A DNA stretch of 64,000 nucleotides from Eledone cirrhosa (Eukaryota). A model generated the notes under the pieces. That model was not told where the DNA came from. It made no database searches and saw only the letters and a list, made by a program, of their open reading frames with translations. The stretch spans positions 267,778,001-267,842,000 of the forward strand of contig OZ024743.1 in NCBI GenBank assembly GCA_964016885.1, given 5' to 3'. Below are positions 1 through 64,000 of this stretch, in pieces; within the stretch, counting starts at the first letter, position 1; every line of letters begins with the position of its first letter. The translations under genes were made by a program, and so were the position numbers.

Positions 1-103
1 AGAGAGAGAAAATCAAAATCTTGATGTTGTGAGGGGGAAATCAAAGAAAAGATATTTGAATAATTAAACACATTATCGCGTTTTAGAACAATGGATCAAC
101 ACA

Positions 104-185
<82 letters not shown>

Positions 186-967
186 TGTGGGGGTGGTGGG
201 TCGGGCACTAATACACACACTCTGCCACCACAGCTCCCTCCCAAACTACTTCCGGTTATAGGTGCACCACTACCTCTCTTTGCTTTCGTCGTCCCCCTTA
301 CTCACGTAATCCCTGAACACCGGATTACAACATTTCTCTGGACATTGGATTACAACATTTCTCTGGACACTGCATATTCAGATACACACACACACACACA
401 CACGCGCGCAAACTAACAGAACCATACGTAAACATACACGCATTCACCCTCGCATGAATACACACAAAATCATTCTGCTACAGACAATAGACAAAGTAAC
501 AAACACACACGTGGTGACACATATAGACACACTCATCCAACACACACGTGAAAATACACACACACACTCACATACATTGAAACAATAGAAAAAAGTAATA
601 TACACACAAGCAAACACATGCCGGACTTCTTTCTTAACACCCTCAAACAATAATCTTTTCCTAAGTTTCACACACCACTTTCATGTGTCCCTCCGTTCTC
701 TCCCTACCCAAACTTCCCTCACAAGCAATTCCGTCCGAAACGCAGAACCCTCCTACACTTCCTCAAAATGTAAACCAAATAAGACTTTGAATTCTTGCAT
801 GATTGTTTTCGTTTTGCTTTATATACAAACTACATATATGCATTTGTGTGTGTGTTCGTGAATCTGTAACGGAATTAAAGAAGACACACACACATATATA
901 TATATATAAATATATATAACATATATGAACATTAATAATGTATATTAATAATGTATATATATATATT

Positions 968-1040
968 AATAATTGGTTCTACTTTTGGCACAAGACCAGC
1001 AAAGACCCACTTGTACTTTATTTTATCGACCCCTCAAAGG
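968..1040 (-). mobile_element. SINE family A, 3' fragment
   Basis: TTCTACTTTTGGCACAAG...TACTTTATTTTATCGACCCC, shared with many copies in the window. Confidence 0.75.
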
Positions 1041-1148
1041 GCGGCTGGCTGTGAAACTTGTTGGTCAGCCGCCCTCTCTGTCTCTGTTTTATCGGACCCA
1101 TGGTTTTTGGGACCCATGGCTTTTTACATATTCCTTTGTTATATTCTA

Positions 1149-1206
1149 ATATCTGATGATATCACCGTATTCATATGGAACCCGGTTATTGAAATGATCA
1201 TAGTAT
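1149..1206 (+). ncRNA. Minimal hammerhead ribozyme motif (Penelope-type)
   Basis: ATAT-CTGATGA-T-ATCACCG...CGGTTAT-T-GAAAT-GATC-ATA-GTAT. Both core boxes are present. Stem II is 6/7 paired, stem III is AT/AT capped by palindromic GATC, the cleavage triplet is AUA, and stem I is 4 bp. The module ends in (TA)n. Confidence 0.65.
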
Positions 1207-1252
1207 AATAAACCTTTCAAGGATTTACACCAGTCCAGCCTCCTGTTATTTC

Positions 1253-1315
<63 letters not shown>

Positions 1316-1956
1316 GGGAGGCATTGTATCATCACGAAAGGTATTAACATTATATTTGTTTCCTTTTAAAATGAAATTAGATAGAGCTACATATATGTCT
1401 ACAAGATTCTGTCTGCCAATATTTGTAAATATATTTGCATATATCCCAGTTTACATATTTTCATCGATAACAGTTATTTTTATTCATTTATTTTTATTAT
1501 TATTTTATTTATTATTATTATTTTTTTTTTTTTTGTGAAACTAAAGAGAAAAGAAAGACAACTTACATCAATAATGGAATTGTTTATTTATGTTGATATT
1601 AATTCTGCACAAAATAATCGAAAGTACAGTATAACTAGATTACAAATACATTACAAATGTTGCACAGACTGCACTTATATTAACAAAGTGCAAATATGAT
1701 CTCATTAGTCTTAACTGGCTCTCGGCCAGCAATTTGCGGGCAAAACAAATTTACAAATTATAATCAATATTACGAATTATTCATTCCCAATGATTTGTAC
1801 TACATATTTTCTCTGTTCATGAAGCTTAACTTGCTGCCAGTATGAGATGTGAATGAGGTTTTATCATATGGCATGGGTACACACACACACGAACATTTGT
1901 TTTAGAGAAATAATAATATCATACGCTCCTCCTCCTGTCATTCTCTCTCTCGTACT

Positions 1957-1993
<37 letters not shown>

Positions 1994-2766
1994 TGTGTGT
2001 TTGTGTGTATGTATATATATATATGTGTGTGTATGTATATGTATATATATATATGTGTGTGTATGTGTGTGTATGTATATATATATATATATATATATAT
2101 AACTATGACTGTTAATTGCTTCAAAATAGCAAGGGAATCGACTCCTAACCAATGCTATCCGAGCACTCAACCAAATATAATCCTTAAGCCTGCATTCAAA
2201 CTTACCCATCAGTCATAAACAAAAAATGAAAAAAAAGCAATCGTCTTTCAGAAGCATACTCAAAACACTCTCAGCATACAAAGAACTATACGTACATCAA
2301 TTACTGATACGGAAACCAGGCAGTATCAAGCTTCAACCGTCGTATTACGAGTTTTTTAATCAGTTCTGTAACCAACAATATCCCATCACGTAATTGTTAT
2401 TCAAACCATTCGAATTCAGAATAAAGTCACCAAATTAATCTAGGACCATATAACCCCAAACGAATAAGACCTCACGAGAATCAGCAGTTTGGTGCCGATT
2501 ATGTTGATGTTCTCATTGAAAGGTTATTCACATCAGTTTTACGACGATGTTTGTAGGTCTGCTGCTTGACTGAAGCAGTACATGAGAATTCATAAGAAGC
2601 AAGTTACATTCAAATCTATCCAAAGGTCTTACATCTATAAAATGGTTTGCAGGAGTATAGCAGGGTTGTAGAATCATTTGCAAGCTTATGCCATTCAGTA
2701 GGATGGATAGATGACCCACGTCTGTAAACAAGTCTCATTTATCATATATATATATATGTATCATAC

Positions 2767-2819
<53 letters not shown>

Positions 2820-2997
2820 TGTGTGTGTGTGCGTGTGTGTATGTTTAGGTGTGGGTGTGTGTAAGTGTGTATGTATGCATCTCTGAAAAACGCATGAAGT
2901 ACTTGTAATAACAAGCTGCATTTTAAAAAGACATATCAATATCGGAATTAATTGGAGAGCCCCCCCCCCCTAAATATTGCAAATATATGTGATATAT

Positions 2998-3174
2998 AAT
3001 TGTTTCTACTTTTGGCACAATACCAGCAATTATCCCAGTGTATTACTGGTACTTTATTTTATCGACCCCGTAAGGGGTTAACCTCGGCGGAATTTGAACT
3101 CAGACCATAAAGAGCTGTAACTCTTTGCTGCAAAGCATGGCGTACGACACTCTAAATACGGCCAATCCACCGGC
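2998..3174 (-). mobile_element. SINE family A, near full length
   Basis: Reverse complement of the family consensus, including B-box-like GAGTTCAAATTCC and the 3' GGCACAA/AGAAACAATT end. Confidence 0.8.
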
Positions 3175-3578
3175 CTGTGATATATAATATATTTGAAGCA
3201 TGTTAAACCTTCGTATAAATATGCAAGAACATTTTCAGTTTTTCATAAACGAAATTGGGAGTAAATTGTTCAGATATTTCCTTATGAAATTATGTTATGC
3301 CAAACGAAAATATATATATATATATATAAATAAATACATTATCGGGGAAAGCTTTTTAGCGATACTCAGGCCAAATTCCAACTCACTCAACAAACATTAG
3401 GAAATAAGTGAGTATATTCCTAACTAAGCGTTCGGGGTGCTAACTAAATGTATCGTGTGGAAAATTGGCTGTATTATTTCATATGAGACATATCGAATAT
3501 ATCTCTTCCCAGACGGACGTCTCGTTTCATTATAGGATTCCTACAATTTGGGTGAAATTATACCAATTTATGTAGGAG

Positions 3579-3623
<45 letters not shown>

Positions 3624-3636
3624 GTGTGTATGTATG

Positions 3637-3743
<107 letters not shown>

Positions 3744-3829
3744 TATAAGAACATATTAAAGTTTAAGCAAAAAATCGGTGCTTTTACCCTTAACGGGATC
3801 TCCTGGAATTTCACATTTATTATTACTAA

Positions 3830-3870
<41 letters not shown>

Positions 3871-4050
3871 CATGCACACATATATATATGTGTGCATGTA
3901 TGTATATACATACTAGTGTACGTCTGTATACATATATGTATGTACGTATACATACTTATATTTAAGTAACAGCCGTATAAGAGTGTGAAATGAAATTTCG
4001 TTTCAGTTTTGTCCATTTATATATATATATATACACTGTATATGTATATA

Positions 4051-4108
<58 letters not shown>

Positions 4109-4123
4109 GTGTGTGTGTGTGTC

Positions 4124-4154
<31 letters not shown>

Positions 4155-4485
4155 GTGTGTGTGTGTATGTGTGTGTGCGTGTGTGTGCGTGTGTGTGTGT
4201 GTTTGTATGTAGTAGCTGCTTCGCAATCCAGTGTTGAGTGAATTTGACGCATGATCGGAAAGTTGTAGTTCTAATACCAGAGAGTGTGCTGCATTGTTTC
4301 CTTGGGCAAGACAATTAGGTTAACTCTCTTCGAGTACACGTGCGAAGAATGGATCTCTCCACTTGTATGTTGCTTTGTATCTACAGACGCGTAACTGCCA
4401 CGAAACGGAGATCAGCATCGCGTTGTTCCTTGCATTGAAGCACAGGCAAGAGACTGTATTTAAAAATACTGTCACACAAAAATTA

Positions 4486-4594
<109 letters not shown>

Positions 4595-4635
4595 CATATA
4601 TACATACGGAATCATACATATTCGTATAAAAAAAA

Positions 4636-4682
<47 letters not shown>

Positions 4683-4929
4683 CAAAAGAGTAACGATCCC
4701 GAGGGCTGAACTTCGGCCGTTTCGATAGCTATATCCGAACTAAGTGTATTCTGGTGCGTCACGGTCCACATGGTATCGTACCACATCTTATTTGTTTTAT
4801 ATATATATATATATATATATACATATATAAAAACAAATAACGAAACGAAATTAAATTTCGTTTCGTTTGTAACTCACTTTTGTATGACTTAATTGTTTAT
4901 ACATATATATATATATATATATATATAAA

Positions 4930-5170
4930 TCAATGATATTAATAAATGGAAGCTATATTCATAAAACCATATTTATTCTATTAACGGTTCAAGTTTTACT
5001 TGGTAAAACTTGAACCGTTAAGGTCTCATTCCTGGATATGTCAATATGTATAAAACAACCTTTTTATTTTATCTAATGAGTGCGTATCAAAATGTTGGTA
5101 CCCTTGAAATATATATAATAGAATAAATATGGTTTTATGAATATAGCTTCCATTTATTAATATCATTGAT
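4930..5170. repeat. Nested inverted repeats in a (TA)n-flanked module (Penelope pLTR-like)
   Basis: About 53-bp arms (4930-4982 / 5117-5170), an internal palindrome TTAACGGTTCAAGTTTTAC-ttg-GTAAAACTTGAACCGTTAA, and a degenerate hammerhead CTAATGA...GTATCAA/TTGGTAC...GAAAT. Confidence 0.7.
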
Positions 5171-5295
5171 ATTATACTCCAGAAATACTGTCGAGTGCTT
5201 CGAATCTGTTATAAATATATATATTTGTTGAATTATCAACAAATTAAACATCCCTTTGCTTATATATACATACATACATACATACATATATATAC

Positions 5296-5559
<264 letters not shown>

Positions 5560-6059
5560 TGTGTGTGTGCCTATGCATATCTTAATCTATACTCTACTAC
5601 TCACTGTTAAGTTTATTTTGATAATTATTAGGATACTTTACCCTATTGACCATCATTTTTTCCGATTCTCATTAGACGTAATGAGATGCCGTTCTTTCTT
5701 ATGTTCTTCCAGTTTTCTTTTACCTTTTTCCTTTTTGTTTTCCTTTTTTGATATATTTGCATCTGAGATGACCTCTCGCCTTACATGAAAGTAATCGAAT
5801 CTGATTTAGGTATATGTTACTTGTAAGGTAGGCGTTAGTCAACGTATAGATTATTTGCTTGTTTTCCAATACACATATATTTCATATCACCTATATTCGT
5901 TTATGCCTATATTTGCTTATAAATCTCTTTATATATTTAATTGCATTTCTGTTCATTACTTTTGTTTATTTACATTATTCCTATGCCTTTCTATTTTACT
6001 TTCTGTTCTACACATACATATATACACATAGATGATATATAAGTACACATACACACCCG

Positions 6060-6099
<40 letters not shown>

Positions 6100-6545
6100 G
6101 TATATATGCATACACACTCACACACACACACATATATATATATACATACACACACAAACACACACGCACATATAAATATCTATCTGTAATCTATTATATA
6201 AATATGTGTGTATCTTAGCGACTATAGAATATGTTTATAGAATAAGTAATTATCTACACTCCTCTTGATTTTTCGATATCTCATATATATTAATCACTGC
6301 GATCAGTCTTATTGATTATTTCCTTGGTGGAAATGGATGTATTGATTTCAGTTTTTATGTTTTTCAAATATCATTGGCACTATGAGAGTATTTAATGATT
6401 TACAGCCGGATATCGAACGAGACATCATTACAAATATTTATAATTAATCTTGCTATGATACATTTCTGATACAAAATATATTAGGTTTTCTCACTAACTG
6501 TATCTATACATACAAACAATCACCCCCCCCCCCCCCACTCACACA

Positions 6546-6600
<55 letters not shown>

Positions 6601-6790
6601 GCACGTTTGTTTACAAAATCGGCTAACGGGATTAGAAAATTGTGCTGATGCCCAACTTTTTTCGTTCAGTGGGATTATGATTAGAAACGGTGAGACCTAG
6701 TAATTTATGTTTCATATATATATTACTCTATTACGTGTTCCAGCCGATGCTGGAGAATCGACATACACACACACATATATATATATATAT

Positions 6791-6872
6791 ATTGGCTCGT
6801 GAAGTATGAAATTTGTAGAGAGGCATATGGTCATATGTTTTTTTCTACAAATTTCATACTTGACGACCTCAT
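6791..6872. mobile_element. Tiny MITE (about 80 bp), copy 1
   Basis: TIRs TCGTGAAGTATGAAATTTGTAG / CTACAAATTTCATACTTGACGA, embedded in TA; second copy at 56817. Confidence 0.65.
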
Positions 6873-7547
6873 ATATATATATATCAAAGGTTAATTAGTC
6901 TCAAACATCTCAATGAAAGAAATCTCTCAGAGACGCAATATTATATATTAAAATAAAGTGAGAAGAAACTCTAATTATGGGAGTAAAGACAATATAGACA
7001 AAAAAAATATTTTATCTAACCTCGCTTATATGTAGATCTCCCTACCATGAAATTCATATTTGAACCACCAATAATTGAAGATTCCACGTAATATTTCAAT
7101 ATATAATAAATGAAACAAATAAAACACGGGAGACAATTTTCCACAGTTATATTAGGTTCACACTTAGAGGAATTAGAGAAGGTTCAACATCTCTGACAGA
7201 ATTCCTTCTTCAGGAAAGTTCGGAGAAGGAGAGAAGTGATACCCGTATGAGTAGCGTGAGAAGGTTAGGGAAGGAAGTTGTAAAAAAAATTCTAAAGGTG
7301 GTAGGGGTGGGTAGGTGAAAGGTCAAACCTGGGGAATTAACAGGTTTGATGGTATGGGGTGTCATGTGTATAGGTTTGAGGGTGTGTGGCGAAAGGATGA
7401 AATGTGTAGATGTACGTGACTTCAGTGTCTGTGTCCCAAAGTTTTATAAAGTGAAGTGTACACACTAGTATATGTGCGTGTACGTCACACACACACCACA
7501 CACAAAAACACACACATACAAAAACACACACACTCAAATATATATAT

Positions 7548-7618
<71 letters not shown>

Positions 7619-7865
7619 AACCAGTAAGACCCGGAAACGGCTTGAGCTCAGCTGTCGGGGTCTTACTGGTTCCTATTACCCACTCTACTACCTCAAGTAT
7701 TGAGTACTTTGGTGCGTTATGGTCCACCTGGTTCCTTACCACATTTCCTTCGTTATATATATATATATATATATAAATTACGCAATAATCATAACTATGT
7801 TCAAATCATTTTATTGCTAACAATCGTTTCTTCCCCAAACATTGTGACTTGGGGTTTGTGGTTTT

Positions 7866-7952
<87 letters not shown>

Positions 7953-8362
7953 TATATATATATTGTGTGTGCGCATGTGTGGGGTGTGAGTATAAATGTG
8001 ATGGATCTTCTTCACTTTCAACGTTGAGTATTTATTGTCAGGTAGAACTGGACGGACGTCGTCTCTGGTAAATATTTTGCCTCAAGATGTCAAGTAATGG
8101 GCATCTAACTTATGATAGTATGATATCCAAATGAAATTCTTAACTAGTAAGACATAATTCTACATATATATATATGTGTGTGTGTGTGTGCGGGTGGATA
8201 AAATTGTATTATAATTATTGTCATTGTACAATTCCCCATTTTATTTGTATATATTTTTATCACCTTGCCCCATCACACAACTCGTTAAATTGTTTGTTTT
8301 AGTTTTGACTTGTTTTCCTTCCTCTTCCCACAGTATTTATCTCCCTCTCATCTCACTGACAT

Positions 8363-8401
<39 letters not shown>

Positions 8402-8994
8402 CTGTGTATGTGTGTGTAAGTCCAATTCTATTTTTCTATTCATCTAACATCCTTTCATATGTTCTTATCCATTCCTTCATCTCCACATCTATGTATTCTT
8501 TCTCTAACATTTTCAATACTTTCCTGTGTTTCCATTCCCACTTTTTCTCTTTGTTCATATCTGTCTCCCACACACTTGCCCCCCCCCCCCCCTGCCTTCA
8601 CTTTCTTCATTTATCTATCTATACCCATTTGCATCAATCTAACCTCATACTCCAGCCGTCTTGGAACGCCACCTCCTACATAATTTCATCTACTAATTCG
8701 TCTCTAATGACATTGCTCAATACATAACTCGTTTGCTATTAATTCCTTTTAAGAAGACTTCCCAACCATTCTATGATTGATTACCACAATTTTGTCGCAT
8801 ATAGATTTCTTTGTTCACCATTTACCAACTGTTTTCGTCTATGAAAAATGTGATCTTTAGAGGAAAGGAAAGGAACAAAAAATAAGCTGTATGTATTAAT
8901 GATTTCTTATGCATACACTCATTCATGCATATTGAGCAAAAGGAACGCAGGCATATATTCAAGTAGGAAAACACCCCCAACCTAATAATTATTA

Positions 8995-9059
<65 letters not shown>

Positions 9060-9300
9060 TCTCTCTCTCTGTCTATGTCTATCTATCTATCTATCTCTCT
9101 TTACCTATCTATCTATACACATACATTTCTCTGTTTCTAAAACCAAAAATAGCTCATCCGTTTCCACCATATTTTATTCCAAGTTATTTATATATATTTA
9201 ATGCGGCTTTAGATTGCCAACTATATTCCAATATAGTACAGCATTCTATACACACACACTCATTCGAGTACATTAAAACACACACACACACACACACACG

Positions 9301-9331
<31 letters not shown>

Positions 9332-9719
9332 GCACACACACAGACACATATATGTGAATAAATCCTTTGAATGTACCCGCCAAAACTCAGGAAACTGATA
9401 TTCCTCATTATGAGAAATGAGATTTTACCTCACTTCCAAATTTACTGCTACAGTCGAATGACAGTGTTCGCCGAATTGAACTGGATACTTGGAAAAAACC
9501 TGTTGGTGAAGGGATATCCCTGTTCTATCTCAGGATCCATAACTCATTTACATATACAATACGCAGATTGGGATGTAACTTGCATTTCCCCAGAAAACTA
9601 TCGAAGATATTTATCGATTAATATCATCGATCATGGCCGGGTTCGTCTTTAACCTGTTTGTATTTTTCGTTGTTGTAGTGTTAATGTGGCAACATGCCTC
9701 TGGTCGGATTATTCACAAT

Positions 9720-9900
9720 GTCACAGTATCGGTAGAGGGTCGGACGCCATGCTTTCCAGCATAGTTACGTCCCTTTACGGTCTGAGTTCAAATCCTGTCG
9801 AGGTTAACTTTGCCTTTCATCCTTACGGGGTCGATAAAAGAAAGTACCAGTAATGTACTGGGTGATTGCTGGCCTTGTGCCAAAAGTAGAAACAACTATT
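9720..9900 (+). mobile_element. SINE family A
   Basis: CAGTATCGGTAGAG...CTGAGTTCAAATCC...GAGGTTAACTTTGCCTTTCATCC...GGCCTTGTGCCAAAAGTAGAAAC. Confidence 0.8.
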
Positions 9901-9960
9901 GCCTAAATTCACTCTGAGGGGAAATTTAGTGCTTCTAAACAATCTTCGAAGATCGGGATG

Positions 9961-10047
<87 letters not shown>

Positions 10048-10132
10048 AAAAGGTAAACAGAAATAACAACACAATCGGTACAGTATATGGAAGGAATGTA
10101 TTAGGTTAACGCTTGATATATCAGGAAGAGGG

Positions 10133-10168
10133 TCTTAACGTTTCGGACGCTAATCCTTCATCAGAAGA
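10133..10168 (-). ncRNA. Minimal hammerhead ribozyme motif (Penelope-type)
   Basis: Minus strand reads TCTT-CTGATGA-A-GGA-ttagcg-TCC-GAAAC-GTT-AAGA, with stem I TCTT/AAGA, stem II GGA/TCC and palindromic AACGTT at helix III. Confidence 0.7.
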
Positions 10169-11474
10169 AAGAATGAGAAATAAGATAGTGTAATATGATA
10201 TGGTGTAAGTATGTCTTGTTAGACATACTTACACCGTAAGTATGTCTAACAAGAGTTTTTATTCCTCATATAGGCAAGTTAATTATTGTATTTGATAGAT
10301 AATTTACTGCATGGATTTGCTTTCTTATAAGAATATGCAAAGTTTTATGAAATGTTCCATTTATATATTTCAAATATGCCTTACATTTTATTTAACTGGT
10401 ACTGTCAAATTTAGTAGTTTAGTAGATTCCGACCGGTGCCAACATATGGGTATATTATGAGCCCACCCAAGCTGTGACGAACAACATACACACTACGAGA
10501 AGATATAGTCTTAGGTAAACCCCGATTAGCATGCAGTGTAAGATAATTCTCTCAATTACCTAAATACTAATGACGCTAGAGATATTAATAATGGATATGT
10601 ACAAGACAAGTATTATATATTAAATGCAAATTTTGAAACGTTACAGAAGAGCAATGAAGATATTTCTAAAATCACATTATCCGCGATAATCAGATCTAGT
10701 AATAAAACTCTGAAAAGCAACATTAAATCCTTTTCCCAATACAGACTTTAAACCCTCTCCGGTTTAATTTTCCTACGTGTTCTGTGGTTACTTTAGCGGT
10801 TTCCATCAGAATTTAGAATAGGTCTCGGATCTGAGAATAATATTCTTGTTGAACTGCTTCCTAATCCAGTATAAAATAAACTGAGTGTTTTCTATCTTTC
10901 CTTTCCACCCACCACAAATTCAAAGGAGCGATGGATGATGTGCCGTGGCGTAATCAAACAATTGTAACAGATGGGTTGGTTATTTTGTGTTCAAAGGATT
11001 GAGAAGTTATTTATAAGAATATATATTAGTGTAGAATATCACGTATGATAAAGAACCAGAAAATCTTAAAATGAACTAGAAACATACGTAATTTAATGCA
11101 AACAGTACATACAAATTACATCTTTACCGATGTTTCTAGTACACAGGTCGTTAATCTTAATCATATGTTGTTCTTTTTAAGCTTGGGAAAATATATTAAA
11201 GAATATATAACATCTGAAATATTTTCAGGTATATCCGTTTGAAATATCTTTTGTCCATCTTAATGTCATTCTAAAATCTCTCTTATAGATTACTTCTGTT
11301 ATTCTCATACGGTAAACGCCCCCGAAACATCAGATCATTTTCCTTACATAAGTTCGTGTGCATAAATGTTGTCCGTCTCGTGTCTTCTTGCTTTCACATT
11401 TTGTTTAACACCTGAAACTTCCCCGCTGTACTAATTGTATTGTTTTTGTCTATAAACACAAACAAATATACACG

Positions 11475-11511
<37 letters not shown>

Positions 11512-11645
11512 GTAGATAAATCTACCAAGAGTTTACGGTAGTGTCCAATCCGTATGAAGAACTCAATGTATTCCGGATATCATGGAAAGAAGAAATGTAA
11601 TGAAAAATCACTTTCGGTGAAAGATAAACGGTATACAGAGTCAAG

Positions 11646-12133
<488 letters not shown>

Positions 12134-12729
12134 CAGTGTCTGTGTGTGCGTGTCTGTGTGTGACTGTATGTGTGTGTAAGAATTTATGAGTGCGCGCGTG
12201 TATATATAAACATATACACACAGACATACGGATATGCATGCGGACACGTAACCGCACGCATTGGTAAATGAAATAATTATCTTATGTTGCATATTATATA
12301 ACTATATATATATATATATATATGTATATATAAAAGGATAACAAAATATCGTGATAGGTAATCCAATTAGAGGTTGTGAATACTTCTTATAAGAGGTTTA
12401 GGTAGATGACGAGTTTATGTTTTCACTTATATTCCTATGTAAGTTTATCTTGGAGTAATAAAATTGAAAAAGTGGAGTATAACATGGTCAACAGTACAAA
12501 AAAGGGGATTTATTTGCAGTCTAACTATTGTTTCAATGATAGAGTTTCTAAAAATTGCTGAACACTAAAAGCAGTGCCACTCAAACTTAAATACGATGTT
12601 AACTCTATTAGATCTTCGAAAACTGTAAAAAAATATAAATGTAACCCGCAAATTTACAAATTCAAATTACATCATCAATAATAATATTAATAATAAAGAT
12701 ATAGAGAGAAAAGGAGGAAGAAAGGGAGA

Positions 12730-12771
<42 letters not shown>

Positions 12772-12996
12772 CTACTGTACTTCTGTATATATATATGTAT
12801 GTACGTATACATACATATATTTAAGTAACAGCCGTACTAAGAGTGAGAAATGATATCTCGTTTCATTTTTTCCGTTTATTGTTTTCGGTACCTCGGACGA
12901 TTAACTCACTCGATATACAAATTAGGCTGCTCAGCCGTTAATATGCATAAGGACAGTATATACTTTCAGACGTTCAACCATCTGTCAGGAAGGTAT

Positions 12997-13039
12997 ACGT
13001 TGCTGACGATAGCTAATAAGCTTGAAACTAGTACAACGT
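12997..13039 (+). ncRNA. Minimal hammerhead ribozyme
   Basis: ACGTTG-CTGACGA-T-AGCT-aata-AGCT-T-GAAAC-TA-GTA-CAACGT, with a perfect 6-bp stem I, a 4-bp stem II, palindromic ACTAGT helix III and a GUA cleavage triplet. Confidence 0.8.
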
Positions 13040-13157
13040 TCCTTTGTCAGTGTTGAACAAATGAGCAGCGATGGTTGCTAGACACTGTACGGCTTAATTC
13101 CGGATGTTTGTTTACAAACACACCGAGCATTATAATAAATGTTCGGTGAATCCATAC

Positions 13158-13200
<43 letters not shown>

Positions 13201-13449
13201 CATGTATGTATATATATATTCATACTACTGTACTTCTGTATAAATATATGTATATGCGTATATATACATATATTTAAGTAACAGCCGTACTAAGAGTGAG
13301 AAATGATATTTCGTTTCATTTTTTCCGTTTATTGTTTTCGGTACCTCGGACGATTAACTCACTCGATATGCAAATTAGGCTGCTCAGCCGTTAATATGCA
13401 TAAGGAAAGTATATACTTTCAGACGATCAACCATCTGGCAGGAAGGTAT

Positions 13450-13492
13450 ACGTTGCTGACGATAGCTAATAAGCTTGAAACTAGTATAGCAT
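13450..13492 (+). ncRNA. Minimal hammerhead ribozyme, copy 2
   Basis: Identical core; stem I is ACGTTG/TAGCAT (two G.U pairs, one mismatch). Confidence 0.65.
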
Positions 13493-13610
13493 TCCGTTGT
13501 CAGTGTTGAACAAATGAGCAGCGATGGTTGCTAGACACTGTACGGCTTAATTCCGGATGTTTGTTTACAAACACACCGAGCATTATAATAAATGTTCGGT
13601 GAATCCATAC

Positions 13611-13645
<35 letters not shown>

Positions 13646-13649
13646 CATG

Positions 13650-13692
<43 letters not shown>

Positions 13693-13982
13693 GCACGTAC
13701 ATATATATATATATATATATATATGTGCATGTATGTATATATATATATATATATATATATACATGCACATATATATATATATATATATATGTGCATGTAT
13801 GTATATATATATATATTTATATATATATATACATGCACATATATATATATATATATATATGTACGTATGGATTCACCGAACATTTATTATAATGCTCGGT
13901 GTATTTGTAAACAAACATCCGGAATTAAGCCGTACAGTGTCTAGCAACCATCGCCGCTCATTTGTTCAACACTGACAACGGA

Positions 13983-14025
13983 ACGCTATACTAGTTTCAA
14001 GCTTATTAGCTATCGTCAGCAACGT
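13983..14025 (-). ncRNA. Minimal hammerhead ribozyme, copy 3 (inverted)
   Basis: Identical core on the minus strand; stem I ACGTTG/TAGCGT is fully paired with two G.U pairs. Confidence 0.75.
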
Positions 14026-14524
14026 ATACCTTCCTGACAGATGGTTGAACGTCTGAAAGTATATACTTTCCTTATGCATATTAACGGCTGAGCAGCTTAA
14101 TTTGCATATCGAGTGAGTATGTATATATATATATATATATACATACTACTGTACTTCTGTATACATACTTATAATCAAGTAACAGCTGTACTAAGTGTGA
14201 GAAATGAAATTTCGTTTCATGTTTTCCGATAAATAATAAATAAATAAATAATGTATATCTAATGTGATATAAAATTGTATAAAATGTGAAAAATGAAGAA
14301 TAAAAATAAATACGTAAAAGGAGTAAAAAGAATAAAAATGTGTGAAGAATATTTAAACATATTAAAATTATTAAGAATGGTTTTAGAGAATTGTTGAATT
14401 ATATGGAGAGATAATAAGGTGAAAATATGATAATGTTAAATATATTTATGTGTGTATTGGTTACTTTAATAAATAAATTAATTAATTAGTTTCAAGTTAT
14501 ATTATATGATAAAATAAAACAACA

Positions 14525-14778
14525 CACTTAATAAAATTTGGCAACTCAAAGATGCAAACATGGAATATAAAATCAGCTGGACAAAGATATTGAAAGCAAA
14601 GGTATATCAAATTGATATGTCCCTCTGTGGTCTCTGTAATATGGAACTTTTCCAAATTTTAAATTACAACAAAATCTTCTTAACAGTAAAATTGAAAAAA
14701 CTAGTTTTTGTCGACATAAATCGGCGACTATATATGAGAAATTTTGACCAGCTTAATTCCATCTCATCTATTCCATAA
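14525..14778 (+). pseudogene. Penelope-like element, GIY-YIG endonuclease C-terminal remnant
   Basis: Translates as KIWQLKDANMEYKISWTKILKAKVY...LCGLCNMELFQIL, with a frameshifted CRHK. This matches the IW.LK..Y.I.W..C.LC..E...CRH tail of PLE proteins. Confidence 0.65.
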
Positions 14779-16225
14779 CCCAGATTGTACCACTTGGATC
14801 TATTATGATATCACATTATCAACATCATTATAATTATAATTATAATTGTTTGTCATCATCTATCAAAGAACAACATTAAACCTCTTATATTAACATTCTT
14901 ATTTTATATATCTCTATTTTCCACTTTATATCTTTATATTTCTTTCCCTAAATTTATTTCGTTTCTGTCATTTTATTTTATCATATATAACTTAAAACTA
15001 ATTAATTTATTTATTTATTAAAATAACCAATACACACATACATATATTTAACATTATCTTATTTTCACCTTATTATCTCTCTATATATTTCAACAATTCT
15101 CCAAAACAATCCTTAATAATTTTAATGTTTAAATATTTTTCGCACATTTTTACTCTTTTTACTCCTTTTACGTAATTATTTTTATTCTTCATTTTCACAA
15201 TTTATACCATATTATATCACATTAGATATAACTTCTTTCTTTCTTTCTTTATTTATTTATTTATCAATTTTTATATATTTTTTAATATATTTTTATATAT
15301 ATTTTTCATATATCTACATTTATTTTTATTTACATTTATTCATGTATTAACGTTTATTCATTTATTTGTCCCTCTATTCTTCTTTCTATCCTACGTTATT
15401 TCTACTTATGTTTGTCTCTCCTCTAACTACCAACATCTTCTATATATCTTCCTCTCTTTATATTTCTATCTATATTCATTTCTCCTTTCTCTTCTTCTTT
15501 CTCTTTTTCTTTTTCTTTTTCTTTTTCCTTCTTCTACTTTCTCCTCCCTTTCCTTTCTTTCTTTACTATATATATATCTCCATTTCTTCCCCCTTTTCTC
15601 TCTATATCTTTATTATTAATATTATTATTGATGATGTAATTTGAATTTGTAAATTTGCCGGTTACATATATAGTTTTTTAACAGTTTCCGAAGATCTAAT
15701 AAAGTTAACATCGTATTTAAAATTGAGTGGTACCGCTTTTAGTATTGTTCAGCAATTTTTAGACAACTCTATCAGTGAAACAAGTGTTAGACTAAAAATA
15801 AATCCCCTTTTTTTACTGTTGACCATGTTATTCTCCACTTTTTCAATTTTACATATATATATATATATATATAATATATTCGAACATAATGCATGTGACA
15901 TAATCTGTTGGCAATTCATATGATTTCCTATTATTCAGTTTCCATGCAGGAATGGAGTTCAAGGGTTGCACTGGTCCTATAATAGTGTGGTCATCGTTGA
16001 TGTTCCTTTAATCACGCTGCGTCAATTCGACATGTGTATATATGACTAGAAATAAAGAAAGAAATTCATAGCAATGAATGCAAAACAAATGGAATAAGAT
16101 AGAATAAACAATTATATATATATATAAAAACATCCATAATAGTGTATTATTATCGAACATTACCCATAACGTGCTATCAAATAGAGACATCATTAATGTG
16201 CCTTATTCTCTATCTACTATACACA

Positions 16226-16287
<62 letters not shown>

Positions 16288-16292
<5 letters not shown>

Positions 16293-18891
16293 CCAACAAG
16301 TGACATAGGCATGCTGATAGAAATAATCAAGCAAAAAGTGTCGGCCAAAGCTGCTCGTATAAGGCGCTTTGAAAAACGATCTAGATTCTATAAGGACAAT
16401 AATATGTTCTAAACCAACCAAAGAAACTTCTACAGAAAAATTGGTAAGTCAACAATAACTGCTAAATCAATACCACCCAAGGAGGAAGTGCAAGAATTCT
16501 GGGAAAAGATCTGGGCCGAAGAAAAAGTTCATAATATACATGCCCCATGGATAGACAGACAAATGAAAGATATAGCTTACCTTGAGGTACAAATATGGGA
16601 AAATATAACAGTTGAACAGTTTCGTTTGGCTCTAAGATAAACCAGCAAATGGAAATCCCCAGGAAAAGACAAAATACAAAATGTTTGGATAAATGCCTTC
16701 ACAGAGTCTCATGAGCTGTTAGCCCAACTTTACAATGAAATAGTTAAGGAGCCAGAAAAGATACCATCATGGCTAGTTAACGGCATTATATTCCTGCTTC
16801 CGAAGAATGATGAGACAAACAATCCCAAAAATTACAGACCGATAACTTGCTTGACCACAATGTATAAAATGTTAACATCAGTCCTAACTGAATATACATA
16901 TGACCACCTGATAACAAATGATCTATTTCCCATTGAGCAGAAGGGTGTATAGAGGCTCATATAGCTGTAAGGATCAGCTTTTGGTTAACAAAATGATACT
17001 GGAAGATTGTCATAATAGACACAAAAATCTATCAATTGCTTGGATAGATTATAAAAAAGCATTCGATAGTTTGCCACACAGTTAGATTGAAAAATGTTTA
17101 GAGATTTTCAAAATATCCCCCGTTGTCAGGAGGTTTTTGTCATTCAGTATGAAGACATGGAAAACGACACTCCTTTTGAATAGTGAAAAGAAATCACTGG
17201 AAGCTGTAGAAGTTAATATTAATTGTGGAATTTTTCAGGGTGACTCTTTATCACCGCTTTTATTCTGCATCGCACTTATACCATTAAGTAAAATGCTCAA
17301 TGAAACAAAACATGGATATAAAGTCTATGACAAAACCATTAATCACTTGTTCTACATGGATGACCTGAAACTATTTGCAAAAAATGATGAACAATTGCAA
17401 GGGCTATTACCACTGTGGTGCAGTTCAGTGATGACATTAAAATGGAGTTTGGACTAGATAAATGCGCCAAAGCTACGTTCACCAGAGGAAAGCTGCTGAA
17501 AAGTTCAGACATTAATCTTGATCGGCGGAATGTGATAAGAGAACTTGATCAAGAGGAAACTTACAAATATCTAGGTGTTTGTGAAGGAGACGGAATCAAG
17601 CACTCGACAATGAGGGAAAGGATAAAGAAGGAATGTTACCACAGAGTAAGAGTAATCTTAAGAACGGAATTGAATGCAAGGAATAGGATCGATGCCATAA
17701 ACACGCTTGCCATACCAGTTGTAACCTGCAGTTACAATGTCAAGCACAGAGATCCGTAGGCTCGATACAAAAATTCGAAAATTCTTAACTATACACAGAA
17801 TGCATCACCCTAAGGTAGATACAAATAGAATATGTCTCCCTAGGAAAGAAGGAGGACGCGGGTTAATCCAGATAGACATTGCGTTGAAAACTGCAACAAT
17901 GGGATTATCTACATATCTAAGGGAATCACATGATTGGATGATCAAACTCGTTTTGAAACACGAAAGCATCAAAAGATCATACTCCATTACAAAGGATGCA
18001 CAAAGATACAGTAATGGACTATACATTTCAGAAGTCCCATTTACTGCTGAAATGGAAAACACAGAAAAAGCAAAGCAGGTAAAAGTAACTGCAAAGAAAG
18101 AACTGCTACAGAAACTGGCTAAGAAATGGCAAGAAAAGCCTCTGTATGGAAAATACCCAGAACGAGCTAACAATCCTGATGTTGACAACATTTTAACCCG
18201 TCAGTGGTTGGCATCCTCTGGACTGAAATCGGAGACTGAAGGACTGATTATATCAGCACAAGATCAGTGTCTGCCAACAAAAAATTACCAAGCCAACATA
18301 ATAAAAAATGGATGCAGCCCATTATGCCGTGTATGTAAAAAACAACCAGAGACCATTGACTATATAATTTCAATGTGCAGTCCTATAGCTCCAACCGAAT
18401 ACCTAAAGAGGCATGACAGAGCTGCACAATACATACATTGGATAATGTGTAAGCATTTTGACCTGCCCCATCAAAAGAATTGGTGGGAGCATCAACCACC
18501 TCCCATCCTTGAAAAAGATCACATCTCAATCTTGTGGAACTTTAGCATCCAAACCGACCGAAACATAGATGCAAATAGACCTGATATAATATTGAAGGAC
18601 TTTAAAAAGAGGGTATGCCTGCTAATTGATATGTCCGTTCCAATAGACAAGAATGTATCTATAAAAACATTTGAAAAATTGAGCAAGTATAAGGACCTGG
18701 AGATAGAAATTGGAAAAATGTGGAAATTGAGAACTAAAACAATACCAGTGGTTGTAGGCGCTCTAGGAATGATACCTAAGGGGTCTAATGATTACTTATC
18801 GCAAATCCCAGGAAACCCGCGCATAGGAGAAATACAAAAGATAGTACTAATGGGAACTGCCCATATACTAAGGAATATTCTGTCAATATAA
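16288..18891 (+). pseudogene. Disrupted RT/RLE ORF of the Dong-like element
   Basis: In-frame stops and frameshifts near 16950, 17420 and 17745; the final 384 codons are intact. Confidence 0.88.
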
Positions 18892-19034
18892 GTACATCAC
18901 AAGTCTAAACGCTAAAGATGCATGTATGAGTATGTATGTTCTTTCTTGAACATGGCGGACCTTGTTGTCTCTTGAGGTCACTGGTTGTGACTTGGTAATA
19001 ACTCGTATGAACATAAAGCAAGATAAATGCAGCT

Positions 19035-19035
<1 letters not shown>
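16288..19035 (+). mobile_element. R4/Dong-clade non-LTR retrotransposon, 5'-truncated, inserted in (TAA)n
   Basis: RT motifs NYRPITCL, WIDYKKAFDS, GIFQGDSLSPLLF, HLFYMDDLKLF and YKYLG. C-terminal CRVC...ET..IISMC, RHD, NRPDII, LIDMSVP and KLSKY form the RLE nuclease. The 3' UTR is about 145 bp, and (TAA)n lies on both sides. Confidence 0.9.
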
Positions 19036-19089
<54 letters not shown>

Positions 19090-19497
19090 CACCCACAACA
19101 ACAACAACAATAATAATAATAATTGTGATGATAATAATCATCACAGCAACAACAATATGAAATAATACATAAAATATTATTCGTTCTAGATATCAACGTG
19201 TTAGTGATATATCTCACCTGTTTATGTTTTCTTGTTAATATTACTATTAATATTATATTTCCTTTTACCAAGGCAAACCTCCATTTCGTCAGTGCACGTT
19301 TACTATGTAAATAAAAGTCCATATGTTATGTTCTATATATATATTTGTTGGTCTTGAGATATTTTAAAAATATGTTTAAATTTACATTGCATTTATTGTA
19401 TGAGAAAAAAAAAACTATTTCATTTTTCGTTAAATATATGTATATATATATATATATAGATATACAAAACATACACCCATACACATCTACCACCTAT

Positions 19498-19548
<51 letters not shown>

Positions 19549-19611
19549 CCTACATATACACATGAACGCACACATATAAAACACACACACATCCACATCC
19601 TCCCACCTATT

Positions 19612-19651
<40 letters not shown>

Positions 19652-19699
19652 TGAACACACACATATAAAACACACCGAGATGGATGCACATCTATACAA

Positions 19700-19730
<31 letters not shown>

Positions 19731-20099
19731 ATGCTATTTTGCCATGCTTGTTTCTAACTTTCACGTTATAGATTCAGCGATGATTCTTTTACGTATTTCT
19801 TTGCATTGTTATTGTTTGTTGTTTGTGTTGCTACTGTTTTTGTTGTTGTTGTTGTTTTTTTTTTTCTATTGTGTGCGAGTAAAATATAAATCAAGCAATA
19901 AAACTGATAAAATATGTGACTAAACTGATTAACTACAGGCAATAAATCTGTAAACATCATACAAACAATTGCCGGAAAAAAAGGAGAAAAATTCCCTTAT
20001 ATACATATATGCAAACATATAAATACTAACACACTTATATAGGCACACCATACACATCAGCCCTCCCCTAGACACCCATATACATATATATATATGTAT

Positions 20100-20564
<465 letters not shown>

Positions 20565-21479
20565 CATTCGTAATAATTTATATACATACAATTATATATG
20601 TGTACATGCATAAATACATTCATACATAGTGTACAATATAAAAAAAAATAATCGGTATGATGAATTATTGAAGGAGGAAAAGCCGATATAAAAACAAATA
20701 AATGACACCACCTCTTCTACTTCAATTTACAGATCCATCAATTAGTTAAATTTTACCAATTTGGTTTCGACTGGCCGTCCTAATTGCAATTTTTCACGCT
20801 CCTCGTTTGAATTGTGACTTTCTTTACAATATTTCTTCGATTATTTTTGCTCTATATTTGATAGTAATATTTCATGTCTGTGTTCCAGATTTGATAGCCA
20901 TTTCTTATATACTTTTCATTGTCGTACATGTATTATTTCAGACTGCTCTGGAAGACGTGAGCTGGTAATATTTCTCTCTATTCGACATTTCATTATAAAT
21001 ATCTCATTGTGTTTATATGTTTAAATTCCATCGCAATACTGAAATTCTGTTTGAGACGATTGCATTGATCCTCAGACGCTATCGACGATGAGTGTTCCAG
21101 TTGTTATGATCAGCAGAAAAGTTTAATCGACAATTAACGTACAAACGCCTCGACATCACACATGCTCGGGTACCATGCAGATTGAGCGTGATCAGGTGTA
21201 CCACAAGCTTTTTCTTTGAAATACAGCCACAAGTCACTTTTACTAGCTCAATGAAGAGGAGCAACGTGAAATAAGGTGCTTTGCTGGAGGTTACAACGCG
21301 TCATTCGATGTTGAGTTCTCGGCATACTTAGTTTATATGCAATATTCCATAATACTTTACATTGTAATGTATGTTTTTTTTTTCTTCTGCTCATGAATGT
21401 CTACCTCTTATCGTTTGTTTCTCTCTGCACAATATATTGTTGGGGAAAATATCATGTATTATTATTATAATCCTGACCA

Positions 21480-21710
21480 GGGCGGTGGACTGGCAGTATC
21501 GGTAGAGAGTCGGCCGACATGCTTTGCAGTATAAAGTTACGGCCCTATACGATCTGCGTTCAAATCCCCCGAGGTTAACTTTGCCTTTCATCCTTAAGGA
21601 GTCGATAAAATAAAGTTCCAGACACGGACCGGGGTCAATTTAATCGACTTTCTCCTCCCTCACAATTGCTGGCCTTGTGCCAAAAGTCGAAACTGTTATT
21701 ATTATTATTG
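21480..21710 (+). mobile_element. SINE family A, full-length long variant
   Basis: GGGCGGTGGACTGGCAGTATCGG (A-box-like), GCGTTCAAATCC (B-box-like), and an (ATT)n tail. Confidence 0.82.
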
Positions 21711-23309
21711 TATATAAATATATATAAAATTTTTCCGCACAAGATATTGTATTATGGAGACATTTTTCGAAGATTTATTTAAATGCGCATACGTTGCGAT
21801 AGAACCCAGATTTCACTGTATGCCATGTTAACGTCTCTATTACATATATGAGCCTATATATACTTATACTATAATTTTGTTGTTAAATATTGTCTAATAT
21901 TGGTAGCTGTGACTGCTCTAGAATTTCAATTAGTGCCAATTTTACCAAGAATATTCTTTTCAGTTTCATCATCCGTTTCTCAGGAATGAAAGAACCTCAA
22001 CCATTTCCTGTTGCCAATGTTTCTATACTTGCATTAATTATATTCTATTTGGGATTTTATAACATATTAACATTTATTTGGAAATCCAATTCAATTTCAT
22101 ATTGCTATCAGTATGTTCTCTTTATGCTGAATACTTTTATTTTCACGTTTTTCCTTCTGTCGTCCAAATACAATTTCTTGAATTTCCAAATTTAATCTCG
22201 AATGAGCATCATATTGATCTTTATTGCTAACTACGTGTCAATATACTCGAATATGTGGGATACAACTTCTTTACGTATGCTTAGACATTTGTTTGAAATA
22301 GCAATTTCTGTTTGCAATTTTGACCAAAGTTATTAGATAAATGCTATTACGCTGAACATATTTTCCTTTATGGCACTAAATTAAGACAGGGCGAGATCAA
22401 TTTGAAATATATGAAAAATATACACACGTAGCCAACTTTTGTAGACAAGTGTTTTATAATCGATTACATTAAGTGAAGTGTATAACGGGTATTAAATTAT
22501 AAAACTAATTAATATGTTGGGCGAACGATGGAAACTACTCTTGATTAACGGGAAATAACAGCCAAATATCTCTCACACTATAGCCTTATACGAAAGAGAA
22601 TTGAGTCACTATTATACCTTAAGGGAAAAGATTCACATGGATGGATCCCCTTCGAACTGATCCTATATGGGAGAAGTTACAATCAATCACAGCGGGGGAG
22701 TAATTATTTCATAATTAACTACTTGACATAAAGAAGCAAAATACCATCAAACTAAAATGATTCAAACTTGGAAATCTGTGAGATGAAACTAGATATTAAG
22801 AAGAATATTCAAAGCATTCTTTATACTTGATCTGCTAGAAATAATAGATGGATCTACTTCTAATAACAACCCACTAACTTATATGAAAAAGTATTCATAG
22901 AGTAATATATCTGATATACTATATATGGTTTAGATGGTGGTTGTGGTGCTAGTGGTGTGAGTTGCCCTAGTGGTTGGCGTACACCATGGTGGTGGCGGTA
23001 GAAACAGTGATGGTGGAGACAGAAAGGTGGTGGTGCCAGAACGTAAAGGGTGGTGGTGGTGGTGGTGGGGGGCGTGTTATGCTTCCTTCAATATGTGTTA
23101 TTCAACTGTTGAATCCGAGAAAGGTGGTACTTGATATTATCGGTGATTGCTGGATGTTGGCTGGGTCTATGTCTTTGTGGTTTTTGTTAGCTAACCTGGT
23201 TGATAGTGTTGATTGTTAGTGCGGTCATATGTCTCAGGTTTCGTTGCCAAGTGAAGAGTAATGAGAGAAATAGTCGAAACCCTAATATGTGAAAAAAAAA
23301 TCCATCACA

Positions 23310-23951
23310 TGCATCAGCAGCAACAGCAATTGAAACACCGTCATCTTAAACGTCATCATCATCATTATCCTCATCACCATCATCACGAATAGAAGCAACC
23401 CTCGCATCCCCAGCATCACAATCACAAGCCGCAACAACACCACCACCCGCATCGCAATCAGCAGCAGCAACACCAACATCACCCGCACCAGTAGCATCAC
23501 AAACAGCACCGACAGCATCAACACCAACATCAGCACTGGCATCACCAGCTTTATAACCAGAACCGGCTTCACCACCCGCATAGCCAGTATTACAACCATG
23601 ACCAGCTTCGCCACTACCATCATCACCACCTACATCACCAGTATTACAACCACTACCATTACAACCGCCACCAGCATCTCCCCTACCTCCATTACCACCC
23701 GCATCACCATCATTACAACCACCACCACCACCACCACTGGCAACACTGGCATCACCAGCATCACAGTCAGGAGCAACAACATCTACATCACTAGCATGAC
23801 AAATAACACCACCACCAACACCACCACTTTCCACTATGACATCTCAAACATGTTCCATAGCAATTAAGACGGCAACAATAAATAATGAGCTTGATTCTTA
23901 ATTATGATCTTAGCAAGTAAATCAACCATAACTTCAAGACGACCTGCTCTT

Positions 23952-24028
<77 letters not shown>

Positions 24029-24085
24029 GCACCAACGCTACCACCAACACCATCACCACTACTACTACTATTACTGCTGCTGCTG

Positions 24086-24162
<77 letters not shown>
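23310..24162. repeat. Low-complexity ACC/AGC/ATC region followed by (TAC)n tracts
   Basis: Degenerate trinucleotide repeats with short internal duplications (CCAGTATTACAACC twice). Confidence 0.8.
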
Positions 24163-24163
<1 letters not shown>

Positions 24164-24864
24164 TATATTTATCGATATACTTACTAATATAGTAGCCAAA
24201 TTTCCCCCAAATTACACTTAATCTTCTCAGAAAAGCAAGTGTTGTATAATATGGTCAAGCATTTCCTGCACATAGCAAAACGATATAATGATCATGGTTA
24301 GAACCCGTATCACAGTAACTATGATCGATCAAGTTGTAGTTGTAGCTAATACTAATACTACTGCCTTTGCTATAGTCACATACGAGCCAGCGAATGAGTT
24401 TCCTCGTAGTCCTTCGACATGTTAGAAAGAACCGCAAGGTCTTCCCCATATTCATTTGGTGTCTGATATACTGTATATGAAGAAACAACTGGATAGTCCT
24501 ATTTGTAACACCCTCGATCACAGGTCTTCTTTATTACAACTGATTTTGTGCTAAACAATTATGGTTTTTTAATTAGGCACAAGGCCAACAATTTTGAGAG
24601 AGGGGAAAGTATATTACATCGACACCAGTGTGTTGCTGGTACTTTATTTTATCCACCCTGTACCATGTTGTTGCGGATAATATTGATGCAGACCCTGCAT
24701 TTAGAGGTGGCAGTTGCGGTGGTGGTGACGGTGGTGGTGTTAATGGTGGCGATGATGGTGATGTTTTGATGCTGGTGATGGTCTTGATGGTGGAGATATT
24801 GTGATGATGATGCTGACAGCGGTGGTGATCGACACAGCTTTCGTCATCATCATCATCGTCATCC

Positions 24865-24901
<37 letters not shown>

Positions 24902-25878
24902 TTGTCTGATGATCACAGGATTAAGTTCGAAAAGCTTCGTTTCAGGTGTATTGTTCCCCACTCCAATTGCTGCATCACTGCCCTGGCAAAACAGGATTTC
25001 TACAAATCAATGTGACATGATGACAATGTTTACATCAATGTTTACATCAAAACTGACCGAGCAAAGCTTTGAGTGAAGACATTCTAGCTCTGACAATAGT
25101 GTGCTATTTGTATGCTAATGATGTCCAATCTGTCTTTAATTCAAAATGATGTGTCTATTACCTTCTCTTTCTGGAAGGTCAAGTAACTGTAGAGAAGCCT
25201 GTCTAACATGGTAACTACATGGTCACACGACATGCTAGAATGAGCAGAAAATTCCTTTGAAACACTATCTTACCTTCTTAAGAAAGATTGAACAGTTGTA
25301 CAATGTTACTCTGGATATATGCGGCATAAGTGCGGCGTGCAAACTTTGCTTTTATGTCTGTCTGATCGATCAGAGCATACTCAAGCCTAATCAACAACAC
25401 CCGTGATCAATCAAAAATTTTACAACGCTTAAATCTCAATATATAATGAGAATTTTATCATGTATTATTCAGAATGACAACATTTTCAGAGCTTACATGA
25501 CTGGTAAAATAGTGGGACGAAGCAATCCTCCAAACGGAGGCCATTTATGGAGACTAGTTAAAGAGTAGACTATACTAAAGTCACCCAACGGTTAGGTGGT
25601 GCCATTAATTACTTCACCTATGTAGACTACAACAATATCTGTAATGAATGCAAACATATCGTTCGATGCTTTAACAATACAAGAGTATACTGCCCTTGAC
25701 TGCTGCATTATTGTAACAACCGTGGAAGAATAAATAGCAAAGTTGTCCACAGTAAAATGTGGGCTCAGTGCAAAATGAAGAAGAGCACACAGCGAAACAG
25801 TTTGGAGATATTGTGATTATGATGCTGGCAGCGGTGGTGATCGACACAGGTTTCGCCATCATCATCGTCGTCGTCATC

Positions 25879-25934
<56 letters not shown>

Positions 25935-25983
25935 GGTGGTGGTAGTAGTAGTAGGTAGTAGTTAGTAGTAGTAGTTAGTAGTG

Positions 25984-26031
<48 letters not shown>

Positions 26032-26569
26032 TGTCTAACTAATGCCATTAATGAAATAAAGTACCAGTCATATGTTGGATAAATATATTCGAATTCGTCA
26101 TCCCTACACAAGCTAACCTACGTTAATTAGAAATCATTGTGATGGCAGATTGGCAAAATCCCTAGAGCTTCGGAAAAATCGTCTGGCGATATATGTTTCT
26201 GCTGTTTACGCACAGATTTCAAATCCGGACAAAGTCAAATTACATCTCATCCATACTCTACCGATAAATTACATTACCAATCAAGTGCTACCTTAGATAT
26301 AATGCACTTTATCATCCCCCAAAATTCCTAGCGTCGTGTTAACAATACAAACAGTATCATTTTTGTTGTCAATTTAACTGATGGCATGGGATTTAATGGT
26401 TGGGATTTTGGTTTTTTGATTGTAAATTCCGGGAATGGAACTAGCGCTGTTTTCTTGAGAAAAATGTTTTATTTCACGTTGCACCAGCCCACAAATTGTG
26501 GAAAAACCAATTACGATGACACTGCTGTCAAACTAATTCGGTATTTATCTTTCCTTTCAACAATCGTTG

Positions 26570-26710
26570 AACGACCTGAGTTCAAATACTGCTGAGGTTA
26601 ACTTTTCTTACGCGGTCAATAAAATAAAGTATCAGTAGTGTACTGGGGTCGGTGTAATCGACTTTCCCCCAAAATGGTTGGCCTTGTGTCTAACTCAGAA
26701 ACCAATATTA
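26570..26710 (+). mobile_element. SINE family A, 3' part
   Basis: CTGAGTTCAAATAC...GAGGTTAAC...GGCCTTGTGTC. Confidence 0.7.
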
Positions 26711-27706
26711 GTGTCGTGTTGAAAGGGACTTTCATATATGGGTGACTACAGGCGTTGCACAAAACACTGTTTCCAGGCTTGTATAAAACCTATAGCCAAT
26801 CATGACAGAATGGGGTCCCTTCCTAATATTAACAGTATATATATATTAGTATGAGAATTTATATTCGTAGGAAGATATAGCTTCATCAACAGTAGATATT
26901 GAGGGGGAAAGTAACAACGCAGAAAATATTTACATTACTGCAACCATCACTGCGAACAGCATCACCAACTACCATCACCACCGTCACCCCTACCACCAAA
27001 ACCACCGCCTCCTACGTCACCAATAGAAGTACTTAGTGCAATAGAATCAGCAGTAAGACATGGCGTATATTAATGCTAATTACTTAGTGTCATGGATTAG
27101 ATAGTAGATGCTGTGAAATGAATATTAATTGATGAAAGCTCGTTAATAATAAATAGATATGATATGAGACAGACATAACAAACGTATGAATATTTACCGA
27201 GGTAATCACTCAATGCCTGCACAAATATATCAATAAATAAAATAAAACAAAACAGTAAAACACAAATAAAAAGAATAAAACAAAACAAACTATTTATTGA
27301 TTTCGACTCCTGTGTAATATAGAAGTTCGAGTTGAGAAGGCAGTGTGTGCATGTGTGTGTACATTTAAGGTGTACGTGAGTATGTTTTGTTTGTATGTGA
27401 GTATGTGTGGGTTTGTGAGTGTGCACGTGAATGTGTGTGGTTATGTATGTCAATGTGTGCATGTGTATGTGTGCATAAATATGTGTGTTTATTTGTGCAT
27501 GAATGTGTGTGTGTATGTGTGATAGCTGTTATTAAAGAGGCTCTGGTGCTGTGATTGCTTTTATTCTAACAATCTCAGTTACAATTCGGAGGAAAGTTTA
27601 AAAAGAGAGAAATGAAAACTAATGCGAAAAATATTGTTTCTGAAGCTTGCAGACATAAATCTGTATATATATATATAATCATCATCCTCATATGTATATA
27701 CACTGT

Positions 27707-27846
<140 letters not shown>

Positions 27847-27849
27847 CCA

Positions 27850-28985
27850 GCGCTACGAAATATTTTTGAGGAAACCTCGGTTATATCTATCTGGTAACAT
27901 CTAGCCTCCTCCACTGGTCCCTGGTTCTTGTAAGGTTTGTGATAGCCCACGTTCCAACGTTGCTACCTTCCGAAGATTCTTTTGTGCAATCATACCATCC
28001 CCAGCTTTTATTGTATGAGATGGAGACTTCAATATATTTTTCGAAATGGCCCCTTTAGCTAAGGCCTGTATGCGTCACTTGTTAACCTGCGCTTAGGACG
28101 ATGCGGAAAGACCCCCTTTCTTGTGTTTGGTCATATTGCACTTTTCTTTGGTGTTTATATTCGCACCTAACAATCTGGTACATTTCTCAGACCCACGAAG
28201 ATAAGGCCTTTTCAGAGTTGGTTTCATATCATATCTATACCACTGGGGTGGGAGAGTTTTATTGGGAGCTAAAGCTGGCACCGATTGCTCTATCTCGCCT
28301 CGTAGCTGATCTTAATTGATCCGGGGTTACTTATTGTTCCGGCAGATACCCGCTTATATCGCAACTAGTCAATACTGTATCGGTATCCGCCACCTCCAAC
28401 ACGTTTTCAAGCTGGGTTTGAAGTGGTATCACGACTGGCGGGTGTAAGAATAGTCGGCTGGAGTTTGTAGATAACATTGCATTAATTAACTCGTCAGTAA
28501 GTGATCTCACAATGCACTTGATATGTTTTATGCCGAATACTGCACGACAAAGACTGCGACATGCCTTCTTTCAAGAGTACCTGCGCAGTGGTCTCTACAT
28601 AAGAGCAGAGTTCCACTTAAGCTAGTGGAGAAGTTGAATTATCTCGGAGCTGAACTCACGTATGATAGACGCTTGTCACATGAGAAATATATGATATGGG
28701 AAGGTACAAAGACGGAGCACATCTTAGACACGTCTTTGAAACGGGATAACGCCGAAAGCTGTTGAAAGCATTTCGCAGGTCCAGCTTCACTCGGAGAGGA
28801 GGTGACGAATGAGACGCGTGATCTATGAAGAATCTAGTCTCATGAGAAACCGCCTCACCTATCCGAGCTGGACAATGCTTAATACTTCCCTCAGCTCGTC
28901 GATGACTGGCTTGCATGCTATCTTGACCGCAAGTCGCCGAAAGACGTTGGTAACTTCAATGGTACGTATGTCAACGTCATACTTC
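27850..28985 (-). pseudogene. CRE-clade non-LTR retrotransposon remnant (RT, possibly RLE)
   Basis: Minus strand gives DIRTIEVTNVFRRLAVK and GEAVSHETRFF...VKLDLRNAFNSFRR, resembling CRE IRPIAVG..RRL / EA.VH..R / KLD..NAFNS. A weak DGM...WNV trace lies near 27960-28000. Confidence 0.55.
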
Positions 28986-29203
28986 TTAAGTATATATATA
29001 TATATATATATGTGTGTGTATGAAAGCAGTCTTTTTCAATACAAGTCTATTTGTTACATTCAAACATTAAATGAGTTTAATCAATAGGAACCCCAATGTA
29101 AAACCTCGTTTTGTCCTTAGTATATACACGCTGCTATATGAGTGCCAATATTGGTATCTCCCTCAATAAAGCAAACATCTAACATGTATTTATCTATCTA
29201 TCT

Positions 29204-30068
29204 CCACTTCGACATTCTATAGACGGTTAGTACTTTACAAGTGCGACGACGTGCTCAGGGAGACTCTAGGCGTCGAAGACGACAAGCTCACCAGTCTGCC
29301 CGGGACCTATGGACAACTTCCAGTGGTCCCTGGCCTGACAGTGCTACCGAGGAGCTCTACCCGTTTGAGACAAGATCTACAAGCACGGACGCTCCGGCAG
29401 GGATCCTTCCAAGAGGACGTGTCCAAATGCGAGCAGGACATTGAAACCATCTTGCACGCAATTGTACACTGCCCGGCCTTAAGCGACCTGTGTAGCTATG
29501 CAGAATAACTGCTGTCGCGTATGGTACAAATCCAGTTGACTGCCGAATCCATAGTAAGGATCAAACCGCCAGCCTCTTTCAAAAACGAAAGAGAGGCTGT
29601 TTTCGTCAGTACAGTGGCTATGGTGAAATATGTTATATGATGGACGAAATTGAGAGCACTCTGGACAAATGACTTTCTCTCCGGTCAACAATTGATTCCT
29701 TTCTTTGAGTATCACTTTAGAAGGAGAATCAGAGTGGAGAGAGAGGCATTGCACCCCAGTAAATTTACTGAAAGGTGGATGACTGAAGCGAAAATGGCCC
29801 GATTGATTGGGCGTTCTCTGCTTATAAGCCTGTAGGTTAAAGAAGAGAGCAAAAGGAAAAAAGGAGCACCTGCACAACACGCTCCTGAAGTTGCGGGTTG
29901 TTCTATCGACGGGGTATAATACAACCCATTTGTGGGGCCTCCCCCGTATTCGGGATTTCGATTGTTATAATTGTTTGTTTCAATATTTTTACACGACTGT
30001 ATGTAAAATCCCCGGCATGTGTCTTTGTATTATCCCAATTTCTAGTGCGCCCTTTGGCAAATAAAGAA
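29204..30068 (+). mobile_element. Tx1/L1-clade element, 3' fragment
   Basis: GC-rich ORF2 C-terminus with zinc finger (C..CEQDIETILHAIVHCP), ending RERE...FTERW-type and SLLISL-stop. The 3' UTR ends in AATAAAG, and (TATC)n-like sequence flanks both sides. Confidence 0.75.
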
Positions 30069-30093
30069 ATATATCTATCTCTATATCTATCTA

Positions 30094-30163
<70 letters not shown>

Positions 30164-30208
30164 ACTTATTTACTTATTGTTCCACAATGCTTCAAGCAAA
30201 CTTCAATA

Positions 30209-30257
<49 letters not shown>

Positions 30258-30270
30258 TATTACTACTATA

Positions 30271-31241
30271 TCTATATATATAAAACTGTGGTTGTCTGTC
30301 TGTCTATCGATTTTTGGCACACATCTCCTCTTAGAATCTCTCACGGAATTGCACCGAAATTGCTATACTTGTACATTGAGCCCTAGCGAAGACATCGGAA
30401 AAAAATATTTCAAATTGACCCACCCTATCTGACGAAATCGAATATAATGTATCGATTTTTGAGCGTAAGTTATCAGTTATTTCCCTTTGTTCTGTTTACA
30501 TTGAGCGTCTTACGTAAAAAATTACGCTGGCTTTCTCAGCGTTTAAAATGACATTAACAGTTGTCGAGCCAGCAAAATATTGACCTGCAAAATTCATCAG
30601 TTCGAACACTAAGCTTCCGTTTTGCTTCATTTCCATTTAAAAGCATTTTAAAACAATATTTTTACTTGAAAACAAGTCTATTTAAAGACTACGTAAAACA
30701 AGCAAATATTTCGTCGTTAGGCGTGCAGACAGACAGTCGTGCAGACAGACAGTCGTGCAGAGAGGTGATATAGGCGTGCAGACAGACAGTCGTGCAGAGA
30801 GGTGATATAGGCGTGCAGACAGACAGTCGTGCAGAGAGGTGATATAGGCGTGCAGACAGACAGTCGTGCAGAGAGGTGATATAGGCGTGCAGACAGACAG
30901 TCGTGCAGAGAGGTGATATAGGCGTGCAGACAGACATAACTGATAATTTCGTTACGCTAATGTTTTTCTCTACGTTGCAGTGTTTACATTTTCGATCTTT
31001 GTTAATAAATAACCAGTGCAGTTTCTATCCCCAGCATCCTCTTTTGTTATAACATTCGGGTTATCGTTATGTTTTCTTAACTTCATAAGGCATATTGTTG
31101 GTTGAGGGAATATTAATCAAAAACACCACATGCAAGTCTGCACAGTAGACACTACAGTTTTTAAGCCAAAAAAGAAACTTAACATTGTAACTTTAACACA
31201 GCTACTGAGCGACCCCGAGCAACGCCGGGCTTTACTGCTAG
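30271..31241 (+). mobile_element. Non-autonomous Helitron, copy 1
   Basis: 5' A|TC, 3' CTAG|T, subterminal hairpin CCCGAGCAACGCCGGG, no TSD, and an internal 37-bp tandem array. Confidence 0.85.
30720..30935 (+). repeat. 37-bp minisatellite inside Helitron copy 1 (about 5 units)
   Basis: GGCGTGCAGACAGACAGTCGTGCAGAGAGGTGATATA repeated. Confidence 0.9.
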
Positions 31242-32232
31242 TATTATATATAGTAATAATAATAAATTTGAAGACTAAAATCCAAAGAGTGCTCGATAAG
31301 GATAAACATATATCAAATATATAAAATCCTTATATGTTATGTTTATACCATTACTTATTTATATAGGTAAGTATTTATTACCTGTATGTTTTGTGAAGGT
31401 ACGTATATTTGCTTGTATATGTTATAAGCGTATATATTATATTATATATACTGGTACATGTGCATATGGTTATGTGTTTACCGTGTTTTGCGTCTGTTTG
31501 AGTATGCGGGGTCGTACGTATGTAGGGTGTGTGTATATGTGTACTTTGTGTTTTGGTTGACGTACGTATAGCGAACTTATGTGTATTTACATGTTGTTAT
31601 GATTGTGCGGGCGTTATATACGTATTCATGTGTGTATATTTATATACGTTTATATAATTATATGTATACACGCGCACATATATATATATATCATTTTTTC
31701 ATATATATTTATTTATGTGTATTTGGTGTATACGTTCGTATGTGTGTGGGTACAGGCGTTGCGTGAGTTCTGTATGTGTGTGCGTGTTTTTTTTTGTGTA
31801 CGTGCTTGTATTTGCATACCCATGGCGGATGTTTTTGCGTATGCATGTGTATGTACGTGTACGGATGCGTGCATGTATATATTTAATGTTTGTAGATTTC
31901 AATTATCTCTGAAATTTATTTACATTATTCTTAACTCTGAAGCCGAGTATCATTCGGTTCCCGAAATAGAATTTTAGCCTAAGACTTCAGTTATACCATA
32001 AACGTGGTTTTGTCTTTGCGTGTAATTGTTTTCATCGCTCCTAATTATGACGTATTATCTTCATTTGTTCCCGTTCTTTGCCAGGGAACGTTTCCACGAC
32101 CAAAGTATCGTCTTCCTGTCTTCCTTCGGTTGCAACGTTTTTCGAAATATTTACTTCTGCGTTCACAGGTTGATATTTTTAGTGTGAAAGCAGCGATTCT
32201 TTTCTTAAACTTTAATGTTGCTTTCACTCCAA

Positions 32233-33253
32233 TCTATATATATAAAACTGTGGTTGTCTGTCTGTCTATCGATTTTTGGCACACATCTCCTCTTAGAATC
32301 TCTCACGGAATTGCACCGAAATTGCTATACTTGTACATTGAGCCCTAGCGAAGATATCGGAAAAAAATATTTCAAATTGACCCACCCTATCTGACGAAAT
32401 CGAATATAATGTATCGATTTTTGAGCGTAAGTTATCAGTTATTTCCCTTTGTTCTGTTTACATTGAGCGTCTTACGTAAAAAATTACGCTGGCTTTCTCA
32501 GCGTTTAAAATGACATTAACACAATACACGAACAGTTGTCGAGCCAGCAAAATATTGACCTGCAAAATTCATCAGTTCGAACACTAAGCTTCCGTTTTGC
32601 TTCATTTCCATTTAAAAGCATTTTAAAACAATATTTTTACTTGAAAACAAGTCTATTTAAAGACTACGTAAAACAAGCAAATATTTCGTCGTTAGGCGTG
32701 CAGACAGACAGTCGTGCAGACAGACAGTCGTTCAGAGAGGTGATATACGCGTGCAGACAGATAGTCGTGCAGAGAGGTGATATAGGCGTGCAGACAGATA
32801 GTCGTGCAGAGAGGTGATATAGGCGTGCAGACAGACAGTCGTGCAGAGAGGTGATATAGGCGTGCAGACAGACAGTCGTGCAGAGAGGTGATATAGGCGT
32901 GCAGACAGACAGTCGTGCAGAGAGGTGATATAGGCGTGCAGACAGACATAACTGATAATTTGGTTACGCTAATGTTTTTCTCTGCGTTGCAGTGTTTACA
33001 TTTTCGATCTTTGTTAATAAATAACCAGTGCAGTTTCTATCCTCAGCATCCTCTTTTGTTATAACATTCGGGTTATCGTTATGTTTTCTTAACTTCATAA
33101 GGCATATTGTTGGTTGAGGGAATATTAATCAAAAACACCACATGCAAGTCTGCACAGTAGACACTACAGTTTTTAAGCCAAGAAATAAACTTAACATTGT
33201 AACTTTAACACAGCTACTGAGCGACCCCGAGCAACGCCGGGCTTTACTGCTAG
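32233..33253 (+). mobile_element. Non-autonomous Helitron, copy 2
   Basis: Near-identical to 30271-31241 with the same termini; it has one more 37-bp unit and 13 extra bp. Confidence 0.85.
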
Positions 33254-33297
33254 TTTATTATAAATTAAAAAATGTTCTTAAACATTTTTTTTTTTTT

Positions 33298-33450
33298 AAA
33301 TTTATAAATTTCCGGTTGGTTGGTTGGTTGGTTGGTTCCACAACCGGACGGTTGTTTATATATTTTCAGAATGTGTGCCGAAAGAACTTTGACAATATAT
33401 GAACAAACTTCCGGTTGTGGAACCAACCAACCAACCTGAAATTTATAAAT
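33298..33450. repeat. Foldback or MITE-like hairpin
   Basis: ATTTATAAATTTCCGG(TTGG)nTTCCACAACCGGA...TCCGGTTGTGGAA(CCAA)nCCTGAAATTTATAAAT. Confidence 0.7.
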
Positions 33451-33624
33451 ATTTTTGAAAAGAAATTTTTTTTTTTTTTTTTTTTTATTTATAATAAATT
33501 GGAGTGAAACAACTGGTGCGTGTGTATCTTATTGGCAACATGACCCTCCAAAAGTATAACAATATCGGTTTCAACACACATTTTCAGATAAAGAATCTTG
33601 CTAAACAAATTCAGAAACGATATA

Positions 33625-33698
<74 letters not shown>

Positions 33699-34463
33699 AG
33701 TGTTGCATTATGTCAAAAATCTAAACACATGGCACAAACAAAAATGAACATCCATTTCCTGGACATTCACACCTTGGCCAATGCAATTTTGTAGTACAAT
33801 CAGGTGTGATTGATCTGTGTGTGTATGTCTGTATTAAGTACTACCACGATATTCATTCTAAGGAGAAACTGTAGCATATTCTTTCTTTTAAATTATAATC
33901 ATTCTCTCACTCTAATTTAGTATTTTAGTCATTAATATTATTGAAAGCATATGCATATCCAGATATTAGTATATACGAAATCCCTTTCTGGATATAGATA
34001 TTACATTTTATATCATAATATGACATGAAATTATTGGTATATTTTTAATATTACAGCCCAAATAAAAAAGTAAATACACGAAAGTTTATATAGCTATAGG
34101 AAATGCTTCTTATAGTTGTACCGTTATTATCCATGAACTAGTGTTTCTTTTAGAAATTTCTAGTTTTTTGTGACAATCCTCTGCCAGAGAAAGCTATATT
34201 TTTATCAAAAACATCTTTAAAATCAAGATATACCAAGGTTAGACATGCCTTAAAAAATCACGGATTGTGGTATAACACAACCGTATGGATACAGATCTGG
34301 ATTTTAGAGAACTACATCACTTATAACATGGCTTATTCATTGTTGAATATATATTTCTAAATATAGTCGAAATGGGAGAATGCAGCATTTTCGTACCAAA
34401 TAATTATATATTCCATTACGAATGTTCACTAGCCAATAAAATACACACGCACACACACACACA

Positions 34464-34592
<129 letters not shown>

Positions 34593-34638
34593 ACACATAC
34601 ACAATCACACACGACACTTATAGTAGTCCCGTCAACTT

Positions 34639-34678
<40 letters not shown>

Positions 34679-36023
34679 TATATGCATCGGGGAAAATTAT
34701 GATGATAAGTTAGTTTTGAATAATTCAAATAATGTCGCTAATGTTTGTTTAAGAAAGGGCTTGTGCAGTAATAGCGTTGCGTTGACAATCAACGATAAAA
34801 TAAAACATTATTTATAATAAAGACATTGTTATTAACTACAAGCATAAAACAATCCAATAAAGAAAAGAGAACAACATTAATTTTGTTTTATGCATAATAA
34901 AATATCTCTGACACTTACACACAGAACGGAATTCAGTTCTTACTTAATTCTGTGTAATTTGGGATGAGATAAAAAAAATTAAAGCATAAAAGAAAAATAA
35001 AGTAATTGAACAAAATAGAAGAATGAATAACAATAGGAATAAGAAAAGAATACAATAACATTAAAATAACAATTACAACAAAAAAAGTACAATCATATTG
35101 ATGACAAATCGTCGTATATAATTTCAAGGAATTGTTCATAGTTGTCAAAACTTTTTTAAAAATTGTTTTCATTGCAATATTTCTTGTTGTTTTAGCCATG
35201 TTTCTTTGACTAATGCTGACTTGTGTTAAAGATTAAATAACTAGCTATAACTTTCTTTTACTCGCCACCGTAAATTCTGGGTGAATTTGTCTCAATCTAA
35301 TTATATGTTTGTTAACTTAAAGTAGAACAATTTTCGTCTGTCCTTCTTATTGAGAGTGTGTGCTAGTTTACAATCGGTTTCGGTTTTGTTGTTGGGAAAT
35401 TCTTCACAATTTTGTTAGTTGGGTGAATCTATGATGAAGGCCATTACATCCATAACCATCTCACATCATTTTCAGGATTATATTAAGAAAAATATCGTCC
35501 CCTTTTTAAAGATGAACATTCCTGATTAGAGGATGATCCGGGTGTTATTTTTAGCAGCGACAGCGAACAGTAATGCTGCGAAAGCAGCCTTCTTTTTATG
35601 GTATTCTTAATTTTTCAAATATTCCAAAATACTTCTTTTATTAAATTTGAAGACGAGCATTGCGAAATGCAAAGGAAAAAAAGTAAGAAGAATATATATA
35701 TTCTTCTTACTTTTTTTCCTTTGTTTCAATCATGAGACTTTCGTTCTGTAACGGGCTCTGCACTTTTTACCTGACGTCACATTAAATTCTGTGTACATCT
35801 CGTGGCTTAATTGCTGTAAATTAATGTTTTGGCTCTCGTCTCTTACTCTGCTGCCTTGTGTCAGACGCTCTGACCCGGGGTGGACCAGCTCTACCGTAGG
35901 TAGGGGACGAACGCGACAAAATCACTTCTATTTTTTTTTTATTATTTTTTAGGGTTCCATTAATTTTTGTTTTCTCTTGCCTTTTTGCGATTCGTTGTCT
36001 TTTTCTACTAATTTTCTTCAGTT

Positions 36024-36060
<37 letters not shown>

Positions 36061-36066
<6 letters not shown>

Positions 36067-36290
36067 TTTGAATTAGAAGATCTCACCGTAACTTTGACTT
36101 AATAAAATACTCTTAAAATAGCGGGGCTTATATGCCGCCTACTGCAAAAAAAAAGAAAAGAGAAATGCCAATCCGGACATATGTGATAATGCCCATCTGT
36201 TACCGTTTAATGGGCTTATACACTCAGGTATTACGAGATCGTATGTTTACTCAAATTTATGACGAGATCTTTCAATTCAAATTTCATCCG
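36061..36290. mobile_element. Degenerate MITE-like element
   Basis: Imperfect terminal inverted repeats ATTTGAATTAGAAGATCTC / GAGATCTTTCAATTCAAAT, extending about 45 bp. Confidence 0.45.
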
Positions 36291-36317
36291 CTCACGGTTT
36301 TCTAAATATAAGAGCTT

Positions 36318-36348
<31 letters not shown>

Positions 36349-36552
36349 CGAAGAAGATAGACGTGTTTTTGTTTCGCTCCTGCATTTTGTCGGAATTTAT
36401 CGTGAGAAGCGGTAGGTCTCTTTAAGTAATGTGTTATTTGTTATGTTTAACCCCTCGCCTGGGCCTGCAGACGTTGGGTAAAATAAATTTTGCCTCTTGT
36501 TGGGACGAAATTTAATAGTTATAAGTTTTCGATAAAAAGTCGTTTAGTGACA

Positions 36553-38385
36553 ATGGACGCCATTAATACGACGTATGCCCCCCCCCCCCCCCCCCAGGAA
36601 AGTGATAGAGAGAAGGTAGCAGCACAACGCTGTAAGCCTTTCCTCCTCATTCCCGCAAAAGACACCACGGAATCAAAAGAAAACATTGTGGAAATGGCTG
36701 AAAACCCCAAAAGTTACAATTACACAAACAAGAACAACAACGACAATAACAACACAACCAACAATAGCAACAATGACAATAACAACACAACCAACAACAC
36801 CAATAATGACAACACCAGCAAAGGAAAAAAGCAAGCCAACACGAATAACAACAACAACAATGATAACAACACGAAAGAAAACGGACCCAAAGGTGGAGTC
36901 TCCTTCGCACAGACAGTCCGAGAAACGCAGATATACAAGGCACTGGACATCTCGAATGCCAAGAAATTGCTGAAAGAAGCAAGGAATTGTGTAACTTTCG
37001 GGGAAGGTGGGGAATTCACAATTACCTCCCCCGAAGAAATTATAAGGGACACAGTCCTCAGGACAGTAATGTTTAGGACAGTTTCGAACACGACTAGGAA
37101 ACCGCCTCAATTGTCCCAAAGCGAATTTGAGCTGGTCCTAAGTAGTGCCTGGAAGGATATCGCTTTCATACAGAAAGGGAAACTGTATGGAAGCATATCT
37201 GTTTTAATGCAAGATGAATTGGAGGAACGGAAATATTCTGTGTCGCCAATTGTATCCAAAGCATACATCTTTTTCCCAACATATTTGGGGAAAAGAACTC
37301 AAAAGATAAGAATCTCGGGCATCAGGCCAAATGCGAGCATTTGGTGGGTGCTAACGGGATTCTTAGAAGATGAGGACTCAATCCTTTCGATAGGCGAATC
37401 CGTCGGAGGAGTATTCGGCGGCAATAGCCTTGAAGTTCGGGACCAAATGAGACCAGAACGGATAGCAATAATACCGCAGCGTGTGTCCCTGGATGGAGTT
37501 GCCTACATAAACATTTCTGTTGAGGGCAGGGGGCCTTCATGCTAGCACTGTTCAAGAAGTGGTCACCTGAGGGCTTCCTGTCCCCTTTTAAAAGCCCCCC
37601 CCCCCTCCATACACACACAAAGACGCTTCTGCCCACGCCACACACAACAACACAACCACCACCACAACAACAACACAAGATACTGTCACACACAACCCAT
37701 CCCCACCTAAAACAAATACAAAAGCAACCACAACAAAACCCCCAAATATACCCCTCCCCAACAACACGAACGAGGACCCCTTATCAACGTCACCCAGTGA
37801 CGACGAGGGAGAACCCTTTCAACCTGTAAAAGAAAGAAATGAAGGCACCACAATAAGAAAATTGCAACAAACACACAACCACCAGCACAAACAAAAAAAC
37901 CAACCCCTCCCGAAAACATAACACATACTACAAAACGCAAACACACACAAGAACAACAAACAAACACAACACAACAAAAACAGTATACATATATCAACAC
38001 AAACAACAAAACACTTGTGCAAACAATAGACAAAGACCCTTCGGTGGAAACCGAAGGGAAAATATTCACCAACGCGGCCACTAAACCGCATTTAAAAATG
38101 ATGAGGGTCCCAAGGGACACCAACGCAATGCTCAAACAGAACTTTCCCGATGACGTGGGGAACCCCTGTACTAGACCTAGCAACCGCGGCCTCTTGAAAT
38201 GTTTCCCCAGCCCCACGCCAGACACCCTCCCCCACCAAACACCCCCACCCAACCACACACTGATGTCCCCACCACATCCCAAACCACCACCCCACCAAAC
38301 AACCCCGTCGACACACCTATGGAAATTGTGCAGCCTGTTCCCAGGAGAAGGACAGGTAGGTGTCTTGTCCTTTTTCTCCACTCTA
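36553..38385 (+). pseudogene. ORF1 (gag-like) with CCHC knuckle, disrupted
   Basis: SFAQTV motif and an RRM-like KIRISGI region. The knuckle C*HCSRSGHLRASCP at about 37540 contains a premature stop, and the tail is P/T/N-rich and frameshifted. Confidence 0.75.
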
Positions 38386-38402
38386 AACTCTTCACCACCA
38401 AC

Positions 38403-40990
38403 ATGGCTGTTATAAGCGTTGGATGTTTAAATGTGCGCGGCCTGGGGATGTCCTGGAAGCAGGACAAACTCTTAAATGACCTCAGGTCGCACAGAATCGA
38501 TGTGATAGCTATTTGCGAGTCCAGGATCAGCAGCGAGCACCAACTGGCCCCCATCTTCGACGACTTTGAGATCTATGCATCTCTCTGTCAGCCGGGGGAT
38601 GGGGGCGGAGTGGTCGTTCCGCTGCGTAAACACCTGGGCCTCGCAACACGGAAGGTACTCCTGGACCCGGAGGGTCGACTGGTGGTTCGAGACGTAGGCA
38701 GTAGTGAAGGGGGAGCCTTCAGGCTGGTGGCAGCATATGCCCCATCTGGTACACCGCGACCGGACTTCTTCCAACGCCTAGAGACTTTTCTGGGAACGTC
38801 TCGCTCCTTGCTTTTAGTGGGGGACTGGAATGGTATCCTGGATGCACGTTGGGACTATGTAGGGGCATGTCCCGGTAGAGGGGGGTGTAACAGCCTCAAA
38901 CGGTTAATCGGCTGATTTGATCTGGCCGATAGATATCGACTAGATTTTCCGACTGTGCCACTGTGGACGTGGACTAATCGTAGCGGGACATCTAGGTCGT
39001 ACCTAGATAGGTTCCTAGTTAGAAATAAGGATAGGGACATATTAAACTGTCCACGAATGTTCATGGTTGACTATTCGGATCAGAAGTTGGTGAGCGGAGT
39101 GGTCAACCTTGATAGAACCCATAGACAAGGACCCGGTTACTGGAAGCAAAACTTGTCCTTACCGACAAACAAAGCTTACAGTAAGCGGGTTAGCACTCTA
39201 GTTAAGTAGCGGTTGACGGGGGGAATTGTCAACAACAGGTGGCAGGCTCTCTCAAGAGAGAAAATAGAATAGAATCGATAGGTTTTAGTCAGGAATTAGC
39301 ATCAGATAGGAATAGAACTGATAGATAGAGTAGAAGAGGCGATTAGGAGGGGAAGCGTGGCCGGCGTGCTGGCGTCAAGAACGGCCCTACACCAGTTCTT
39401 TGACGCGAAGCACGAGGGCTGTATTGTCAGGAGTAAAATACGTGCTCTGGGTAACGAGGGAGCCAAAGCTGTTAGCTGGGCCCCAGTGACAGAGGTAAAA
39501 AGTGGAAACAAGTCCACGATTCGGTCTTTGAAGGACAAGGATGGACGCGTAATCCTTGAACATTAGCGGATGTGTGCGGCCTTTCAATAGGAGAGGCAGC
39601 GGGCCGGGTGGGGCCATGGATTTCGGTCCATACCTTGACGGTCTGCCGCGGCTTAGGACAGGGATGCGAAGTCCTGCGAAAGGCCGATTTCAGCCGCTGA
39701 AATAGGGGAAGCGCTGAGCCTATGCGGCAAACGCAAATCATCCGGTCTCGATGGTCTACCATACGAACTTTATGTAGCGATGACGGACTTGTTCTCCGAT
39801 CTCCTCGAGGCGGTCTACTGCTACTGGCAACAGAACGGGAGAATTCCCACATCTGTGACCAAGGGCGTAGTCACGCTGGTGAGGAAGGACGAGAACAAGT
39901 GGGATGACATAGATAACTTCAGGCCAATAACTCTGCTAAACACAGCGTTAAAGATTTTGGCGAAGGTGTTAGCGAAGAGGTTGGTGGTCCCGTCCAGGTC
40001 CATACACGATAACCTCCACCTCATGCGATACATCGTAGAGAGGGTAGGGAACGAACATGGCTTTGGTGGGGCCCTGATCAACTTGGATGAATCTAGGACG
40101 TTCGATAGGGTCGACCATCGGTACCTGGATGCAGTACTCGCGGGGTTAGGGTTCGGACCCGTTTTCAGGGGCTGGATTGCTGCAATGCACAGCAGCAACA
40201 CCTGCTCGAGGGTCAATGTGAACGGCTACATCTCTGAGCTGTTTTAAATCGCTCGATCCATCCGACAGAGATATCCTCTCTCCTCCCTTCTGTAAAAGCT
40301 GGCTCTCGAACCACTACTGCGAAAGTTGGAGCTGTTGCAGGGAATCCTCTAGGAACCGGGATTGAGGAAAGCGGTGTCGGCCTACGCCGATGACATAACA
40401 TTAATGGTGGAGTGCGCCTCGGATATCGGGCAGATCGGCTCCTTACTGGAGGAATACGAAAGTTTTACAGGAGTCAAGATGAACCGGGACAAGTCCGTCG
40501 GTTTGCAACTCGGAACGTGGAGGGGCAAACCGATGCCTTCTGACAGCGTCGTCAGACGCTGGACGGAGGGAGCGGTGGGTGAAGCTGCTCGGGGTCTGGT
40601 TCGGACCGGACCTCCAGGTGGAGAAAAGCTGGGACGAGGTAACGCGCAGGGTGTTTGCACTCGACCAGAAGTGGGCCGAGTGCAAACTATTCCTGAAAGG
40701 TCAAGCGGAGGTGGCGAACACTTATATAGCGTCCGTCAACTACTACCGCTTGACCGTCGTGCCTTGCCAAGCGAAAACGCTCGCCAAAGTGGAGCGCGCG
40801 CTCTTCCGATTCCTTTGGAAGAGGCGGGCTCCTTTGGTGAGAAGACGAGCCTTTCCTGGACTCGTCTCACTCACCGAGCTGCAATCCTGGGTCAAGCAAA
40901 GACCGAGAAAAGTGGGTGACTGGCACATTGGATGTGCCCAGGCGCTCACGGCCCTCTGGCAAGCGGATCCGGAAATCAGTGGAGACTCAA
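38403..40990 (+). pseudogene. ORF2 (AP endonuclease + reverse transcriptase), disrupted
   Basis: APE motifs MAVISVGCLNVRGL, ICES, AYAP, GDWN, SYLDRF and SDQK. RT motifs FRPITLLN, LINLDESRTFDRVDH, AYADDIT and KLLGVWF. Multiple stops and frameshifts. Confidence 0.9.
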
Positions 40991-41028
40991 CAAATAAACG
41001 TTTGATTTACCGCGATAGAAGTCGTCAA

Positions 41029-41190
41029 GGTTTCTACTTTTGGCACAAGGCGTGCAATATCCCAGTGTATTACTGGTGCTTTATTTTATCGACCCCGTAA
41101 GGATGAAAGGCAAAATTAACCTCAAAAGCATTTGAACTCAGAATGTAAAGGGCCATAATTATATACTGCAAAGTCTGACGCTCTACCGAT
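41029..41190 (-). mobile_element. SINE family A
   Basis: Reverse complement of the family consensus. Confidence 0.78.
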
Positions 41191-41496
41191 ATGAGAATAA
41201 GTGAGGATCACAGCATCATCATTTTACATCTTTAAAACATGATACAGTAAACTCTTTGGTAAAGAATCTAGCCTGTTACATAATATCACTCGTTATCACG
41301 CCCATTGAAATGTATTATTTAGAATGAATCAAGTCAAATATGTAGTCACGAAGTTAGTATCGGGGTGTGGGTCAAACGAAATTTTAATTGTGCCTCGATA
41401 ACTTCATTTTTCATTCGTTATTTTTCAAGGACATATTCGGTTACATGATTACCTTAGCATAAATTTTCGCTACCAAATAGTCCACATTACTTGGTA

Positions 41497-41602
41497 TCCC
41501 GCCGAGGTTAACTTTGCCTTTCATCCTTACGGGGTCGATAATATAAAGTACCAGTAATGTACTGGTGAATTGCTGGCCTTGTGCCAAAAAGTAGAAACAA
41601 TT
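41497..41602 (+). mobile_element. SINE family A, 3' half
   Basis: TCCCGCCGAGGTTAACTTTGCC...GTAGAAACAATT. Confidence 0.78.
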
Positions 41603-42064
41603 ACTTGGTATGTTTAGAAAATAAACGAATTTTCTGGAGTATATTTTGCATGAGATGACAGCGAAATCTTCTAATCTTAAGATACATTTAGAGCTTGATT
41701 ATAATAACATGATTATAATAATAATTATTTCTACCCCTTGAGAACCCAAGTCATTAGTGATGTTGAAAAACAGGTAACTCAGTATCTGTTGTTGTCATCC
41801 CTCTCGAGGTTAGCACTGAGTAAGAAAAGTCATGACCAAAACGATTGTAGGCATAACTATATTGTATTCCTTTCCTTAGATTCGAGCCCTGCAGACAACA
41901 TTCATCAATATACTCTTTTAAAAGAGTCTGGTGCTATTTGAAGAATATTCTGCTGGGCTATCTAGCAGAGATATCAACCACACAGTGGTTTACTTATTTA
42001 CTCTAATAGAGCAGTATGTTTGTGATATACGTAGAAGACTGAAGTATGTGACTGAAGAGATATT

Positions 42065-42285
42065 TGGCTTTCAATTCTGGCAGGTTGGCTGAGCGTATAG
42101 AAAACATCCGCAATGGCTTGGTGCGTATTTTAACTTGGTTGCGATAAGTTGTACCATGGTTATATTCCCAGCCTCATATATATATCCCACGGTAGTTTAG
42201 CCTCAAGACTAAGTTTTAACAATGAAAATGAGTTAGTGAGAGGAGAACTCAAAATTGGTGCCTAGGATCTGGCGCCAGCTAACTC
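42065..42285 (+). repeat. Dispersed repeat of about 220 bp; second copy at 44192-44412
   Basis: Shared blocks AAACATCCGCAAT, GATAAGTTGTACCATGGTTATA, GGTAGTTTAG.CTCAAGACTA and CTCAAAATTGGTGCCT. Confidence 0.75.
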
Positions 42286-44961
42286 AGTTATATTGGAAAC
42301 AATATACACACACATAAAGACACATACTATCATACATTCACACACCTTCACGTGCACACATATTTATACAGAGACACTCATACAGCCAAAAATACAGTTA
42401 AACATACACGTTAAATCACACATACATATACACAGACATACATATAAACACATACATATACACAAACACACATACATATACACACTCACACTCACCCATA
42501 TCTACACACAGAAACACATATATACATATGCACGAACAGGGACGCACTTATTATCAATGTTTATATTCCTTCCATTGACTATTAAAAAGAATTCTTGCCT
42601 ATCAACAACTAAACGTATGATGTTGAACAATATAATGTCTTAAATTCCGGTCCGTTGTGACATTAAGTTGAATTCCTTTCGAATGGGCATGCATCGGAGA
42701 GTTCGATTTCACTGTAAAGTAAATTGACAGCAGCAGTAGAAGTGAAGCGGAAGTAATATACTATATACCATATAACAAACAGCTCTCAATGATACTGATT
42801 CAACATCCAAAGTTTCAGGAGAACGGAAAGAATGAAGATTCTCAAAGAAGAAAGACATATACATGTAAAGTTACATTGTTTAGTTGGTTATGATGAAAAC
42901 GAAAATAGCGATTCATCAATCTGCTGAAGGATGTTCTGAGTGCCGAGATATGAGGTGGCGGAGGTGGTGGTTGTGGTGTTGGTGATGGCTCTGGTTTGGT
43001 TTTGGTGTTGGAGGTAATAGTTTTAAAAAGGTGGTGGTGGAGGTGGTGGTTTATAGTAATTCATAATCATAAAATATAACGTAAGGGCCCACAGTCTGTG
43101 ATAGTTTAATGCTTTCCCATAAACCAATGGTCTGTCTTGTAAAGAGGAAGTAATTAAAAATCTCCAGGTCGTTAACCCAAAACTGGACAGTATGACTAAA
43201 CACCTAGTATAGTTAATATAGTGCATATACACGCACATACGTATATAATAAGTATTCACATACACACATCCATACCCCCATATCCATATAATATATATAT
43301 ATATATGTATGGGTGTGTATGTATGCATCTGTGTCTGTGTGTAGTTATTTACATAAATATACAGATATCTATAAATATTATATGTATATATATGAATGTG
43401 TGAATGTATGTATATATCTTATGTATGTATGAATGTATGTATGTGTGCACGGGTGTGTATATATATATGTATGTGTGTGTGTGTGCCAGGAAACGATCGG
43501 TTTAATCATTTGAGCATTGGATATCTATTTCGTGTCTCTATGTTCTGAGTTCAAATAGCGACGCTGTTCAATTCATTTAGCTTTTCGGTGTTGATGAATT
43601 GTTGCCCCGTACTAGAGGTACTGGAGCGGCGGCCCTCTATACTTCCAGTATATGATTAACTAGCTCGAGAGAGAGAGTGAGAGATGGAGAGAGAAAGAAA
43701 GATAAATAGATAGATAGATAGAGATAGATAGAGAGCTAGAGAGATAGATAGAGAGAGAGAGAGGGGGAGAGAGAGAGAACAATTGAGAGGTAGGGGAAAA
43801 CATACATGAATGTAATATACAGTGCTAAGGTTATTTAAAATGGTGTGGACTCCTAGTTTACCGTGCGTAAGTTGGTTTCTCATGGTAACCCGTTTCCTAA
43901 CCATAACTGTAATTTCAGCCAACCACACAATTACCCCTCTTAATGGTAATTTACCCATTTCTAACACTGTATCAATGCTCCATTTCTACACTTAATGGTA
44001 CTAAAGCATACATTGTTGCAACATCAAATAGTTGTAAATCATGATGCTACTACCACCTTCCTATAAATGTATATATACGAATGTCTGAGTAACTGGTTTC
44101 CGACAAATCGGGGAGTCGGACTACTCTCCTTTTCATTATTTTTGATGAACAGGATTAACATTCGCAGACGGGTTGTTAGTGGAGTCACAATTTGACTTTC
44201 AATGTTGGCAGGCTGCTTGAACGGGTAGCAAACATCCGCAATTGCTGGCTGGATATTTTACCTTGGCTACGATAAGTTGTACCATGGTTATATGGTAACC
44301 ATCCTCAGTCTCACATATATTCCATGGTAGTTTAGTCTCAAGACTACGTTTTAACATTGAAAGTGAGATACTGGGATGAGATCTCAAAATTGGTGCCTGA
44401 TCAGTCAGCTGGAATTTGCGTACGACATAACGTTACTTAACTTGTCATAAAGTGATCTCCGACTTTTGCACGGCAAGAATGAAAATCAGAACTACGTTGA
44501 ATAAGATCCTCGTCCTCTCAATGAAGCCTGCTTAGTGCTCTCTACATATGAATGGTGTTCCACTGAAGCAGGTGAAGTAATTCAAGTATCTCGCGGCCGT
44601 GTTCATGAGTGATGGAATACAAGAGGCTGTATTAAGTGCAAGAATTGCAGGATCTGGTGCAATAATACGCCAGCTTTAGCAATCGGTAATCAGGAGAAGG
44701 TGGGGAGCTATAAAAGTCAAACTCGCTATATTCAATTGATATTCGGACCAACTCTTACCTGAAGTGATGAATCTTTGGTAATTACCTAAAGATTAGGATC
44801 ACTATACAAGTGATAATAATAATAATAATAATAATAATTATTATTATTATTATTATTATTATTTATGCTTGCGATTGCAACTCGTTAATTTGAAACAGAT
44901 TTAGAAATTAACAACATGATTTAAAGTTTTATCTTTTGGGTTTTTTTTTTACCGTAACTAG

Positions 44962-45086
<125 letters not shown>

Positions 45087-46146
45087 CGTACGTACACACC
45101 TATATACAGATTTGAAGCTGCTTCAGGACCGTTTTTATAGGATGCATTTTACGTGATTTAGAATGCTGTGATATCTCTTTACCGGTACTTCTACAAAGGG
45201 TATGAATACATTTTCGATTTATTTTTATGTACCGTACACTGCCTTGTTTCCTGATATTAAGAAGGAAGTTGATAAAACACAGAACCCTATCTCTTACAAC
45301 GACACACTCGGGGAAACCAACTTTATATTTGAAGTCACGATCAGGTTTTAGAAACCCTGGTGTCATCTCAATCTGATATAGGACGTAGTATGACCGAATG
45401 GTTAAATGGTTCTAAATCTCTCAGAGAATAACTTTAAGAGTTCAAATTTTTGTGGAATGCTTAGCCACATGCATCTTAACTTTAAAAGCAGGATGTTCAA
45501 TTGATCGAGAGGCTGCAACACTCATTGTCAAAACCGACCGAGATCCATTCCAATCAATTCGTGACTGGAATTTCAGTCGTCATAAAACCGTACAGTAATT
45601 TTGCATTCTGCTCGATCTTATCTAAAATGAATATCTGCAGGTCAAGTCGTGTTATCTCTTTTTAAAATCTTACCGTTGTACCACCTCTATGTATATAGTA
45701 ATATTATTGCAACGACGAGATTTGATCATAGCATCTCACCTCCCCAACTCACTTCACTCTGTATATTTTTAAAAATTATTATTTTCTTCTTAATTTTTTG
45801 TGTAGATTTTTTTTTCATACTCACGTTAGTCAATCTCTTCCGCTTAGACACTCTCCCAGTTCTTTCCGGTGTATGACTCCCTCCATCTTTCTCTCTTTCT
45901 TGCTTTCTTTCTGTTTCCTTTTCTCTCTCAATTCATCTTTCTGAATGTATATGTGAATGTGTGTGTACGCGTGTATGTGTGTGTAAACTCTCAAATGCAC
46001 TCTCAAGCGTTTTCCGATCCGCTTGGCGCCGCGGTCGGGAAATATATATCTATACCCACGTTGCATCGCCTCGTGTATTCACTACTCCCATGATTAGTAG
46101 TCTTCCCAGTGTCAGCGCCACAGTCAATATATATATATATATATAG

Positions 46147-46309
<163 letters not shown>

Positions 46310-46379
46310 GTATATATATATACATATATATATAAATAATTGCCTTAATCTGTATCAGATACGCTTTCTCTCACTCTCC

Positions 46380-46429
<50 letters not shown>

Positions 46430-46757
46430 TTTCTGTGCTCAATAATTCTGTTACTTTCTATTTGAGCATTCCCCTATTTTTCAATTTTACGTCTCACTCT
46501 CAGTCTCTTAGTCCCTTTTCTCTGATTGTTCTCCTACATCTCGCTTTATCTCTGCACTATTGCACCCCTTCTGATTCTAAACCAACTCAAATAACTTTCA
46601 TATCTCATACACAGCACATTTTTATGATTTCTTGTGTCAGCTAGCTCTTCGCTTGAAATTAATTTTTCTCTTTCTATTCCCAGTCCGTTACAATCAAACC
46701 CGTGTGCATTCACACACACCCAAATACTCACACACACACACACGCACACACACACAC

Positions 46758-46902
<145 letters not shown>

Positions 46903-47841
46903 GTAAATGTCCATATATAATCCACTACAGCATATAATACTCATCTCAATTTTTGTGGTCTAAATTGTCATAAAAAGCCATAATACTATATATAATATGA
47001 AGTGTTGCACAATTTGCCACAACGGCAGATAATCAACCATAATCCCATATATTAGTTTTTAGTATTTCCTTTTGTATGATATAAATTTATATATAATAGC
47101 ACATAATCTGTATTAACTTTTAAGTTATCTATAAATAATTATGCGTGAATAACATTTTAAAAGTTTATTTCCTTCTAATCTTAGCTTCAACATACACTTC
47201 CATGTAGTGTGAGTTATTCTTCTGCTAGTAAGTTAGAAATATTAAGGTATGTTATTGACCAAGGCGCGACGCTTTTATGATTCAATGAAACATCAAATCG
47301 TGCAAGAATGTTCAATATTAAATTGGAATGAACCTCCACCGGATTCGACGATGTTTGTTATACGTGTTTAATATCGGAACAGCTTGCTCATGAAATCACG
47401 GAATAAGTGATTGAGCATTCTATAAACGCGTTCAATTGCTGAAATTGTTAGGTGTATTCCGTATAACTAATAAAAGTGAAATGGTTTCCCTTTTGATTAC
47501 AGTCATATCCATATGACGGATTCTAAAGAGTTTTCATCTATCTAAATTCATGCATAAAGCATCGGTTGGTCAGGGGTTATGATAAGGGGCATTTACCCAA
47601 GATTCCACGAAGTGTGATCGAAGCGGGACCTGATCATTTTCAAGAAAATTCCTCCGCTTCTACTAAACTGAAGGTTCGCTTAATACAATAAGGTCTGATT
47701 GAGGGAAAAGGTAACTTAAACACTTGTAGAAAAGATATATTGAAATTTCTGATTGATTGATGGCAGGGATTTGGTGTATAATCTAATAAAATTAAAATCC
47801 ATGTTAAATTTGTTTGTGAAGAACCAACCAGTTTCAAATAT

Positions 47842-47933
47842 AATTGTTTCTACTTTTGGTACAAGGCCACAAATTATCCCAGTGTATTACGGGTACCTTA
47901 TTTTATCGACTCCGTAAGGATGAAAGGCAAAGT
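47842..47933 (-). mobile_element. SINE family A, 3' fragment
   Basis: Matches the family consensus. Confidence 0.72.
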
Positions 47934-50260
47934 TTCAAATATAATGAAATAGATAAAGACATCAATATGTTGGTGTTCAATTTTAGGCAAGTGACTGCAG
48001 ATTAGTATCACATGGCGAACTATGCATGGAAACTTTAAAGTAAAACTGGTAACATACCATAACATAATTATTAATATGCGAAAGATTAATGAATATCCCT
48101 TCAGCAATATAAGCAATGTGAAGCAAATACCAATGTCACTTGCTTCTCTATACATCTTCATTATACCTCCTATTGTCTGTAAGTTACATCCCATGAAGAC
48201 TAATAACCATGAAAAAGGGAATTTACAATAATACTCAGTTGTTTGTCTGACCGTTCCCGGTTTCCACTTTATATAAAAATACAGTACTCTAATGGCATTT
48301 ACAGCCTGAAAGAAATGAACTCTGAGTATGTTTCAGGAATAATAACAATATTCTACCATGCACCACAACGTTATAAATAAGTATTTTGTTGGTGGGTGTG
48401 GCAAATATTATAAATTTGAATATAATATTATGTATCATTTCCTGTATCAGACGGATTAACACTTTCAACAGAGGTGGTATTGCAGTTTAAATCATATATA
48501 TACTTACGGTGGTCAGCCCAAAGAAGAAAATACATTACTATATTCAGTAGTTCGGTAAGAGATACTCGCTAACATATCTCCCCAGAGGCAATAAGAAAAC
48601 GCTTTCTTAAATGTTGCATCTTAAAAACTATGGATGGAAGGAAACAAACATAACATTCAGTGTGAAGAGCAGAGTACCTTATTCAGTCAACCAATTCAGT
48701 TATATGTCTAGCAAAGTGTAATAAGATTGACAATGTAGTCATCTATTTTGCTAAGAATAATTGCTAAATATATTTAAACCTTTTAGTTACCATTTTCAAA
48801 AGAATGCTCTGTCTATGTACCTCAGTTAATTTCGACAATACTCCATATGCTGGAAGTATTTACAAAACATTTTACATGAGTAATCGGAATATTATTTAAT
48901 ACAAGTTTGGAATATTACTTAATAGAACATTTTTAAATGAACATATGTATGGACATTTTAAAATGGACAGTTTTGTATATAACCAAAGAAAGTTTGAGGA
49001 AGATTGATATTAAAGGGTTAAATAATTTTTGTTAATGTTTAAGACAAAGCTAAACACCAGCAACAGTTTAGAGATGTTATGTGGTTACAAGACAAGTGAG
49101 ATATATACCATCCCAACTACATACACACACAAAATAATTTTTTTTTAAATATATTTAGTTTTATGAAAGATATTAGACATTAGTTAATGTAGACCTCGAA
49201 ATATTATGTCTGAAACGATGAAGTCCTCAATATTGGATTGCCTTTGATCATAGTTCTACTAAAACAAAGTTGACAAGTACCGAAACAATAACAATAATTC
49301 GAGCAATTACCTTTAATATATCACAACAATAATCACTGCAATTAAATACAACACGAATGACGAAACGAAAATGAAGACTAAAAATAACAGCCGAAACAAG
49401 CTTATTCTATAAAATAATCCTGCCTTTATTTATTACTGTATAAAATAATGCTATCAATAGGAAGGGTAAATTGAACAATAATGAACTATTTAAGCTAAAT
49501 CTGAGAAAATATCCATTTCTTTCCTCATTCTCTTGTTATCACCGATGTATTTCCATTTAATAGACACATATCTCCATTTTCTCAGTTGTTTTTTCTGTTT
49601 TTATGTTTCTCTTTCTCTTGCAGTATCCTACAGTTTCTATCTGATAGAATCGTTCAATTCATCACATCACATATTCACATATTCTCCCACACACACTCTC
49701 TCTATTTTGAATATATTTCTATATATTTTTATTTCCCTGTTTCTCTTTTAATCTCAACGTTTTTTCCCTCAACACCACTGCCTGACTATCTATATATTTT
49801 CCTCCCTCAATCTACATCTCTAATCTGTTCTATATATCTCTTAGTTTTTCTGTCTGTTGTCTCTTCTGACAAATATAACGTAATTATTTTCTTAAATCTA
49901 TATGAAGACTACTTTTGTGTTGTTATTTAATTTCATATTTCATTCTTTACTATCTAGTATCGCTAAGCTAATGATATGAAAGTTATATCACATGGTATTT
50001 AAGTTTCATTTATTTAGCTGACATATTCACCTAAGTAGAATATTCCACTTAGGACGACTATTCTTCTCAGATGTACATTTGCTTAAAGAGATTACACGGC
50101 AATTTGTCGTATACACTAGTAGCGTTGAAGTGTTTAATTCCGCTTTGTTTTGAGGATTAGAACATGGCTTAGATTTAATGCTTACTGCTGTTTGACAGAT
50201 GTATGTAGACAAGCAGATGAATTCGACTAGAAAGTCACTTATGTACATAGGAGTACATAT

Positions 50261-50329
<69 letters not shown>

Positions 50330-50703
50330 CATATATAATATATCTATCTATCTATATATAATATATACATACATATATATATATGTCTGTGTACACACAT
50401 ATATACACACACACACACATATATATATATATAAAATAGGAAATATGGGAATATGAATATGTGTATATATATATATATATATATTCGCAGTAGGATAGTG
50501 CATATACATAGGCACAGCAACACACTAAAACACCTAATGTACGTATATACGAGACTGGTTGTGACTGGCAATATTCACACATACCAATTTAAGCATCACG
50601 TTTTTCATAAATATGTTTTGTTTCTCGATACTTATGTAGCCACACAAATATATATATCATGTAAATATACATGTAACAATATGCACACAGAAATTCATAT
50701 GTA

Positions 50704-50756
<53 letters not shown>

Positions 50757-50797
50757 TATATATATATATATGTATATATACACACATATACATATGC

Positions 50798-50865
<68 letters not shown>

Positions 50866-53636
50866 ATATACACACACATATATATATATATGCATATATA
50901 TATATATGCATATATATATATATATATATATGTGTATACACAAATGCATATACACACACGGGCGTACGCACACACACACAAACACAGACACACATATATG
51001 TATATATGTGTGTGTGTGTGTATATATATATGTATATATATATATGTGTGTGTACGCAGGAATGTACGTATATCCATCCAAATACATTGCGCTGGCAAAC
51101 CCCACTCGCAAACCGTCAGTCGACATATGTTAATTTGAAATCGCTAAATATGAAAACAACAGATTTATAATGTACATCTATTGATTTTACGATACTTCTA
51201 ATTAAAAAGAGGATTAAATTATAATGATGAATGAGCAGTTTGTATTGCTTTATATATGCATTGAAACTAATATCTTTAACATTACGTACTTGCATATTTC
51301 AGTGGCGAATACTTGGCAGACAATGTAATATAACATGTAGCTCTAAACAAAACATTCTATGCCGCTACTTTAGTATGTTAGATGTAGGTAATGCTGTATT
51401 AAGTAGGTGCAGAATAACAACATCGTTTCTACATCTGTCTTCGTCGTACCTACTCGAATAAGAATATATCATAGCCAAATTATCAGGAAGTACGCTTTGC
51501 TACTATTAAGGCTTAGAATAGAACCTTGTATGTGGTATCTTGGACAAGTTTCATTTATCTTAGCCTCCAATCTATCCAGGGGTTGTGCCTGAAATTGGGT
51601 AAACGGGAACTGTTTGAAAGCACTTTGTGTTGAGAGTACTAGTAATTCAAATGACCACTTATGTTGCACGCTGTTTCACGTTGATTTCACGAATTACCAT
51701 CTACATACACGGATTTCTTGAATATGTTGTTCCTTTGATTAATCTGCTGGAAAACTCATCGTTGAAACTGACGGCGATCCATTCCACTTGCTCAAAATAG
51801 GAAATAACAAACATTCTAATAACCAATTTGTTTTGATCTTCTCTTTGTTTCCTTTATTACATCGCATAATTATTTTTATTTAGATTTTTAATGATCCATT
51901 GTATATGCTTGATTGTGTGTGAAAGTGTGCGAATATTTTTATCAATACAAGTTTATGCGTCACGTTTTCCAGGCGTGTGGAATAGGGCGTTGGGGTGTTG
52001 GACTCATCGTCGTTTCGTTTGCTGGATCTAGCTGCGAGTTGTTTTTCTGAGCAGGACTCTTATTTCACGTTGCTTTTCATGATAGGAAAGAATGCCTATC
52101 TTTGTTAAAACATTCCATTGGGGTCAGCCTTGTTGAAGACCAGCTAATCCTGCATATGGGTGGGCTGTAAATTTTATTTCTTTTACTTTTAAATCATTTG
52201 ATAATGATTTACTTAGTAGATTTAGCCGCGAATTCCCACCCCTTGATCACACGCAAATGTCTTAAATAACAATGCATGAATAAACGACGGGGTGGTCAAG
52301 AATAGGGTACTCCCTCACCATTTGTTGGTTCGATCATGTCTACCATTAGTTTAAATTATAACAACCATACTCAACTTACTTATAATTATCGTATTGAAAT
52401 TCGACACAAGGCCAGCATATTTGGATTACGGGAAATATTAATTCGATCAACTCAGTGCTTCCCTGATACTTAATTTTTTCGACGCCGAAGAGATTAAAGG
52501 CAATGTCAACTGCAGCAGGATTTGAACGTTGCATTTAATAACTATATTAACACCTTGGAACGGTTCATATGTGTATGTTTTATAAAACCCAATTACTGAA
52601 TTATGAAAGCAAAACATGTCCTGGCGGAATGTTGACTCAAGTCTGCAAGATAATTTATATAAACTCTCCTAGCAGATATTTGAATAAGCCGTCGAATCTA
52701 CTATATCAACTATGACTGCTACGGTATGTTTTCGGGTGTGGTTATTGTTGTAGTGATAATGCTGGTGGTGATGGTGGTGATGGTAGTATTGATGGTTGCG
52801 GTGTAACGGTAATGGAAATATTTGGAGTAGTGCTGGTGATTGAGTTTGGGGTGTTGGTTGCTGCGGAGACGGTTGGGGGAGGTTATGACGTTGGTTGTGC
52901 ATTAGATTGTGGTTTAGGTAGGTTGTCTTATTTGTGATTGTTTCAGTGGTTGCCATTGAAATGTATCAATGGTGGTATGGATTGGAAAGTGGCGATGAAG
53001 TGGTAAGGTCGATAGAACGTCAAAGTGTGTTTTGTCGTATCGTACCGGAGCTCTGCCGATGTCAACTTTCCTTCGCTCGAGGTCGATATAAAATACCAGT
53101 CTATTACTTAGGCCGTTTTCTCATCTTCATCTCTTTCTCACTTCCTCCCTACTATCCCCTCTCTTTCTTTTGACGAAATTGTCTGTGTTCAGACCTGGGG
53201 AGTAGATGGACTTCGACATGTTTAAAAAATGAACAAGAAACGCTGTATGGCACTTCAGCCCACAGCGGCTACATAAGGATTTATGGCTGCATACATACAT
53301 AAATAGATTGCAAAACTGTTCTGTCATTAACTGTTGGTGGTGTGGTAGTTGAAATGGTGCCTCAGGGTGTTTTAATTGTTGGTGTAATTGTTTTTATTGT
53401 CAAACTTGCAACTGTTATTGTTGTTGTCTTTGTAGTTACTATTGGTGTTGATGAGAATGATGATTGTGGTGGTGATAAGGTAGATGTAGATGTCTTTGTA
53501 ACGTTATTATTGCTGTTATTGTTATTGTCATTGTTATCAATGTCATTGTTGCCATTGCTATTGTTTTTGTTGTTGTTGTTGATGATGATGACGATGATGA
53601 TGATGAAGATGTTGTTATTATTATCATTACCAATAT

Positions 53637-54063
53637 GGCGGTGGATTGGCAGTAGCAGTAGAGTGTGAGACACTATGCTTTGCAGCATAAAGTTATGACC
53701 CTTTACGTTCTGAGCTCAAATCCCGTCGAGGTTAGCTTTGCCTTTAATCTTTACGAGGTCGATAAAATAAAGTACCAGTAACGCATTGGGGTTGATATAA
53801 TCGACTACCCTTTCCCAAAATTGCTGGCCTTCTGCCTAAATCAGAAACCATTATTAACATTACCATCAAAGGACGGGGGATTGGTAGTATCGGTAGAAGT
53901 ACATACGCCATGCTTTGCAGCTTAGTGTTACTCCCCTTTATCGTCTGAGTTCAAATCCCGCCGGGTTCACTTTGCCTTTCATCCTTATGGGGTCGATAAA
54001 ATAAAGTACCAGTATTGGACTGGTATAATTGCTGGCCTTGTGCCAAAAGTAGAAACAATTATT
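53637..54063 (+). mobile_element. Two tandem SINE family A copies (53637-53855 long, 53872-54063 short)
   Basis: Two complete matches to the consensus. Confidence 0.8.
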
Positions 54064-54539
54064 AACATTACCATTAATGCTATTATTTATATTGCTGCTA
54101 CTGATAACACCGTGTAACAAAAAGAAAAGGTTCTCTGTTCCTAGCTTGAAATCACTTTTTTGTGTTGCTTAGGTCCCAAATAAATAAAAAAGTCAAAAGT
54201 AAGTTTGGGTTTGTAAAGATTCTAAGCTATTCACTAGAATTATTTGTATGCTGGATTTTACATTGTATGTAAGTTTAATTTGCTTATGTTAAATGATTTT
54301 TTTATATGTTTCAGGTTAAATTAAAATTATAAAATAAAAGTACAATAAAGTATAAAATTGTGAAAAAGTGGATTAAAGAGATTTATTGATACTAGATTTT
54401 CGCACCCTGAATAAAGGGTAAGTTGTATTTTAAGCACAAATTTTCATTAGTATGATTAGTGTTCTTTTATATTATTTAAATATGTATTTCCCTTTGCTAT
54501 ATTTATTTTGTATTGCGTATCAAATTTATTTTCAAAGAC

Positions 54540-55777
54540 AAGTATTCTGATGAAGAAGAGGAGATGGATGCTGAGTACTTGGATTACCTGCCTGGGGTAC
54601 CAGAAAATGTTCCTCACTTCCCAAAGCAAAAAGAAGTCAATGACTTGGTCAGGGATATGGGTCTGATCAAGACCAATGCAGAGCTATTTGTCTCCAGGAT
54701 GAAGCAGTGGAACTTGGTCAAGGAGGAAGTGCAGGTGACAAGTCAGAGAAGTCGACACGAATCTTTCTCAGGCTTTTACACTCTTAGCGATGGCCTCTGC
54801 TTCAGCCAAAGGTGCCTGGGCTGTTTGACGTTATTGGGGTGCCGTTTGTGCTCAAGGATTGGCGGCTATTTATAGACAGCTCCACCACAAGTTTGATGGC
54901 TGTCCTCCTCCACAATGGAAACAAGTTCCCGACACTTCCCCTAGCTCATTCAGTCTGCCTGAAGGAAGATTACTACAGTGTGAAAGTCCTCTTGGAAGCT
55001 CTGCAATACAACCAGTACAATTGGGAAATCATTGGAGACTTCAAGATGGTGGCTTTCCTGCTTGGACTCCAAGGAGGCTTTATCAAATTCCAATGCTTCC
55101 TCTGCCTTTGGGACAGCAGAGCCACCTCTGACCACTACAAAAGAAAGAACTGGGAGCAGCGAACAGAATTTGTAGTTGGGACCCGGAACGTCATGTGGGA
55201 GGCATTGGTTGATCCCAGGATTGTGCTCATGCCGACACAGCACATTAAGTTCGGGTTGATGAAGCTGTTTGTGAAGGCTCTCAACCAAGAATCAGCCGCT
55301 TTTAAGTACCTTCTTGAGTTCTTCCCCAAGTTATCTGAGGCCAAAATCAAAGGTGGAATGTTTGTTGGACCTCAGATAAAGAAGGTGTTTGAGTCTACCG
55401 AGTTCTCCAATAAGCTTAATATGATTGAGAGAACAGCATGGAACTGTTTCAAGGAAGTTGTTAAGGGCTTCCTGGGCAACTACAGAGCTGAAAACTACCA
55501 GCAACTGGTGCAGGATCTGATAAAGGCTTTTGGCGCCATGGGATGCAGGATGTCGCTTAAACTCCATATGCTGGACGCTCACCTGGAAAAATTCAAGGAC
55601 AATATGGACGCCTACTCAGAAGAAAAAGGCGAATGATTCCACTATGATGTGAAAGAGATAGAGCGGAGGTACCAGGGCCACTACAATGAAAAAATAATGG
55701 GGTACTATATCTGGGGACTAGTGCGGTAATGCGACCTGGACTACAACCGCAAATCCAAGAAATCCAGTCAATTCTGA
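54540..55777 (+). pseudogene. DDE transposase remnant (Chapaev3-like)
   Basis: WRLFIDSS...AVLLHNGN, GDFKMV..LLGLQGG..K..CFLCLWDSRA, HIKFGLMK, GMFVGPQI, MSLKLH.L..H and SEEKGE*FH...RYQG. Frameshift near 54810, premature stops, N-terminus missing. Confidence 0.85.
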
Positions 55778-55991
55778 CGTGTATAAGTTGCTTTATAAGT
55801 GTTATTTGTTTTTACTTGTTTGCTTTTGATAAGCTTGTGTAATAAAATAAATATATACTCTGTTGATTTAATTATATGAACCGATAATTTTTTTTTGTAA
55901 ATGTGTTTTTTCTTGAAAAATATGAAAATTTCGAAATATCAATCTTCTGACCACAAACCCAAGTTTCTGATTAAATAATAGTGTTTTTTAA

Positions 55992-56180
55992 ATAATTGTT
56001 TCTAGTTTTGGCACAAGGCCAGCAATTATTCCAGTGCATTACTGGTACTTTATTTTATCGACCCCGTAAGGATGAAAGGCAAAGTTAACCTCGGCGGGAT
56101 TTGAACTCAGATCATAAATGGAGGTAACTCTATGCTTCAAAGCATGGCGTCCGACCCTTACCGATACTGCCAATCCACCG
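55992..56180 (-). mobile_element. SINE family A nested in the transposon
   Basis: Full consensus match, flanked by AATAAT on both sides. Confidence 0.82.
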
Positions 56181-56354
56181 AATAATAATGGGATATAACA
56201 AACCATGAAATGACACTTAGAATCGGGGAACAAAATATATTACACACGGAGTAATCAAAATATTTTTTTCTCGTCCGTGTTGTTTGTTTCTACTCGTAAT
56301 TTACCTTATAGTTCTTATTGTTCTGGTCTTATAGTTATTATTGTTGTTGTATTA

Positions 56355-56740
56355 TTGATGATGGTGATGATGATGATGGCGATGATGATGATGATGATGG
56401 TGAAGATGATGATGGTGTTGATGGTGATGGTGATGATGGTGATGATGATGATGATGGCGATGATGATGATGGTGACGATGATGATAATGATGATGATGAT
56501 GATGATGGTGGTGGTGATGATTGCGATGATGATGATGATGGTGGTGGTGATGGCGATGATGATGATGGTGGTGGTGATGATGGCGATGACGATGATGGTG
56601 GTGGCGATGATTATAATGATGATAGCGATGATGATGGCGATGATGATGATGGTGATGGTGGTGGTGATGATGATGATGATGATGATAATGATGATGATGA
56701 TGATGAGGAGGAGGATGATAATGATGATGCTGTCGATGAT
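56355..56740. repeat. (GAT/GGT)n trinucleotide repeat
   Basis: Read directly from the sequence. Confidence 0.92.
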
Positions 56741-56816
56741 ATTGTTGTTGCTGTTCTTTTTTGTTCATTTACTCGTTGTAATTGCGCTGAGATTGTTGTT
56801 GCTGTTCTTGGTATAA

Positions 56817-56900
56817 TATTAGGTCATCAAGTATGAAATTTGTAGAAATATAGAGAAAATAAATAAATTTCTACGAATTTCATAGTTGACGACGCAATAT
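56817..56900. mobile_element. Tiny MITE (about 80 bp), copy 2
   Basis: TATTAGGTCATCAAGTATGAAATTTGTAGAAA...TTTCTACGAATTTCATAGTTGACGACGCAATA. Confidence 0.65.
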
Positions 56901-57197
56901 TTTTTATTGCTGCTGTTGCTATCGTTGTTGTTGATCATTTTCGCCTTGAAATGTTGATGCTGCATTTGTTGCAAATGTTGTTGATGTTGATATTGTTGCT
57001 GTCGTTGTGTTGTTGTTCTTGATAATGACGTTTTTATTCTACCTGTGGTTGTAGTGGTAGTTTCATTGTTGTTGTTATTATTCTTATTGTTGTTGTCACC
57101 ATTCTGTTTGTTGTTGCAGCTGGTTTTTGTTGATAGTTTTGTTAGTTTTTCTGCTGTTGTTGATGTACTTGTTGCTGTTGTTGTTGTTGATGATTAT

Positions 57198-60100
57198 CGT
57201 GTCGTTCTCTTAGGTGGTGGTGTTGTTGTTGTTCTTGCTAATAGTGTCGTTCTCTTTGCTGGTGGAGTTGGTGTTGTTGTTGCTAATAGTGCCGTTCCCT
57301 TTGGTGGTGGTGGTGGTGGTGTTGTTGTTGCTAATAGTGTCGTTTTCTTTGGTGGTGGTGTTGTTGTTGTTGTTGCTAATAGTGTCGTTCTCTTTGGTGG
57401 TGGTGTTGTTGTTGTTGTTGCTAATAGTGTCGTTCTCTTTGGTGGTGGTGGTGGTGTTGTTGTTGCTAATAGTGTCGTTCTCTTTGGTGGTGGTGTTGTT
57501 GTTGTTGTTGCTAATAGTGTCGTTCTCTTTGGTGGTGGTGTTGTTGTTGTTGTTGCTAATATAGTCGTTCTCTTTGGTGGTGGTGGTGGTGTTGTTGTTG
57601 CTAATAGTGTCGTTCTCTTTGGTGGTGGTGTTGTTGTTGTTGTTGCTAATAGTGTCGTTCTCTTTGGTGGTGGTGGTGGTGGTGTTGTTGTTGCTAATAG
57701 TGTCGTTCTCTTTGGTGGTGGTGGTGGTGTTGTTGTTGCTAATAGTGTCGTTCTCTTTGGTGGCGGTGGTGGTGTTGTTGTTGCTAATAGTGTCGTTCTC
57801 TTTGGTGGTGGTGTTGTTGTTGTTGTTGCTAATAGTGTCGTTCTCTTTGGTGGTGGTGGTGTTGTTGTTGCTAATAGTGTCGTTCTCTTTGGTGGTGGTG
57901 TTGTTGTTGTTGTTGCTAATAGTGTCGTTCTCTTTGGTGGTGGTGGTGGTGTTGTTGTTGCTAATAGTGTCGTTCTCTTTGGTGGTGGTGGTGGTGTTGT
58001 TGTTGTTGTTGCTAATAGTGTCGTTCTCTATGGTGGTGGTGGTGTTGTTGTTGTTGCTAATAGTGTCGTTCTCTTTGGTGGTGGTGGTGTTGTTGTTGTT
58101 GCTAATAGTGTCGTTCTCTTTGGTGGTGGTGGTGGTGTTGTTGTTGTTGTTGCTAATAGTGTCGTTCTCTTTGGTGGTGGTGGTGTTGTTGTTGTTGCTA
58201 ATAGTGTCGTTCTCTTTGGTGGTGGTGGTGTTGTTGTTGTTGCTAATAGTGTCGTTCTCTTTGGTGGTGGTGGTGGTGTTGTTGTTGTTGTTGCTAATAG
58301 TGTCGTTCTCTTTGGTGGTGGTGGTGTTGTTGTTGTTGCTAATAGTGTCGTTCTCTTTGGTGGTGGTGGTGGTGTTGTTGTTGTTGTTGTTGCTAATAGT
58401 GTCGTTCTCTTTGGTGGTGGTGGTGTTGTTGTTGCTAATAGTGTCGTTCTCTTTGGTGGTGGTGGTGTTGTTGTTGCTAATAGTGTCGTTCTCTTTGGTG
58501 GTGGTGTTGTTGGTGTTGTTGCTAATAGTGTCGTTCTCTTTGGTGGTGTTGTTGTTGTTGTTGCTAATAGTGTCGTTCTCTTTGGTGGTGGTGTTGTTGT
58601 TGTTGCTAATAGTGTCGTTCTCTTTGGTGGTGGTGGTGGTGTTGTTGTTGCTAATAGTGTCGTTCTCTTTGGTGGTGGTGTTGTTGTTGTTGTTGTTGCT
58701 AATAGTGTCGTTTTCTTTGGTGGTGGTGTTGTTGTTGTTGCTAATAGTGTCCTTCTCTTTGGTAGTGGTGGTGGTGTTGTTGTTGTTGCTAATAGTGTCG
58801 TTCTCTTTGGTGGTGGTGTTGTTGTTGTTGCTAATAGTGTCGTTCTCTTTGGTGGTGGTGGTGGTGTTGTTGTTGCTAATAGTGTCGTTCTCTTTGGTGG
58901 TGGTGTTGTTGTTGTTGTTGCTAATAGTGTCGTTCTCTTTGGTGGTGGTGTTGTTGTTGTTGCTAATAGTGTCGTTCTCTTTGGTGGTGGTGGTGGTGTT
59001 GTTGCTAATAGTGTCGTTCTCTTTGGTGGTGGTGGTGTTGGTGTTGTTGTTGTTGCTAATAGTGTCGTTCTCTTTGGTGGTGGTGTTGTTGTTGTTGTTG
59101 CTAATAGTGTCGTTCTCTTTGGTGGTGCTGTTGTTGTTGTTGTTGTTGCTAATAGTGTCGTTCTCTTTGGTGGTGGTGTTGTTGTTGTTGTTGCTAATAG
59201 TGTCGTTCTCTTTGGTGGTGTTGTTGTTGTTGTTGCTAATAGTGTCGTTCTCTTTGGTGGTGGTGTTGTTGTTGTTGTTGCTAATAGTGTCGTTCTCTTT
59301 GGTGGTGGTGTTGTTGTTGTTGTTGCTAATAGTGTCGTTCACTTTGGTGGTGGTGTTGTTGTTGTTGTTGCTAATAGTGTCGTTCTCTTTGGTGGTGTTG
59401 TTGTTGTTGTTGTTGCTAATAGTGTCGTTCTCTTTGGTGGTGTTGGTGGTGTTGTTGTTGCTAATAGTGTCGTTCTCTTTGATGGTGGTGTTGTTGTTGT
59501 TGTTGCTAATAGTGTCGTTCTCTTTGGTGGTGGTGGTGGTGTTGTTGCTAATAGTGTCGTTCTCTTTGGTGGTGGTGGTGTTGGTGTTGTTGTTGTTGCT
59601 AATAGTGTCGTTCTCTTTGGTGGTGGTGTTGTTGTTGTTGTTGCTAATAGTGTCGTTCTCTTTGGTGGTGTTGTTGTTGTTGTTGTTGCTAATAGTGTCG
59701 TTCTCTTTGGTGGTGGTGTTGTTGTTGTTGTTGCTAATAGTGTCGTTCTCTTTGGTGGTGTTGTTGTTGTTGTTGCTAATAGTGTCGTTCTCTTTGGTGG
59801 TGGTGTTGTTGTTGTTGTTGCTAATAGTGTCGTTCTCTTTGGTGGTGGTGTTGTTGTTGTTGTTGCTAATAGTGTCGTTCACTTTGGTGGTGGTGTTGTT
59901 GTTGTTGTTGCTAATAGTGTCGTTCTCTTTGGTGGTGTTGTTGTTGTTGTTGTTGCTAATAGTGTCGTTCTCTTTGGTGGTGTTGGTGGTGTTGTTGTTG
60001 CTAATAGTGTCGTTCTCTTTGGTGGTGGTGTTGTTGTTGTTGTTGCTAATAGTGTCGTTCTCTTTGGTGGTGGTGTTGTTGTTGTTGTTGCTAATAGTGT

Positions 60101-63100
60101 CGTTCTCTTTGGTGGTGGTGTTGTTGTTGTTGTTGCTAATAGTGTCGTTCTCTTTGGTGGTGTTGTTGTTGTTGTTGTTGCTAATAGTGTCGTTCTCTTT
60201 GGTGGTGGTGTTGTTGTTGTTGTTGCTAATAGTGTCGTTCTCTTTGGTGGTGGTGTTGTTGTTGTTGTTGCTAATAGTGTCGTTCTCTTTGGTGGTGGTG
60301 TTGTTGTTGTTGCTAATAGTGTCGTTCACTTTGGTGGTGGTGTTGTTGTTGTTGTTGTTAATAGTGTCGTTCTCTTTGGTGGTGGTGTTGTTGTTGTTGT
60401 TGCTAATAGTGTCGTTCTCTTTGGTGGTGTTGTTGTTGTTGTTGTTGCTAATAGTGTCGTTCTCTTTGGTGGTGGTGTTGTTGTTGTTGTTGCTAATAGT
60501 GTCGTTCTCTTTGGTGGTGGTGTTGTTGTTGTTGTTGCTAATAGTGTCGTTCTCTTTGGTGGTGGTGTTGTTGTTGTTGTTGTTGCTAATAGTGTCGTTC
60601 TCTTTGGTGGTGGTGTTGTTGTTGTTGTTGTTGCTAATAGTGTCGTTCTCTTTGGTGGTGGTGTTGTTGTTGTTGTTGCTAATAGTGTCGTTCTCTTTGG
60701 TGGTGGTGTTGTTGTTGTTGTTGCTAATAGTGTCGTTCTCTTTGGTGGTGTTGTTGTTGTTGTTGTTTCTAATAGTGTCGTTCTCGTTGGTGGTGTTGTT
60801 GTTGTTGTTGCAAATAGTGTCGTTCTCTTTGGTGGTGTTGTTGTTGTTGTTGTTGCTAATAGTGTCGTTCTCTTTGGTGGTGGTGTTGTTGTTGTTGTTG
60901 TTGCTAATAGTGTCGTTCTCTTTGGTGGTGTTGTTGTTGTTGTTGCTAATAGTGTCGTTCTCTTTGGTGGTGGTGTTGTTGATGTTGTTGCTAATAGTGT
61001 CGTTCTCTTTGGTGGTTGTGTTGTTGTTGTTGTTGCTAATAGTGTCGTTCTCTTTGGTGGTGTTGTTGTTGTTGTTGTTGCTAATAGTGTCGTTCTCTTT
61101 GGTGGTGGTGTTGTTGTTGTTGTTGCTAATAGTGTCGTTCTCTTTGGTGGTGGTGTTGTTGTTGTTGTTGCTAATAGTGTCGTTCTCTTTGGTGGTGTTG
61201 TTGTTGTTGTTGCTAATAGTGTTGTTCTCTTTGGTGGTGTTGTTGTTGTTGTTGCTAATAGTGTCGTTCTCTTTGGTGGTGGTGTTGTTGTTGTTGCTAA
61301 TAGTGTCGTTCTCTTTGGTGGTGGTGTTGTTGTTGTTGTTGCTAATAGTGTCGTACTCTTTGGTGGTGGTGGTGTTGTTGTTGTTGCTAATAGTGTCGTT
61401 CTCTTTGGTGGTGGTTTTGTTGTTGTTGTTGCTAATAGTGTCGTACTCTTTGGTGGTGGTGTTGTTGTTGTTGTTGCTAATAGTGTCGTACTCTTTGGTG
61501 GTGGTGTTGTTGTTGTTGTTGCTAATAGTGTCGTTCTCTTTGGTGGTGGTGTTGTTGTTGTTGTTGTTGCTAATAGTGTCGTTCTCTTTGGTGGTGGTAT
61601 TGTTGTTGTTGTTGCTAATAGTGTCGTTCTCTTTGGTGGTGTTGTTGTTGTTGTTGTTGCTAATAGTGTCGTACTCTTTGGTGGTGGTGTTGTTGTTGTT
61701 GTTGCTAATAGTGTCGTTCTCTTTGGTGGTGGTGTTGTTGTTGTTGTTGCTAATAGTGTCGTACTCTTTGGTGGTGGTGTTGTTGTTGTTGTTGCTAATA
61801 GTGTCGTACTCTTTGGTGGTTTTGTTGTTGTTGTTGTTGCTAATAGTGTCGTTCTCTTTGGTGGTGGTGTTGTTGTTGTTGTTGCTATTAGTGTCGTTCT
61901 CTTTGGTGGTGGTGGTGTTGTTGTTGTTGCTAATAGTGTCGTTCTCTTTGGTGGTGGTGTTGTTGTTGTTGTTGCTAATAGTGTCGTACTCTTTGGTGGT
62001 GGTGTTGTTGTTGTTGTTGCTAATAGTGTCGTTCTCTTTGGTGGTGGTGTTGCTGTTGTTGTTGCTAATAGTGTCGTACTCTTTGGTGGTGGTGTTGTTG
62101 TTGTTGTTGCTAATGGTGTCGTTCTCTTTGGTGGTGTTGTTGTTGTTGTTGTTGCTAATAGTGGCGTTCTCTTTGGTGGTGGTGGTGTTGTTGTTGTTGT
62201 TGTTGCTAATAGTGTCGTTCTCTTTGGTGGTGGTGTTGTTGTTGTTGTTGCTATTAGTGTCGTTCTCTTTGGTGGTGGTGGTGTTGTTGTTGTTGCTAAT
62301 AGTGTCGTTCTCTTTGGTGGTGGTGTTGTTGTTGTTGTTGCTAATAGTGTCGTACTCTTTGGTGGTGGTGTTGTTGTTGTTGCTAATAGTGTCGTTCTCT
62401 TTGGTGGTGGTGTTGTTGTTGTTGTTGCTAATAGTGTCGTACTCTTTGGTGGTGGTGTTGTTGTTGTTGTTGCTAATAGTGTCGTACTCTTTGGTGGTGG
62501 TGTTGTTGTTGTTGTTGCTAATAGTGTCGTTCTCTTTGGTGGTGGTGTTGTTGTTGTTGTTGCTATTAGTGTCGTTCTCTTTGGTGGTGGTGTTGTTGTT
62601 GTTGTTGCTAATAGTGTCGTTCTCTTGGTGGTGGTGTTGTTGTTGTTGTTGCTAATAGTGTCGTACTCTTTGGTGGTGGTGTTGTTGTTGTTGTTGCTAA
62701 TAGTGTCGTACTCTTTGGTGGTGGTGTTGTTGTTGTTGTTGCTAATAGTGTCGTTCTCTTTGGTGGTGGTGTTGTTGTTGTTGTTGCTAATAGTGTCGTA
62801 CTCTTTGGTGGTGGTGTTGTTGTTGTTGTTGCTAATAGTGTCGTTCTCTTTGGTGGTGGTGTTGTTGTTGTTGTTGCTAATAGTGTCGTACTCTTTGGTG
62901 GTGGTGTTGTTGTTGTTGTTGCTAATAGTGTCGTTCTCTTTGGTGGTGGTGTTGTTGTTGTTGTTGCTAATAGTGTCGTACTCTTTGGTGGTGGTGTTGT
63001 TGTTGTTGTTGCTAATTGTGTCGTTCTCTTTGGTGGTGTTGTTGTTGTTGCTAATAGTGTCGTACTCTTTGGTGGTGGTGTTGTTGTTGTTGTTGTTCCT

Positions 63101-64000
63101 AATAGTGTCGTTCTCTTTGGTGGTGGTGGTGTTGTTGTTGTTGTTGCTAATAGTGTCGTTCTCTTTGGTGGTGGTGGTGTTGTTGTTGTTGTTGCTAATA
63201 GTGTCGTTCTCTTTGGTGGTGGTGGTGTTGTTGTTGTTGTTGCTAATAGTGTCGTTCTGTTTGGTGGTGGTGTTGTTGTTGTTGTTGCTAATAGTGTCGT
63301 TCTCTTTGGTGGTGTTGTTGTTGTTGTTGTTGCTAATAGTGTCGTTCTCTTGGTGGTGGTGTGTTGTTGTTGTTGCTAATAGTGTCGTTCTCTTTGGTGG
63401 TGGTGGTGTTGTTGTTGCTAATAGTGTCGTTTCTTTGGTGGTGGTGTTGTTGTTGTTGTTGATAATAGTGTCGTTCTCTTTGGTGGTGGTGGTGTTGTTG
63501 TTGTTGCTAATAGTGTCGTTCTCTTTGGTGGTGGTGGTGTTGTTGTTGCTAATAGTGTCGTTCCCTTTGGTGGTGGTGTTGTTGTTGTTGTTGCTAATAG
63601 TGTCGTTCTCTGTGGTGGTGTTGTTGTTGTTGTTGTTGCTAATAGTGTCGTTCTCTTTGGTGGTGTTGTTGTTGTTGTTGTTGCTAATAGTGTCGTTCTC
63701 TTTGGTGGTGTTGTTGTTGTTGTTGTTGCTAATAGTGTCGTTCTCTTTGGTGGTGTTGTTGTTGTTGTTGTTGCTAATAGTGTCGTTCTCTTTGGTGGTG
63801 TTGTTGTTGTTGTTGTTGCTAATAGTGTCGTTCTCTTTGGTGGTGTTGTTGTTGTTGTTGTTGCTAATAGTGTCGTTCTCTTTGGTGGTGGTGTTGTTGT
63901 TGTTGTTGCTAATAGTGTCGTTCTCTTTGGTGGTGGTGGCGTTGTTGTTGTTGTTGCTAATAGTGTCGTTCTCTTTGGTGGTGGTGGTGTTGTTGTTGTT
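57198..64000. repeat. Minisatellite: constant CTAATAGTGTCGTTCTCTTTG core plus variable (GTG)m(TTG)n, units about 42-54 bp
   Basis: Roughly 150 units; continues past the window end. Confidence 0.97.

Follow-up and report, generated by a model that had tools for sequence, protein, structure and literature searches.

A rearranged copy of a hammerhead-bearing, non-coding repeat family in Eledone cirrhosa, probably moved by a Penelope-like enzyme

The locus and its surroundings

The stretch of DNA analysed here (64,000 nucleotides, G000:C4:267778001-267842000, referred to below as the window) is rich in AT and microsatellites and contains a group of non-coding repeat units with hammerhead ribozyme motifs. 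The group lies inside a (TA)n tract of the inverted 3' arm that belongs to an older Penelope-like element (PLE). The units, the host element around them and one separate insertion are as follows.

3907..4020, plus strand: separate ribozyme-less insertion, unit positions 1-114 with the long end, into (TA)n
12459..12741, minus strand: left part of the inverted 3' arm of the host PLE, 91% identity to 15567-15851
12733..12765: (TA)n tract, left junction, within the inverted 3' arm of the older PLE
12766..13218, plus strand: unit copy 1, 453 bp, subfamily A, with the TA-rich linker expanded
12997..13039, plus strand: hammerhead 1, core from 13003; helix I ACGTTG/CAACGT with 6 Watson-Crick pairs, U.U base of helix II, palindromic ACTAGT helix III, predicted cut after 13033
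13219..13613, plus strand: unit copy 2, positions 1-395, followed by linker
13450..13492, plus strand: hammerhead 2, core intact, with two G.U pairs and a C-A mismatch that weaken helix I, predicted cut after 13486
13614..13861: fold-back array of the unit linker, GTGCATGTATG / CATGCAC between (TA)n runs
13862..14118, minus strand: unit copy 3, 257 bp, 5'-truncated, unit positions 139-395
13983..14025, minus strand: hammerhead 3, core intact, helix I with two G.U pairs, predicted cut after 13989
14119..14229, plus strand: short ribozyme-less arm facing copy 3 head-to-head, made up of linker and unit positions 1 to about 110
14229..14544, minus strand: right part of the inverted 3' arm of the host PLE, 87% identity to 14944-15256
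14518..14753, plus strand: broken C-terminal endonuclease end of the older host PLE (context, not evidence of a helper)

The tandem arrangement of 453-bp units described in the initial annotation was recovered by TRF, with a period of 453 bp, 2.1 copies and 94% matches over 12733-13677. The units had also been described as lacking open reading frames, and the longest ATG-initiated ORF in 12766-13660 indeed has 68 codons. Copies 1, 2 and 3 have the same 32-nt core (GCTGACGA-helix II-GAAACTAGTA), in agreement with the invariant hammerhead core reported for them. The picture of three units in tandem and inverted arrangement needs correction, since two are in tandem and one is inverted, the latter being only a 257-bp 5'-truncated piece. 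The annotated extent to 14230 takes in a fourth, ribozyme-less fragment at 14138-14228, which is the unit-like part of the short arm; this arm carries an internal deletion and terminates near the 'long' 3' end of the family. The fold-back array forms the centre of a palindrome with 381-nt arms, at 13737/13738. A related unit start had been placed at about 3940-4015 as a sign of a dispersed family, and this insertion shows 90-94% identity to unit positions 1-114.

The host PLE remnant itself has a head-to-head form (12300-12741, minus strand; 14229-14544, minus strand; 14518-15855, plus strand), and its two arms stop at different points, about 130 nt apart, before the (TA)n. A first look gave 34,999 candidates for this abundant PLE family; among 19 other copies, one (L127) likewise contains a unit insertion. 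Other features of the window include a near-perfect palindrome at 11646-12035, with 194-nt arms and a 2-nt spacer; the arm belongs to a dispersed repeat, of which other loci contain a 99.5% copy and inverted pairs. At least 151 copies of a GT-rich 45-bp unit stand in tandem at 57176-64000, and the array continues past the window end. By eye, we take an open frame at 17725-18891 (plus strand) for the C-terminal part of a non-LTR retroelement, 36487-41100 (plus strand) for a broken L1/Tx1-type element, and 54788-55636 (plus strand) for a transposase-like frame.

The hammerhead fold and the repeat family

The hammerhead of the unit has a 6-bp helix I, a helix II of four positions closed by a 6-nt loop, and a palindromic helix III of 1-2 bp. 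The base of helix II is a U.U mismatch in place of the usual G10.1-C11.1 pair in all 75 copies compared, a feature absent from the initial annotation. This layout corresponds to the 'canonical' metazoan type I form of PMC4209133 and not to its 'minimal' PLE form, for which that source gives an extra base between 9 and 10.1, a G10.1-C11.1 pair and a long helix II (7-8 bp in the Schistosoma type). The earlier designation of the motif as a minimal type I hammerhead is therefore not retained. Covariance models, which the initial annotation had proposed as a check, did not recover the motif: in Rfam, no hammerhead family reached the gathering threshold over the whole window, and the 140 matches obtained down to E=10 within 12700-14300 were mostly microRNA models on TA repeats, with no hammerhead among them.

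The family is large and dispersed. The exact core had 9,756 matches genome-wide (3.0 Gb) and the reversed pattern none, which excludes chance; a degenerate core had 26,456, again with none for the reversed control. The copy-number check suggested earlier thus yields more than 26,000 hammerhead motifs, consistent with the expected dispersal. Unit spacing measured 23 times in other loci ranged from 420 to 511, with 19 of the 23 values at 420-442, so that the annotated length of 453, correct for this locus, lies at the long end of the family range, the (TA)n linker being expanded here. Four subfamilies, 3-11% apart, were distinguished, and copies diverge by 2.8-4.0% from their own subfamily consensus. 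A homologous sister family has units of 466-469 bp and is identical to the first at 284 of 419 columns (68%). A pattern capturing it gave 10,815 matches, mostly of the sister type among the 100 matches listed. The sister ribozyme has the G10.1-C11.1 pair, and its units form arrays of up to about 30 (C1:30831600-30840900, L212 and L213; C1:5738100-5752700, L208 and L209), including one two-armed insertion with zero divergence.

For the analysis of conservation, anchors flanking the ribozyme were used to pick copies, which avoided preselecting its interior; of the 80 obtained, the 75 of equal length were kept. Helix I pair 3 is paired in 75 of 75 (G.U 34, A-U 25, U.G 16), whereas 2,000 shuffles gave 49.9 on average and 61 at most; this covariation represents a few ancestral changes counted many times rather than 75 independent ones. 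Position 7, loop II, helix I and distal sites have variants common to at least four copies; none of the 11 core sites has one. As to the excess core conservation across copies that the initial annotation had called for, rare changes amount to 0.007 per core site versus 0.015 per distal site, and the test at the subfamily level is not significant, where none of 16 constrained sites is among the 38 of 324 sites that vary between subfamilies (p 0.13). Per-copy conservation of the core is a weak test in principle, because inserted copies decay neutrally.

The comparison between families is more informative. The core and ACTAGT are unchanged between the family and its sister, whereas the sequences of helices I and II differ and their pairing is preserved; helix II, for instance, passes from TAGC/GCTT to GTTG/CAAC and GATG/CATC. 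In an alignment of eight rows from three families, 8 of 12 pairs change on both sides, against 0-1 in slid controls. This between-family covariation is stronger evidence than that within the family. Since covariation of the helices between subfamilies and between families goes with an unchanged core, we regard the hammerhead fold as real and selected, and cleavage as predicted from it.

The same reasoning does not extend to the window copies among themselves. Stem I differences between copies 1 and 3 had been described as keeping G.U pairing, and they do pair as stated, but these are private mutations, and we rejected them as evidence of selection. The G.U pairs of copy 3 consist of one private change and the family consensus; its C-to-T change next to the cut site occurs in none of 127 other subfamily-A pieces. 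The C-A mismatch in helix I of copy 2 was absent from the initial annotation.

The between-family covariation also bears on the view that the unit is simply a DNA-level repeat, either a satellite or a foldback element, that has no RNA intermediate and whose hammerhead-like motif is accidental or a fossil. In its favour, the unit is rich in (TA)n and hairpins, and this locus and some arrays have been rearranged at the DNA level; the retention of the core with covarying helices across families only 68% identical argues for selection on an RNA fold instead, and we consider this explanation very improbable.

Constrained folding favoured the double hammerhead over two monomers in three of three pairs, with gains of 5.0 kcal/mol for the window pair, 4.2 for a family pair and 13.5 for a sister pair. 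On folding energies, then, the palindromic helix III would favour dimer cleavage, as had been proposed. The active fold was never the minimum-energy fold among those computed; the double fold lay 15.3 kcal/mol above the minimum in the window pair, 8.1 in the family pair and 1.8 in the young sister pair. According to PMC7229834, axolotl HHR_Amex2, which has a U.U helix II base, cleaves weakly alone and better as a dimer. The unit folds better than its shuffles, with z -4.8 once the TA linker is removed (0 of 100 shuffles as good); the z of -7.7 obtained for the circular fold is inflated by that linker. Modelled as a circle, the unit closes helix I across the junction. From these models we infer ribozyme activity.

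Insertion ends and the mobilising enzyme

Insertion ends were examined in 174 arms longer than 120 bp from 118 loci on C1, mostly selected by their ribozyme and so biased against very short arms. The 3' ends of 139 of the 174 arms fall at unit positions 45-62 (68 arms) or 98-116 (71 arms), with 35 elsewhere. There are thus two fixed 3' ends, about 56 nt apart, whereas 5' ends are scattered. TA repeats directly follow 125 of 178 ends. Head-to-head arm pairs numbered 71 over all loci, and in 46 of the 48 with both ends classifiable one end was short and the other long (p 8e-12). A rough pattern match in the sister family found the two types of end together, on opposite strands, in 9 of 16 loci, and 30 loci of an ORF-bearing PLE family showed 10 short, 17 long and 3 uncalled ends, into (TA)n. 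These fixed 3' ends, the scattered 5' truncation and the one-short-one-long rule fit reverse transcription, and count further against a repeat spread at the DNA level.

The arm ends match the published PLE 'tail' signature. PLEs with an inverted 5'-truncated copy, a one-sided tail and a (TA)n bias are described in PMC8557442. In PMC11167929, purified PLE protein is reported to cut and extend both strands of AT-rich DNA, with reverse transcription beginning at two internal RNA sites that define the tail. Because the insertions carry this two-start-site signature, their sequence gives strong grounds to infer mobilisation by a PLE enzyme. The initial proposal of a dispersed, non-coding, hammerhead-bearing family inserted into (TA)n and mobilised in trans by a PLE is supported, and the end signature strengthens it. 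That each strand is primed at a different site in one event is our own reading of the 46 of 48 pairs.

Comparison with endonuclease-positive PLEs (PMC4209133, PMC8557442, PMC11167929) extends the likeness to 5' truncation, partial tandems, the inverted 5'-truncated copy, a tail restricted to one end, insertion into (TA)n or AT-rich DNA and a hammerhead in the repeated end. In contrast to them as described there, the unit has no ORF, its tail measures about 56 nt versus 30-40 in PLEs and lies about 150-210 nt upstream of the ribozyme, and its hammerhead is canonical where theirs is minimal.

Given that every insertion hallmark is PLE-like and that PLE pLTRs carry type I hammerheads (PMC4209133), the unit might be the pseudo-LTR or 3' end of an autonomous PLE that was not sampled, its copies being 5'-truncated insertions; the roughly 150 loci sampled are well under 1% of copies. 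Several observations speak against this. The form of the hammerhead does not fit, as noted above, and 37 of the 174 arms span at least three pieces and run on into another unit, not into an ORF. For 86 free 5' ends, three PLE protein queries together with an all-against-all comparison revealed no junction in sense with a PLE ORF and no upstream coding stretch in common; the end expected of an autonomous PLE, with an RT and GIY-YIG ORF leading into the repeat in sense, was absent from the sampled loci. The closest case, L095, is separated from the PLE ORF upstream of it by about 600 bp, with a (TA)n tract in between. The 3' regions of three PLE families (19, 30 and 30 loci, and the window's own element) contain no colinear unit sequence, nested insertions aside. 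We therefore hold this origin to be unlikely.

The three families are the host family of the window, a young long-frame family and a third one, and the autonomous PLE with the same pLTR that the initial annotation envisaged was not found among them. The young family (L221-L250; e.g., G000:C7:5919131-5920708) has about 95% protein identity and many open frames of 713 codons; it has no sequence in common with the unit. Its 3' end bears a hammerhead-like motif with an atypical first core box, CAGAAGA. The PLE assignment is based on motifs and on an Atlas feature search, in which neighbours of the ORF-bearing family carry HTH_animal, RVT_1 and GIY-YIG; Pfam gave nothing significant on four PLE peptides. 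The unit is thus likely non-autonomous, with no helper PLE found among the three families.

A head-to-head junction between a unit and a truncated PLE (L057/L058) was considered as a co-insertion and rejected, as none of 28 other copies of that PLE has it. In one case, a large inverted duplication (L220, G000:C1:18484000-18493999), a unit is joined head to head with a truncated PLE endonuclease region.

Retrozyme class, template and history of the locus

On sequence-level definition the unit is a non-LTR retrozyme, with cleavage and circles predicted here. As described for these elements (PMC7229834; bioRxiv 10.64898/2026.07.22.740005), it is a non-coding tandem unit of a few hundred bp and low GC with one canonical type I hammerhead per unit, it occurs as thousands of dispersed monomers, dimers and multimers, and PLEs are present in the same genome. 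The length given for them, about 150-450 bp and up to about 970, head-to-tail, accommodates 453 here and 420-511 elsewhere, and the layout is non-coding and without LTRs, the arms being tandem units with fixed 3' and variable 5' ends. Two traits recall axolotl ribozymes of PMC7229834, namely the 1-bp helix III with a palindromic tetraloop of HHR_Amex1 and the U.U helix II base of HHR_Amex2. We found no mention in these sources of head-to-head arms or of two fixed 3' ends for retrozymes. In Xenopus, 24 of 57 retrozyme families are reported to match Repbase, nearly all as PLEs (bioRxiv 10.64898/2026.07.22.740005), whereas no matching PLE was found here. Non-autonomous Chlamys PLEs, such as MRC1 of Chlamydomonas, are likewise non-coding, with PLE-type insertions and multicopy head-to-tail arrays; as presented in PMC8557442, they generally share their 3' end with an autonomous partner and most Chlamys have no canonical hammerheads, whereas the unit shows no partner similarity and conserves its hammerhead.

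Titles and abstracts of the literature on octopus or cephalopod hammerheads, retrozymes and Penelope elements gave no description of this family, which may already be catalogued, for example in supplements or repeat databases. The non-LTR retrozyme class and its PLE origin are already published, and this family is a further member; what is added is the PLE signature on a non-coding ribozyme repeat.

The locus is probably best explained as a decayed and rearranged copy of this high-copy non-LTR retrozyme family, moved by a PLE enzyme. In such a scheme a tandem source locus would be transcribed, and two neighbouring hammerheads would pair via the ACUAGU palindrome and then cut, releasing a unit-length RNA (about 420-510 nt) that would likely be closed into a circle. 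A PLE protein would nick both strands of a (TA)n tract, and reverse transcription would start inside the RNA at two sites, one per strand. Each cDNA would run backwards through the ribozyme site, for part of a turn to many turns, before the two cDNA ends were joined head to head.

The nature of the template is less certain. Among the 47 5' ends downstream of the ribozyme start, two fall at the cut site, against 3.9 expected, so a pile-up of ends at the cleavage site is absent; the template was therefore continuous there, either as a circle or as an uncut multimer. The second of these, in which the same PLE-mobilised non-autonomous element is copied from an uncut linear multimer transcribed from tandem arrays, is an alternative that we judge rather unlikely. 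The hammerhead would then be kept for trimming read-through transcripts, RNA stability or protein-assisted cleavage, and long arrays would be rebuilt by DNA recombination. Such a template would agree with the lack of a pile-up and with arms that read through intact ribozymes. It would also agree with the report that PLE ribozyme mutants insert normally in vitro, where uncut RNA can serve as template and RNA that has not been processed is the main substrate (PMC11167929), and with a ribozyme whose helix II base is weak and whose helix III has 1-2 bp. One of nine predicted Xenopus retrozyme dimers cleaved (bioRxiv 10.64898/2026.07.22.740005). Two other long sister arrays, of 30 and 14 units (C1:5.74 Mb and 14.04 Mb), have variants common to non-adjacent units in a recombination-type pattern, which indicates that DNA-level expansion also occurs.

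The circle nevertheless appears to be the more probable template. A young sister insertion comprises 12 and 6 full units on two arms with zero differences, which fits rolling-circle copying, and 18 identical full units are more simply obtained from a circle than from a linear RNA. 5' truncation would shorten each linear round, so that multimers would need regenerating. The unit folds far better than its shuffles and its modelled circle closes helix I, and circles have been demonstrated for coral, mussel and axolotl retrozymes, one of them with the same U.U mismatch (PMC7229834). Counting against the proposed cycle, only 17 of the 174 arms contain at least two ribozymes, and 132 contain one.

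The window locus itself seems to be one ageing, decayed and locally rearranged copy of the family. A 34-nt haplotype with window-specific changes has two matches assembly-wide, both in the window tandem copies; 12897 and 13101 are examples of positions with window-private variants. Seven rare variants are common to the window copies, whereas just 5 of 42 other multi-piece arms have three or more rare variants in common. Copies 2 and 3 are convergent, an unusual geometry across loci (5 convergent neighbours versus the 71 head-to-head). The locus likely goes back to a single insertion that afterwards underwent duplication and fold-back as DNA; the alternative to local rearrangement is a source locus missing from the assembly. 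The duplication and the fold-back, at the self-complementary linker, would have produced the tandem-plus-convergent layout, with private mutations weakening ribozymes 2 and 3. Variants shared among the three copies are incongruent, so they allow no unique reconstruction. An assembly artefact is an unlikely cause of the palindrome, given that copies 2 and 3 differ at 6 of 257 sites.

The initial annotation had seen in the tandem pair a source of a circle of about 453 nt. This is not upheld: the haplotype occurs only here, helix I of the second site is weakened, and the double fold lies some 15 kcal/mol above the minimum, versus 1.8 in the young sister pair. With its haplotype found nowhere else and private helix I mutations in copies 2 and 3, the locus is probably not a source of circles.

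A bolder reading can be offered tentatively, and we would put it below an even chance. A still-active retrozyme lineage without detectable sequence similarity to any PLE of its genome may hijack a PLE protein through RNA structure surrounding the two internal start sites, with a single circular RNA as template and double-ended rolling-circle copying giving insertions of up to about 10 kb. If so, the layout of the arms would testify directly, at the genome level, to the helper class of animal retrozymes and to their circular template, and the tail hairpin of about 60 nt would be a portable PLE-recruiting signal. The earlier case for the mover of animal retrozymes, as published, was built on co-occurrence and pLTR similarity; here the insertions themselves carry the signature. 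The locus is ordinary, and the family is the useful part. Together the two homologous families number in the tens of thousands; their ribozymes covary, and they include at least one multimer with zero divergence. They offer ready substrates for asking whether a circle is copied by PLE reverse transcriptase, and what keeps the hammerhead conserved if insertion does not need cleavage.

Further hammerhead-bearing repeats were encountered. A third tandem family with a 310-bp period (L064:1-1250), seen in 17 loci, has a hammerhead that again shows U.U at the base of helix II and the UAACAA loop, combined with an ACGCGU palindrome. At least two more families have a long helix II (CTGAAGAGGTCACAG...) nearer to the minimal PLE type and lie at the flanks of L133, L228 and L212, and in L065, L074 and L099. 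Finally, an unrelated hammerhead-like motif lies on the minus strand of the window at about 10140-10175 (CTGATGA, short helix II, GAAACGTTA, palindromic helix III), and its family also occurs in L069 and L084.
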